DNA of 64,000 nt. Source: Thermoplasmata archaeon. Its GTDB lineage: Archaea; Thermoplasmatota; E2; JACPAO01; JAHFTW01. Below the pieces are notes generated by a model. The model was given only the letters and a program-made list of their open reading frames with translations. It ran no database searches and was not told the DNA's origin. Shown piece by piece: positions 1-64,000 of the stretch. The stretch spans positions 224,001 to 288,000 of the forward strand of contig JAXDQS010000010.1 in the NCBI GenBank assembly GCA_034667725.1, read 5' to 3'. The position numbers were made by a program, and so were the translations under genes. How positions within the stretch are numbered: position 1 is the stretch's first letter; every line of letters begins with the position of its first letter.

Positions 1-459
1 GCCGCCGAATTGGCCGAGCGCGACCGCGCCCCCAAGGTCACCGACGCCCACGTCCGCATGGCCCAGAACAAGATCGAGCTGGACCGCATCAGCGAGGTCG
101 TGCGCACCCTGCCCACCCAGAGCAAGCTCGTCCTGCTGGCCACCATCCTCGGCGAGGAGGCCAACCGCGACCAAGGCGTCCACACCCTCACCACCGGCGA
201 GGTGTTCGACGTCTACAAGGACCTCTGCAAGCACACCGGCAGCGACGTGCTGACCCAGCGCCGCATCACCGACCTCATCAGCGAGCTCGACATGCTCGGC
301 ATCTTCACGGCCCGCGTCATCTCGAAGGGCCGCTACGGCCGCACCCGCGAGATCCAGATGAGCTGCCCCATCGACAGCACCAAGCGCGTGCTGGAGGAGG
401 ACGAGCTCATCCGGACGGTCGTGCAGCACAAGCCGAAGAAGCAGCATCGTCTGACTTGA
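1..459 (+). CDS. cdc6: Orc1/Cdc6 replication initiator, C-terminal winged-helix part (5' truncated by window)
   Basis: C-terminal motifs LPTQSKLVL, TTGEVFDVY..LC, LTQRRITDLISELDMLGI, SKGRYGRTREI. Confidence 0.93.
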   Translation, partial: AAELAERDRAPKVTDAHVRMAQNKIELDRISEVVRTLPTQSKLVLLATILGEEANRDQGVHTLTTGEVFDVYKDLCKHTGSDVLTQRRITDLISELDMLGIFTARVISKGRYGRTREIQMSCPIDSTKRVLEEDELIRTVVQHKPKKQHRLT

Positions 460-556
460 CCTGGCCGGGGGGCCGCAGGCCTTGCCGCGGGGCGACCCTC
501 GGGGCGGAGCCCCCGGGTGCAGCACAAGCCGAAGAAGCAGCATCGCATCGTCTGAC
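421..556 (+). repeat. Direct repeat of the cdc6 3' end (421-455, repeated at 517-556)
   Basis: gtgcagcacaagccgaagaagcagcatcgtctgac occurs twice; copy 2 has an extra tandem catcg. Confidence 0.9.
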
Positions 557-557
557 G

Positions 558-618
558 CCATCCACCGAGGACACCGAGACCACCGAAGTTCGGTGTCCTC
601 GGTGCGCTCGGCGGATGG
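558..618. repeat. Imperfect 30-bp-arm palindrome built of 9-nt caccgagNN units (REP-like or bidirectional terminator)
   Basis: Arms 558-587 and 589-618 match at 25/30; lies between convergent cdc6 and nob1. Confidence 0.8.
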
Positions 619-1137
619 TCAGTCGTTGCCCCGCATCGCCGGCTTGTGGGCTCCGCCCTGCACCGGCTTCGCCTTCACCGGCGACCCGCACACGATGCAC
701 TCCTCGCGCTTCGGCATCGTGTCGAACCAGCGGCCGCACCCGATGCAGCGCGGCCGGAAGTCCAGCGTCGCCGCGATGCCTTCGGTGTTGACCGTCTGCG
801 TGCGCACGCCCAGGCGGCGCGCCACATCGAGGAGCGTGTAGTCGTCCGTGACCAGCGTGCCCGCCAGGTCGACGGCGAGGGCCGCGAGGCTCAGGTCGGC
901 CGCGGACAGGCGGACCAGGTTGCCGGCCGCGGTGGCGACGTCGCGCACCCGCTCGACGGCCTCGGGTGTTGCGTCGCGGACCTGGAGGCCGGTGGCGATC
1001 CAGTTGTCGTAGCGGCGCGCGTCGCGGCCCCCCGTGGAGATTTCGGCGGCGGCCTCCGGCGTCGTGGCCCAGTTGGCAGAGCGGGGCGGGTCTTTGCCGC
1101 CAAGGAGCAGGCTGGTGTCCAGGACGAGCCAGGGCAC
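619..1137 (-). CDS. nob1: NOB1-family PIN endonuclease with Zn ribbon
   Basis: LVLDTS, LSAADL, LVTDDY PIN motifs; CIGC...CIVCGSP Zn ribbon. Confidence 0.9.
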   Translation of the reverse strand: MPWLVLDTSLLLGGKDPPRSANWATTPEAAAEISTGGRDARRYDNWIATGLQVRDATPEAVERVRDVATAAGNLVRLSAADLSLAALAVDLAGTLVTDDYTLLDVARRLGVRTQTVNTEGIAATLDFRPRCIGCGRWFDTMPKREECIVCGSPVKAKPVQGGAHKPAMRGND

Positions 1138-1226
1138 GGCGCGGGATTCAGCCCTCGCGGTGATGAGGCTGCCGGGTCGCGTGCCGCCGCGGCGCCCTTT
1201 TCAACTTCCCTCCGGTCGCCGCGCCC

Positions 1227-2144
1227 ATGGCCAAAGTCGGATTCGTCGGCGCGGGCACCATCGGCGCGAACTCCATCTATGCGACGCTGGCGCTCACCGA
1301 CCGCATCTCCGAGATCGCCGTCGTGGACGTCAACGAGGCCGCCGCCGTCGGCCGGGCCCTCGACCTCAACACCGCGTCGGTCGCCTTCGGCCGCCGCACC
1401 CGAGTCCACGGCGCCACCGATTACGCGATCCTCAAGGGCAGCCAGGTCGTCGTGGTGTCGGCGGGGATGCCCCGCAAGCCCGGCATGACGCGCGCGGACC
1501 TTCTGGGCATCAACATCAAGATCCTCAAGTCGGTGTGCGCCGAGGTCAAGAAGCACGCCCCCGACTGCATCTTCCTCCTGGTCACGAACCCCGTCGACAT
1601 CCTGCTCTACGTCTGCTGGAAGGAGCTCGGCTTCCCCCGCGAGCGCGTCCTCGGCATGACCAGCCTGCACGACTCGGCCCGCCTCACCGACATCGTCCGC
1701 GACGCCACCGGCGATCGCGAGCTGCGCGCCACCATCCTCGGCGAGCACGGCGAGACCATGTTCGTCGCCCCCAGCCTCAGCAGCCCCGAGATCAAGGCCG
1801 CCGACTGGGAGGCGCTGGAGAAGAAGACCCGCGGCCGCGCCATGGAGATCATCGAGCGCGTCGGCGCCACCGCCTACGCCCCCGGCGCCTGCACCGGCCG
1901 CATGGTCAAGGCGTTCATCGAGGACACCCACGAGGAGATTCCCACCGGCGTCATCCTCACCGGCGAGTACGGCCACCGCGATGTTGCCACCGGCGTCCCC
2001 GCCGTCCTGGGCCGCGGCGGCCTGGTGCGCGTTGTCCAGTACGAGCTGCGCCCCGACGAGAAGCAGAAGCTCGAGGTCACGGTCCAGGCGGTCAAGGACA
2101 AGATCGCCGAGGGCATGGCGATGCTGGCGGCGCCTGCGAACTGA
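1227..2144 (+). CDS. mdh: LDH-like malate dehydrogenase
   Basis: GAGTIG Rossmann motif; PRKPGMTR loop (Arg indicates malate specificity); VTNPVD, DSAR, GEHG. Confidence 0.9.
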   Translation: MAKVGFVGAGTIGANSIYATLALTDRISEIAVVDVNEAAAVGRALDLNTASVAFGRRTRVHGATDYAILKGSQVVVVSAGMPRKPGMTRADLLGINIKILKSVCAEVKKHAPDCIFLLVTNPVDILLYVCWKELGFPRERVLGMTSLHDSARLTDIVRDATGDRELRATILGEHGETMFVAPSLSSPEIKAADWEALEKKTRGRAMEIIERVGATAYAPGACTGRMVKAFIEDTHEEIPTGVILTGEYGHRDVATGVPAVLGRGGLVRVVQYELRPDEKQKLEVTVQAVKDKIAEGMAMLAAPAN

Positions 2145-2327
2145 GCGGGAAGGGTCGCGCGTCAGCGCGCGCGGCCGCACGCGCAGCCGTGCGCCGCGGC
2201 CGTGATGGTCCCTGGCGCCCGCTCAGCCCGCCCGTCTTCTCGTCAAGATTCGGCCACGGGTTTCTTCATCACTGCGGGCAGGCCCGCCACGCCGGCCCGC
2301 TTTAAGCCGTCGCGCCTTCGGGGGACC

Positions 2328-2801
2328 ATGGACGACATCCCGGTCGTGGCCGTGCGCGACACCAAGGACCTGGCGGCGGCGCGGCAGGCGCTCGAGGACG
2401 CGGACGGCCCGGTGCTGGTGCGCATCCAGCGCGAGGGCTTGGCCGTCGTGAAGGCGCTGGCCGACGACGGCGAGCTGTGGGCGGACGCCAAGGACGTCCA
2501 TGCCGACGAGGCGCTGGACATGGCGGTGGCGGGCGCGTCGCGCATCGTGCTGCACGCCGACTCCGTCGCGCCGGACATGCTGGACGAGATGGGCGACGTC
2601 CTGGGCCCGAGCCTGGCGGTGGTGGCGCGCAAGGCCGACGCCGCGCTGGCCGAGAAGCTCATGGGCTGGGGCGCGGCCTTGATCGTGCAGGAGCGCGGCG
2701 ACGCCGGCGACGTCGAGTGCTACCTCGACCACGGCAGCCGCCTGGAGACGCTGCACGCCGCCGGCGACGGCGACGACGCCGCCGGCGACGCCGAAGAGTG
2801 A
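2328..2801 (+). CDS. HisA/HisF-like partial TIM-barrel protein
   Basis: LWADA..., ALDMAVAGASRIVL resembles HisA strands; ATG 27 nt after TTTAAG. Confidence 0.5.
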   Translation: MDDIPVVAVRDTKDLAAARQALEDADGPVLVRIQREGLAVVKALADDGELWADAKDVHADEALDMAVAGASRIVLHADSVAPDMLDEMGDVLGPSLAVVARKADAALAEKLMGWGAALIVQERGDAGDVECYLDHGSRLETLHAAGDGDDAAGDAEE

Positions 2802-2803
2802 GC

Positions 2804-3256
2804 ATGGGCGACCTGGAGACGGCGCTCGCCTTCGTGGCGCGCCGCGCCGGCGCCCGCGCGATGCCGCCGGCGGCGTGGGTCCACCACCTCAGCCTGGAGC
2901 TGGCGTGGATGGCCCCCGCGCAGGCGCGCGCGTTCGTCGAGCGCGCCATGGCCGCCGGCGTGCTGCGGCTGGCTGGCGACGACGCGGAGCTGGCGTTCGA
3001 CCCGCGCGCGGTCGAGGCGCCGCGCGGCTTCCGCCCGAACCCCGACACGGGCGCCGCCCCGCCGGAGGACCCGTTCGTGGCGTGGCTCGGCCGCGTGGGC
3101 GCCGCCACCGGCAAGGACCGGGCCGCCGTGCTGGCCGACGTGGCCGCGCGCCAGCAGGCCATGGGCGGGATGCTGACGGCGTGGGCGGCGCTGCTGTGGG
3201 CGGCGGCGGACGCGGGCCTCGACGTCAGGTCGGCGGCGCAAGCGTCCGCAGGATGA
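2804..3256 (+). CDS. DUF2240-like archaeal protein
   Basis: LSLELAWMAPAQA, FDPRAVEAPRGFRP pattern; 150 aa. Confidence 0.7.
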   Translation: MGDLETALAFVARRAGARAMPPAAWVHHLSLELAWMAPAQARAFVERAMAAGVLRLAGDDAELAFDPRAVEAPRGFRPNPDTGAAPPEDPFVAWLGRVGAATGKDRAAVLADVAARQQAMGGMLTAWAALLWAAADAGLDVRSAAQASAG

Positions 3257-4454
3257 TGGGCACCGCCAGCGCGCCCACCAAGTGGATGCGGCGCACGCCC
3301 CACGCGATTGGCAGCAGGCCGACGAGGGCCGCCGCCACCAGGATGGCCAGCCCGAGCGGCCCGGCCAGCACGCCGACGAGCGCCACCAGCAACGCGAGGG
3401 CGGCGAGCGGCACGCGGCGCGGGTCCCACTGATGGACGCGCGCCGCCACCAGGCGGTCGAGCCCGCGCACCGCGGCCCAGCCGAGCACGGCGGCGGCCAC
3501 GGTCGCGGCCAAGGCGTCGAGCATGGCCGTCGGCGGGCGGCCCGCCGTCCACGGCTGCGCCTGGCCTTGCGCGACGACGGCGAGCGCGATGCCGGTGCGT
3601 GCCTGGCCGGTCGTCCAAAGCAGCCCGAGCGACAGCGCGTGGTGGGCGGCGCCCACGGCCGCCAGCGCGGCGGCGGAGGCGCGCGCGTCGCCGCGTCCGT
3701 AGGCGAGGGTTGCGCCCATGGCTGGGGTGGCGCCCGGCGTCACCGCGGTCCAGAGGGCGGCCGCGCTGCCGCGCAGCGTCGCGGCCCAGCCGGCCAGGAA
3801 GGCGTGCCGGCTCCAGCGGCGCGGCGCCGGCTGCTGCGGCGGCAGCCGCGCCGCGCGCAGGCTGGCCAGCAGGCCGGCGGCGCCGAACAGGCCGGACAGC
3901 AGCGGCAGCAGTGGGCTGGCCGGGATTGGCAGCAGGCCGGCGGGGCGCAGGCCGAGGCAGGCCCAGCCGAGGGCGGCGCTGGCGGCCAGGACGGCGGCGG
4001 CGCGCAGCCGCTGCTGCTCGCGGGCGAGGACCCACGCGAGGGCGGCAAGGACGGTCCAGGGCGCCGCGGCCGCCGCCACGCCGCGCAGGTTGCCGGGCTC
4101 CAGCAGCAGCCACTTCAGCAGCCATCCGAGCGGGACCGCGACCAGGGTCGCCGCCAGCGTGGCGTCGGCGGCCGCGCGCACCGCCTCGCGGCCGCGGCCG
4201 GCGAGCACGAGGCGGTGGGCCGGCAGCGCGCCCAGGTCGTCGTCGGGCACGCCGAGGTAGGTGCCGGGCAGCAGGCTCGCGAACGATTGGGTGGCGGCCA
4301 TCGCGGCGAGGCCCGGGACGAGCGCTTCGTGCGGCGCGAGCGTGGCGGTCGCGACGGCGGCGAGCGTGTTGGCGTGCAGGCCCGGCAGCAGGCCGAGCAG
4401 CCCGGCGGCTGCACCGACGAGGGTGGCGGCCGCCAGGGTCGCAAGGTCGATCAT
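3225..4454 (-). CDS. Tripartite tricarboxylate transporter TctA / DUF112-like membrane protein
   Basis: GLLPGLHAN, YLGVPDD..LPAHRLVLAGRG, LLSGLFG; many TM segments. Confidence 0.8.
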   Translation of the reverse strand: MIDLATLAAATLVGAAAGLLGLLPGLHANTLAAVATATLAPHEALVPGLAAMAATQSFASLLPGTYLGVPDDDLGALPAHRLVLAGRGREAVRAAADATLAATLVAVPLGWLLKWLLLEPGNLRGVAAAAAPWTVLAALAWVLAREQQRLRAAAVLAASAALGWACLGLRPAGLLPIPASPLLPLLSGLFGAAGLLASLRAARLPPQQPAPRRWSRHAFLAGWAATLRGSAAALWTAVTPGATPAMGATLAYGRGDARASAAALAAVGAAHHALSLGLLWTTGQARTGIALAVVAQGQAQPWTAGRPPTAMLDALAATVAAAVLGWAAVRGLDRLVAARVHQWDPRRVPLAALALLVALVGVLAGPLGLAILVAAALVGLLPIAWGVRRIHLVGALAVPIILRTLAPPT

Positions 4455-4993
4455 GGGACGGGCGCGAAGGTGTGGCAGAGGCAGGCGGGCGCGTAGCGCA
4501 CGAGGCCGGCGCCCCGGAACGGCCCAGCCGGCGCGGCGCCCGCGAGCCGGATGCGGTGGCCTTCCTGGTCGCGCAGCTGGTCGCCTTGCACGACGCCGGC
4601 CAGCACGACGGGCCGGCCGGCCCATGCGTCGGGGTCGGCGGCGAGGGCGTGCCAGCCGGGCTCGGGCAGGGCCGTGGGCGCGGCGGCGTCGACGTCGAGG
4701 GCGTCGGCCCACAGCACCAGGCTGCCGCCGAGGCGGAGGACCCGGCCCGTCGCCGTGGCCTGCGCGCCCACGGGGACCTCGGCGGCGCGCACGGCCAGCT
4801 CGACGCCGTCGCGCGCCAGCCAGACGGTGCCGTCGCGGGCGCGGACGACCGTGCCCGTCACCTGGATGGCGCCTTGGCCTTCGTAAAGCGCCGCGTCGCG
4901 CGGGTGGACCTCCGGCGGCGGGGCGTGGGCTAGCACCGAGAGCGTGCCGGCAAGCAGGAGGCCGAGGGCGGGCAGGAGGCGGGGTCCGAGCAC
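4451..4993 (-). CDS. Membrane-anchored protein with two OB-fold-like repeats
   Basis: N-terminal TM; IQVTGTVV and GRPVVLAGVV repeats; 4-nt overlap with next gene. Confidence 0.55.
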   Translation of the reverse strand: MLGPRLLPALGLLLAGTLSVLAHAPPPEVHPRDAALYEGQGAIQVTGTVVRARDGTVWLARDGVELAVRAAEVPVGAQATATGRVLRLGGSLVLWADALDVDAAAPTALPEPGWHALAADPDAWAGRPVVLAGVVQGDQLRDQEGHRIRLAGAAPAGPFRGAGLVRYAPACLCHTFAPVP

Positions 4994-5044
4994 GGGCGGG
5001 CAAGGGGCGCGTGCGGGGTTGGCCGGGAACGGACGGGCCTTGGC

Positions 5045-6499
5045 TCAGGCGAGGCGGGCCACGACGGCCGGGATGGCCTCGGCCACGTCGGTGGCAAGCG
5101 CCCCGTCGCCGCGCAAGGCGGCCGCGATCTCCCCGGCGGCCCCGAGGAGGTAGGCCGCTGCTGCTGCCGCCTCGAACGGCTTGGAGCCCACCGCGAGAAG
5201 CTGGGCGGTGATGCCCGCGAGCACGTCGCCCGTGCCGCCGACCGTGAGCGTCGGGTGGCCGCGGCGGCAGAAGCGGGCGCGGGCGCCGTCGGTGACCAGG
5301 TTGGCATGGCCCTTCCCGAGGACGCCCTTGCACATCACCACGACGCCGTGGCGGCGGGCGTAGGCTTGCACGTTCGCTGGTGTCGCCTCCCTCCCGGAAA
5401 GGTCCAGGAACTCGCGGGCGTGGGGGGTCAGCACCATGCGCCGGCCGTGGCTGCGGAACAAGGCGGGCGAGAGGGCGTCGAGGCCGTCGGCGTCCACCAC
5501 GGTCGGCTTGCGGGCCTGGGCGGCGGTGGCGAGCGCGCCGTGGGCGAGCGCGATGCTCTCCGGGTCGTGGCCGAGGCCGGGGCCCAGCAGCAGGGCGGTG
5601 GACTTCGGGAGCAGGCGGCGCAGCGGCTGGAGCGCGGTCGGCGTGAGGTGGCGGCCCGGGTTGCCGTCGTGGACGATGGCGTGCGGGCCCCAGTTGCGCA
5701 TCACGGCGGCGGCGTCGGCGGGGGCCACGCAGTGGACGAGGTCCGCCCCGGTGCGGTAGGCCGCCATCGCACTGTAGTAGGGCGCCCCCACCAACGGGAG
5801 CGAGCCGCCCACCACCAGCACGACGCCGTTGTCGCCCTTGTGCGAGTCGGCGCGGCGCGCGATCCAGCCTTCGTGCAGGTCGCCGACCCCGACGTCCGCG
5901 GCGGCCGGCGGGACGCCGATGTCCGCCACCACGATGCGCCCGGCGTTCGCGGCCGCCATGCCCTCCTTCGGGGCGTGGAACGTCACGGTCGCGTCCGGCC
6001 GGACCGCCATCGCGGTGCCCAGCCCGCTCGGCAGGTCGCAGGCGACCCGGACCGCGTCCTTGCGCGCCTTGAGCCAGCGCAGCATCGACGCGTACGGCCC
6101 GCGCGGCACGCCCTTCAGGCCGGAGCCCAGGAGGCAATCGACGACCGTCGGCGCCGCGGCCCACGCCGGGTCCGGCTTGCCGGCCCAGGTCACGACCGTG
6201 TCCTCCTGCAGGTGCCCGAGGTAGCCGGCGCCCGGCCCCTGGAACGCGGCGCGCGGCTCGGCCAGCACGGCCCAGGCGCGGCGCCCTTGGCGTTGCAGCA
6301 GCGCCGCGGCGGCCAGGCCGTCGCCGCCGTTGTTGCCCTTGCCGCACAACAGCACGATGTCGCCGGGCGGCGCGATGCGCAGCACCTCGGCCGCCAGCGC
6401 CTTGCCGGCCCGCGCCATCAGGTCGGCAACAGGGACGCCAAGCTCCGCCGCGTTGCGGTCCAGGCGCCGCGCCTCTGCCCACGGGATGGCCTTCGGCAC
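5045..6499 (-). CDS. nnr: Bifunctional NAD(P)HX epimerase/dehydratase
   Basis: CGKGNNGGDG, DLPSG, SHKGDNG, VVDADGL, LTPHAREF, GGTGDVLAG. Confidence 0.95.
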   Translation of the reverse strand: MPKAIPWAEARRLDRNAAELGVPVADLMARAGKALAAEVLRIAPPGDIVLLCGKGNNGGDGLAAAALLQRQGRRAWAVLAEPRAAFQGPGAGYLGHLQEDTVVTWAGKPDPAWAAAPTVVDCLLGSGLKGVPRGPYASMLRWLKARKDAVRVACDLPSGLGTAMAVRPDATVTFHAPKEGMAAANAGRIVVADIGVPPAAADVGVGDLHEGWIARRADSHKGDNGVVLVVGGSLPLVGAPYYSAMAAYRTGADLVHCVAPADAAAVMRNWGPHAIVHDGNPGRHLTPTALQPLRRLLPKSTALLLGPGLGHDPESIALAHGALATAAQARKPTVVDADGLDALSPALFRSHGRRMVLTPHAREFLDLSGREATPANVQAYARRHGVVVMCKGVLGKGHANLVTDGARARFCRRGHPTLTVGGTGDVLAGITAQLLAVGSKPFEAAAAAAYLLGAAGEIAAALRGDGALATDVAEAIPAVVARLA

Positions 6500-6544
6500 C
6501 CAGCCTGCAAAGGGTCAAGCGCCATTCAAGCTTCGCCCTGGCCG

Positions 6545-6940
6545 ATGATGCCTGGAATGGGCGACACCCGCCAGATGGCCGCCATGATGAAGCGCATGGG
6601 CATCGAGATGCGCGACGTCGAGCAGGTCGAGGAGGTCGTGGTGCGCACCGCCACCAAGGAGTACCGCTTCAAGCGGCCCGAGGTGTCGATCATGAAGGCC
6701 CAAGGCCAGGAGACCTGGCAGATTCAGGGCAAGGCCGTCGCGTCCGACCGGGCCGGCGCCGCCGTGCCCCCGCCCGCCGTGCCTTCCGTGTCCTCCGCTC
6801 CTGCCGCGCCTTACGCCCCCTCGCCCGACGACGTCAAGGTCGTCATGGAGGCAGCCAAGGTCCCCGAGGCGAAGGCCTGCGAGGCGCTCCTGGCCACCGG
6901 CGGCGACCTGGCCGAGGCCATCCTGCGGCTGTCCGCCTAG
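6545..6940 (+). CDS. nac: Nascent polypeptide-associated complex protein
   Basis: MMKRMGIEM..VEEVVV; C-terminal UBA-like ALLATGGDLAEAIL. Confidence 0.92.
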   Translation: MMPGMGDTRQMAAMMKRMGIEMRDVEQVEEVVVRTATKEYRFKRPEVSIMKAQGQETWQIQGKAVASDRAGAAVPPPAVPSVSSAPAAPYAPSPDDVKVVMEAAKVPEAKACEALLATGGDLAEAILRLSA

Positions 6941-7164
6941 AGACGATTTCAAAATTCCAAGTGGCCTGCGCGCGCCGGTTTGCAAGGAGTGCAAGGAAGG
7001 CCGCAATCCGCCGCAAAGCGGCGCGCCCTTCGGGGCGGTTTGCCGCCCCCCAATACGGCGTCAGGGGGTCCTTGGCGGGCCTCCAGCCCGCCGGCGGACC
7101 CCCTTCCTTGGACTGCGATGGCCGGAAACCGCCGCAGGCCTTCTTGGAATTTTGAAATCATCTC
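6940..7164. mobile_element. 225-bp non-autonomous MITE-like element
   Basis: 22-bp terminal inverted repeats GAGAYGATTTCAAAATTCCAAG (1 mismatch); flanks CTA/TTA; no transposase. Confidence 0.8.
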
Positions 7165-8688
7165 TTAGGCCGTTTCGGCCTGGTCCGCCGCCAGCTGCCG
7201 GTCCCGGCTGCGCTGCACGAAGAACATCGGCACGCCGGCCAGGATCAGGCCGGACGCGATCAGCGCCTGCGCGAGGAACTTGAAGTAGATGATGCCGACC
7301 ACGAACGCCGAGGCCGCCATGAACAGCAGCGGCACGAACGGGTAGAGCGGCGTCTTGAACGGGCGCTCGACGTCGGCGTGGGTGCCCTTGATCCCCAGCC
7401 ATGGGACGCCGCGCATCCGGACGTGGGCCCACGAGGTCGGCACGTAGAACAGGAAGATGGCGAACACCACCATGATGACGAGCTGCTCGTAGCCGCCGGT
7501 CATCACGAGCAGGCTGGCCCAGATGGCGGTGAAGTAGATGGCCCACCCCGGGACCGAGTGCTTGTTGAGCGTGCCCATCGAGCCTAGCAGGCTGCCGTCG
7601 CGGCTGAAGGCGTAGAACACGCGGGGCCCCGTCAGCAGGAAGCCGTTGACCGTGCCGAACACCGACACGAGGGCGACGGCGCTGATGAAGTCGTAGCCGC
7701 CGATCCCCAGCACGGCGCCTGCCGCCTCGGGGGCGATGCGCTGGTTGGCGACCCCAAGCTCGACCGCCCGGTCGATGGGGATGACGTGGAAGTAGCTCGA
7801 CGCCAGCGCGATGTAGATGGCGCTCGTGATGAGCGGGCCGACGATGAGTGCCACGGGCAGGTTGCGCCGGGCGTTGCGGACCTCGGAGGCGACGTAGGTG
7901 GCCTGCGGCCAGCCGTCGAACGCGAACAGCGACAACGCAAGGGCGCCGCCGAACGCGGCCACGAGGGCGCCGCCGCCCATGCCCTCCGGCGCGAAGCCGC
8001 CGCCTTGGGCCTGGTAGGCCTGCGGGTGGGCGGTGCCGAACACGAACACGATGACGACCAGGCTGGCCAGGCCCAGCACCTTGGCGATGGTGCTGACGTT
8101 CTGGATGCGGCCGGCGATGGCGGCGCCGCGCGAGTTGATGAACGCCAACAGCAGGATGACGGCGATGGCCAAGAACGCAGGCCCGTAGGCGGGGATCGTG
8201 ATGGGGTCGATGTGGACCAGCTTGCGGGTGCAGGCGCCGGCGAGGCTCTCCTCGACGCAGGGGCCGGTGTCCACGAGGCTCGTGAGGGCGAACTTCGTGC
8301 CCGGCATCGTGCCGCCCATACGCTCGACGAAGTAGGTGGCGAACCGGCTGAACGCCACCGCGACGCCGGCGATGATGCCGCTCTGGATGACCCAGAACTG
8401 CGACCACCCGAACAGGTAGGCGCTGAACCGGCCGATGCCCTCCTTGAGGAAGTGGTACTGGCCGCCGGCGCGCGGGAACATGCTCGACAGCTCCGCGAAC
8501 GTCAAGGCACCCAGCACCGTCAGCACCGCGCCGGCCACCATCACCAAGAGGATGAGGCCCGGGCTCGGCAGCACCTCCGCCATGTCCGCGGGCAGCAGCA
8601 GGATGCCGGAGCCGATCATCGAGCCGACGATGATCGTGATGGCCTCGAACAGCCGCAGGTTCTGCTTGAACTTGATAGGCCCGCCCAT
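7165..8688 (-). CDS. APC-family amino acid permease
   Basis: GSMIGSGI, AELSSMFPRAGGQY, FAFDGW..ATYVASEVRN, ERPFKTPLYP; about 12 TM. Confidence 0.93.
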   Translation of the reverse strand: MGGPIKFKQNLRLFEAITIIVGSMIGSGILLLPADMAEVLPSPGLILLVMVAGAVLTVLGALTFAELSSMFPRAGGQYHFLKEGIGRFSAYLFGWSQFWVIQSGIIAGVAVAFSRFATYFVERMGGTMPGTKFALTSLVDTGPCVEESLAGACTRKLVHIDPITIPAYGPAFLAIAVILLLAFINSRGAAIAGRIQNVSTIAKVLGLASLVVIVFVFGTAHPQAYQAQGGGFAPEGMGGGALVAAFGGALALSLFAFDGWPQATYVASEVRNARRNLPVALIVGPLITSAIYIALASSYFHVIPIDRAVELGVANQRIAPEAAGAVLGIGGYDFISAVALVSVFGTVNGFLLTGPRVFYAFSRDGSLLGSMGTLNKHSVPGWAIYFTAIWASLLVMTGGYEQLVIMVVFAIFLFYVPTSWAHVRMRGVPWLGIKGTHADVERPFKTPLYPFVPLLFMAASAFVVGIIYFKFLAQALIASGLILAGVPMFFVQRSRDRQLAADQAETA

Positions 8689-8788
8689 GGACGCGGCGCC
8701 ACCGCCAGGCTTGCATAAAGGCTGGCTGAACTTGCACGTTCACTTGGGCCTGGCCAGGGCCTAAGGGCTGCACCAAAGGTGCGAGCGC

Positions 8789-9088
8789 ATGGCCGATCCA
8801 CGGCTCGACCCTGCCATCTTGGAGTTCCTGAACCTTCCAAGCAACCGAGGGCGTTGGCACTACACCCGCGACATCGCCCAGCAACTGTTTGGCACGGACT
8901 GGGCATCTCCGGAGGAGATCGTGCGGGTCCGGGCAGCCCTGAAACGCCTGGAACGGGATGAGAAGGTGGCCGGGTTCGGCTACTTCCGCGAATGGCGGTC
9001 CACCCAGCATCCTGAGGCCGAAGCCCCCGAGGCGGTTCGGGCGGTCCTTGCCATCATGCGCGAGCAGAGGACAACCCGGCCTTCGTAG
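8789..9088 (+). CDS. Small winged-helix-like protein
   Basis: ILEFL...TRDIAQQL...VRAALKRLERDEKV...W; codon usage less GC-biased than neighbours. Confidence 0.55.
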   Translation: MADPRLDPAILEFLNLPSNRGRWHYTRDIAQQLFGTDWASPEEIVRVRAALKRLERDEKVAGFGYFREWRSTQHPEAEAPEAVRAVLAIMREQRTTRPS

Positions 9089-9128
9089 CTGCGAAACCCT
9101 CCTGAAGGGGTGCCTCCTCGCCGCTTCC

Positions 9129-9938
9129 ATGGACCGCGGCCGCCTTCTCTGGGAGTACCGCCCGCCGCGCGCCCATCCCATCCTCTACGCCGGCCTGCTG
9201 GTGTTCAGCTTCGTGTTCGCCACCGGCTCGCTGGAGAACCTTGCCCGCGACAACGTGCCGCGCCTGTACGCGGTCTACGCCGCCCCCGTCGCCGCCGTCC
9301 TCGTCCTCATGGCCGCCCTCTGGCCGACCCCCGTGCGCATCCACGAGAACGGTGTCGCCCCCAGCCGCGCCCTGGTGCTGCGGTGGTGGCGCCCGTTCGT
9401 CCCGTGGCCCCAGGTCGCCGCCTGCTACGCTGTCTCCTACGACGTGACCGGCGCCTTCGTGTCGCCGTTCGCCTCCTCCGACGGCAAGGTCACCCAGACC
9501 GGCATCGGGCTGGAGCTGCACGGCGGCGCCCTCGAGACGCTGCGCTTCACGCCCACCCGCTTCGCCCTCACGAGCCGCCGCAGCCGCGGCTACCGCGAGG
9601 CCATCGAGGTGGTGCGCGAGCGCTTCGCCCTGCTTGGCCGCCCGCTCGTGGCCCAGGCCGAGCGGCTCGCCCCGGCCGACCGCGAGACCCTGCTGGCCGA
9701 GGCGCGCAAGCCGTTCCTGCCGTTCTTCGCCATCGTGTTCCTGTTCGCGAGCGCCGCGCCCGTGGTGTGGCTCCTGATGGAGACGCTGCGCTGGGAGCCG
9801 CCGGGCGCCATCGCCGCCGCCCTGCTGCTGCCACTTGGCACCAGCCTCCGGAGCTACCTGCAGAGCCGGCGCCGCAACGCCATCCTCAACCGCCTCAGCA
9901 AGGCCGCCGAGTTCGAGCGCCGCACGGGGCCGGCATGA
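9129..9938 (+). CDS. Hypothetical membrane protein (4 TM, bPH-like soluble domain)
   Basis: Two TM pairs flanking VRIHENGV..FVPWPQV; good GC3 bias. Confidence 0.7.
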   Translation: MDRGRLLWEYRPPRAHPILYAGLLVFSFVFATGSLENLARDNVPRLYAVYAAPVAAVLVLMAALWPTPVRIHENGVAPSRALVLRWWRPFVPWPQVAACYAVSYDVTGAFVSPFASSDGKVTQTGIGLELHGGALETLRFTPTRFALTSRRSRGYREAIEVVRERFALLGRPLVAQAERLAPADRETLLAEARKPFLPFFAIVFLFASAAPVVWLLMETLRWEPPGAIAAALLLPLGTSLRSYLQSRRRNAILNRLSKAAEFERRTGPA

Positions 9939-10282
9939 GCAAGGTGTCGATGCCGCGGCCGCGCTACCTCGCCTTCGAGGTGGCGGCGGGCGCCCCCGTC
10001 CCGCGCAAGGCCTTCGCCAGCGCCCTGCGCGCCGCGGCGCGCGCGGGCGGCTGGGCCGAATCCGACGCGCCGCAGCTCACGCGCTACGCCTGGCCGCACG
10101 GCGTCGTGCGCGTCGAGCACCTGCACGCGGCGCGGGCGCGCGGCCTGCTGGCGGGCATCACGTGGGCGCAGGACGGGGCGGGGCCGCGCGCCGAGGTGCG
10201 GGTGCGGACGTTGGCGACGTCGGGGACCCTCAAGGCGCTCGCGGCGCGCACGGGCGTGCTGGGAAGCCGGGACGCCTCCTGA
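9935..10282 (+). CDS. rnp2: RNase P protein Pop5/Rpp14 family
   Basis: RPRYLAFEV...GVVRV...RTLATSGTLKAL. Confidence 0.8.
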   Translation: MSKVSMPRPRYLAFEVAAGAPVPRKAFASALRAAARAGGWAESDAPQLTRYAWPHGVVRVEHLHAARARGLLAGITWAQDGAGPRAEVRVRTLATSGTLKALAARTGVLGSRDAS

Positions 10283-10292
10283 GCCCGGCCGG

Positions 10293-11657
10293 TCAGGCCT
10301 TCCGCTTCGCCGCCGGCTTGGCGGGCACGACCATCTCCGACTCCTTCTCGAACCGGTCCTGCGCCCGCTCCTGCCGCCACACCACCAGCCCCGAGGCCGC
10401 CACCGTCAGCAGCACCAAGAGCAGGCTGAGATTGGTGAAGGCGGCCTCCCACGGGCTGAACAGGTCGTGGAAGGCGCTGCCGGGGACGTACGCGGGCGCC
10501 ACGAACGGCAGGGTCGCAAGCACGGCGGTGTCGAGGCCGCGGCCGAACACGCCGAACAGGTCGGCCTGGGCGGGGTCGCGGATGGAGGCGAGGCGGACGC
10601 TGAGGTAGCGGGCGGCGACGATGACGGCGAGGAACAGGAACGCCGCCGCCAGGAACAGGGCGCCGGGGCTGAGGCCTTGGAAGAACGCGACGGGGGTGGC
10701 GGGCCAGAGGCCGCCCTCGAAGGTGAAGCTGGCGCCCAGGAACAGGAAGAACATCGTGCGCACCAGGAACGTGATCTCGTCGTGGAACGCGACCACCTTG
10801 CCGTGCTCGTGGTCGTCCTCGCGCACGCGGGCGAAGCGGCGCAGGATGGCGGTGCGGTTGCCGACCAGGATGCCGAACAGCAGGATGCTCAAGGCGCCGG
10901 AGCCGCCCAGGAGCTCGGAGGCGCCGTAGACGCCGATCATGGTGGCGAACGTGAGCATGTAGGAGTGCGGGTGGCCGCTCAGGGTCCGGAGCGCGAACAG
11001 CCACGGGATGCCCGCCGCCAGGCCGACGGCGAGCGACACGGACAAGAGGACGGCGAACTGGCGGACGAACAGCGCGGGCGTCCCGGTGCCGTCGGCGAAC
11101 GCCAACAGCGACACGATGAGCGGGATGCACACCAGGTCGTACACCGCCATCTCGATGGTGTAGATGGCGCGTTGGCGGTCGGGGATGCGCAGGTCCCGGA
11201 GAACGCCGCTGGAGACCACCTGGTCGACGTTGGTCAGGGCGACCGCGAGGATGGCGGCGACCAGGGGCGGCATCCCCAACAGCAGGACGCCGACGCCGGC
11301 GATGCCGAGGGCGGTCAGGAAGAAGATCGGGAGGGTGTGCAGCAGCGCCGGGCGCAGGCCTTTGCGGAACGGCCCGAAGTCGAGCTGCAACCCGGCGTCG
11401 AACACCAGCACGACCAAGGCGATGCCGGCGAGCACCGGCGTGGCGGCGCGCAGGATGGCCGGGTCCAGGGCGGCGGCAAGCTGGTCGGAGCCCCAGCCGC
11501 GGCCCGCCAGCACGCGGTTGACCGGGCCCAACATCAGCCCGAGGCCCAAGAGCAGCAGGACGTCGGGGACGCGGGTGCGCTGGAAGATGCGGCCCGCCAC
11601 GAAGCCGGCGAACGTCAGCAACGCGATGGCGAGGAACCCGGCCGCCACGTCCGCCAT
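10293..11657 (-). CDS. Cation:proton antiporter (CPA1/NhaP-like)
   Basis: VPDVLLLLGLGLMLGP, VFDAGLQL, FHDEITFLVRTMFF, GRGL; about 13 TM. Confidence 0.88.
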   Translation of the reverse strand: MADVAAGFLAIALLTFAGFVAGRIFQRTRVPDVLLLLGLGLMLGPVNRVLAGRGWGSDQLAAALDPAILRAATPVLAGIALVVLVFDAGLQLDFGPFRKGLRPALLHTLPIFFLTALGIAGVGVLLLGMPPLVAAILAVALTNVDQVVSSGVLRDLRIPDRQRAIYTIEMAVYDLVCIPLIVSLLAFADGTGTPALFVRQFAVLLSVSLAVGLAAGIPWLFALRTLSGHPHSYMLTFATMIGVYGASELLGGSGALSILLFGILVGNRTAILRRFARVREDDHEHGKVVAFHDEITFLVRTMFFLFLGASFTFEGGLWPATPVAFFQGLSPGALFLAAAFLFLAVIVAARYLSVRLASIRDPAQADLFGVFGRGLDTAVLATLPFVAPAYVPGSAFHDLFSPWEAAFTNLSLLLVLLTVAASGLVVWRQERAQDRFEKESEMVVPAKPAAKRKA

Positions 11658-11729
11658 CGCGGGACGACAGCCGGATGGCCATTATAGCCCCGCCACAACG
11701 CTTACAGGCGCCCGGCCTGCGTCCCGGCC

Positions 11730-13169
11730 ATGCGCGTGCTTGCCGTCCTCCTCCTTGCCCTCCTGGTCCTGGTCCCCGCGGCCGACGCCCAGCACGCCCA
11801 CGAGGAGGGCGGCAGCGTGCGCATCCTTGCGGAGGGGCCGGTCCACGCCGGCGTCCTGGCCGGCTTCGCCGCCTTGGCCTTGGGCGACGACGACGCGCCG
11901 GACTTCCACCAGCAGAACCACCTGCGCGTGACGCAGGGCGGCCTGGTGCTGTTCGAGACCACGCCCGACTCCGGCCACGACTACGACGGTGTTGCCCGCT
12001 TCGCGCTCGCCTTCCCCGCCCCTGGGCCGTACCGCGTCGAGGCGCTGGACGACGCCGGCGCGGTCCTCGGCGCGCTGGAGGGCGAAGCGTTGCCCGTCCC
12101 CACCGAGGCCGGGACCTTGGCCGTCGCCCACAGCCTGGTCGACGGCATGGTGCGCTTCGACGCCATCGTGTCCGTCGGCGGCGTCCAGGTGCCGTCCCGG
12201 CTGCAGCTCGAGGCGATGGCGGACGGGAAGCCCGCGGCCCGCCTCGCGACCGTGGCCGTCGCGCACGTGGTGGAGCTTGGGCTCGACCCCGGCGTGACCT
12301 ACCGGTTCCGCCTGCTCGCGACCCCGCTCGACGCGCCGTTCGCGCCCGTCGTCCACGAGGAGACGTTCGCTGTCGAGGCCGCCCCGCGCGCCGACCCGCC
12401 CGCCCTGCCGTCCCCCAGCCCCATGCCGGGCAACGCCGTGGTGCGCGCCGGCGCGGGCAACGCCACCCTGCTCGGCACCTACGACCCCTGGACCGCGGTC
12501 GGCCCGGACACCCGCGCCCGCTTCGCCGCCGTCGGCCCCGCCGGCCCCATCGCCGTCCGGATGCACGACGCCGCCGGCCGGGTCCTGCTGGCCACCGACC
12601 AGCTCGCCGGCCCCGTCGCCGAGGTCACGACCACCCGCCCGCCCGGCGCCTACACCATCGCGTACACCGCCGGCGGCGAAACCGTCGAGCTGCCGTGGAC
12701 CGTGCTGCCGCCCAGCGACCCGTCCGCCGTCGGCCCGCAGGACCTCGTCTTCACCGCCCCCGCCGCCCAGGCCGGCGTCCCGTTCGACCTCGCGCTGGCC
12801 TCGCACGACCTCGCCGGCCGCCCGTTCGACCACACCGAGGTCGAGCTCGAGGTCGCCCGCGCCGGCGTCCCCGTCGTCCAGGCCAAGCTGCACACCCACG
12901 GCGACGGCAGCTTCCCGCTCCGCCTCGCCCTTCAGGAAGGGCGCCAGGACGTGCGCGCCCAGGTCTACCCGCTGGAGGCGCGCACCGCCCTGGCCGGCCC
13001 CGCCCTGCTGGCAAGCTTCGACGTGGCCCCCGGCGCCCCCGCCGAGCCCACCCCTGCCCCACAGGACCAAGAGGCCGAGGCGGCGCCCTTGGGCGCGCCC
13101 CTGGCCGTGCTGGCCGTGCTGGCGGCGGGCGGGCTGCGGCGCGGGGGCCGCGGCTGCAAAGGATTTTGA
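11730..13169 (+). CDS. Secreted His-motif-rich Ig-like protein with C-terminal anchor
   Basis: Signal peptide ending ADA; HAHEE, FHQQNH, GHDYDG, LHTHGDG; C-terminus APLGAPLAVLAVLAAGGLRR. Confidence 0.75.
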   Translation: MRVLAVLLLALLVLVPAADAQHAHEEGGSVRILAEGPVHAGVLAGFAALALGDDDAPDFHQQNHLRVTQGGLVLFETTPDSGHDYDGVARFALAFPAPGPYRVEALDDAGAVLGALEGEALPVPTEAGTLAVAHSLVDGMVRFDAIVSVGGVQVPSRLQLEAMADGKPAARLATVAVAHVVELGLDPGVTYRFRLLATPLDAPFAPVVHEETFAVEAAPRADPPALPSPSPMPGNAVVRAGAGNATLLGTYDPWTAVGPDTRARFAAVGPAGPIAVRMHDAAGRVLLATDQLAGPVAEVTTTRPPGAYTIAYTAGGETVELPWTVLPPSDPSAVGPQDLVFTAPAAQAGVPFDLALASHDLAGRPFDHTEVELEVARAGVPVVQAKLHTHGDGSFPLRLALQEGRQDVRAQVYPLEARTALAGPALLASFDVAPGAPAEPTPAPQDQEAEAAPLGAPLAVLAVLAAGGLRRGGRGCKGF

Positions 13170-13201
13170 GGCACCAGCGCCGTGGGCCGCTCGGTCTGTC
13201 G

Positions 13202-15319
13202 ATGCGTCCAGCGATGCTGCTTCCAGCCTTGGCCCTGGTGGGCCTGGGGCTTCTCACGATGATCCCGCACGAGGCCCAGGCCCAGGCGGTCATCGACAAC
13301 GGCTTCGTCCAGGTCGGCGTCCGCGCCGACGGCGCCCTCATCGCCTCCCCGGTCTCGACCGACGGCGACTGCACCGTCGTCGGCGGCGTCACGGTCTGCA
13401 CCGGCGGCGCCGGCACGGGCCTGGTCGGCCTGCGCCACATGGCCACCGGCTACGAGTCGACGGCCGACGGCTGCGCCTGCGAGACCTGGGGCGTGTCGTA
13501 CGACGGCGCCGTGTCGGGCTACGCCCGCAGCGGCAGCGCCGGCCCCGGCTCCGGCCTCACGCCGGTGGCGTTCTCGAACACCGCCAGCACCGCCGTGGCC
13601 ACCGTGCGCGCCGGCGACCTGCTGGTCACCCACGACTTCCACCCGACGGCACTCACCAACGACCTGTACGAGGTCAACGTCACCATCGAGAACACCGGCC
13701 CCGCCCACGTCGACCTGCGCTACCGCCGCGCCATGGACTGGGACATCCAGCCCACCGCCTTCAGCGAGTTCGTCACCATCGAGGCCAAGAGCCCGCTGCC
13801 GACCGCGCTGTCCTGCTCCAGCGACGACGGCTTCGCCACCGGCAACCCCCTCAGCGGCCTCGGCTCGATCCTGATGTACGGCCCCGGCTGCGGCTCCGAC
13901 TTCATCGACTCCGGCCCGAGCGACCACGGCGCCGCCTTCGACTTCCACTTCGGCGTCATCGCGGCCAGCGAGAAGCGCGAGTTCCGCATCTACTACGGCG
14001 CCGCCTCCTCCGAGATCGACGCCTACGCCGCCATGGCCGCGGTGGGCGCCGGCGTCTGGACCTTCGGGCAGTGCAACCCGGGCAGCAACCCCGCCTGCGA
14101 CACCAGCACGGGCGCGCCGGCCACCTTCATGTTCGGCTTCGACGACGTCGACATCATCCCGGTCAAGCCCGCCAACATCCCGCCCGTCGCCGCCGGCACC
14201 TACCTCGCCCGCACCGCCTGCGAGGACTCCCGCGTCTCGTTCGACGGGAGCAAGAGCACCGACCCCGACGGCTTCGTCCGCACCCACGCCTGGACCTTCG
14301 GCGACGGCGGCAACGCCACCGGCGAGAAGGTCGACCACCTCTACAAGGCGCCGGGCCCCTACACCGTGACGCACACTGTGATGGACAACAACGGCGCCCT
14401 CACCACCCGCACCTTCACCATCGTGAGCGCCGGCGACCCCGACTGCTGCCTCAACCTCAACCCGGTCCCGCCCATCGACGCGATGGAGTTCGACGCCGTC
14501 GGCTTCCTGCCCATCGTCTGGGACTTCGAGGACGGCCCCTACAGCTTCGACCTGTTCCCGCTGCCGACGGGCGCCACCTTCAACCCCGCCACCGGAGAGT
14601 TCGGCTGGCCCACCGCGGCCGGCGACGCTGGCGCCTACACCCTCACCCTGCTGGCCACGGACGGCGGCGGCTGCACCGTCGGCACCGAGGTCGACATCGC
14701 CGTCCGCCCGTACCCGCCGCCGCTGCCGCCCGCCGAGGACCATGACCTCGACGGCATCGCCAACGCGCAGGACAACTGCCCCGACCGCGTCAACCGCGAC
14801 CAGGGCGACGCCGACCGCGACGGCCTCGGCGACCTGTGCGACGACGACCCCGGCCTCACGGGCCCGGAGGCCGAGGCCGCGCGCCGGCTGCGCGCCGGCG
14901 GCGCGCGCGACCGCGACCGCGACGGGGTCGCCGACGTGGCCGACGTCTGCCCCGACGTGGCCGACCGCGACCAGAAGGACCTCGACGGCGACCGCCTCGG
15001 CGACCTGTGCGACCCGGACGCCGACGGCGACACGGTGCGCGACCAGCCCGCCGCCGGCATCCCGGCCGACAACTGCCTCCAACTGGCCAACGCGGACCAG
15101 GCCGACGCGGACGGCGACGGCGTCGGCGACGCCTGCGCCGCCGACCGCCTCGCCGCCGCCCAGGCGCGCAGCAGCGACGCCGAAGGCCGGCCCGCCGTCC
15201 TGGCCGCCGAGCAAGGCGGCCTCGGCTCGGGCGCCAAGGCGTTCATGCTGGCGTTCGCCGCCGCAGGCCTCCTGGGCCTGCTGGTGGTCTTGGCCATCCT
15301 GCGCCGCAACGAAGCGTAG
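13202..15319 (+). CDS. Surface protein: head domain + PKD + Ig + thrombospondin type 3 repeats + TM
   Basis: Signal peptide; WTFGDG PKD; DNCP..NRDQ.D.D.DG.GD.CD repeats; TM then RR. Confidence 0.88.
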   Translation: MRPAMLLPALALVGLGLLTMIPHEAQAQAVIDNGFVQVGVRADGALIASPVSTDGDCTVVGGVTVCTGGAGTGLVGLRHMATGYESTADGCACETWGVSYDGAVSGYARSGSAGPGSGLTPVAFSNTASTAVATVRAGDLLVTHDFHPTALTNDLYEVNVTIENTGPAHVDLRYRRAMDWDIQPTAFSEFVTIEAKSPLPTALSCSSDDGFATGNPLSGLGSILMYGPGCGSDFIDSGPSDHGAAFDFHFGVIAASEKREFRIYYGAASSEIDAYAAMAAVGAGVWTFGQCNPGSNPACDTSTGAPATFMFGFDDVDIIPVKPANIPPVAAGTYLARTACEDSRVSFDGSKSTDPDGFVRTHAWTFGDGGNATGEKVDHLYKAPGPYTVTHTVMDNNGALTTRTFTIVSAGDPDCCLNLNPVPPIDAMEFDAVGFLPIVWDFEDGPYSFDLFPLPTGATFNPATGEFGWPTAAGDAGAYTLTLLATDGGGCTVGTEVDIAVRPYPPPLPPAEDHDLDGIANAQDNCPDRVNRDQGDADRDGLGDLCDDDPGLTGPEAEAARRLRAGGARDRDRDGVADVADVCPDVADRDQKDLDGDRLGDLCDPDADGDTVRDQPAAGIPADNCLQLANADQADADGDGVGDACAADRLAAAQARSSDAEGRPAVLAAEQGGLGSGAKAFMLAFAAAGLLGLLVVLAILRRNEA

Positions 15320-15362
15320 CCGAAAAAATCGAAGGAAACGGAAGGAAAAGGGAAGAAGGGAA
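15320..15362 (-). terminator. Pyrimidine/U-rich terminator tract for the minus-strand gene
   Basis: Purine run on + strand (aaaaaa...gaaggaaaagggaagaaggg) just past the stop at 15375. Confidence 0.45.
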
Positions 15363-15374
15363 TGTCAGCTTGGC

Positions 15375-15977
15375 TCAGAACAGGCTCGCGACCCCGGACA
15401 CCATGCCGGAGAAGAACGCCTCGACCTGGCCCATGAAGCTCGCGTCGGCCTCGACGTCCGCCTGGGCGTCGACCGAGGCGTCCGCCTGCAGGCCCGCGTC
15501 GAGCTGGGCGTCGGCCGCGACGTCCGCGTCGACCGCCGCGTGGGCGTCCGCGGCCACGTTGGCGGCCGCGTCGAGCGCGCCGTCGACCGTGCCGTGGACC
15601 GTCGACTGGGCGGTCGCGGTGGCGGTGCCGGCCAGGCCGAGGCCCGTGCCGAGGGCACCGGTGGCGGTCGCCTGCGCGTCCGCCGTCACGTCGGCCGCGG
15701 CGTGGGCCGCGGCGTCGAGCTGGGCGTCGGCGTCGACGCTGGCGTCGAGGGCCGCGTCGAGGTTGGCGTCGACGTTGGCGTCAAGGCTGGCGTCCGCATC
15801 CGCGGCGGCGTCCAGGCCAGCGTCCGCGGCGGCGTCGGCGGCAGCGTCCGCCGCGCCGGTCGCGCCGAGGCCGAGCATGGCCGTGCCCGGGATGGCCAGG
15901 GCCAGCAGGGCAGTCAGGGCAAGGGCAGCAAGGCCCGCCTTCTTCCAGGGTTTCTTGGGGGTGTGTTGGGGTTCCAT
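15375..15977 (-). CDS. Secreted Ala/Asp-rich alternating-repeat protein
   Basis: KKPWKK + hydrophobic signal; DAx[LVA] repeats; AGGTGA SD before ATG. Confidence 0.8.
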   Translation of the reverse strand: MEPQHTPKKPWKKAGLAALALTALLALAIPGTAMLGLGATGAADAAADAAADAGLDAAADADASLDANVDANLDAALDASVDADAQLDAAAHAAADVTADAQATATGALGTGLGLAGTATATAQSTVHGTVDGALDAAANVAADAHAAVDADVAADAQLDAGLQADASVDAQADVEADASFMGQVEAFFSGMVSGVASLF

Positions 15978-16188
15978 CGGGGTCACCTTGTCTCCTGGTC
16001 CGACGGCGCGGCACATAAGGCGACGCGATACGCCGGGAAACTCCCAGCACCTCCTCAGGCAGGCTTATCTACGAACCATCCTGAGCCGGCCCCCGACGCC
16101 TGTGCCGGGTCCCCCCGGGTCGGTCGTTGAAAGATGAAGGAGGGCGGGGCGCCACCGCGGCCCAAACTCCCTATGGAGACAGACAACT

Positions 16189-16557
16189 ATGGCAATGTTC
16201 GTTCGTTTTGAGACCCCCAAGGAGCTTGGGGCGCAGATCTACGAGACCATCGAGAAGGCCCGCAGCACGGGCCGGGTCGCCAAGGGCGCCAACGAGGTCA
16301 CGAAGCAGGTGGAGCGCGGCGTGGCGAAGTTCGTCGTCATGGCCGAGGACGTCACCCCCGAGGAGATCCTCGCCCACATCCCGCTTTTGTGCGAGGAGAA
16401 GGGCATCCCCTACGGCTACGTCCCCTCCAAGGCCGAGCTCGGCAACGCCGCCGGCCTCGCCGTCGGCACCGCCGCGGTCGCCATCGTCGACGCCGGCACC
16501 GCCGCCGAGTCCGTCGAGGACGTCGCCAAGAAGACCAGCGCCCTCAAGAGCGCGTAA
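16189..16557 (+). CDS. rpl7ae: 50S ribosomal protein L7Ae
   Basis: [37 protein letters not shown]. Confidence 0.97.
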
Positions 16558-16570
16558 GGAGGCAGTTCCC

Positions 16571-16909
16571 ATGGCTGAAGAAGCGAAGAAGGGCAAGGCC
16601 CCCGCCGACGACAAGCCGGCGAAGGCGGCCAAGGCCCCGAAGGACGCCGACGCGGCACCCGCCTCGGCACCCGCCACGCCCCAGGCCGGCGAGACCGACG
16701 CCTTCCCCGCGGAGGTCGTCGAGGTCGTCTCGCGCGGCGGCATGACCGGCGAGGTCACCCTCGTCAAGGTCCGCGTCCTTGCGGGCCGCGACAAGGGCCG
16801 CATCATCGCCCGCAACGCGATGGGCCCCATCCAGATGGGCGACATCCTGATGCTGCGCGAGACCGAGCGCGAGGCGCGCACCATCGGCGGCGGGGGTCGG
16901 AAGAAGTGA
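16571..16909 (+). CDS. rps28e: 30S ribosomal protein S28e with N-terminal extension
   Basis: [28 protein letters not shown]...[14 protein letters not shown]. Confidence 0.95.
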
Positions 16910-17217
16910 GCAACTGCTCCTTCTGCGGCAAGCCCGTCGAGGCCGGCACCGGCAAGATGTACATCAAGCGGGACGCGACCGTGTTCCACTTCTGCAGCAG
17001 CAAGTGCCAGCGCAACCAGGTCGAGCTCGGCCGCGTCAACCGGCACGTCGGCTGGACCAAGGCCTACGCCGAGCACAAGGGCGACCGCCAGACGACGTCC
17101 GCCCGCGCCGCCGGCAAGGGCACCGCGACCGGCAAGGCCGTCGCCGCCGCCAAGCCTGCCAAGCCCGCGAAGCCCGCCAAGGCCGCCAAGAAGACGGCCG
17201 AGGCCCAGGCCGAGTAA
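16906..17217 (+). CDS. rpl24e: 50S ribosomal protein L24e
   Basis: [14 protein letters not shown]...FCSSKC...WT. Confidence 0.96.
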
Positions 17218-17230
17218 GCGCGCGCCAGCG

Positions 17231-17263
17231 CCTCCTTTTTCCCTCTCCTTCCTCCCCTCTTTT
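17231..17263 (+). terminator. Pyrimidine-rich terminator tract after the r-protein operon
   Basis: cctcctttttccctctccttcctcccctctttt. Confidence 0.5.
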
Positions 17264-17287
17264 GAACGCGGCCGGCTTCGGCGCCCC

Positions 17288-17842
17288 GTGGCCCTGACGC
17301 CGTCCACGATGGTGGAGCTCGGCACGCCCGCCCCCGACTTCGCGCTGCCCGACACCGAGGGCCGCGCCGTCCGCCGCGCCGACTTCGCGGGCCGGCCGCT
17401 GCTGGTGATGTTCCTCTGCAACCACTGCCCCTACGTCAAGCACGTCGCCAAGGGGCTCGCCGACGCCACCGCCAAATACCTCCAGAAGGGGCTCGCCGTG
17501 GTCGCCATCAACGCCAACGACGCCGAGCGCTACCCCGAGGACTCCCCCGCCAACATGCGTCGCGAGGCCCGCGACCGCGGCTACCGCTTCCCCTACCTGT
17601 TCGACGAGACCCAGGAAGTGGCCCGCGCCTACCACGCCGCCTGCACGCCGGACTTCTTCCTCTACGGCCGCGACCACCGCCTGGTCTACCGCGGCCAGTT
17701 CGACGACTCGCGCCCAGGCAACGGCAAGCCCGTGACCGGCATCGACCTCACGATGGCCGTGGAAGGATTGCTGGCGGGCCGGGCGCCGATCGAGCCGCAG
17801 GTGGCGTCGATGGGATGCAACATCAAGTGGAAGGCGGCCTAG
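17288..17842 (+). CDS. Thioredoxin-fold AhpC/TSA-like redoxin
   Basis: APDFALPD, CNHCPYV, ACTPDFF, YRGQFDDSRPG, GCNIKW. Confidence 0.92.
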   Translation: MALTPSTMVELGTPAPDFALPDTEGRAVRRADFAGRPLLVMFLCNHCPYVKHVAKGLADATAKYLQKGLAVVAINANDAERYPEDSPANMRREARDRGYRFPYLFDETQEVARAYHAACTPDFFLYGRDHRLVYRGQFDDSRPGNGKPVTGIDLTMAVEGLLAGRAPIEPQVASMGCNIKWKAA

Positions 17843-17930
17843 CGCGAGGACGAAGCGCCGGTCGTGCCCTTCACACCCCAAAGCCTTGCCGGTCCTTCGC
17901 ATCGGCACGCCCAAATGACGGGGCCGAATC

Positions 17931-18266
17931 GTGCAGGCCGTGGTGACGTACCGGGCGGTGGCCTTCGCGCTGGGCGCCCTGGGGCTGCTGGCGTTCGCCG
18001 CCGCCGGCGTGCTGGCCCTCACCGCGCAGCCGGACGCGTCCTGCGGCGCCATCGTCACCTGCAAGCGGGAGTCGCTGGCGAAGCAGGAGTTCCCGGTGGC
18101 GCTCGCCGCCGCGTTGGGCGCGGCGCTGATGGCGGCGGCCGTGCTGTTCCTGTTCCTGCAGTTCCGCCAGGACCGGCGCCGGCCGAAGCGGGCGGCGGCC
18201 GCGGCGCCTGCGCGCTCGCATGGGCCCATCGTCACGACGACGCGGCCGCGCCCGCCCCGGCCCTGA
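17931..18266 (+). CDS. Small 2-TM protein with a Cys-pair loop
   Basis: Two hydrophobic helices flanking SCGAIVTCK; basic tail. Confidence 0.55.
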   Translation: MQAVVTYRAVAFALGALGLLAFAAAGVLALTAQPDASCGAIVTCKRESLAKQEFPVALAAALGAALMAAAVLFLFLQFRQDRRRPKRAAAAAPARSHGPIVTTTRPRPPRP

Positions 18267-19736
18267 TCACATCAAGGGCGGGATGTCGCCCGGCAGCCCC
18301 GACGCGGAGCCGGGCGCGTCGTCGGAGCCGCGCAGGCCGCGCTGGCTGCTGGCCCGCTTGCGGTAGCGCCCGTCGATGCGGAGCTGTTGGATCGCGGTCT
18401 CGAACGCGGCGGTGACGGCGATGCGCACCGGCGCCGCGGGGTCGAGCACGCCGTCGGCGTCGGGCAGCAGCGGCTCGACGATCGGGTCGTGGCCGGCGTT
18501 GGCCACCAGCAGGTCGGCCAGGCGGGCGAAGCCGTCGGCGGCGGCGCGCAACGCCCACGGCGTCTTGCCGGGCCCGGCGTCGGCCGCGGCGCGCAAGGCC
18601 TTGGCGAGGTGGCGCTGCCAGCGGCCGCCGCCCGGGACGCAGGAGGGGTCGCCGAGGTGGGCGCCGGCGGCGCGCAGCAGGCGCTCGGCGTCGTCCTTGG
18701 CGCGGTCTTGCGCCATGGCGTTGTGCGCCGGCACGACGAGGGTGGCGGACGGGCCGGCGCCCTGCACCATCCAGCCGGCGTGGCCGGGGCGGCGCACCAG
18801 GGTGCCTGTGCCCAAGTCGGCGGCCGTGGCCTCCTCCAGGCGCGGGACGGGGGTCGCGCCGGTGGCGCCGCGCAGGCGGTCGAGCGCGCTGCGCGGGGCG
18901 TCGTTCCACACGGTGATGCCGCGGGTGGCGGCGCGCTCGGCCAGCTCGGGGTTGACCTCGCGGGCGCAGACGACCAGGTTGACGCCGAGCCGCTGGAGGT
19001 GGCCGAGGGCCTCCGTGCGCCTGCGGTCCTCCCCGTCGGTCCAGGCCGCAAGCGCGTGGTCGGCCGTCATGCGGTAGGACATGCGCTCGTTCCATGGGCC
19101 GGGCTTCCAGTCGTCGGTCAGGAGCAGCACGCGCACCGGCGTCGCGGCGGGCACGTCGCGCGGGAGGTGCTGGGGCGCCACCGCGACGCCGGGCAGCCAG
19201 GCGGGGCCGTCGGCCTCGGCCCGCACGTCGACGGCGTCGAGCCGGATTTCGCCGTCGAGGCTGAGATGGGCGAGGCCGCGCAGCACGGTGGCGGCAAGGT
19301 CGGGCTGGCCCGGCAGCACGCTGCGCAGGCTGGCGCCGGCCGCGTCGCGGCTCGCCATGGCGTTGAGTTCCGCGCGCGCCTGGCGCAGCGCGAGCTGGTA
19401 GCCGTCGAGCAGGGCCGCGACCGGGACGCCGGCTTGCCGGGCGCGGTCGGCGGCCCGCATCAGGTGGGCCGCGAGCAGGATGGCGCCCGTCGCCTGGTCG
19501 CCCGCGTGCTCCTGGACGGCGTGCGCGAGGTCGAGGTACGGCTGCAGGTCGGGATGGCGGATGCCGGCCTCGCGCAGCGCCGAGGCGCCCGACTTGAGGA
19601 TCCGGCCGGAGCCGTCGCCCTGCTCGATGCACTTGTCCAGGCCGTGCGGCCCGTAGGTGGGCCCCGCGAAGCCGGCGACCCAGTCCGCGACCCATGCCGT
19701 GACGGCCCGCTCCTCGCCCGCTTGGCCTTCCTCCAC
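18267..19736 (-). CDS. Divergent group II chaperonin (thermosome/TCP-1-like) with degenerate ATPase motifs; start uncertain (19736 or 19775)
   Basis: TYGPHGLDK, IRHP, GDQATG, VPGGG, NAGHDPI, GVLDP...LRID are colinear with thermosome motifs. Confidence 0.82.
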   Translation of the reverse strand: MEEGQAGEERAVTAWVADWVAGFAGPTYGPHGLDKCIEQGDGSGRILKSGASALREAGIRHPDLQPYLDLAHAVQEHAGDQATGAILLAAHLMRAADRARQAGVPVAALLDGYQLALRQARAELNAMASRDAAGASLRSVLPGQPDLAATVLRGLAHLSLDGEIRLDAVDVRAEADGPAWLPGVAVAPQHLPRDVPAATPVRVLLLTDDWKPGPWNERMSYRMTADHALAAWTDGEDRRRTEALGHLQRLGVNLVVCAREVNPELAERAATRGITVWNDAPRSALDRLRGATGATPVPRLEEATAADLGTGTLVRRPGHAGWMVQGAGPSATLVVPAHNAMAQDRAKDDAERLLRAAGAHLGDPSCVPGGGRWQRHLAKALRAAADAGPGKTPWALRAAADGFARLADLLVANAGHDPIVEPLLPDADGVLDPAAPVRIAVTAAFETAIQQLRIDGRYRKRASSQRGLRGSDDAPGSASGLPGDIPPLM

Positions 19737-19795
19737 GCGGCGCCGAAGCAAGGGCTTCCCAAAGGCTTTCAGCAAGACCTGCCTCGCGCGGCCCG

Positions 19796-20827
19796 ATGCA
19801 GCTCGAGGTGGCCCTCCTGGCCGTCGTCGCTGTCGGGACCGCCATTCTGGTGGTCGCCGCCGCCGGCCTGCTGTTCCGCATGGCCCGCCGCCACGCCGAC
19901 GTCGTCCCCGCCGCCCGCGCCAAGGCCGTCGGCGCCCTCGTGGCCAGCCTGGTGCTCGGCGGCGTCGGCATCGTGGCCCTGCACGGCTTCGAGTCCGCCG
20001 GCCACGACGGCATCCACGCCACCTTCACCCAGAACCTCAACAAGACCGTCGGCGAGTCCGACTACCTCGAGGCCCAGAAGGCGCGCGTCAGCAAGACCAA
20101 CGCCATCGACAACATCCTGCCCGCCAAGATCCTGGCCGCCCAAGACGCGGTCAACGCGACCCCGGAAGGCACCAAGCAGCGCACCAACGCCGAGGGCAAC
20201 CTCACCGCCCTCCAGGCCGCCCTCGTCACCGCCCACGCCGACCTTGCCGCCGCGGAGGCCACCATGAAGCGCCTCGCCGGCAACCACCTCCTCTGGCTCA
20301 AGGTCCAGCCGCACTTGGCCAAGCACACGCCCGAAGGCGACGCCGAGGCCCACGACCTCATCGAGCGCTCCCTGCACGCCAGCACCGTCGGCGGCGTCCT
20401 CTCCATCGGCCCCGACGGCGCCTGCGCCCGCGACGCCAAGACCGGCGACTGCACCCAGCCCGTCACCGCGGCGGCGCTCGAGCACGACTTCAAGGACTCC
20501 CACCAGCAGCCGCTCACCATGGAGCAGGGCTTCGAGGACGCCTACCACCACAAGGCGGAGTTCACCCACCAGATGGAGAGCCAGATGGCCTGGTTCTTCT
20601 ACCCCAGCCTGACCGGCCTGTTCCTCGCGCCGTTCGCCTTCGTCGGCGGCCACTTCCTCAGCCGCGCCTTCGTCCCCAGCGACTCAGTCGGCTTCAAGAA
20701 GTACCCCGGCACCAGCGCCGGCTTCTTCCTGCTGCTGGGCGGGTTTGGCTTGCCGGCGCTGCCCTTCAGTGCATGGCTGCTGCGCGACTTCGCGAAGCGC
20801 AGCGCCGAAGGGCAGATCGCGCTGTAG
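19796..20827 (+). CDS. Hypothetical membrane protein with an extracellular coiled-coil loop
   Basis: 2 N-terminal and 2 C-terminal TM; strong GC3 bias. Confidence 0.75.
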   Translation: MQLEVALLAVVAVGTAILVVAAAGLLFRMARRHADVVPAARAKAVGALVASLVLGGVGIVALHGFESAGHDGIHATFTQNLNKTVGESDYLEAQKARVSKTNAIDNILPAKILAAQDAVNATPEGTKQRTNAEGNLTALQAALVTAHADLAAAEATMKRLAGNHLLWLKVQPHLAKHTPEGDAEAHDLIERSLHASTVGGVLSIGPDGACARDAKTGDCTQPVTAAALEHDFKDSHQQPLTMEQGFEDAYHHKAEFTHQMESQMAWFFYPSLTGLFLAPFAFVGGHFLSRAFVPSDSVGFKKYPGTSAGFFLLLGGFGLPALPFSAWLLRDFAKRSAEGQIAL

Positions 20828-20900
20828 GACACGCGGGTGTAGCCACATCGGCCGCAAGCCTGAACCCTTGCCTTGCACCTGCCGCCACGGTCGGTCGGAC

Positions 20901-21695
20901 ATGCAAAGCACCCCCATCCTTTCCAGCATCGCAACCGTCGCCTTGGCGCTCGCCTTGGCGGTGCCGGGCGCCGCGTACCACGTCACGCCGGACGCCTTCA
21001 ACAACCAGAACGGCCTCGACGCCCAGGAGTGGGGCCGGTCCCCGAGCGTGTACTTCCCGCTTGGCGACCCGTTCACCGACGACCAGCCCCTCTGCATCAC
21101 GCTGCGCGCCATCGCGAACTTCGTCCCGGACCCATCCCTGCGGACCACCCTGAACGCCCTGCTAAGCCTCGTCTGCAAGCCCTACTATGCCTGGAACGCC
21201 GCCGACGCCATCTTCGCCTTCCCCGTCTGCGAGGCGCCGCCTGCCTTCCCGGACCCGGGCCACAGCGGCTTCGGCAAGCTTTGCTTCATGAGCCCCGGCT
21301 TCGCGGGCGTCACATGCGCCTTCGTCGGCACCGGCGTCGACCAAGGCGGCTCGAACGGCTTCTACAACCCCTACACGGGCGGAGCCTGCGCCGCGGCCCC
21401 GCCCACCATGGCGCCGATGGGCGGGCCCGCCTGGTTCAGGATCACCATGCAGTCGACCCATCCCGCTACGCCAGGCAGCGACGTGCAGTTCGTCGCCTCC
21501 ATCGGCGGGATCTCCTGCCCGCCCGCCACCGCCCTCGTGTACGACGACCTCTTCGCCCAGACCGTGGCCAACGGCCACGTCACGGGCGTCCCGGACGTCG
21601 AGCCGGCGCCCGCCAGCTTCGGCGGCTACACGGTCGAGAGCGTGGCCGGCCCCGCCGGCCTCACGGCGTGCGGGGCGTCGCCGATGTACGTCTGA
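20901..21695 (+). CDS. Secreted Cys-containing hypothetical protein
   Basis: Signal peptide ending PGAA; several Cys; strong GC3 bias. Confidence 0.7.
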   Translation: MQSTPILSSIATVALALALAVPGAAYHVTPDAFNNQNGLDAQEWGRSPSVYFPLGDPFTDDQPLCITLRAIANFVPDPSLRTTLNALLSLVCKPYYAWNAADAIFAFPVCEAPPAFPDPGHSGFGKLCFMSPGFAGVTCAFVGTGVDQGGSNGFYNPYTGGACAAAPPTMAPMGGPAWFRITMQSTHPATPGSDVQFVASIGGISCPPATALVYDDLFAQTVANGHVTGVPDVEPAPASFGGYTVESVAGPAGLTACGASPMYV

Positions 21696-21759
21696 CGGCG
21701 GCCACGTCGCGCGCCGCTCGCCAGAATAGTCATAAGCGACCCGCCCGTCGAAGCCCTTG

Positions 21760-21993
21760 ATGGTCCTGCGCTTCTTCCGCCGCAAGCCTGCCGCCAAGCC
21801 CCAGCCGCCTGCCGACAAGTCGCTCCCGGAGGTCTCGCGTCCCCAGCCCCCGCCCGTCGTGGCGCCCGAGCTGACCGAGTCCCCCAAGGCCCCTAAGCAG
21901 GTCAAGAAGGCCCCCGCCAAGAAGGCGGCCGCGAAGAAGGCCTCGGCCAAGAAGGCGCCTGCCAAGAAGGCGGCCGCGAAGAAGGCCAAGTAG
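21760..21993 (+). CDS. Small basic protein with a histone H1-like KKA[P/A/S]A tail
   Basis: Five tandem pentapeptides (15-bp repeat at 21904-21990); CATAAG 29 nt upstream; T-rich tract downstream. Confidence 0.7.
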   Translation: MVLRFFRRKPAAKPQPPADKSLPEVSRPQPPPVVAPELTESPKAPKQVKKAPAKKAAAKKASAKKAPAKKAAAKKAK

Positions 21994-22036
21994 GCCCGTT
22001 CCCCCTCCTTTTTCCCCGCTTCGTCTTCCGCAGCGC

Positions 22037-24115
22037 GTGGCCTACCAGCTCAAGGCCCCCTTCGAGCCCGCGGGCGACCAGGGGCCCGCCATCGCCGCCA
22101 TCGTCAAGGCCGTCCGAGCGGGCCAGCGCTTCATCACGCTCCAAGGCGTGACCGGCGTCGGCAAGACCTACATCATGGCGCAGGTGGTCTCGCAGGTCCG
22201 CAAGCCGACCTTGGTGATCAGCCACAACAAGACCTTGGCGGCGCAGCTCTACGAGGAGCTGAAGGCGTTCTTCCCCCAGAACGCGGTCGAGTACTTCGTC
22301 AGCTACTACGACTACTACCAGCCCGAGGCGTACGTCCCGCAGTCGGACACCTACATCGCGAAGGAGTCGGACGTCAACAAGGAGATCGAGAAGCTGCGGC
22401 ACTCGACGACGCAGTCGCTCATGACGCGCGACGACGTGGTGGTGGTGTCGTCGGTGTCGTGCATCTACGGCCTGGGCTCGCCGGAGAACTACCGCGCCAA
22501 CAACCTGCTCTTGCACGTGGGCGAGAAGATCGAGCGCCGCACCTTGACCGGCCGGCTGGTGGACATCTACTACGAGCGCAACGACGCCGAGCTGAAGCCG
22601 GGCACGTTCCGGGTCCGCGGCGACACCATCGACATCCTGCCCCCCGGCGACGAGGACCCGCTGCGCGTGGCGTTGTGGGGCGACGAGGTCGAGTCGATTC
22701 GCCGCGTCCACCGCCTCACCGGCGACACCCTGGTGGACTACCAAGGCGCGACCGTGTTCCCAGCCAAGCATTTCGTGTTGCCGCCGGACCAGCTCGAGGC
22801 CGCCATCCAGCGCATCCAGGAGCAGCTCAAGGACCGCCTGTCCGAGCTGCGCGGCCAAGGCAAGATCCTGGAGGCGGCGCGGTTGGAGCAGCGCACCCGG
22901 TTCGACGTCGAGATGCTGCGGGAAATCGGCTACTGCAACGGCATCGAGAACTACAGCCAGCCCTTGAGCGGCCGCCCGCGCGGCGACCCCGGCGCCTGCC
23001 TGATGGACTACTTCCCCGACGACTACCTGTTGATCATGGACGAGTCGCACGTGACGGTCCCCCAGGTGCGCGGCATGTACAACGGCGACCGGATGCGCAA
23101 GGAGACGCTCATCGAATACGGCTTCCGCCTGCCCAGCGCCCTCGACAACCGCCCCCTGAAGTTCCACGAGTTCGAACGCAAGTTCCGCCAAGTGGTGTTC
23201 ACGAGTGCCACGCCAGGCCCCTACGAGGCGGAGAAGGAGGAGCTGCGCGTGCAGGCCGTGGTGCGCCCCACCGGCCTCATCGACCCCGAGGTCGAGGTCC
23301 GCCCCGTCCAAGGCCAAGTCGATGACCTCTACGGCGAGATCGTCAAGACCGCCAAGCGCGGCGAGCGCATCCTCATCACGACGCTCACCAAGAAGATGGC
23401 CGAGGAGCTCACCAAGCACTACCAAGGCCTCGGCCTCAAGGTCGCCTACCTGCACTCCGACATCGACACGCTGGAGCGCGTCATCATCCTGGAGAAGCTC
23501 CGCAAGGGCGAGCACGACGTCCTCGTCGGCATCAACCTGCTGCGCGAAGGCCTCGACCTGCCCGAAGTGAGCCTGGTGGCCATCTTCGACGCCGACAAGA
23601 TCGGCTTCCTCCGCAGCCACACCAGCCTCATCCAGACCATCGGCCGCGCCGCCCGCAACGTCCACGGCCGGGTCCTGATGTACGCCGACCGGATGAGCGA
23701 CGCCATGAAGGTGGCCATCGACGCCACCAACGAGCGGCGCGCCAAGCAGGTCGCGTACAACAAGGAGCACGGCATCACCCCGACGAACGCCGTCCGCAGC
23801 ATGAAGGGCCTCGAGATCGACGGCCGCCGCATCGGCGAGAAGATCCCCGCCATCCCCAAGGAGGCCATCGCCAAGATGGGCAAGACCGACTTCGACCGCC
23901 TCATCCGCGACTTGGAGCACGAGATGCAGGCCGCCGCCAAGGCGTGGGACTTCGAGAAGGCCGCCCTGCTCCGGGACGAGATCCTGCAGCTCAAGACCGA
24001 CGCCGGGTCGCACAAGGACGAGCCTTCCGAGCGCCAGGCCGCGGCGCAGGAGAAGGTGGAGGAGCGGGTCGGGCCGCGGCGTGGGAAGGGGAAGCCGAAG
24101 GAGCCGCTGCTTTAG
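22037..24115 (+). CDS. uvrB: Excinuclease ABC subunit B
   Basis: GVTGVGKT, YFVSYYDYYQPEAY, DESH, GINLLREGLDLPEV, QTIGRAARN, FEKAALLRD. Confidence 0.98.
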   Translation: MAYQLKAPFEPAGDQGPAIAAIVKAVRAGQRFITLQGVTGVGKTYIMAQVVSQVRKPTLVISHNKTLAAQLYEELKAFFPQNAVEYFVSYYDYYQPEAYVPQSDTYIAKESDVNKEIEKLRHSTTQSLMTRDDVVVVSSVSCIYGLGSPENYRANNLLLHVGEKIERRTLTGRLVDIYYERNDAELKPGTFRVRGDTIDILPPGDEDPLRVALWGDEVESIRRVHRLTGDTLVDYQGATVFPAKHFVLPPDQLEAAIQRIQEQLKDRLSELRGQGKILEAARLEQRTRFDVEMLREIGYCNGIENYSQPLSGRPRGDPGACLMDYFPDDYLLIMDESHVTVPQVRGMYNGDRMRKETLIEYGFRLPSALDNRPLKFHEFERKFRQVVFTSATPGPYEAEKEELRVQAVVRPTGLIDPEVEVRPVQGQVDDLYGEIVKTAKRGERILITTLTKKMAEELTKHYQGLGLKVAYLHSDIDTLERVIILEKLRKGEHDVLVGINLLREGLDLPEVSLVAIFDADKIGFLRSHTSLIQTIGRAARNVHGRVLMYADRMSDAMKVAIDATNERRAKQVAYNKEHGITPTNAVRSMKGLEIDGRRIGEKIPAIPKEAIAKMGKTDFDRLIRDLEHEMQAAAKAWDFEKAALLRDEILQLKTDAGSHKDEPSERQAAAQEKVEERVGPRRGKGKPKEPLL

Positions 24116-24289
24116 CCCAGGCTTGGCCTAGGACAACCTGGGCGCAAAGACCGCGGATTCGCCCGCCTAGGCTTGTCCCAGCCCCCCATCCCGCCCGCAA
24201 CCGCGGAATCCGCGGCGAATCCCGGGGCGCGGCTTCTGCCCTTGCCGGAGGCGGCCCCGTTCAAGCCCGCCCGCACCCAAGGGGTCGGC

Positions 24290-24475
24290 ATGGCCGACAG
24301 CTACGAGCTGCGCAAGGGTGCCCGCACCCTGAATGTCATCGAGGACGACCTGGCCGCCGAGATCGTGGCCGCCGTGGCCCGCGACCGCCTGGAGGAGGAC
24401 CTCGCGTCCCAGGCCCGCGTCGAGCGCGACCGCGAGGCGGCCGAGGCGGACGACAGCCTGGGCTGCGACTGCTGA
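24290..24475 (+). CDS. Small acidic hypothetical protein (61 aa) ending in GCDC
   Basis: TTCAAG 30 nt upstream; strong GC3 bias. Confidence 0.6.
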   Translation: MADSYELRKGARTLNVIEDDLAAEIVAAVARDRLEEDLASQARVERDREAAEADDSLGCDC

Positions 24476-24509
24476 AGCGTTTTCCCTCGCCCGCCGCTTC
24501 GCCGCCGCG

Positions 24510-24902
24510 TTGACCGACGCCACCGTGTGGTTCGACGGCGCCTGCAGCGGCAATCCCGGCCCCATGGGCGCCGGCGCCGTGGTCGAGGTCGCCGGCCGGC
24601 GCGAATCGTTCAGCCGCAACATGGGCCACGGCACCAACAACGAGGCAGAATACCACGCCATCATCCTGGGCCTGTTGCGCGCCCACGCCGCCGGGGCGAC
24701 CCGGGTGACGATCCGCGGCGACTCCCAACTGGTCCTGCGGCAACTGGAGGGCCGCTACGCCGTCAAGGCCGCGAACCTCCAGCCCTTGGTGGCCGAGGCC
24801 AAGCGCCTGTTGGGGCAGTTCGAGCGCGCCAAGCTGGAATGGGTCCCGCGGCTCGAGAACGCCGAGGCCGACGCCGCCGCCCGCCACGCCATCGGCATGT
24901 GA
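24510..24902 (+). CDS. rnhA: Ribonuclease HI (archaeal/actinobacterial type)
   Basis: FDGACSGNPG, TNNEAEY, GDSQLV, WVPRLENAEAD; probable TTG start. Confidence 0.93.
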   Translation: MTDATVWFDGACSGNPGPMGAGAVVEVAGRRESFSRNMGHGTNNEAEYHAIILGLLRAHAAGATRVTIRGDSQLVLRQLEGRYAVKAANLQPLVAEAKRLLGQFERAKLEWVPRLENAEADAAARHAIGM

Positions 24903-25004
24903 GCCCTCCTGGGCGCGGACGTCCCGCGGGGCGCAGCCCCCGGTTGGGGAGAAAACCAACCTCCAACCCTCTCTTATATGGGGACGGCGCCCATCGACCT
25001 ACCC

Positions 25005-26939
25005 ATGCGCCCCCTCCTCTTGGTGGCCACCGCCCTGCTGATGTTCGCGTTCGTGGCCAGCGCCCCGCACGCGGACGCCCAAGGCGCTTCCACACTTACC
25101 GTCACCATCTGCGCCCAGCCGACCTATTCCGAGTCCAAGGACACGGCCCTGTGCGAGGGCCGCGGCTTGGCGGGCGCCACCGTCCGCGTCACCCGCAACG
25201 GCCCGCTCGGCAACAACGTCGGCGCCGTCGACCGCAGCGCGACCACCGACGCCAACGGTGTCGCCGCCTTCGACGCCTTGGCGGACGGCACCTACAACCT
25301 CCAGGCGACCCGCGCCGGCTTCGCCGCGCGCACGGCCACCGTCGAGGTCGCGGGCGCCACCAAGGCGGCCTACACCCTCGCCGGCGTCCCGGTCGAGTTC
25401 CAAGGCATCGTCAAGGACGCCGCCGGCAAGCCGGTGGCCGAGGCCATCGTCACGGTGTGCTGCTCGCGCGACTCCTCGTACCAGCCGCCCGTCGCCACCG
25501 GCGAGGACGGCCTGTTCCGGGTCGCGACCACGGGCGGCTACCAGTCGGTCGGCGCCTACGACGCCCCAGGCTTCGTGCCTTACAACGCCGAGGTGCTGGT
25601 GGACGGCAGCCGCCAGGACATCACCCTGGAGCGGGTCCCCGCCCAGGACGCCGAACTCCACGGCGTCGTGCGCGACCAGGACGGCAAGCCCGTCGCCGGC
25701 CTGCGCATCGACGCCAACCCCTCGTGCTGCCACACCGAGCCGATGCCGGCCGACGAGCCGGGCGCGCCCGCGTCGTCGGTGCCCCCCAGCCCCGGCTACG
25801 CCTACTACGGCAACCACACCACGACCGCCAGCGACGGCTCCTACGCGATCCACGTCTACGGCGGCGCCACCGTCGGCCTGCGCGTCGGCTCCGAGGACTT
25901 CGCCCCGCTCTACAAGGACGTCCAGGTCGGCAAGGGCGCCTCCGTGCGCGCGGACCTCGACGTCAAGCGCTACCCGCCCCGCGACGCCCGCATCGAGGGC
26001 CGCGTCACCGACGGCGACGGCCACGGCATCGGCTCGGTCGCGATCACGGTCAACAACCCCGAGTTCGGCCGCACCGAGCAAGGCGGCCAATGGTGCGCCG
26101 CCGCCCCCGTGCCGATGATGGCAGAGGGCGACGCCATCGCCAAGCCCGCCATCTGGGCCGGCCCGGAGTGCTCCCTCAGCGTGCAGGCCGACGGCAGCTT
26201 CTCCGGCCTCGTGACCCCCGGCTACAGCATCGTCACCGTGTACTACGTCTGCATGGAGGGCGACTGCGCCGACGGCTACTACCCGTCCGTCCGCACCCTG
26301 GTGCTGCGCTCCGGCACCCAGCGCCTCGACGTCGCCCTCGTGCCCCGCCCCGGCCCCGACGCCACCCTGTCCGGCTACCTCGTGGACGCCGACCAGCGCG
26401 AAGGCATCGCCGGCCCCGACGCCCGCATCGACCTCTACAACCTCGACAACGGCGCCTGGGGCAGCGCGGTCGCCGACGCGCAAGGCTCCTACAAGATCCG
26501 GCTCCGCAGCGGCCTCCACCAGGTCACCGCCTACGCCGACGGCCACCTCCACTGGGAAGGCATCGTCAGGGTCGAGCCCGGCGACAACGCGCTCGACATC
26601 CTCATGACGGCCGGCCAGGACACCGGCTACGGCGGCTGCTGCTACCTCGCGCAGGACAGCAAGGGCATGGCCACCACCGCCACCGCCTCCCCGGCCCCGA
26701 TGACGCCGGGCGACGACGGCGGCAGCCGCGTCGCCGAGCAGGAGCTGCGCCAGAACCTCGCCGCCAACACGCCCGCCTTCGAGGACCTCAACGGCGGCCT
26801 CGGCCCGTACGACCCGGACGAGCGCCCCGCCCCGAACAACGGCACCGGCACCCGCGCCAGCCCGGCGCTGGGCCTGCTGACGGTGCTGGGCGTCGCGGCC
26901 GCGATGGTCGTGGCGCGGCGCAAGGGCCGCGAATCCTAG
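25005..26939 (+). CDS. Surface protein with tandem carboxypeptidase-regulatory-like (transthyretin-like) domains and C-terminal anchor
   Basis: Signal peptide; repeated G.V.D..GKPVA / T..DG.Y units; SPALG + TM + RRK. Confidence 0.85.
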   Translation: MRPLLLVATALLMFAFVASAPHADAQGASTLTVTICAQPTYSESKDTALCEGRGLAGATVRVTRNGPLGNNVGAVDRSATTDANGVAAFDALADGTYNLQATRAGFAARTATVEVAGATKAAYTLAGVPVEFQGIVKDAAGKPVAEAIVTVCCSRDSSYQPPVATGEDGLFRVATTGGYQSVGAYDAPGFVPYNAEVLVDGSRQDITLERVPAQDAELHGVVRDQDGKPVAGLRIDANPSCCHTEPMPADEPGAPASSVPPSPGYAYYGNHTTTASDGSYAIHVYGGATVGLRVGSEDFAPLYKDVQVGKGASVRADLDVKRYPPRDARIEGRVTDGDGHGIGSVAITVNNPEFGRTEQGGQWCAAAPVPMMAEGDAIAKPAIWAGPECSLSVQADGSFSGLVTPGYSIVTVYYVCMEGDCADGYYPSVRTLVLRSGTQRLDVALVPRPGPDATLSGYLVDADQREGIAGPDARIDLYNLDNGAWGSAVADAQGSYKIRLRSGLHQVTAYADGHLHWEGIVRVEPGDNALDILMTAGQDTGYGGCCYLAQDSKGMATTATASPAPMTPGDDGGSRVAEQELRQNLAANTPAFEDLNGGLGPYDPDERPAPNNGTGTRASPALGLLTVLGVAAAMVVARRKGRES

Positions 26940-27685
26940 CGAAGCGAGGACGCGGCCTTCGCCAGCTCCACGAGCCCCGCCGCCGTGCGCGTGCCGAACC
27001 AGGTGAGCGCCTCGCCGTCCACCACCCGCACCCGCCCGGGCGCGCCGCACGGCCCGAGGCCGGCGGTGTCGACCGGCTTGCGGTGGAACGGGAACGGCTC
27101 CGTGGGCAGCAGCGTCCACGCCGCCCCGGCGGCGCGGACCTCGGCGTCCGTGACCTCGAAGTAGCGCGGCCCCGCGTGGTCCCCGAAGACGTTGCGCAGG
27201 CCCGCCGCCGCCAGCATCGCGCTGGGGTAGCTGGTGCCGTCGAACGTCATCCACGGATGCCAGATCGGGCAGAACACCGGCACCGGCGACGCGGGCCGGG
27301 GCAGCGCCGCGACGGCAGCGTCGAAGCCGGCCCGCCAATGCTGGGCGGCCGCCTCGGCGCCGCCGCCGACCCGCCGCGCCAGGCGCAGCACGAAGGCCGC
27401 CGCGTCGTGCGGGGTCGCGATGTCGCTCCACAGCACCTCGACGCCGTGGGCTTCCAGCGCGTCCACCAGCGCCTTGGGGTTCTCGTCCTTGTCGGCCACC
27501 ACGAGCGTGGGCCGCAGCGCGAGGATCTTGTCGAGGCTGGCGTCCTTGGTGCCGCCCACGTGCGGGACCGTCTTGGCGGCCTCCGGCGCGATGCAGAACC
27601 GGGTGCGGCCGACGACCTGGCCGCCGGCGCCGAGGTCGAACAAGGTCTCGGTGTGGCTCGGCACCAGGCTCACGATGCGCTGCAC
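26936..27685 (-). CDS. Helical-backbone metal receptor (BtuF-like cobalamin/siderophore-binding protein)
   Basis: RIVSLVPSHTETLFDLG, VGRTRFC, VGGTKD, DKDEN, VDGEALTWFG. Confidence 0.88.
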   Translation of the reverse strand: MQRIVSLVPSHTETLFDLGAGGQVVGRTRFCIAPEAAKTVPHVGGTKDASLDKILALRPTLVVADKDENPKALVDALEAHGVEVLWSDIATPHDAAAFVLRLARRVGGGAEAAAQHWRAGFDAAVAALPRPASPVPVFCPIWHPWMTFDGTSYPSAMLAAAGLRNVFGDHAGPRYFEVTDAEVRAAGAAWTLLPTEPFPFHRKPVDTAGLGPCGAPGRVRVVDGEALTWFGTRTAAGLVELAKAASSLR

Positions 27686-27771
27686 GGACGGGGCAAGGCG
27701 TCGCGCGCTTGGGCCTTCCGTCGCGTCCTCCGACCACAACCGTTCTAAGGGTGGGGGAAGTGAGAACCGCG

Positions 27772-36742: not shown

Positions 36743-37874
36743 CCGCGCCCTCTTGGCCGTCGCGGCGGCGCTGCTGCTGGCCGGCTGCCTGGGGTCGGTG
36801 GACGACGGCAGCCAGGCCCCGCCGCCGGACGCCTGCGCGGACGGCGTGCCGCCGTGCGTCCGCAACGCCGACGCCGAGCTGCTGGAGGCCAAGTACGGCT
36901 TCCGGCAACTCAGCAACGGCACCGGCCGGCCGCTCCAGCCGTGGGTCACGAACGGCTTCGCCGGCTGGTCGGTGTTCTACTCGGACGCCTCCCCCCGCGT
37001 GGACCTCGCGGCGCGGACCCTGGCGGAAGATGACGACGACGGCGCGGCCCGCGGGCTCACGCTGGCGGCCGGCGGCAAGGTCGCCTACACCTTGACGCCG
37101 CTGGCCAACGACGCGCTCGACCACGCCCACGCCCGCCTGCTGCTGCAGGACGCCGCCACCGGCGAGGCCACGCCCCTCGTGGAGGACCGCGGGCTGTATC
37201 CTCGCGCCTTCGGCCCGCCGTGGCTGCTGCTGCAAGAAGACAAGGGCGACGGCGCGCCGCGCGACCTCTGGGCCCTCCACGTCGAGACGCGGGCGCTGCA
37301 ACTGGTCTCCGACCGCAGCGGCGAGGCCCACGGCGGCCCCGTCGTGACCGGCCACGCCGTCGCCGGCCACCACGCCGTCTGGGCCGAGGCCGAGCCCCAG
37401 CCGGACGGAAGCTTCGCCTACTCGGTGCGCACCCGCGACCTGGAGGCCCAAGCCGACGGCCCGACGTTCCGCGTCGCCGGCGGCGGCGAGGTCGACTGGA
37501 TCGCCAGCACCGGCGCCGCCGCGGCCATCCTGGTCGGCCACGACGCGGGCGCCGACCTTTTGCTCTTCGACCCCGCCACCGGCCAGGCACGCCCGCTGGG
37601 CCCCGAGCCCGGCTGGAACGCGGTGCTCGCCGCCGCGGGCGGCGGCGCCGTCGTCGTGGCCGAGCGCCGCGGCGACGACGAGGCCCGGCTGCGCCTCATC
37701 CGCGCCGACGGCACGTCGGAGGCGCTGGCGGACCTGGAGGAGCTGGCGGTGGCGTCGATGGCCACCGACGGCCACGACCTCGTGCTGGTGGCCTACGCGT
37801 CGCCAAGCCGCGGCCTGCGCTACGAAGGCACCCAGGTCTACTGGAAGCCGCTCGACCTCGGCAATCGCGCTTAA
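36732..37874 (+). CDS. Lipoprotein with TolB-like beta-propeller; start uncertain (ACG 36732, ATG 36630 or TTG 36753)
   Basis: Lipobox LLLAGC after SRSRALLAVAAA; repeated beta-blade motifs. Confidence 0.8.
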   Translation, partial: TSRSRALLAVAAALLLAGCLGSVDDGSQAPPPDACADGVPPCVRNADAELLEAKYGFRQLSNGTGRPLQPWVTNGFAGWSVFYSDASPRVDLAARTLAEDDDDGAARGLTLAAGGKVAYTLTPLANDALDHAHARLLLQDAATGEATPLVEDRGLYPRAFGPPWLLLQEDKGDGAPRDLWALHVETRALQLVSDRSGEAHGGPVVTGHAVAGHHAVWAEAEPQPDGSFAYSVRTRDLEAQADGPTFRVAGGGEVDWIASTGAAAAILVGHDAGADLLLFDPATGQARPLGPEPGWNAVLAAAGGGAVVVAERRGDDEARLRLIRADGTSEALADLEELAVASMATDGHDLVLVAYASPSRGLRYEGTQVYWKPLDLGNRA

Positions 37875-37898
37875 GAGTTGCACCTCCGTCGCGCCGCC

Positions 37899-38534
37899 GT
37901 GGCGCGCTTTGCGCGGGGGTCCGCCCCCTGGCTGCTGGCCCCCGTGACCCTCGCGGTCGTGCTGGTGGCCTACGGTCTGCAGTCGAAGGACGTCTGGCCG
38001 TTCGTCGCCGCGGTCCTGCCGCTCTTGGTGTTCGCGTTCTTCATCGTGTTCTTCCGCGACCCCGACCGCCTGGCCTCGGAAGGCATCGCGAGCCCCGCCG
38101 ACGGCACCGTGAGCTTCATCGACGAGGTGGACGACCCCGACCTCGGCCGGGTCGAGCGCTTCTCGATCTTCATGTCGCCTAAGGACGTCCACGTCAACCG
38201 CTACCCGGTGGACGGCACCGTCGTGTCGGTGCTGCACAAGCCCGGCGGCCACGTGCCCGCCTTCAACAAGGAGGCCGAGCGCAACGAGCGGGTCGAGACC
38301 CTGCTGGCCACCGCCCACGGCCGCGTCAAGGTCATCCAGATCGCCGGCACCGTGGCCCGCCGCATCGTGCCCTACCACAAGGCCGGCGAGGCCGCCGTCA
38401 AGGGCGAGCGCTTCGGCCTCATCCGCCTCGGCTCGCGCTGCGACATCCTGGTCGCGCCCGGCACGGTGCGCTGGACCGTCCCGCCCGGCACCCAGGTCTA
38501 CGCCGGCACCACCAGCCTGGGGGCGTTCAAGTGA
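37899..38534 (+). CDS. psd: Phosphatidylserine/archaetidylserine decarboxylase proenzyme
   Basis: FFRDPDR, SPADG, IFMSPKDVHVNRYP, NERV, QIAG..ARRI, RLGSRCD self-cleavage motif. Confidence 0.95.
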   Translation: MARFARGSAPWLLAPVTLAVVLVAYGLQSKDVWPFVAAVLPLLVFAFFIVFFRDPDRLASEGIASPADGTVSFIDEVDDPDLGRVERFSIFMSPKDVHVNRYPVDGTVVSVLHKPGGHVPAFNKEAERNERVETLLATAHGRVKVIQIAGTVARRIVPYHKAGEAAVKGERFGLIRLGSRCDILVAPGTVRWTVPPGTQVYAGTTSLGAFK

Positions 38535-39379
38535 CCCAGCCGCCGCCCGGCGCCCCTGGCGCCCCCGCCGCGGGCGACGGCGACACCTGGCGCGGCTACT
38601 TCCGCGCCGCCCTGCGCGACGAGTGGGACGGCCTCGACCGCATCAACCGCGACCTCCGGCTGGCGGACCTGTTCACGCTCACCAACGCCCTCATGGGCCT
38701 CGCCGCGCTGCTGCTGATCGCCACCGCGCCCTACGAGGCCCGCTGGGACCGCATCCACCTCGCCATCGAGCTGGTCCTGGTCGGCGTCATCATGGACGGC
38801 GTCGACGGCGCCGTGTCCCGCATGGGCAAAGGCAACGGCCCGCTCGGCGCCGTCCTCGACACGCTCGCCGACGCCTTGACCTTCGTCGCCACCAGCGCCG
38901 TCGTCACCTTCGTCTTCATCGACACCGCCCGCGGCGGCGAGACCGACCCGTTCCTCGACCGCTGGGGCAGCCTGCTCGCCCTCGGCTTCTACGTCGTGTG
39001 CGGCCTGCTGCGCCTGGCCCGCTTCGAGTCGCTCCGGGACACCGGCAAGCCCCGCGACTACTTCTCCGGCATCCCGACGCCCGCCGCCGCCCTCATGCTG
39101 CTGGCCATGGTGCTGGTCGAGTCGCCCGACTGGCTGCTGCTGTCGGCCGCGTTCGTGCTCGGCATCCTCATGACGACCCGCGCCCGCTACCCGAAGATCC
39201 GCGGCTGGATCGCCGTCGGCACCGTCGCCATCCTGCTCGCCATCCTCGTGAGCTTCAGCAACCCCGACTTCCAGGCGTGGCTCGCGCGCGGCCTCCTGGC
39301 CCTCATGGCGCTCTACGTCCTTGCCGGCCCCTTCGTCGTGCTCGCCCGCCACGGCGCCAACTTCCCGGGGTCCCGGTAG
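38531..39379 (+). CDS. pssA: CDP-alcohol phosphatidyltransferase (archaetidylserine synthase)
   Basis: DGVDGAVSR...G..LDTLAD motif, LRLARF, FSGIPTP; overlaps psd by 4 nt. Confidence 0.9.
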   Translation: MTQPPPGAPGAPAAGDGDTWRGYFRAALRDEWDGLDRINRDLRLADLFTLTNALMGLAALLLIATAPYEARWDRIHLAIELVLVGVIMDGVDGAVSRMGKGNGPLGAVLDTLADALTFVATSAVVTFVFIDTARGGETDPFLDRWGSLLALGFYVVCGLLRLARFESLRDTGKPRDYFSGIPTPAAALMLLAMVLVESPDWLLLSAAFVLGILMTTRARYPKIRGWIAVGTVAILLAILVSFSNPDFQAWLARGLLALMALYVLAGPFVVLARHGANFPGSR

Positions 39380-39380
39380 G

Positions 39381-40832
39381 ATGCCCAAGGCCCCGCGCCA
39401 ACGACGCACCAGCATCCGCACCGCCAGCGACGCCGTCCAAGACCAGTACGTCGCCCGCATCCGCGCCCTCGCCGACGACCCCACCGTCGTGCTCCCCGAG
39501 CCCGTCGGCCCCGAGCACCCCGTCCTTGCCAAGCTGCGCCGCCGCCTAAAGGCCGGCAAGCTCCCCGTCACCGCCCGCTTCGACAAAGGCCTCGTCGGCG
39601 CCGTCCGCGTCGCCCTGTCCCTCGCCGACGTCGACTCGGCGCCCCGCATGGTGGACGCCCGCGTCGACGGCAACCGCCGCTTCTACCTCCAGCGCGGCCA
39701 CGTCGTCCGCCTGTGCAACCTCGGCGTCCAGAACTGGGACGACCCCCTCAGCCTGATGCTCGCCTACGGCCGCCTCGCCCCCAAGCACGGCCTCCACCTG
39801 TTCGCCGGCGACAAGCTCTGGTGCAGCGGCGCCAAGCCCAACCCCCCGCCCGAATGGTTCGCCGCCCTGGCCCGCCGCACCGGCGTCCCCCTCACCCCCA
39901 ACGACGACGGCGCCGCCTGCCCGCACGGCGACCGCCCCCGCCTCGAGCTCCGTATGCGCAACGGCCCCGCCCTCCTCGTGTGCGGCCCCTGCGGCGCCAA
40001 GTCCGCCAGCGGCGGCATGAACCTCCACGGCCACCTCCTGCAACGCTACCTCAGCGACCGCCCCGCCCGCCCCGTCGAGCTCGCCGTCCGCCTCCCCGAC
40101 GGCAAACGCCACGACCTGCCCGACACCCTCCAGGCCAGCTACCGCGCCGGCCGCGCCGACGAAGCCGCCATCCTCGAGGTCGCCCTCCAGGCGTTCCACG
40201 GCTCGCGCGCCGACGGCGGCTACGTCGCCGCCGGCCGCACCTACCCCACCCAGTCCGCCTTCCTCGACGCCCTCGGCCTCGCGCCCTGGGAAATGGAGGC
40301 CGTCCGCCGCATGACCGCCGACGGCCACATCGGGCCCAGCCTCGACGTGCCCGTGGTGCTGGCGGCGCACGCCGACAAGCTGCCCGAGGCCGTCGAGGCG
40401 CTGCTGCCCGGCGACGGCGCCGCGTTCGCAAGGAAGCACGCCGGCACCGAGGCGCGGACTTTGCTGCGGATGGCGCACGACGAGGCGCAACGGCGGGCGC
40501 GGACCCGCGACTTGCCTGTGCTGGAGGGCGTGGGCCCGTTGGGGCAGTGGATGGACGCGTTCGTCCGGCAGGCGCGGACTTTGGACCGCGGCGAGCTGCT
40601 GCAACAAGTCCGCAAGGAGATCGGCAACCCACGGCACCCGGCGCACCTGTACGCTTTTTTGTGCGCGGCGGGATTGGAAAGCGAGGGGGAACGGAGCTTC
40701 ACCTTGGACCAAAGGGAGGCCGGCAAGCACTGGTCAGGCGCTGCGGCGAAGGTGATGGCTTCCACTGGTGAAGGGTATCGGCTGGCCGTGCTGGAGTATC
40801 TCAGGGAGACGGGGGCGGGGGAGGGGGCGTAG
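39381..40832 (+). CDS. Conserved-looking hypothetical protein (483 aa) with a possible Zn site
   Basis: CPHG...CGPC; GVQNWDDP; strong codon bias; starts 1 nt after the pssA stop. Confidence 0.75.
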   Translation: MPKAPRQRRTSIRTASDAVQDQYVARIRALADDPTVVLPEPVGPEHPVLAKLRRRLKAGKLPVTARFDKGLVGAVRVALSLADVDSAPRMVDARVDGNRRFYLQRGHVVRLCNLGVQNWDDPLSLMLAYGRLAPKHGLHLFAGDKLWCSGAKPNPPPEWFAALARRTGVPLTPNDDGAACPHGDRPRLELRMRNGPALLVCGPCGAKSASGGMNLHGHLLQRYLSDRPARPVELAVRLPDGKRHDLPDTLQASYRAGRADEAAILEVALQAFHGSRADGGYVAAGRTYPTQSAFLDALGLAPWEMEAVRRMTADGHIGPSLDVPVVLAAHADKLPEAVEALLPGDGAAFARKHAGTEARTLLRMAHDEAQRRARTRDLPVLEGVGPLGQWMDAFVRQARTLDRGELLQQVRKEIGNPRHPAHLYAFLCAAGLESEGERSFTLDQREAGKHWSGAAAKVMASTGEGYRLAVLEYLRETGAGEGA

Positions 40833-40894
40833 TCCCCTCCGCTTCGACGGCCTCTCCCCTCCCCTTCAAATCCCGTTCCCCCCTCAAGCCCGCC

Positions 40895-42247
40895 ATGGTC
40901 ATGGAAGGCCTCGGCGAGTCCCTGAGGTCCACCCTTCGCAAGCTCGCCAACGCCGGCCGCATCGACGCCGAGCTGATCAAGGAGGTCACGCGCGACATCC
41001 AGCGGGCGCTCATCCAGGCCGACATGAACGTCCGCCTCGTCCTAAGCCTCTCCAAGACCATCGAGCGGCGGGCGCTTGAGGAAAAGCCCCTGTCCGGGAT
41101 GTCGAACCGGGAGCACGTGGTCCGCATCGTCCACGACGAGCTGGTCAAGCTCCTGGGCGAGCCGCGCACCATCCCGCTCAAGAAGCAGGTCATCATGATG
41201 GTCGGCCTCTACGGCCAGGGCAAGACGACGACCACGGGCAAGCTGGCGCTTCACTTCAAGAAAAAGGGGATGCGGGTGGGCGTCATCGCCGCCGACGTCC
41301 ATCGGCCTGCGGCGCACGCGCAGCTCAAGACGCTTGCCGACAAGGTGCAGGTCATGTTCTACGGCGAGGAGGGGGCGCGCGACGCCGCCGGCATCGTGAC
41401 CCGCGGCTTGGCCGAGTTGCGCAAGAAGAACGACATCCTCATCGTGGACACGGCCGGCCGCGACAAGCTGGAGGCCTCGCTCATCGACGAGATGAAGGAC
41501 ATCTTCGAGGCGGCCAAGCCGGACGAGAAGTTCCTCGTCATGGACGCCGCCGTCGGCCAGCAGGCGGAGTCGCAGGCCAAGGCGTTCCACGACGCCGTGC
41601 AGGTCACGGGCGTCATCATCACGAAGCTCGACGGCACGGCCAAGGGCGGCGGCGCGCTGTCGGCGGTCGCGGTCACGAAAGCCCCCGTGGTCTTCATCGG
41701 CACCGGCGAGCATGTCGACGAGCTGGAGCCCCTCGACCCGAAGCGCTTCATCGGCCGCCTCCTGGGCATGGGCGACCTGGAGGCGCTCTTGGAGAAGGCG
41801 AACGCCGCCATGGAGGGCAAGGACGCGGAGAAGGTGGCGCGCAAGATGCTCACCGGCCGCTTCACCCTCAACGACATGATGGCGCAGATGGAGATGGTCA
41901 ACAAGATGGGGCCGCTCGGGAAGGTCGCCCAGATGCTGCCCGGCAACCTCGGCCAGGCATTGCAAGGCCGCGACATGGAAGGGACCCAGAAGAAGCTCGC
42001 CACCTACAAGACCATCATGACCTCGATGACGGACGACGAGCGCGAGGACCCCAACCTCCTCAAGGCGCCCCGCATCGGCCGCATCGCGCGCGGCTCCGGC
42101 CGCACCACCAACGAGGTCCGCGAGCTCTTGAAGTACTACGAGGCGACGAAGGGCATGATGAAGGGCATCGGCAGCAACCGCAAGATGCAGCGCAACCTGA
42201 TGCGCCAGATGGGCCAGAAGGGCGGCGGCCGCGGCGGGAAGGCCTAG
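40895..42247 (+). CDS. srp54: Signal recognition particle protein SRP54
   Basis: GLYGQGKTTT, DTAGR, TKLDGTAKGGG, Met-rich M domain with RIARGSG. Confidence 0.98.
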   Translation: MVMEGLGESLRSTLRKLANAGRIDAELIKEVTRDIQRALIQADMNVRLVLSLSKTIERRALEEKPLSGMSNREHVVRIVHDELVKLLGEPRTIPLKKQVIMMVGLYGQGKTTTTGKLALHFKKKGMRVGVIAADVHRPAAHAQLKTLADKVQVMFYGEEGARDAAGIVTRGLAELRKKNDILIVDTAGRDKLEASLIDEMKDIFEAAKPDEKFLVMDAAVGQQAESQAKAFHDAVQVTGVIITKLDGTAKGGGALSAVAVTKAPVVFIGTGEHVDELEPLDPKRFIGRLLGMGDLEALLEKANAAMEGKDAEKVARKMLTGRFTLNDMMAQMEMVNKMGPLGKVAQMLPGNLGQALQGRDMEGTQKKLATYKTIMTSMTDDEREDPNLLKAPRIGRIARGSGRTTNEVRELLKYYEATKGMMKGIGSNRKMQRNLMRQMGQKGGGRGGKA

Positions 42248-42870
42248 TGCGCCGCTTCGTCTTCGTCTCGCACACCGGCGACTCCAGCGGCGACTGGCAC
42301 CTCAACGACCTGTCCGCCGGCGCCGGCCGCGTCGACTTGCTGTGCCGCAACGTCCAGTCGGCGTTCTTCCTCAGCCATGGCTTGCGGGAGGACGTCGAGG
42401 CCTACCTCGTGTTCGCGGCCAGCCCCGTGCGCCAGAAGGTCGTCCGCATCCAAGGCAACGCCATCCAGATGCTGCATCCCGACGAGCGCAGCACGGCGGC
42501 CCGCATCCAGCAGGCGCTCAAGGTGCAGTGGTCCGTGCCCGACTGGAAGGAGGTCCAGCGCGGCTTGGCGGTCGCGCGCTTCGGGCTGGAGGAACTGCTG
42601 GAGGAGCTGAAGGGGAAGGGCACGCTCGTCCTCTTGGACCCGCAGGGGCAGCCGGTGCAGGAGTGGAGCCCGCCGGCGGACCCGATCCTGCTGCTGTCCG
42701 ACCATGTGCCGTTCACCAAGGCCGAGTACCAACTGCTGGACGGCATGGGCGCGCAACGGGTGAGCCTCGGCCCCTACTGGTATCATGGCAACCATGCGGC
42801 GGCGGTCGTGCAGTGGCGCATCGACCAGGTGGTGGCGCCGGTGTCCAGCGATCCCCGCAACGCCAAGTAG
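42247..42870 (+). CDS. trmY: tRNA (pseudouridine54-N1)-methyltransferase
   Basis: MRRFV, GRVDLLCR, FFLSHGLR, PDERS, LSDH, SLGP. Confidence 0.92.
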   Translation: MRRFVFVSHTGDSSGDWHLNDLSAGAGRVDLLCRNVQSAFFLSHGLREDVEAYLVFAASPVRQKVVRIQGNAIQMLHPDERSTAARIQQALKVQWSVPDWKEVQRGLAVARFGLEELLEELKGKGTLVLLDPQGQPVQEWSPPADPILLLSDHVPFTKAEYQLLDGMGAQRVSLGPYWYHGNHAAAVVQWRIDQVVAPVSSDPRNAK

Positions 42871-42891
42871 CGCAACTTCGTCCTGCCCCTC

Positions 42892-43515
42892 GTGGGCACC
42901 GAGGTCCAAGGCACCGTCACCGTCGGCGGCCAGAAGGTGCAGGTCAAGGCCGACTTCGCGAGCGACCACGTCACGTTCAGCGGCGGCCGGCGCGGCGAGG
43001 TGCCCTACAGCAAGATCCAGGTGGTGGGCACCGGGAAGGGCGTGCTGCGGCTGCGGGTCGACGACGCGCTCATGGAGTTCCCGCTCGGCGAGAAGGTCGA
43101 CCGGATGGCGAACAAGATCCGCTCGCCGCCCACGCTGGTCGAGAAGCTCGGCGTCAAGCCAGGCATGAAGGTCGCGGGCCTCGACCTGCCGTCCGCCCTC
43201 GTGAAGCAGCTCAAGACGGCCGCGACGTTCTCCGAGCGCGAGCCGGCGCAGCCGGTGCAGATGATGTTCCTGGGCATCAAGGGCGTCGAGGGGTTGGAGC
43301 GGCTCGAAGGGCTTGTGCGCAGAATCCATCCGGACGGCGCCATCTGGGTGGTCTACCCGAAGGGCAAGCGCGACATCCGCGAGTCGGACGTGCTGGCGGC
43401 GGGGCGCGCCGTGGGCCTCAAGGACGTCAAGGTGGCGCGCATCTCGACCAACCACACGGCGCTCAAGTTCATGATCCCGGTCGCAGACCGCCAGGCGCCG
43501 CCCGCCGAGGCATGA
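42892..43515 (+). CDS. Hypothetical protein with a DUF3052-like C-terminal domain
   Basis: LVEKLGVKPG, GAIWVVYPKG, GLKDVKVA. Confidence 0.7.
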   Translation: MGTEVQGTVTVGGQKVQVKADFASDHVTFSGGRRGEVPYSKIQVVGTGKGVLRLRVDDALMEFPLGEKVDRMANKIRSPPTLVEKLGVKPGMKVAGLDLPSALVKQLKTAATFSEREPAQPVQMMFLGIKGVEGLERLEGLVRRIHPDGAIWVVYPKGKRDIRESDVLAAGRAVGLKDVKVARISTNHTALKFMIPVADRQAPPAEA

Positions 43516-43802
43516 CGGTCCGCTGCGCCTGCCTGCATTGGACCTCGCCGCTCGACCTCGTGTCGTTCCGGTTCGCCTGCTGCGCGCCGTGGTGGCCATG
43601 CGATTTGTGCCACCAGGAGGCCGCCGGCCATCCGGCCGAACCGTGGCCGAGCGCCCGGTTCCACGAGCCGAGCGTCTTGTGCGGCGCCTGCGGCAACGCC
43701 ATGACGGCGCCGGCCTACGTCGCGTCGGGGTCGCGGTGCCCGTCGTGCGCCGCGCCGTTCAACCCGGGCTGCCGGCCGCATTGGCCGCGCTATTTTCAGT
43801 AG
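43512..43802 (+). CDS. CHY-type zinc finger protein
   Basis: CLHW..., CC..WWPCDLCH, LCGAC, CPSC..PFNPGC..H. Confidence 0.88.
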   Translation: MTVRCACLHWTSPLDLVSFRFACCAPWWPCDLCHQEAAGHPAEPWPSARFHEPSVLCGACGNAMTAPAYVASGSRCPSCAAPFNPGCRPHWPRYFQ

Positions 43803-44947
43803 ACCTCGAACAGGATGGCGAAGCCTTGGCCGCCGCCGACGCACATGGTCTCGACGGCGAGGCCGCCCCCCTTCTTGCCGAGGGCGTCGAAGATGTGCGC
43901 CGCGATGCGCGCGCCGGAGGCGCCGAGGGGGTGCCCGAGCGCGATGGCGCCGCCGTCCGGGTTGACGATCTCCTCGGGGACTTGCAGTTCGCGGATGCAG
44001 GCGAGCACTTGGCTGGCGAACGCCTCGTTGATCTCGAAGTGGTCGAGGTCGGACACCTTGGTGTTGGTCTGGGCGAGGAGCTTGCGGACGGCGGGGACGG
44101 GGCCGATGCCCATGACCTCCGGCGCGACGCCGGCGACCGCGGCGCCCAGGATGCGGCCCTTGGGTTCCAGGCTGTGCTGCTCGGCGAACTTGCTGCTCGT
44201 GATGAGGCTCATGGCGGCGCCGTCGCTCATCTGGCTGGCGTTGCCGGCGGTGACGACGCCGTCCGGGCGGAACGCGGGCTTCAGGGCCGCGGTGGCCTCG
44301 TAGGTCGAGCCGTAGCGGATGCCTTCGTCCTTGGACACCACCGTGCCGTTCACCGTGACGGGGACGATCTCGCCGTCGAACCGGCCCGCCTTCTGGGCGG
44401 CCTCGGCGCGGGTGTGGCTGCGCACGCCCCAGCGGTCCATGTCCTCGCGGCTGACCTTGTAGCGCGACGCGACCTCCTCCGCGGTGATGCCCATTGCGTT
44501 GTAGTAGGATTTGCGGACCTCGACCATGCGCGGGTTGAGGTAGAGCTCCGGGGTCATGCCGACCATCGGGATGAGGCTCATGGTCTCGACGCCGCCGGCG
44601 ACGATGCAGTCGTTCCAGCCCGACTCGATGGTCGAGTGCGCGACGGCCATCGCGTAGGCGCTGCTGGAGCAGAAGCGGTTGATGGTCGCGGCGCCCGCCG
44701 TGTCCGGCAGGCCGCCGAGCAACGCGACTTGGCGGGCGACGTTGTAACCTTGCGGCCCCTCCGTCATGGCGCACCCGACCAAGACGTCCTCGACGGTGTT
44801 GGGGTCGAGCTTGGTGCGGCGCATCAGGCCCTCGATGCACCAGGCGCCCAGGTCGTCGCTGCGGGTCTTGGCGAACGCGCCCTTGAACGCGCGTCCGATC
44901 GGCGTGCGGCAGGCGTCGATGACGACGGCGTCCGGCTTCACGGCCAT
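43796..44947 (-). CDS. Acetyl-CoA C-acyltransferase (bacterial-type thiolase)
   Basis: RTPIG, INRFCSSS, NEAFA, GHPLGASG, MCVGGGQG. Confidence 0.95.
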   Translation of the reverse strand: MAVKPDAVVIDACRTPIGRAFKGAFAKTRSDDLGAWCIEGLMRRTKLDPNTVEDVLVGCAMTEGPQGYNVARQVALLGGLPDTAGAATINRFCSSSAYAMAVAHSTIESGWNDCIVAGGVETMSLIPMVGMTPELYLNPRMVEVRKSYYNAMGITAEEVASRYKVSREDMDRWGVRSHTRAEAAQKAGRFDGEIVPVTVNGTVVSKDEGIRYGSTYEATAALKPAFRPDGVVTAGNASQMSDGAAMSLITSSKFAEQHSLEPKGRILGAAVAGVAPEVMGIGPVPAVRKLLAQTNTKVSDLDHFEINEAFASQVLACIRELQVPEEIVNPDGGAIALGHPLGASGARIAAHIFDALGKKGGGLAVETMCVGGGQGFAILFEVY

Positions 44948-45030
44948 CGCAACCCGGGCTTGCACATGGTCGCTTCGGCTGGGGAGAGAGCCTTCAACCC
45001 CCAAGCGGTTGGGCCGCCTGGAGCCGCCCG

Positions 45031-46020
45031 ATGGTGGACCTCAACGACCAGCGCGCGCCGGAGCTTACGGACATCCATGTCGGGCAGTTCCGGCTGAGCG
45101 ATTCCGGCTCCGGATGGGTTCCACCGGGCGACGGCAGCAGCCCGTCCGACTGGACGCCGGGCGCCCAGGCCTTGTTCTACACGGGGGTCGTCGTCATGGT
45201 CGGCGGCTTTGGGGTCGGGCTGATGACGGAGGCGTTCGAGATGCTCTTGGTCGGCATGTTCGGCGGCCCGCTCCTCATCCTTGCCGGCGGCATCGTGAAC
45301 AAGAACTCCACCCGGCCCCGCGCGCCCAAGCCCGCCCGCGCGGCCCGTCCCTCCCCGCCGCCTGGCCCGTCCCCCGAGGAGCGGGCGCGGCAGCGGCGCC
45401 GCGCGCGGGAGCGGCGGCAAGAGGCGCGGCGGGAGCGGCAGGCCAAGCGGGTCTTGCGGATGCAGCGCCAGACGCCGCCCGAGGCGATCCTTCGGCTGCA
45501 CCGCGAACCCCGCCTGCCGCTCGTGCCCAAGGTGGCGCGCTACCGCGTCGCGATCAAGCCGTTGGGGTCGCTGCGCGCGATGCGGCAGGCCGCCGCGGCG
45601 TTGCGGCCGGAAGAAGACGCCCGCCTGCCGTTGGAAACGCTCCGGGAAGAATCGGGCCGCACGTTCGTCAACCCGGGCGACGCCGACGTCCCCGTCATGG
45701 CCGTGCCCGACGCCGGCCTTGCCCCGTTGCCGCCCGCCGTCGCCAACGACCCGGTGTACCTCCACTTGGCGGAGAAGGACCGCGCCCTGCAAGCCGAGGC
45801 GGCCCGCCTGGACGCGGCGGTCGTCACGGCCCGTGCGCTGGCGGCGGCGCGGCCCGGCGGCCGGGCGGACGTCGAGCTGGCGCAGGCCAAGCAGGCGCGG
45901 AGCCAGGCCGAGTACCTGCACAAGGTCAACCGCAAGGAGCTGGAGGCGCGCCACGAAGTGCTGCGCAAGAGCTTCACCGCGAAGACCCTGCCGATCGACG
46001 GTCCCGGGACGCCGCGATGA
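45031..46020 (+). CDS. Hypothetical protein: TM hairpin, Arg-rich helix and coiled coil
   Basis: Two TM near the N-terminus; ATGA overlap with the next ORF. Confidence 0.6.
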   Translation: MVDLNDQRAPELTDIHVGQFRLSDSGSGWVPPGDGSSPSDWTPGAQALFYTGVVVMVGGFGVGLMTEAFEMLLVGMFGGPLLILAGGIVNKNSTRPRAPKPARAARPSPPPGPSPEERARQRRRARERRQEARRERQAKRVLRMQRQTPPEAILRLHREPRLPLVPKVARYRVAIKPLGSLRAMRQAAAALRPEEDARLPLETLREESGRTFVNPGDADVPVMAVPDAGLAPLPPAVANDPVYLHLAEKDRALQAEAARLDAAVVTARALAAARPGGRADVELAQAKQARSQAEYLHKVNRKELEARHEVLRKSFTAKTLPIDGPGTPR

Positions 46021-46961
46021 GCGCCGAGCCGCCGCCCCTGCCCCAGGTGCCCGCGACCTTGGCGGACCCGCCGCGCGCCGCCTTGGCCGCCCAGCGCGCC
46101 GGCTTGGCGCAAGAGTACCTCGCCCTCAACCGGCGGGTCGAGGCGTTCGTGTCCCGTTGCGCCGACGTCGAGGTGGGCTCGGCGCGGGACGTGGAGTGCA
46201 CCGTGGAGGACGGCGCCATCGCGCAGGCGAAAGCCGGCGTCGCCGCCCGGGCGTGGGCCTTCGTCGCGACGCTGGACGCGGCCTTGCAAGCAGAGCGGGC
46301 CCGCCGGCGCCGGGCGTTGGAGGTCGAGATGGAAGGGCTGCGCACGAGGGGCCTGGCGACGCGCGCGGCGGAGTTCGAGGCCTGGGCCGAGCTGGCAAGC
46401 GACGCCAAGGACGACCTGGCCCGCGACGCGGTCGGCAAGGCCATCCGGTTGACCCTCGCGGCCGCGCAGGCTGGCGCCGCGGCGTTGCCGGCCTTCACGC
46501 CCGCGCAGGCGGCCCGCCTCGAGCTGCTTCTGATGGAGCACGAGGTCGCGGCGCCCGAGACCATCGCCCTCCTCAACGCGGTGGCGGACAACGCGAAGGG
46601 CCGGGAGGCGGTCGCGCGCGCCGCGCAGCAGCTTCTTCCCCAGATGCCCGCGGTGCTGGACAAGCTGCTGGCCAAGCCCTCCTCGCATCCGGGGCTCGAC
46701 GCCTTGCTGGCGCTGGCCCAAGTGGTCGGCGGCATCTGGGGCGGCCCCGCCGCCGCCGTCGTGATGGTGGTCGGCCCGACGGTCGGCGCCTGGCTTCCGG
46801 CCGCCTACGTCCTGGCCGTGGACGCGCCCCGCCTGGCCGCACTTGAGAAGGCGACCGAGGCGGACCTGGGGCGGGTGCGCCGCCACGCGGCCCGCATCGA
46901 GGCGGAGGTCCACGGCCTGCGCGACGCCGAGGCCGCGCTGCACGCGTTGCCGGCGCGCTGA
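46017..46961 (+). CDS. Hypothetical helical protein with a C-proximal hydrophobic hairpin
   Basis: Coiled coils flanking LLALAQVVGGIWGGPAAAVVMVVGPTVGAW. Confidence 0.6.
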   Translation: MSAEPPPLPQVPATLADPPRAALAAQRAGLAQEYLALNRRVEAFVSRCADVEVGSARDVECTVEDGAIAQAKAGVAARAWAFVATLDAALQAERARRRRALEVEMEGLRTRGLATRAAEFEAWAELASDAKDDLARDAVGKAIRLTLAAAQAGAAALPAFTPAQAARLELLLMEHEVAAPETIALLNAVADNAKGREAVARAAQQLLPQMPAVLDKLLAKPSSHPGLDALLALAQVVGGIWGGPAAAVVMVVGPTVGAWLPAAYVLAVDAPRLAALEKATEADLGRVRRHAARIEAEVHGLRDAEAALHALPAR

Positions 46962-46963
46962 CG

Positions 46964-48298
46964 CTAGCCGGCCGGGCGCACCTGGTCGGGGTCGAGCGGC
47001 ACGAAGACCACGGCGGGCCGGCCCCGCCCGCCCGTGGCGGCGGCCAGCAGCCCGGTCGGGACCACGCCGGCCTTGAGCGTGGCGGCGGGGTTCCGCACCG
47101 TGCGCTCCACGGTTCGGCGCAGGCGGGGCGACAGCGGCTCGTCCAGCAAGGGCGAATGGGATTGGTTGTGGCCGACGAAGGCGACGAACAGGCGCACGTC
47201 GCGGACGGGCCGGCCCCAGCGGTTGCGCACGCGGGCCGTGAGGGTGCCGTCCTGGAGGTCGCCGTCCAAGCGGAGGTCGAGGCGCAGCCGGCTTGCCGGC
47301 AGCAGGAAGCGGCCACCCAGCCAGCCGGCCAGCGCCGCCAGGGGCGCGAGGTTGGTGGCATCGGCCCAGTCGCCGCCTCCGACGACGAACAGCGAGCCGT
47401 GCAGGAACAGCTCGTCGGCCTGGATCGGGGCGCGCAACAGCGCCGACACCGCGTCGGAGCCGAGCAGGATGCCGAGGAAGGCCGCGAGCATCGCGGCCAG
47501 CGCGGCGCCGAGGCCCTGCGAGCGGTTGCCGGTCCAGGCGCCGGCGGCGAACGCCGCCAGCAGCAAGGGCCGCGTGTCGGGATACGCCGACGGGGCCAGC
47601 AGCCACGCCCCAAGCGTGTACGCCCCGGCGACGGCCGCGACCCCAAGCAGCGGCCGGAGGAACGGCGCCCGGCTGCGCCCCGCCGGCCAAGCCAAGGCGA
47701 GCGCGGCGGCGGCCAGCACGATGGTGATGCCGCTGACGGCGTAGCCGATGAGGCCGGGCAGCTCGTAGAACGGAGCCTGCCGGAGGACTGCGGCGCGCAG
47801 GTCGTCGGGGCTGCTGGCGAAGCCCGGCGTGAACAGGTCCGTGAGGGTGAACGCCAAGGTCGCGTTGGCGTGGGCGCGGACGCCGGCGGACGGGAAATCC
47901 GAGTTGTCCAGGACGAGGACATAGTCGCCGGCGGGGAGCATGGTGAAGCGCGCGTCCAGGCTGCGCACGTTCAGGTGGCCATCGACCCATGGGACGCTGG
48001 CGCCCGCGCTGAAGTCGGCGAACTGACCCGCGGTGAGCAAGAGCACGTCGATGGGGACGTCCGACACCAGCGTCAGGTCGAACCGCTCGATGCCCTCGGT
48101 CGCGTTGTAGTAGAAGTATTCGAAGAAGTTGTCCGGCAACACGTCGTCGTGCGGCCACTCATGCACCCCCGCCGCGTGCGCGGGCAGGGCGGCCAGCGGC
48201 AGCCCCGCAAGCGGCGCCAGCAGCACGGCGGCCGCGATGGACGCGTGCCAGCGGCGGGGCTTCACGCCGGCCCATCCGCCCGCGGCGTCTTCAACCAT
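46964..48298 (-). CDS. Membrane protein with an N-terminal extracellular beta-sandwich (GOLD-like)
   Basis: Signal peptide; IDVLLLT..QF, GDYVLVLDN; about 5 TM. Confidence 0.65.
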   Translation of the reverse strand: MVEDAAGGWAGVKPRRWHASIAAAVLLAPLAGLPLAALPAHAAGVHEWPHDDVLPDNFFEYFYYNATEGIERFDLTLVSDVPIDVLLLTAGQFADFSAGASVPWVDGHLNVRSLDARFTMLPAGDYVLVLDNSDFPSAGVRAHANATLAFTLTDLFTPGFASSPDDLRAAVLRQAPFYELPGLIGYAVSGITIVLAAAALALAWPAGRSRAPFLRPLLGVAAVAGAYTLGAWLLAPSAYPDTRPLLLAAFAAGAWTGNRSQGLGAALAAMLAAFLGILLGSDAVSALLRAPIQADELFLHGSLFVVGGGDWADATNLAPLAALAGWLGGRFLLPASRLRLDLRLDGDLQDGTLTARVRNRWGRPVRDVRLFVAFVGHNQSHSPLLDEPLSPRLRRTVERTVRNPAATLKAGVVPTGLLAAATGGRGRPAVVFVPLDPDQVRPAG

Positions 48299-49247
48299 TC
48301 CCGCGCAGCACGCACGCCTTGCACGCGGCGCCGCTGGTGGGCTCGCCGCATTCGGGGCAGGACCGCATCGTCTCGCGCGGCAGGGCGGCGGCAAGGATCG
48401 GCTTGAGGCGCTCCTGCGCCTTGACGAGGGCGTGCCTTGTGCCTGGCGTGCGCTCCTCCAACCCGGCCAGCACGTCGCGCAACGCGAACCGGCCGCTGCG
48501 CACGGCGTACGGACACTCGGCCTCGTGGTGCAGTGGCAGCCCGTGCAGCACCGCGTACAGCAGCACCTCCTTCTCCGGGATGGTCCGGAACGGCATCAGG
48601 CGCGGCACCAGCCCCTCCACCGGGTCGCGGGGGTCGTGCGGCGCCAGCCGGGCCAGCCGCTCCAGGTCGCCCTTGAGGTGGTTCATCAGGATGGTCTGCG
48701 CCTGGTCGTCGAGGTTGTGGCCCGTCACGATGGCCGTGCAGCCCAGGTCGCGGGCGAGGCGGTTCATCCCAAGCCGCCGGTACACGCCGCACGGCCCGCA
48801 CGCCGGCCGCGGCACGCCCGCCTTGGCTTCGCCGGCGGGGCCATCGGTGCCGGCCGCGTAGCCGTCGATGTCGTAGCCGGCCAGGTCGCGGACCTTGACG
48901 ACGTGCCACGGCACGTCGAGGTCGCGCGTCACCTGCCGGCAGATCTCCAGCGCGCCGTCGCGGTAATTGGCGATGCCCTCGTCCACCGACACGGCGGCCA
49001 ATTCGATGCGCGGGTGGTCCTTGGTCAGATGGCGCAGGAAATGCAGCGCGCTCACCGAGTCCTTGCCGCCCGACAACGCGACGGCGATGCGGCCTTCGGG
49101 CAGGCGGCCCTGGCGGGACAACTCCAGCTTGGCGCGGCGGCCGAACCCCTCCAGGAAGTGCCGGTCGCACAACGACGTGCCGGCGTAGCGCAGGCGGACG
49201 ACGGCGGGCCGGTCGCACTTGGCGCAGCCGGCCGGCGCCGGCGCCAT
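48291..49247 (-). CDS. ttuA: tRNA 2-thiolation protein TtuA/Ncs6 (TIGR00269-like)
   Basis: CAKC..C..HF, SGGKDS, CGPCGVYRR, GHNLDD, CPY, CPECG..CKAC. Confidence 0.9.
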   Translation of the reverse strand: MAPAPAGCAKCDRPAVVRLRYAGTSLCDRHFLEGFGRRAKLELSRQGRLPEGRIAVALSGGKDSVSALHFLRHLTKDHPRIELAAVSVDEGIANYRDGALEICRQVTRDLDVPWHVVKVRDLAGYDIDGYAAGTDGPAGEAKAGVPRPACGPCGVYRRLGMNRLARDLGCTAIVTGHNLDDQAQTILMNHLKGDLERLARLAPHDPRDPVEGLVPRLMPFRTIPEKEVLLYAVLHGLPLHHEAECPYAVRSGRFALRDVLAGLEERTPGTRHALVKAQERLKPILAAALPRETMRSCPECGEPTSGAACKACVLRGNG

Positions 49248-49615
49248 CAAAGTTCCCGCGCCGTCTCGTGGGCGTGCGGCCGCGGCTTGGTCACGAGGTA
49301 CAGCTCGCGCGCCACCAGGATCGCCATCACGTACGCCAAGATGGCGGCGCCGATGCGCAGGTAGATGGCCCAGGCTTGCGCCGACAGCGGCCAGCGGGCA
49401 AGCTGCTCCAGGTCGCCGGTCAGCCACGAAGCCGCCAGCACGCCGAGGTAGTACACGAAGATGGCCCACGCCATGAAGCGCAGGTTGCGCGCCGCGCGCC
49501 GCAGGTGCCCGAACGCCTCGCGCTGGAAGCTGCGCACCTGCCGGTCGACGACGAACGCCAGCGCCAACGGCGCGGCGGCGACCACCGATGCCACCGCCGC
49601 CAGGACCAGCTGCAT
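49247..49615 (-). CDS. Small 3-TM hypothetical protein
   Basis: Three hydrophobic helices; coupled to both neighbours. Confidence 0.7.
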   Translation of the reverse strand: MQLVLAAVASVVAAAPLALAFVVDRQVRSFQREAFGHLRRAARNLRFMAWAIFVYYLGVLAASWLTGDLEQLARWPLSAQAWAIYLRIGAAILAYVMAILVARELYLVTKPRPHAHETAREL

Positions 49616-49617
49616 CC

Positions 49618-50607
49618 CTAGAGCAGGCCCGCCTTCTGCAGCGTCAGCAGGTCCTCGGTGGAGAGCTTCTCGCCCTTCTTGAAGCGCTGGAACACCATCT
49701 CCGCCGCCGCCTCGTTCTTGGCCTGGGTGGCCGCCGAGGGCTGCCCGCCGCCGTGCTGGCCGGTGGCGTCCTCGATCTCGTGGATGGCGTTGACGAACTG
49801 GATGTACGTCTTGTGAATCTCGTCCGCCTCCATCTTGGCGACGACGAACTTCTCCTGGAGCTTGTCCGCCTTCTTGCGGAGCTTGTCGGACTCCTTGTAG
49901 AGCTTGATCATGGCGTCGTGCTCCGACTGGGCCTTCTCCGCCATCTCGCCGACCTTGGCGTGCGCCTTCTCGGCCTTCTCCTTGAGCTCCTCCGCCTTCT
50001 CCAGGCTGGCCTTCAGCTCGGGGTCGGCGCGCAGCAGCTTCTCCTTCTCGCGGATGAGCTTGCCGATCTCCTTGAGGCGCTCCATCAGCGCCTTCTCCTT
50101 GGCGACCGTCAGCACCGAGGTCATCTGCTGGAACTCGAGCTGCTTGGCCTCCTTCTTGAGCTTCGCGACCGTCAGGGTGGCGTCGCCCTCGGGCATCCGG
50201 GTGCGCCGCAGCACCTCCGCGGACTTCTGCGCCTCGTCGGCCGCCCGGTTGGCCTCGTCCCGCAGCTCCTTCGAGCGCTTGACGCCCTCGTTCATCTCGT
50301 CGCGGCGCTTCTTGTGCTCGTTGGCCTGGTTCACGAGCCCGCGGACCTCTGCGTTGTAGGTGTCGCGCTCCTCGGCGTGCTTGCGCGCCTCGTCGTTGAG
50401 GCGGTCGCGCTCGCGCCGGAGCATGTTGGCGCGGCTCTGGAGGTCCTCCTTCTTCATGCCGGGCTTGGGCCCGTTGGGGTTCGGCTTGGGAGGCTCGGGG
50501 GTCGCCTCGACGGGGGCGGCCGCGGTCTCGGTCTCAGGGGCTTCGGGCGCGGGGGGCGACTCGGGCGCCGGCGGCGCCGCCGAGGCCACATCGGTGGTCT
50601 CACTCAT
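49618..50607 (-). CDS. Archaeal long coiled-coil protein (COG1340-like)
   Basis: Repeated RD.LN heptads, LEFQQMTSVLT..KE, FKKGEKLSTEDLL; GGTGA SD. Confidence 0.88.
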   Translation of the reverse strand: MSETTDVASAAPPAPESPPAPEAPETETAAAPVEATPEPPKPNPNGPKPGMKKEDLQSRANMLRRERDRLNDEARKHAEERDTYNAEVRGLVNQANEHKKRRDEMNEGVKRSKELRDEANRAADEAQKSAEVLRRTRMPEGDATLTVAKLKKEAKQLEFQQMTSVLTVAKEKALMERLKEIGKLIREKEKLLRADPELKASLEKAEELKEKAEKAHAKVGEMAEKAQSEHDAMIKLYKESDKLRKKADKLQEKFVVAKMEADEIHKTYIQFVNAIHEIEDATGQHGGGQPSAATQAKNEAAAEMVFQRFKKGEKLSTEDLLTLQKAGLL

Positions 50608-50754
50608 GGTCCAGTCACCAGGATGGGCGTTCGCACAAGGGCCCCCTAGATAACGGGTGCGGCTGAGGAGGGCACCATAATCCCCGCGCCCTAACGGTGC
50701 ATGAGGGGACAGAAGGAGGATGTAGGCGGCAAAAAGGTGGCCAAAATGTGCTAC

Positions 50755-50846
50755 GGTGCCGCCGATTCCCACAGAACTCTGTGGAATTTTGGCTAGGCCT
50801 GCCAAATCAATGTCGAGGTCTGTGGAATCTGTGTCCAGTCGGCGGT
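50755..50846. promoter_or_regulatory. AT-richer intergenic block with repeated TCTGTGGAA boxes and dyads
   Basis: TCTGTGGAAT at 50778 and 50819; inverted TTCCCACAGA at 50766. Confidence 0.4.
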
Positions 50847-51123
50847 GCGCGACGGGCCAGCGGCTCCAGGCGACCTGCACGGCCTTCGGTCCAACCCCCC
50901 TCGTGCCGCGCCACCGTCTCCGCGTACAGCTCCAGCTGCCGCAACAGCCGCCCGGCCGTGCCATGCGACAGGCCGCCCCGTTCGCGCCCCGCCCCCCCAA
51001 CCTCGCGCGTGGCCCCAGCAACGGGAACCCCAAGCCCAAGGCCGAAAGTCGTAGCCGGCCCGCTGTCCGCCCAGGACGCCGCCTGCAATGCTTTATTTGC
51101 AGGACAGGGTGGTGACGCCCAGA

Positions 51124-53157
51124 ATGACATCGTCTGCCGCCTGGGCCGCCTTCGGCGTCCTGGCCGCCCTTGCCGCCACCGGCATCGTCCTGTTGGCGAC
51201 CCCCGCCGAGGCCGCGGTCATCCTGGAGCCGGCCGGCCCGCTGGAGCAAATCCACATCTCGCGCTCCAAGACGCTCGACTGCCAGGTGATGTACATCGGC
51301 ACGGTGTACAGCTTCCCCGGCAGCGAGGCGGACGGCGAGTTCTGGGGCGTCGGCTCGGGCTCGTGCGGCACTTTCCTGCACGTGGTGGGCGACCAGACCT
51401 ACGGCCCGCCGGTCGAAGGCTACGGCCCGCCCTACATGGCGGGCGGCATCCCGCCCACGCCCTACACGCCCGTCAGCCAGGTCGGCCCCACCGGCACCGG
51501 CACCGTCGCGGACCCGTGGACCATCGACACGGTGGCGCGCGCCGTCGGCCCCGGCACCTTGGTCGAGCTGCACCAGGTGGACGAGTACGTCAAGGGCGAC
51601 GAGTACTACACCACCACCGTCACCGTCAGCAACCTCGGCGCCGCCGCGGTGGACCTCATCCTCTACCGCGCCGGCGACTGCTACCTCACCACCACGAGCG
51701 CGGACCCCGACTCGGGCTACGGCTACCTCGACGTCGCCAACCACACCGTGGCCTGCACCGAGACGCCCGGCGGCGCCACCGGCCGCATCATCGAGTGGGT
51801 GCCCCTCACGCCCGGCGCGCACGCCGAGCACAACGAGTGGGACGACATCTGGATGCGCCCGATGTACGGCGACGAGATGGCCGACACCTGCCTGTGCGCC
51901 ACGTTCCTCGACAACGGCGCCGGCCTGAGCTGGGCGTTCAGCCTCGGCGTGGGCCAGGACAAGACCTACGCCAACAACAACGTGTTCTCGCCGACCGGCG
52001 TCCCGCCGCCCCCCGACCCGGACGTCCCGCCCGTCGCCCGCGCCACCGCCGCCCCCGGCGAGCGCACCTGCTTCTCGGCGCCGTTCTTCTTCAGCGGCAC
52101 GGCCTCCACCGACTCCGACGGCACCATCGTCTCCTACCTGTGGGACTTCGGCGACGGCTCCCCCGTCGGCGCGGGCGCCACCACCAGCCACGACTACCCC
52201 GCCGCCGGCACCTACACCGTGCGCCTCACGGTGACCGACGACGACAAGCTTGCGCACACGGTCACCTTCACCATCACGAGCCTCGGCGACACCGACTGCC
52301 CGTTCACGCTGCGGGTGTTCGACTCGACGGTGCGCGAGGGCGCCCTGCTGCGCTTCTGCATCCAGGCCGAGGACCTCGACGGCGGCGCGTTCACCTACGC
52401 CGCGACCTACCCCGGCGGCCTGCCGGCCGGCCTCGAGTTCGATGTCGCCGGCTGCCTCGACTGGACCCCCGCCCAAGGCCAGGCCGGCAAGTACGACTGC
52501 CTCACCTTCACGGCCATGCAGGGCGGCGGCCCCACCGGGGCGCCGTTCCAGACCGCCACCGACTGCGCCACCATCACCGTCGTGGCCGTCCCGCCCGTCC
52601 AGGCGACCGACGACACCGACATGGACGGGGTCGCCGACGAGGCCGACAACTGCCCGTCGCACGTCAACCGCGACCAGGCCGACAGCGACCGCGACGGCCC
52701 CGGCGACGCCTGCGACCCCGTGGCGCCGCAGGCCCGCGACCCCAGCGTCCCGACGCGCAACCTCGCCGGCCCCGGCGACCAGGACGGCGACCGCGTCGCC
52801 GACCGCCTCGACAACTGCCCGGAGCGCCCGAACGCCTCGCAGGACGACCGCGACCGCGACGGCCTCGGCGACGGCTGCGACCCCGACGAGGACGGCGACG
52901 GCATCATCGTCGGCGGCCCCTTCACCGACAACTGCCCGCTCGCGGCGAACCGCGACCAGGCCGACGCCGACCGCGACGGCGTCGGCGACGCCTGCGACCT
53001 GGCCGGCGTGACGGCCGCGTTCGTGCCCGCGCGCGGCAACGAGCCCGCCCTGCACTCCGCCCGCGCCGGCCCCTCCGTGTGGCCGTGGGTCGCGGCGGCG
53101 GCGCTGGGCGCGCTGGCCGCGGCGGCCTTGGTGGCGGTCGTGCGCCGGCGGGCCTAG
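51124..53157 (+). CDS. Surface protein: head domain + PKD + Ig + TSP3 repeats + TM
   Basis: Signal peptide ending AEA; WDFGDG; DNCP repeats; TM then RRR. Confidence 0.88.
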   Translation: MTSSAAWAAFGVLAALAATGIVLLATPAEAAVILEPAGPLEQIHISRSKTLDCQVMYIGTVYSFPGSEADGEFWGVGSGSCGTFLHVVGDQTYGPPVEGYGPPYMAGGIPPTPYTPVSQVGPTGTGTVADPWTIDTVARAVGPGTLVELHQVDEYVKGDEYYTTTVTVSNLGAAAVDLILYRAGDCYLTTTSADPDSGYGYLDVANHTVACTETPGGATGRIIEWVPLTPGAHAEHNEWDDIWMRPMYGDEMADTCLCATFLDNGAGLSWAFSLGVGQDKTYANNNVFSPTGVPPPPDPDVPPVARATAAPGERTCFSAPFFFSGTASTDSDGTIVSYLWDFGDGSPVGAGATTSHDYPAAGTYTVRLTVTDDDKLAHTVTFTITSLGDTDCPFTLRVFDSTVREGALLRFCIQAEDLDGGAFTYAATYPGGLPAGLEFDVAGCLDWTPAQGQAGKYDCLTFTAMQGGGPTGAPFQTATDCATITVVAVPPVQATDDTDMDGVADEADNCPSHVNRDQADSDRDGPGDACDPVAPQARDPSVPTRNLAGPGDQDGDRVADRLDNCPERPNASQDDRDRDGLGDGCDPDEDGDGIIVGGPFTDNCPLAANRDQADADRDGVGDACDLAGVTAAFVPARGNEPALHSARAGPSVWPWVAAAALGALAAAALVAVVRRRA

Positions 53158-53210
53158 GCCGGCAGCCCCCGGCGACAACCGTTAAGGGCGAAGGCCGCCG
53201 TCGGCCGCAT

Positions 53211-55061
53211 ATGCGCCTTGGCGCCATCCTTCCCGTCGCCCTCCTGGGCCTTGCCCTTCTCGCCGGCTGCACGCAGCCCGAAGCCGAGCCGCCCGTCGCC
53301 CAGGACGAGCCCCGCCTGGTGCCCGTCGCCGAGCGCAACGGCCTGCCGTACAACGTCACCGGCTACTACTCGCGCACCTTGGTGGACGGCGTCCTCGGGA
53401 TGCTGCCCGTGGAGTCGGTGTTCGTCGACGTCGAGCTGCCCGCCACCGAGGGCGGCGCCGCCTTGATGGGCGGGGCCCGCGTCCACATGGGCCTGTGGCG
53501 CCCGAACGTGCCCGCCGGTACCAAGGTCCCCGTCATCGCGGACATCGGCCCGTACTACGGCGACTCCGACGACCCCGCCGTGAGTCCGGCGCACCGCCTG
53601 GGCGGCTTCCTGATCGAGAACTTCGTCCCGCACGGCTACGCGGTGGCCCAAGTGTCGGTGTTCGGCTCCGGCCTCTCCAACCACTGCATGGACCTCATGG
53701 GCAACGCCGAGCAGCTCGGCATCGACGCCGCCGTCACCTGGCTCGGCACCCAGGAGTGGTCCAACGGCAAGGTCGGCCTCGTCGGCCGCAGCTACGACGG
53801 CTCCACCCCATGGGAGGCCGCCACCTTCGGCAACGAGCACCTGGCCACCATCGTCCCGATCTCCGGCCTCATCGGCATGCACGACCTGATGTGGCGCAAC
53901 GGCAGCGCCGAGACCCGCGGCCCCATCATGCACAACGTCGTCTACGGCACCTTCGGCATCGACACGCCCGACCCCACCGGCCCCGAGGGCCCGCAGGTGG
54001 ACGACGGCGAGATGGTGGAGAACCTCCAGACCCTCTGCCCCGACTACGTCGCCGGCCTGCCCGAGGGCGCTGGCGCCACCGTCACCGGCGACCAGGTCGT
54101 CCCCGCCGTCAACCCGTACTGGGCCGAGCGCAGCTTCCTGCCGCGCGCCCTTGCCAACTACAAGGGCTCGGTGTACCTCATCCACGGCCTGCAGGACTGG
54201 AACGTCGACCCGCACATGGCGTTCCCGACCTACCAGAAGCTAGAGGCCGCCGGCCTGGAGGTCAAGGGGCTGTTCGGCCAATGGAACCACATGTACCCCG
54301 ACCGCCCCAGCGAGCACGTCAGCACCCCTGACGGCGAGGGCCACGAGGCCTACCCCGCCTCGGTGCGCTACGACTGGGCCCAGGACCTGCTGGAGTGGTT
54401 CGACCACTACCTCATGGGCGACCCGCTGGCGCCTGCCCTCCACGCCGAGGTGCAGGACAACCACGGCGCCTGGCGCGTCGAGGCCACCTACCCGCCCGCC
54501 GACGCCACCCCGCTGGCCATCGGCCTCGACGCCGCGACCAGTGTTGCGCCCAATGGCGCCGCCGCCCCCGCCGGCCAGCCCATCGTCAGCCCGAACGACG
54601 GCATGGCCCTCGCGTTCGCGCCGCTTGCCGCCGACACCCGCATCGCCGGCCTGCCCACCTTGCACGTCCAGGTCACACCCACCGGCCCCGGCGGCCAAAT
54701 CTACGCCGAGCTGACCGACGTGGCGCCCGACGGCAAGACGCTGCGCCTCGGCCACGCCATCATGGATCTTCGGTTCGCCGCCGGCGGCACCGAGGCCCAG
54801 CCCGTCACCCCCGGCATGCCGCTCGTGGCCCGCATGGAGTTCGAGGCGTTCGACGCCGTCGTGCCCGCCGGCCACAGCCTCCGCCTGGAGCTGGCCGGCT
54901 TCGGCCGCGACTACCTGCCGAGCGCGGTGTCGGCGCCGGTGCTGGTGGACCTGTCGGCCGCCAGCGTGCTGACCCTGCCCACCATCGAGCGCGGCGCGGA
55001 GGCGTTCTTCACGCCGCCGGCGTGGTCGGGCGAGGCCGAGGCGACCGCGCAGGAACCGTAG
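53211..55061 (+). CDS. Lipoprotein, peptidase S15/CocE-NonD family (X-Pro dipeptidyl-peptidase-like)
   Basis: Lipobox LLAGC; GRSYDG nucleophile motif; HGLQDWNV; QWNH. Confidence 0.9.
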   Translation: MRLGAILPVALLGLALLAGCTQPEAEPPVAQDEPRLVPVAERNGLPYNVTGYYSRTLVDGVLGMLPVESVFVDVELPATEGGAALMGGARVHMGLWRPNVPAGTKVPVIADIGPYYGDSDDPAVSPAHRLGGFLIENFVPHGYAVAQVSVFGSGLSNHCMDLMGNAEQLGIDAAVTWLGTQEWSNGKVGLVGRSYDGSTPWEAATFGNEHLATIVPISGLIGMHDLMWRNGSAETRGPIMHNVVYGTFGIDTPDPTGPEGPQVDDGEMVENLQTLCPDYVAGLPEGAGATVTGDQVVPAVNPYWAERSFLPRALANYKGSVYLIHGLQDWNVDPHMAFPTYQKLEAAGLEVKGLFGQWNHMYPDRPSEHVSTPDGEGHEAYPASVRYDWAQDLLEWFDHYLMGDPLAPALHAEVQDNHGAWRVEATYPPADATPLAIGLDAATSVAPNGAAAPAGQPIVSPNDGMALAFAPLAADTRIAGLPTLHVQVTPTGPGGQIYAELTDVAPDGKTLRLGHAIMDLRFAAGGTEAQPVTPGMPLVARMEFEAFDAVVPAGHSLRLELAGFGRDYLPSAVSAPVLVDLSAASVLTLPTIERGAEAFFTPPAWSGEAEATAQEP

Positions 55062-55138
55062 CAAAAGGCAACGTTCTCGCAGGGTGCGCCGTCGCCTGCC
55101 TGCCAAGGTTCAAGAGCCGGAATCAAAATCCGGGGCTG

Positions 55139-57595
55139 TTGTCGCTTGGTCGGTGGCTGCTTGCCCTTGGGCTCGTGCTGCTCGGCGTCGCCGTGGCCGT
55201 CGAGGCGCGCGAGTACTGGACGGCCGACCTGCCGACCTTCTGCGGCACCAAGGGCCCCACCATCGACCTCCTGAACCCGTCCCCCACGATCGCCACCGCC
55301 ACCGTCACCACGGAAGGCATCTCGACGGTCTACGTGGTGCTGCCCGACTCGGCCTTCGTGATCAAGCCCGCGTCCCCGATCCCAGGCAGCGGCATCGGGG
55401 TCGCGGGCGTCTACCACATCGACACCGGGACGGGCCCTGTCGTGCCCCTGCTGGCCGGCGACGAGGTGCCGTCGTGCGGCGACGCCAACCGCATCCTGCC
55501 CACCGACGCCTTGGGCACCAACCACGTCCTCCACACCTTCCCCGCGACCACCTACGCCACCGACCGCTCGTTCTTCACGGTCATCGCCACCGAGGACGAC
55601 ACCACCGTCGGCATCTTCCTGCAAGGCACCCCGACGACGCCGGGCGGCGGCCTGCCTCCCATGGTCCCCGGCGTCAGCTACTCCTACGTCCTTGCCCGCG
55701 GCGTCGCGCTCACCGCAGTCTCCGGCCCCTCCACGGTGCTGGCGATGGCGGCGTTCGACGGCACCAACATCGTCTCCGACAAGCCCGTGAGCGTCTGGTC
55801 CGGCAACTTCCACAGCACCTACGGCATGGCCTCCGGCGGCGCGGACCAGATCTGGAACCAGCACCCGCCCACGCGGCTGTGGGGCACCGAGTACGTCGCC
55901 TGCTCCACCCTGGACCCGATGGTGCGCGCCAGCGGCACCGAGCGGCTCCGGTTCGGCAACGCGTTCGTCCCGGCCACCGTCACCTTGGACCCGCCTCCCG
56001 TGGGCGCGGCAAGCGGCGTCTACGCCCTCGCCGCCAACGCGTGGCTGGAGGTCAACGTCGACAGCAACACCCGCATCACCTCGACCGAGCCGATCCAGGC
56101 GCTGCACATCATGGTCCCCGACTCGCCGCCGCCGCTCGGCGACGTCGACATCCTGCCGCTGGCGCCGACCTCGCTCTGGACCGAGGAGCACCTGCTCTAC
56201 GCCTCGCCCAACTACCCCGTGCGCCACCTCGCCATGGTGGTCCCGGCCGGCGGCGCCGCGGCGCTCGACGGCACCCTGGTCACGGGCGGCACCCCGGTCG
56301 GCGCCTCCGGCTACCGGTGCGCGCTCCAGCCGGTGGCGGCCGGCCTGCACCGCGTCACCGGCACCCAGCCGCTCGGCAACTGGATGATGGGCCAGACCCC
56401 GTTCTCCGGCTCCTACTGGTACGAGGACGCCGGCCTCCCCAAGGTGCTGCCGCCTCCGCCGCCGCCCCCGCCGCCCCGCCCGCCGGTGGCGGTGCCGGCC
56501 GTGGCCGGCGCGGGCACGAGCTGCGTGGACAGCGCCGTGCTGCTCACCGGCATCGCCTCGTTCGACCCCGACCTCGGCGGCACGGTCGTGGCGTGGGCGT
56601 GGGACTTCGGGGATGGCGTGAAGGGCGCCGGCAAGACCGTCGCGCACGAGTACGCGCTCGCCGGCGATTACACCGTCACCCTCACCGTCACCGACAACGA
56701 CGGCATGACGCACACGGCCACGCTCCTGGTCCACGTCGCCGTCGACGCCGACTGCCCCGCCACCCTCGTCACCGGCCATTCCTTGGTGCGCGAGCGCGAC
56801 ACCGTCCGGTTCTGTGTTGCCGCCAGCGACCCCGACGGCGGCCCCTTCACCTTCACCCTCGCCTGGCCCGACGGCGAGCCCGCCGGCGTCACCTTCACGC
56901 CCGACGGCTGCCTCAGTTGGCGCACCTCCGTCGGCCAGGCCGGCTTCTACCCGTGCCTGCTGTTCACGGCCCTCGGACCCGGCGGCCCCGTGGCCGGCTG
57001 CGCCACCGTCGAGGTGCTGCCGTGGCCCCGCCCCGATCCGACCCTCGACACCGACCTCGATGGCGTGGCCGACACTCAGGACAACTGTCCTTACGACGCC
57101 AACCGCGACCAGGCGGACGACGACCTCGACGGCCTCGGCGACCTGTGCGACCCGACGCCCCTGCGGCGCGACCTCGCCAATCCCGGTCCCGAACGGCTTG
57201 GCCGCGCCCGCGACGCCGACCGCGACGGCATCGCCGACCCCGCCGACAACTGCCCGCTGGCGCCCAACACCTCGCAGGCCGACCGCGACCGCGACGGCGC
57301 CGGCGACGCCTGCGACCCGGACGCCGACGGCGACGGCGTCGCGACGGCGGGCGCGTTCCCCGACAACTGCCCCGACGCCGCCAACCCCGACCAGCGCGAC
57401 GCCGACGCCAACGGCCACGGCGACGCCTGCGACGCCGCCGCGCCCGCCGCGCCGCGCGCCCTGGCGCGCGGCCGCGAGGCGGCGGCGTCGGTCGGCGGCG
57501 GCGCGCCGTGGGCCGTGGCGGCCGTCGGGCTGGGGGCGGCAGCGCCCCTGCTGGCGTGGGCCGTCGTGCGCCGCAAGTTCGCTGCCAAACCTTAA
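55139..57595 (+). CDS. Surface protein: IgGFc-binding-like head + PKD + Ig + TSP3 repeats + TM
   Basis: VIATEDDTTV, SDKPVSVWSG, PTRLWGTEY; poly-Pro linker; WDFGDG; DNCP repeats; probable TTG start. Confidence 0.87.
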   Translation: MSLGRWLLALGLVLLGVAVAVEAREYWTADLPTFCGTKGPTIDLLNPSPTIATATVTTEGISTVYVVLPDSAFVIKPASPIPGSGIGVAGVYHIDTGTGPVVPLLAGDEVPSCGDANRILPTDALGTNHVLHTFPATTYATDRSFFTVIATEDDTTVGIFLQGTPTTPGGGLPPMVPGVSYSYVLARGVALTAVSGPSTVLAMAAFDGTNIVSDKPVSVWSGNFHSTYGMASGGADQIWNQHPPTRLWGTEYVACSTLDPMVRASGTERLRFGNAFVPATVTLDPPPVGAASGVYALAANAWLEVNVDSNTRITSTEPIQALHIMVPDSPPPLGDVDILPLAPTSLWTEEHLLYASPNYPVRHLAMVVPAGGAAALDGTLVTGGTPVGASGYRCALQPVAAGLHRVTGTQPLGNWMMGQTPFSGSYWYEDAGLPKVLPPPPPPPPPRPPVAVPAVAGAGTSCVDSAVLLTGIASFDPDLGGTVVAWAWDFGDGVKGAGKTVAHEYALAGDYTVTLTVTDNDGMTHTATLLVHVAVDADCPATLVTGHSLVRERDTVRFCVAASDPDGGPFTFTLAWPDGEPAGVTFTPDGCLSWRTSVGQAGFYPCLLFTALGPGGPVAGCATVEVLPWPRPDPTLDTDLDGVADTQDNCPYDANRDQADDDLDGLGDLCDPTPLRRDLANPGPERLGRARDADRDGIADPADNCPLAPNTSQADRDRDGAGDACDPDADGDGVATAGAFPDNCPDAANPDQRDADANGHGDACDAAAPAAPRALARGREAAASVGGGAPWAVAAVGLGAAAPLLAWAVVRRKFAAKP

Positions 57596-57622
57596 GCCGC
57601 CATCAAAGTCGGTAGGGGCGTC

Positions 57623-60460
57623 ATGCGTGCCGCGCTCCTGGCCTTGCTGTTGAGCCTCCCGTTGGCGACCGCCAGCCTCGTCCCCGTCCTGCCCAGCGCG
57701 GTCCCGGACACGCCGCTGGCTTCGGTTGCGCCGCCAGCGCCCCCGGCCATGCCCACCCTGGCGGACCTGCTGGCCGACCCCAACGTCGGGCCCGTGCTGC
57801 GCACGACGCCGGGCGTCCGCGGCCTCGAGCGCCTCCAGGCCAGCGCGCAGGCGGAAGGCAGCGAGCCCGCCCCCGCGCCCGCCACCGACCTTGGCGCCGA
57901 CGGCCTCCAGCTCGCCTGGCTCCAGGCGTTCCTTGGCGTCCCCACCATCCTGCGCGCCGTCGACCTCGACGGCGACGGCGGCACCGACCTGGTGGCCGGC
58001 ACCGACACCGGGTTGGTCGCGGTCGACGGCAAGACTTGGACCGTGCGCTGGGCCCGCCCCATCGGCAGCCCCGTCGTCGGCCTCGAGGTCGACGCCGCCG
58101 CCAAGCCGGCCCGCATCGCGGTCGCCACCGGCTACGGGGGCCGCCCGTCCGAGGCGCTCGTGGTCGCCGCCAACGACGGCGCCCTCGCGTGGCGCACGGC
58201 CATCCCCGGCGGCGCCACGGGCCTCGCGCTGGCCGGCAGCGACCTCCTGGTCGCGACCACCACGGGCGCCACCCGCCTGGCCGCCGCCGACGGCGCCGTG
58301 GCGTGGGACGCCGCGCCGGCGCTGCTGCCGGCCACGGGCGCCATCGTGGCGGCGCTCCTGAACGGCGGGTTCTACCTGTCGGCGTTCGGCGACCTGACCG
58401 GCGACGGCGTCCCCGACGTGGCCGTCGCCCGCAACGCGGTCGCCTACGCCACCGCCGTCCTCACCGGCGCCTACAGCGAGCGGCTCGAGGTGCACGCCAT
58501 CGACGGCGCCACCGGCGCGGCCCTCTGGGTCCACGCCATGGGCGGCGAGGGCGGCACCACCGCCTACACCCTCGCGACCGACCTGGACCTGCTCGACACC
58601 CGCGGCGACGGCACCCTGGACGCCGCGGTCGCCGGCGTCACCATCCGCTACACCTCCGCCGTCCTCGCCTCGGCCAGCTCCTACGAGCCGTTCGTCCGCG
58701 TCCTCGACGGCACCGGCTCCGCGGGCCTCGCCGTCCCGCTCGGCTCGCGCGGCACCCTGACCCCCGCGCTGCCCATCGAGCTGTTCACGCACCTCGACCA
58801 CGCCGACGCCGGCGCCGGCGCGGGCGACGAGGTCGCCGTCGTGCGCTTCTCGCTGGCCGACAGCCTGCTCGGCTCCCCGTTCAACCTGGAGCGCTACGCC
58901 ATGCCGGACGAAGGCTCCGGCGCCATGGTGCTGGTCTCCGACGTCGCCATCCCGGTCGGCGTGGTTTACGACCTCGTCGCCCCCGCCGGCGGGGCCGGGG
59001 CCCGCGACCTGATGGCCGTCGGCCTGGACGCCGTGCGCGTCACCGCCGCCGGCGCCGAGGCCGGCCGCCGCGAAATGGACCCCTCCGCCCTCACGGCCCT
59101 CGACGTCGGCGGCGCCACCGTCCTCGGCACCCCCGAAGGCCTCCTTGTGACCAGCGGCGACCTGCAGGCCACCACGGCCGAGGTCCCGTTCCACGGCTCG
59201 ATCCGCCAGGCCGTCCGCGCCGGCCAAGGCGCCGGCGGCTTCGTCGCGGTCGCCGCCACCGACGGCGCCCTGCACGTCCTGGACGGCGTCACCGGCGCCC
59301 GCCTGGCCCGCCACGAGGTGGCCGGCCTCGGCTCCATCCACGCCTCCGGCAACCTGCTGGTCCTGCAGCACACCAACGAGACCACTTGGCTGGAAGGCTG
59401 GTTCCTGCCGTCCGGCGACGTCGCCTGGCGCACCGAGCTGGAGCACCCGCGCACCCTCGTCTGGTTCGACGGCGACGGCGACGGCGTCGACGACGTCCTG
59501 GCCGAATACGATTCGCCCGCGCAGACCCTGCGCGCCGTCAACGGCGCCACCGGCAAGACCCTCTGGACCAGCAAGCTCGACACGCTGTCCCTGACGGGCT
59601 CCCGCGTCTTCGCCATCCCGCGCATGGGCGTCGACGACCTGGGCATCGAGGACTTCGGCGACCGGCACCAGCTCGACGGCGCCACCGGCAAGCTGCTCTG
59701 GAGCGACACGGACGGCTTCTCGAGCACCTGTGTCGGCGTCGCGGAAGCCCCCGACGGCCTGCTGGCCGCGGCCGAGCGCGACGGCGACGAGCTGGTGGTG
59801 CGCGTGTACGACCGCGCCGGCGACGCCGCCACCATCAAGCCCGGCCTCACCGCCAACAACTGCGTGCTCACGCCCGCCCCCGGCGGCTTCCTGCTCGCCG
59901 CCGCCGTCTGGGAGGACGACGCCATCCACGGCCACCTGTCGCGCCACAGCGGCGCCACCAACGCCTGGACCCTGCGCTTCGACGGCGCCACCGTCGCCGT
60001 CCTGCTCCAGGACGAGGCCTCCGACCGCCTCTACCTCCAGGTCGGCGACCAGTTCCTGGTGCGCAGCCTCGCCACCGGCGCCGCCTTGGGCGGGATCGGC
60101 CTCGGCATGCCCGCCCGCCAGGCCGTCGCCCACGACCTCGACGGCAACGGCACCATGGACCTGCTGCTCCGCACGCCTGACGGCCTGCTGCGCGCCGCCG
60201 GCCGCGGCCTGCGCCTGCCCGACGGCGCCACCACGCCGCAAGGCATCGTCCCCGACGCGCTTGCCGACGGCGTGCTCGGCGCCACGGACGGCGGCCTGCC
60301 CGACGGGCCGCAAGGCGACGACCGCTCGGCGCCCGGCGCCGGCGACGCCGCCGACCCGGCGGACGCGCCCGCGCCCGACGCCATCGTCGCGGCCTTGGCG
60401 CTTGCCGTCGCGGTCCTCCTGTCCCGGCGCAAGGCCGGCCGCCTCCTGCGCACGGATTAA
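57623..60460 (+). CDS. Surface protein with FG-GAP/PQQ-like beta-propeller repeats and C-terminal anchor
   Basis: DLDGDGGTDLV, DLTGDGVPDV, DGATG..LW repeats; APAP + TM + RRK. Confidence 0.87.
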   Translation: MRAALLALLLSLPLATASLVPVLPSAVPDTPLASVAPPAPPAMPTLADLLADPNVGPVLRTTPGVRGLERLQASAQAEGSEPAPAPATDLGADGLQLAWLQAFLGVPTILRAVDLDGDGGTDLVAGTDTGLVAVDGKTWTVRWARPIGSPVVGLEVDAAAKPARIAVATGYGGRPSEALVVAANDGALAWRTAIPGGATGLALAGSDLLVATTTGATRLAAADGAVAWDAAPALLPATGAIVAALLNGGFYLSAFGDLTGDGVPDVAVARNAVAYATAVLTGAYSERLEVHAIDGATGAALWVHAMGGEGGTTAYTLATDLDLLDTRGDGTLDAAVAGVTIRYTSAVLASASSYEPFVRVLDGTGSAGLAVPLGSRGTLTPALPIELFTHLDHADAGAGAGDEVAVVRFSLADSLLGSPFNLERYAMPDEGSGAMVLVSDVAIPVGVVYDLVAPAGGAGARDLMAVGLDAVRVTAAGAEAGRREMDPSALTALDVGGATVLGTPEGLLVTSGDLQATTAEVPFHGSIRQAVRAGQGAGGFVAVAATDGALHVLDGVTGARLARHEVAGLGSIHASGNLLVLQHTNETTWLEGWFLPSGDVAWRTELEHPRTLVWFDGDGDGVDDVLAEYDSPAQTLRAVNGATGKTLWTSKLDTLSLTGSRVFAIPRMGVDDLGIEDFGDRHQLDGATGKLLWSDTDGFSSTCVGVAEAPDGLLAAAERDGDELVVRVYDRAGDAATIKPGLTANNCVLTPAPGGFLLAAAVWEDDAIHGHLSRHSGATNAWTLRFDGATVAVLLQDEASDRLYLQVGDQFLVRSLATGAALGGIGLGMPARQAVAHDLDGNGTMDLLLRTPDGLLRAAGRGLRLPDGATTPQGIVPDALADGVLGATDGGLPDGPQGDDRSAPGAGDAADPADAPAPDAIVAALALAVAVLLSRRKAGRLLRTD

Positions 60461-60498
60461 ATCGGGCCCGCCCTCGCGCCCCCTGCCGGAACGCCGTC

Positions 60499-60989
60499 AT
60501 GCTCGACGACCAGACCGTCCGCAGCCTCCTCCAGGCGTACCACGACGCCACCAAGGGCGAGGAGGGCACGCCGACGCCGCTCATGATCCTCCACGGGCTG
60601 CGGGAGGAGATCACCATCCGGCCCCACATCGAGCTGCCGAGCGCCTACCACATGGCGCACTACCTCGACGAGTTCGTGGGCGAGCGCACCATCGGCATCA
60701 CCGTCTGCGGCCGCTTCTTCAAGCAGATTGGCGAGAAGGTGTTCCAGGGCACGCTCTTGTACCACGTCGACCGCATCGGCTCCCACCTGGTGCGCGGCAT
60801 CAACGCCGAGACCAACCTCTACACCGTCCTCGACGACTCGCCGTACTGGAACAAGTTCCCCTACGACTTCGACAAGGGCCCCCTCGACCCCGACCTCCCC
60901 ATCGGCTACCACCCCGGCCCCGAGCTGGACGCCCCCAACGACCCCAACGCCGAGGAAGAAGGCGCCCCTGGGGAAGCGGGGGAGCCGTA

Positions 60990-60990
<1 letters not shown>
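60499..60990 (+). CDS. Hypothetical protein (163 aa)
   Basis: Strong GC3 bias; 1-nt overlap with the ABC-F gene. Confidence 0.7.
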
Positions 60991-62792
<1,802 letters not shown>

Positions 62793-62902
62793 CCGAACCA
62801 TCCACCGAGACAGCCGAGATGTTCGGTCGGGTTCGGCGTCGGCGGCGGCTGGCCCGCCATCGACAAGCACTATAACGCACGGGGCGGCTCGGCCGGCAAG
62901 CG

Positions 62903-64000
62903 ATGGCGAAGCTGGACGATGCGGTCGCGGACGGGTTGGCCTCCATCTCCATCGCCTGCAGCCGGCACGCGGGCGCCGTCGTGGCCGTCGTGCTGCTCTT
63001 GACCGGCGTCTTCGGCTACGGCGTCTCGACCATCACCACCGACGTCGACGTCGCCGACGTGCTGCCGCGCGGCAACTACAACACCGAGGCCGCGCACAAC
63101 CTGACGGAGAAGTTCCGCTCGACCTTCACGCAGCAGGTCACCCTCCAACTCCACGTGGACGAGGCCGGGCACGACTGGGCAAAGGACAACGCCAAGCTCA
63201 CCTACCGCAACCTCGGCTTCCCCGCCAACGGCGCCCCGGCGCAGGTCAAGCCCGACAGCCGCAACATCACCGACGAGGTCTACATCCGCGCCACCGCCGA
63301 GCTGGTGGAGTTCCTGCAGGCCCAGACCGACTTCACGCGCACCATCTCCATCTCCAACATCTACAGCCTGATCAACTGGACCGTGGCCGGCGGCGACGGC
63401 TCCGGCGGCACCGAGCGCGCCCCCGAGTCCGCCTTCGCGCTGCCGGGCTACCGCAGCCAGGCCGACGCGGTGCGCTACCAGCTCGTGGACCAGACCGTGA
63501 AGGCCGCCATCCTGGACACGGTCGACGCCATCACCAGCCCGAAGTGGGACCACGCCGCGGCGCTGTTCATGCCGCCGGCCGACAACACCCGCAGCAGCCG
63601 CGACCTCGGCGCCCAGATGCTGGCGGCCCGCGACGCCTGGCTGGAGCACGTGCGCGCCGGCGACTCCGAGTTCACGGTCTTCGGCCCCGCCAACCCGCCG
63701 CTGTTCACGGTGGACCTGCCGATCGCGAACGCGCACTCGTCGGAGCTGGTGCAGCAGGACACGCTGCGGCTCATGCCGATGATCGCGGCGTTCATTCTGG
63801 CCTGCCTGTTCGTCGCGTTCCGCAACCTGCGCGCCATCGCCGTGAGCTTCACGACGCTCGCCATCGGCGTGGTGTGGAGCTACGGCACGATGGGCTTCAT
63901 GGGCATCCCGCTCAACACCCTCAACATGACGATCGTGCCGCTGGTCATGGGCATCGGCATCGACTACTCCATCCACATCATCAACGAGTTCGCGGAGCAC
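62903..64000 (+). CDS. MMPL/RND family transporter (3' truncated by window)
   Basis: N-terminal TM, large loop, TMs ending GIPLNTL..PLVMGIGIDYSIH; TATAAC 32 nt upstream; absent from the ORF track because it has no stop in the window. Confidence 0.9.
   Translation, partial: MAKLDDAVADGLASISIACSRHAGAVVAVVLLLTGVFGYGVSTITTDVDVADVLPRGNYNTEAAHNLTEKFRSTFTQQVTLQLHVDEAGHDWAKDNAKLTYRNLGFPANGAPAQVKPDSRNITDEVYIRATAELVEFLQAQTDFTRTISISNIYSLINWTVAGGDGSGGTERAPESAFALPGYRSQADAVRYQLVDQTVKAAILDTVDAITSPKWDHAAALFMPPADNTRSSRDLGAQMLAARDAWLEHVRAGDSEFTVFGPANPPLFTVDLPIANAHSSELVQQDTLRLMPMIAAFILACLFVAFRNLRAIAVSFTTLAIGVVWSYGTMGFMGIPLNTLNMTIVPLVMGIGIDYSIHIINEFAEH

What the first reader, a model, noticed from the sequence alone, without database searches (positions are those of the whole stretch)
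18267..19775. Full-length group II chaperonin homologue with a degenerate ATPase site
Seen versus canonical thermosome motifs: LGPKGMDK is YGPHGLDK (kept), TNDG is LKSG (lost), GDGTTT is GDQATG (degenerate), and the region of the catalytic Asp reads RAKDDAERL (diverged). VPGGG, NAG.DP and LRID are retained and the ORF is intact (about 490 aa). Known: eukaryotic BBS6/10/12 are chaperonin-derived assembly factors with diverged ATP motifs. Inference: an archaeal pseudo-chaperonin acting as a regulatory subunit or dedicated assembly factor. It is head-to-head (20-60 bp) with a 4-TM protein gene.
Basis: partly seen in the sequence, partly recalled or inferred. Interest (0 to 1): 0.7.

Follow-up and report, generated by a model that had tools for sequence, protein, structure and literature searches.

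The report
Non-catalytic thermosome paralogue with membrane partner
This is a real, selection-maintained copy of the archaeal protein-folding machine (thermosome) that has lost the residues needed to burn ATP, has gained a near-invariant tail, and is inherited in one archaeal family together with a neighbouring membrane-protein gene of no known family.

Summary
Window 18267-19775 (-) encodes a full three-domain group II chaperonin homologue (Pfam Cpn60_TCP1 E 8.8e-46; AF2 pLDDT 87; best match Mm-cpn, TM 0.79).

Across 75 family members the GP, GD..T and GGG loops and Asp445 are kept. The stem-loop Asp, the nucleotide-sensing-loop Lys and the intermediate-domain catalytic Asp are lost, and about 23 residues are deleted between NAG.DP and GV.DP.

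It is not a decaying duplicate:
- It was found in 30 of 32 genomes of one family-rank Thermoplasmatota lineage, and in none of six genomes of the sister families.
- Closest-pair dN/dS is 0.25-0.45, although dN is 5-10 times that of the single canonical thermosome.
- 62 of 75 members end in GD[IVL]PPLM.

New here: the 4-TM neighbour (19796-20827) has the same phyletic range (18/18 genomes in the family, 0/382 elsewhere in the phylum sample). It lies head-to-head with the chaperonin gene in all genera but one.

Best reading: a non-hydrolysing pseudo-thermosome that works with this membrane protein. Binding between the two is not shown. The likely start is GTG 19736 (489 aa). Other first-stage readers flagged this same stretch; no matching note on other DNA turned up.

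The parts
18267..19736 (-). Pseudo-thermosome CDS, probable extent (GTG 19736 to TGA 18267-18269; 489 aa). The maximal ORF reaches TTG 19775 (502 aa; residue numbers in this report count from that TTG).
   Evidence: The start is argued: the TATA-like patch of the neighbour lies inside the first 13 codons of the TTG ORF, those residues are not conserved and have pLDDT under 50, and an independent NCBI gene call in an orthologous locus leaves a 51-bp spacer.
19587..19598 (-). LKSG, in place of the stem-loop TNDG; the catalytic Asp position is Ser62.
   Evidence: hhalign. The column is S58/gap8/G3/R3/T1/K1/D1 in 75 members. The role of this Asp is described in PMC5635000.
19485..19502 (-). GDQATG, a remnant of the GDGTTT P-loop. 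Asp93 (Mg ligand position) and Thr96 are kept.
   Evidence: G92 75/75, D93 73/75, position 94 Q44/G23/H7, position 95 A61, T96 67/75.
18663..18689 (-). AERLLRAAG helix segment that replaces ER...DAL; no conserved acidic residue at the catalytic-Asp position.
   Evidence: E364 and R368 75/75; column 365 R67/A4/K2/G1/S1; column 369 A62/T5/S3 and others, none acidic. Asp/Glu361 (69/75) lies one helical turn earlier.
18612..18635 (-). PGGGRWQR: GGG loop kept, followed by a family-specific invariant Trp-Gln.
   Evidence: G382 75/75, G384 74/75, W386 75/75, Q387 74/75.
18438..18500 (-). NAGHDP...GVLDP segment carrying a deletion of about 23 residues relative to canonical thermosomes; Asp445 is invariant.
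18270..18335 (-). Family-specific C-terminal tail LRG...GD[IVL]PPLM-COOH, predicted disordered.
   Evidence: L481 71/75, R482 74/75, G483 75/75, G496 72/75, D497 74/75, P499 75/75, M502 72/75; 62 of 75 end in GD[IVL]PPLM. pLDDT is under 50. The profile search shows only family members reach the profile's C-terminal end.
19737..19795 (.). Divergent promoter spacer. The A/T-richer patch AAAGGCTTTCAG (19761-19772) lies about 31 nt before the ATG of the membrane-protein gene and 25-36 nt before GTG 19736.
   Evidence: Most orthologous loci carry an A/T-rich TATA-like box at the same distance from the partner's ATG (GG[TC]TTTAAG in most g1 loci), and many carry a separate TTAAC/TTAAG box about 28 nt before the chaperonin start. 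Inference: leaderless or short-leader transcripts.
19796..20827 (+). Partner gene: a 343-aa membrane protein with 4 hydrophobic helices (about 5-27, 44-63, 266-290, 305-329), a roughly 200-residue helical stalk between TM2 and TM3, and an invariant C-terminus ..GQI[AS]L.
   Evidence: No Pfam, NCBIfam or PADLOC family. AF2 pLDDT 94.
20675..20710 (+). Most conserved loop of the partner (PSDSVGFK.YPG) between TM3 and TM4.
   Evidence: Alignment A2: S295, G299, K301, Y303 and P304 are invariant in 18 sequences.

Best explanation
The gene encodes a lineage-specific, non-hydrolysing paralogue of the thermosome (a 'pseudo-thermosome').

Shown:
- It keeps the whole group II chaperonin fold, including the lid region.
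- It keeps the loops that in canonical chaperonins touch the ribose, the alpha/beta-phosphates and Mg: Gly-Pro, Asp93/Thr96, GGG and Asp445.
- It has lost every element that senses or attacks the gamma-phosphate: the stem-loop Asn-Asp, the nucleotide-sensing-loop Lys (loop deleted) and the intermediate-domain Asp.
- It has also lost about 23 residues of the equatorial domain.

Inferred:
- It cannot run the ATP-hydrolysis-driven lid-closing cycle. It therefore acts as a static, probably open, binding platform (holdase or scaffold) that may still bind nucleotide as a structural ligand.
- Its gene has been inherited vertically, since the ancestor of one family-rank clade of uncultured high-GC Thermoplasmatota, together with a divergently transcribed gene for a 4-TM protein with a long helical stalk. 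The two products therefore most likely work in one pathway at the membrane.
- The near-invariant C-terminal peptide GD[IVL]PPLM is the likeliest docking element.
- Direct binding, oligomeric state and the client are not shown.
For: - **Family and fold:** Pfam 157 bits. PDB sequence hits are to group II chaperonins only. AF2 gives pLDDT 87.3 and pTM 0.83; Foldseek top hit is Mm-cpn apo 5w79_A, TMq 0.79.
- **Site states in 75 members, with profile-profile alignment:** the residue roles are taken from PMC5635000. D386A in Mm-cpn binds but does not hydrolyse ATP (PMC5019054).
- **Selection:** there are 35 invariant columns among 26 sequences that share 37-61% identity with the window protein. NG86 dN/dS is 0.25-0.45 in the three closest pairs, with dN 5-10 times that of the canonical thermosome of the same genomes (canonical 79-90% identical versus 38-56%). 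GC3 is 0.97.
- **Distribution:** the chaperonin is in 30 of 32 genomes of family f1 and in none of 6 in f2/f3. The partner is in 29 of 32 f1 genomes and none of 6 in f2/f3, and in 18/18 f1 versus 0/382 genomes of other families in the phylum sample.
- **Arrangement:** the two genes are head-to-head in all 21 loci with enough flank. Both are kept although unlinked in genus g7.
- **Synteny and descent:** synteny with L7Ae-S28e-L24e-AhpC-like is conserved. The family tree repeats host pairs such as (G004,G005), (G009,G002) and (G006,G007).
- **Family boundary:** the profile search of 1.84 billion representatives gives about 36 representatives at 314-631 bits. All reach the C-terminal tail. Then there is a gap down to canonical chaperonins at 200 bits or less.
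Against: - No experiment or expression data exist.
- Glycine-rich loops may be kept for structural reasons only, so nucleotide binding is not established.
- An acidic residue (Asp/Glu361, 69 of 75) lies one helical turn before the catalytic position and could in principle substitute.
- Conserved adjacency of divergent genes shows co-inheritance and probably co-regulation, not physical interaction.
- The topology of the partner is unresolved. If its stalk is outside the cell, as weakly suggested by N-x-S/T sequons and a Cys pair, only short loops are available for contact.
Confidence: 0.55

Rival explanations
1. It is a non-catalytic subunit that co-assembles with the single canonical thermosome subunit into hetero-oligomeric rings. 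It would give them asymmetry or regulation, as the low-activity CCT subunits do. The membrane protein is then only a co-regulated neighbour, or a tether for the whole thermosome.
For: Family f1 genomes carry exactly one canonical thermosome gene plus this paralogue, whereas sister families carry 2-3 canonical paralogues. The stem-loop hairpin and the terminal segments that build the intra-ring sheet are predicted to be present. A clade of this family with the f1 canonical thermosomes is not quite rejected (p-AU 0.054).
Against: Identity to the canonical subunit is only about 20-26%. There are deletions in the equatorial domain, where ring contacts lie. The rate is 5-10 times faster than the presumed ring partner. 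The conserved tail differs from the Gly/Met-rich tails of the canonical subunits. The strict co-distribution with the membrane protein is left unexplained.
Confidence: 0.2
2. It is still an active, atypical ATPase chaperonin that uses alternative catalytic residues (for example Asp/Glu361, Arg365 or Arg368) and folds a dedicated client, possibly the neighbouring membrane protein's stalk.
For: Asp93, Thr96, Gly-Pro, GGG and Asp445 are near-invariant. Bacterial group III chaperonins also lack the nucleotide-sensing loop and use an Arg instead (PMC5635000). The family has near-invariant Arg365 and invariant Arg368 in the helix that faces the site.
Against: Both acidic residues proposed to activate the attacking water are missing in nearly all members. 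Loss of one of them alone blocks hydrolysis in Mm-cpn and cut basal ATPase activity to 4.7% of wild type in Ch-CPN D373A. No conserved basic residue remains in the shortened sensing-loop region.
Confidence: 0.12
3. It is a decaying duplicate (pseudogene in the making) with no function.
For: It evolves very fast and its motifs are eroded.
Against: The frames are intact wherever the gene is not cut by a contig end (the profile search found it in 30 of 32 f1 genomes). dN/dS is well below 1 in the closest pairs. There are 35 invariant columns. A newly gained tail is near-invariant. Codon usage is typical for the genome.
Confidence: 0.02

Closest known systems
Archaeal thermosome subunits (group II chaperonins; e.g. 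Methanococcus maripaludis Mm-cpn, Thermoplasma acidophilum thermosome alpha/beta)
   Same: Same Pfam family and the same three-domain fold with a lid-length apical protrusion. GP, GD, GGG, NAG.DP and LRID are retained.
   Different: NCBIfam thermosome_arch scores 121.8 bits against a cut-off of 671.1. Both catalytic Asp residues and the sensing-loop Lys are lost. There are deletions of about 11 and about 23 residues. The tail is a new conserved GD[IVL]PPLM instead of a Gly/Met-rich tail. The rate is 5-10 times faster. The gene is tightly linked to a membrane-protein gene.
Eukaryotic chaperonin-like proteins MKKS/BBS6, BBS10, BBS12 and CCT8L
   Same: They are group II derived. They keep the Gly-Pro ATP-binding dipeptide while the hydrolysis motif has degenerated. 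They are thought to act outside the normal folding cycle (PMC2846930).
   Different: They are not orthologous. The present family is a separate clade confined to one Thermoplasmatota family. No BBSome-like client is known, and the partner here is a membrane protein of no known family.
Bacterial group III chaperonins (Carboxydothermus hydrogenoformans Ch-CPN)
   Same: Thermosome-like, with a shortened or absent nucleotide-sensing loop (PMC5635000).
   Different: Group III keeps GDGTTT, both catalytic Asp residues and an Arg that contacts the gamma-phosphate, and is an active ATPase. The present family lacks these. Ch-CPN is not among the 60 best PDB sequence hits.
Divergent extra thermosome paralogues of Methanosarcina acetivorans (Maeder et al. 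2005, J Mol Evol 60:409; cited in PMC5220055)
   Same: A precedent for unusual, divergent group II paralogues beside canonical subunits in an archaeon. Their properties are recalled from memory and were not checked here.
   Different: The profile search found no intermediate-scoring relatives outside the Thermoplasmatota family, so they are not members of this family. No membrane-partner linkage is known to me for them.

Membership tests
Pfam PF00118 Cpn60_TCP1 superfamily | HMM score above the gathering threshold | tested here: met
   157 bits against 34.3, residues 37-432.
Group II chaperonin fold | Equatorial, intermediate and apical domains with a built-in helical protrusion | tested here: met
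   AF2 pLDDT 87.3. Foldseek top 50 hits are all thermosome, Mm-cpn or CCT chains, best TMq 0.79. The lid region aligns without a length change.
Canonical thermosome subunit (NCBIfam TIGR02339 / NF041082 / NF041083) | Score above the curated cut-off | tested here: not met
   121.8 against 671.1; 94.9 against 450; 95.5 against 400.
Canonical thermosome subunit | Stem-loop catalytic Asp (TNDG) | tested here: not met
   Ser62 in the window protein. The column holds Asp in 1 of 75 members.
Canonical thermosome subunit | Intermediate-domain catalytic Asp (Mm-cpn D386 position) | tested here: not met
   Arg365 (hhalign) or Ala369 (MAFFT), with no acidic residue in either column in 75 members. The phmmer register gives Asp362, a column that is acidic in only 40 of 75. 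The register was not fixed by residue-level superposition.
Canonical thermosome subunit | Nucleotide-sensing loop with a gamma-phosphate Lys | tested here: not met
   A gap of about 10-11 residues covers the loop in both alignments, and no conserved basic residue remains.
Canonical thermosome subunit | GDGTTT P-loop | tested here: inconclusive
   GD is kept (73/75) and the second Thr is kept (67/75). The first Thr is Ala in 61 of 75, and Gly94 is Gln or His in 51 of 75.
Canonical thermosome subunit | Assembly into double 8- or 9-membered rings | not tested
It needs native purification or multimer modelling.
BBS6/10/12-type chaperonin-like assembly factors | Common descent with the eukaryotic BBS/MKKS clades | tested here: not met
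   The family forms its own 100%-supported clade confined to one archaeal family. Best PDB sequence hits are thermosomes rather than CCT. BBS sequences themselves were not placed in the tree.
BBS6/10/12-type chaperonin-like assembly factors | Retained Gly-Pro with a degenerated hydrolysis site (functional resemblance) | tested here: met
   G42 and P43 are 75/75 and the catalytic residues are lost. The criterion is from PMC2846930.

The most novel reading that the evidence does not exclude
This would be the first prokaryotic 'pseudo-chaperonin system': an ATP-hydrolysis-independent, thermosome-derived ring or platform that docks through its invariant C-terminal GD[IVL]PPLM peptide to a dedicated 4-TM stalk protein, forming a membrane-anchored chaperonin-like module (for example for assembly or quality control of envelope proteins). 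It would have arisen independently of the eukaryotic BBS chaperonin-like proteins.
Probability: 0.3. Interest if true: 0.8.

Novelty: new variant of a known kind. Interest (0 to 1): 0.62.

Why it matters
Chaperonin-derived proteins that have given up the ATPase cycle are known from eukaryotes (BBS6/10/12, CCT8L). How a folding machine is re-purposed in this way is poorly understood. I found no description of an archaeal counterpart in the papers searched.

This family offers a simple, two-gene, prokaryotic case. There is one canonical thermosome, one non-catalytic paralogue and one co-inherited membrane partner. It could show what a chaperonin scaffold can do without hydrolysis, and whether thermosome-like proteins have dedicated membrane roles.

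It also matters for annotation. These genes are currently named 'archaeal chaperonin', 'TCP-1/cpn60 family protein' or 'GroEL' in public records. That overstates the folding capacity of these genomes, which have a single canonical subunit.

Tried and rejected
- **Complex prediction, chaperonin plus membrane partner:** no verdict (score 0.00). This counts neither for nor against binding.
- **Membrane partner, family searches:** no Pfam, NCBIfam or PADLOC family. The Atlas feature search scored 0.77 (chance level) and its structure rows had TM at most 0.33.
- **Membrane partner, fold searches:** Foldseek against the PDB gave no hit at E <= 0.001. The Atlas shape search gave TM at most 0.33. VIA-align wide gave only generic helical hairpins, Z <= 9.1, below the level that means anything for helical bundles.
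- **Origin of the paralogue:** two ML trees (LG+G4, and LG+C20 PMSF) place the family on a very long stem outside all sampled canonical group II sequences. That position is prone to long-branch attraction. The AU test of a clade with the f1 canonical thermosomes is borderline (p 0.054). The origin stays unresolved.
- **dN/dS:** dS is about 1 for the paralogue and is depressed by codon bias in the canonical gene. Only the closest pairs are informative.
- **P0080 and P0082:** these roughly 1050-aa proteins scored between the family and canonical chaperonins. They proved to be tandem-fused canonical-type chaperonins, not intermediates.
- **Third gene:** no third gene is conserved next to the pair beyond the AhpC-like gene that belongs to the ribosomal-protein neighbourhood.
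- **Earlier-findings look-up by the partner's sequence:** nothing related was returned.
Full report
**1. What is there**

The minus-strand ORF 18267-19775 translates without stops into 502 residues. It matches Pfam Cpn60_TCP1 at E 8.8e-46 (157 bits, residues 37-432). Third-position GC is 0.97, like the surrounding genes.

The PDB sequence search returns only group II chaperonins: a resurrected ancestral group II chaperonin at 5e-32, then thermosomes, then CCT subunits. An AlphaFold2 model built on 26 family members is confident (pLDDT 87.3, pTM 0.83). It has all three domains. The best Foldseek match is apo Mm-cpn 5w79_A (TMq 0.79). Residues 1-15 and 473-502 are disordered.

The genome is a 2.3-Mb, 90%-complete, roughly 72% GC archaeon. 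It has only one other Cpn60_TCP1 gene, a canonical thermosome at 618 bits on the same contig.

**2. State of the ATP site**

I aligned 21 orthologues taken from related genomes with canonical thermosomes. I made a profile-profile alignment of the family against 20 canonical group II sequences. I then tabulated 75 full-length family members. Residue roles come from the Ch-CPN structure paper (PMC5635000) and the Mm-cpn D386A work (PMC5019054).

Kept:
- Gly42-Pro43 (75/75)
- Asp93 of the P-loop (73/75) and Thr96 (67/75)
- Gly382 and Gly384 of the GGG loop (75/75 and 74/75)
- Asp445 of GV.DP (75/75)

Lost:
- The stem-loop Asn-Asp (TNDG) reads LKSG here. The Asp column is Ser in 58, a gap in 8, and Asp in 1 of 75.
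- The nucleotide-sensing loop with its gamma-phosphate Lys is covered by a 10-11-residue deletion.
- The first P-loop Thr is Ala in 61 of 75.
- The intermediate-domain catalytic Asp is gone (see below).
- A further deletion of about 23 residues removes the helix and hairpin between NAG.DP and GV.DP.

The register at the catalytic Asp is ambiguous:
- The ungapped hhalign register is supported by equal spacing from the preceding strand to PGGG. It puts the Asp on near-invariant Arg365.
- MAFFT keeps ER on ER and puts it on Ala369.
- Neither of those columns holds an acidic residue in any member.
- Only the pairwise phmmer register keeps an Asp (Asp362), and that column is acidic in 40 of 75.
- A caveat: Asp/Glu361 (69/75) lies one helical turn earlier.

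Overall, the contacts to ribose, alpha/beta-phosphate and Mg are partly preserved. Everything that touches or attacks the gamma-phosphate is gone. This is the pattern described for the eukaryotic BBS and CCT8L chaperonin-like proteins (PMC2846930).

**3. It is a conserved family, not a decaying copy**

- Full-length orthologues (38-61% identity, matching through the last residue) occur in the genomes of the same family-rank group f1. They do not occur in the two sister families of the order, whose best hits are ordinary thermosomes that match only to residue 432.
- With the family profile, 30 of 32 f1 genomes have it. The two misses are 79% complete.
- In 5.8 billion proteins there are 58 clusters at 38% identity or more. 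Those that carry an organism label come from Thermoplasmata or Thermoplasmatota MAGs (one is labelled only 'bacterium'), and the named ones are called 'archaeal chaperonin', 'TCP-1/cpn60 family protein' or 'GroEL'.
- A profile search of 1.84 billion representatives finds about 36 representatives at 314-631 bits. All reach the C-terminal end of the profile. Canonical chaperonins follow at 200 bits or less and stop near profile position 427. There are no intermediates.
- The canonical thermosome of the same genomes is 79-90% identical to the window genome's own canonical thermosome; the paralogues are 38-56% identical to the window protein.
- NG86 dN is 5-10 times higher for the paralogue, but dN/dS in the closest pairs is 0.25, 0.25 and 0.45.
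- 35 columns are invariant among 26 sequences.
- The family is monophyletic (100% support), and its inner branching repeats host pairs seen in the canonical tree. That indicates vertical descent.

**4. A newly gained, near-invariant tail**

After LRID the canonical Gly/Met-rich tail is replaced by K/R-x-S...LRGG...GSPKGMPGD[IVL]PPLM-COOH. Of 75 members, 62 end exactly in GD[IVL]PPLM. Asp497 (74/75) and Pro499 (75/75) are essentially invariant. This is the most conserved contiguous stretch of a protein that otherwise averages about 45% identity. Because it is disordered in the model and sits at the very C-terminus, I read it as a docking peptide. That is an inference.

**5. The partner gene**

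The 343-aa ORF at 19796-20827 has four hydrophobic helices and no Pfam, NCBIfam or PADLOC family.

*Arrangement and distribution*
- It lies head-to-head with the chaperonin gene in all 21 related loci with enough flank, and in an independently annotated NCBI contig with a 51-bp spacer.
- It is in 29 of 32 f1 genomes and in none of 6 genomes of the sister families.
- It is in 18/18 f1 genomes versus 0/382 genomes of other families in a phylum-wide sample.
- In genus g7 the two genes sit on different contigs, yet both are retained.
- The pair occupies a conserved chromosomal position next to L7Ae-S28e-L24e and an AhpC-like gene. No third gene is consistently attached.

*Sequence and structure*
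- The alignment shows a conserved TM1-TM2 loop (RRH.D.DPRA..K), a very conserved TM3-TM4 loop (PSDSVGFK.YPG) and an invariant C-terminus (GQI[AS]L).
- AlphaFold2 gives a confident all-helical model (pLDDT 94). A stalk of long antiparallel helices, about 200 residues, is continuous with TM2 and TM3.
- No solved or predicted structure matches it beyond generic helical hairpins.
- N-x-S/T sequons are about 2.4 times enriched in the stalk, and a Cys pair occurs only there. This weakly suggests the stalk is extracellular, which would leave the two conserved loops facing the cytoplasm.

**6. Promoters and the start codon**

Most orthologous loci carry an A/T-rich TATA-like box about 30 nt before the partner's ATG (GG[TC]TTTAAG in most g1 loci, other A/T-rich forms in the other genera). 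Many also carry a TTAAC/TTAAG box about 28 nt before the chaperonin start on the other strand. This fits back-to-back promoters with leaderless or short-leader transcripts, which is an inference.

In the window, the only A/T-richer patch (AAAGGCTTTCAG, 19761-19772) lies 31 nt before the partner's ATG and 25-36 nt before GTG 19736. That places it inside the first codons of the TTG-19775 ORF. The first 13 residues are neither conserved nor confidently modelled. The probable CDS is therefore 18267-19736 (489 aa).

**7. Origin**

Family f1 genomes have one canonical thermosome plus this paralogue. The sister families have two or three canonical genes that are their own lineage-specific duplicates. 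A duplicate that diverged in a burst in the f1 ancestor is therefore the simplest scenario.

The trees do not confirm it. They place the family on a very long stem outside all canonical sequences, a position prone to long-branch attraction. The AU test of a clade with the f1 canonical genes is borderline (p 0.054). The origin is unresolved.

**8. Interpretation**

*Shown:* this is a selection-maintained, family-restricted group II chaperonin paralogue without the hydrolysis and gamma-phosphate-sensing residues. It has a new conserved tail and is co-inherited with a novel membrane protein.

*Inferred:* it cannot drive lid closure by ATP hydrolysis. It acts as a static platform that works with the membrane protein, perhaps docked through its tail.

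*Not shown:* nucleotide binding, oligomeric state, any interaction, and the client.

*Rivals:* a non-catalytic subunit of mixed thermosome rings (about 0.2); an atypical but active ATPase (about 0.12); a decaying duplicate (about 0.02, effectively refuted).

The one complex-prediction job gave no verdict. Expression data could not be obtained.

**9. Novelty**

Non-catalytic chaperonin derivatives are known in eukaryotes. Divergent thermosome paralogues have been noted in Methanosarcina (cited; their details are recalled from memory and were not checked). In the papers searched I found no description of an archaeal pseudo-thermosome family with a dedicated membrane partner.

I rate it a new variant of a known kind, of moderate-to-high interest to chaperonin and archaeal cell biologists.

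Noticed in passing
P0080 and P0082 (metagenomic proteins): These are proteins of about 1050 aa made of two tandem, fused group II chaperonin units (Pfam 1025 and 814 bits, two stretches each). The second unit has a partly altered P-loop (GDGTKA / GDGAKT). Single-chain double thermosomes of this kind seem unusual.
   Followed up: partly
G026 contig 67, 4072-13258 (loci L066-L068); G025 and G030 (L064, L065, L069, L070): The sister families of the order carry two or three canonical thermosome genes, and G026 has three within 9 kb. These are lineage-specific duplicates. Family f1 has a single canonical gene.
   Followed up: partly
window 17931-18266 (+): A 111-aa ORF with two hydrophobic segments and a Pro/Arg-rich tail ends exactly where the chaperonin's stop codon begins (convergent, 0-bp gap). 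Recognisable homologues occur only in the three closest relatives.
   Followed up: partly
window 17288-17842 (+): An AhpC/TSA-Redoxin family gene (Pfam 2e-22) keeps its place between the L7Ae-S28e-L24e cluster and the chaperonin/membrane-protein pair across genera, with 0.5-4.3 kb of variable DNA in between.
   Followed up: partly
window 20745-21695 (+): A 316-aa ORF of no known family overlaps the 3' end of the membrane-protein gene by 83 nt if it starts at its TTG. An internal Met followed by a hydrophobic stretch suggests a later start and secretion. It is not conserved next to the pair in other genera.
   Followed up: no
G018 contigs 49 and 4; G047 contigs 140 and 41 (loci L060, L061): In one genus of the family the chaperonin paralogue and the membrane-protein gene lie on different contigs, yet both are intact. 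This is a natural test case for whether the pair needs to be linked.
   Followed up: partly
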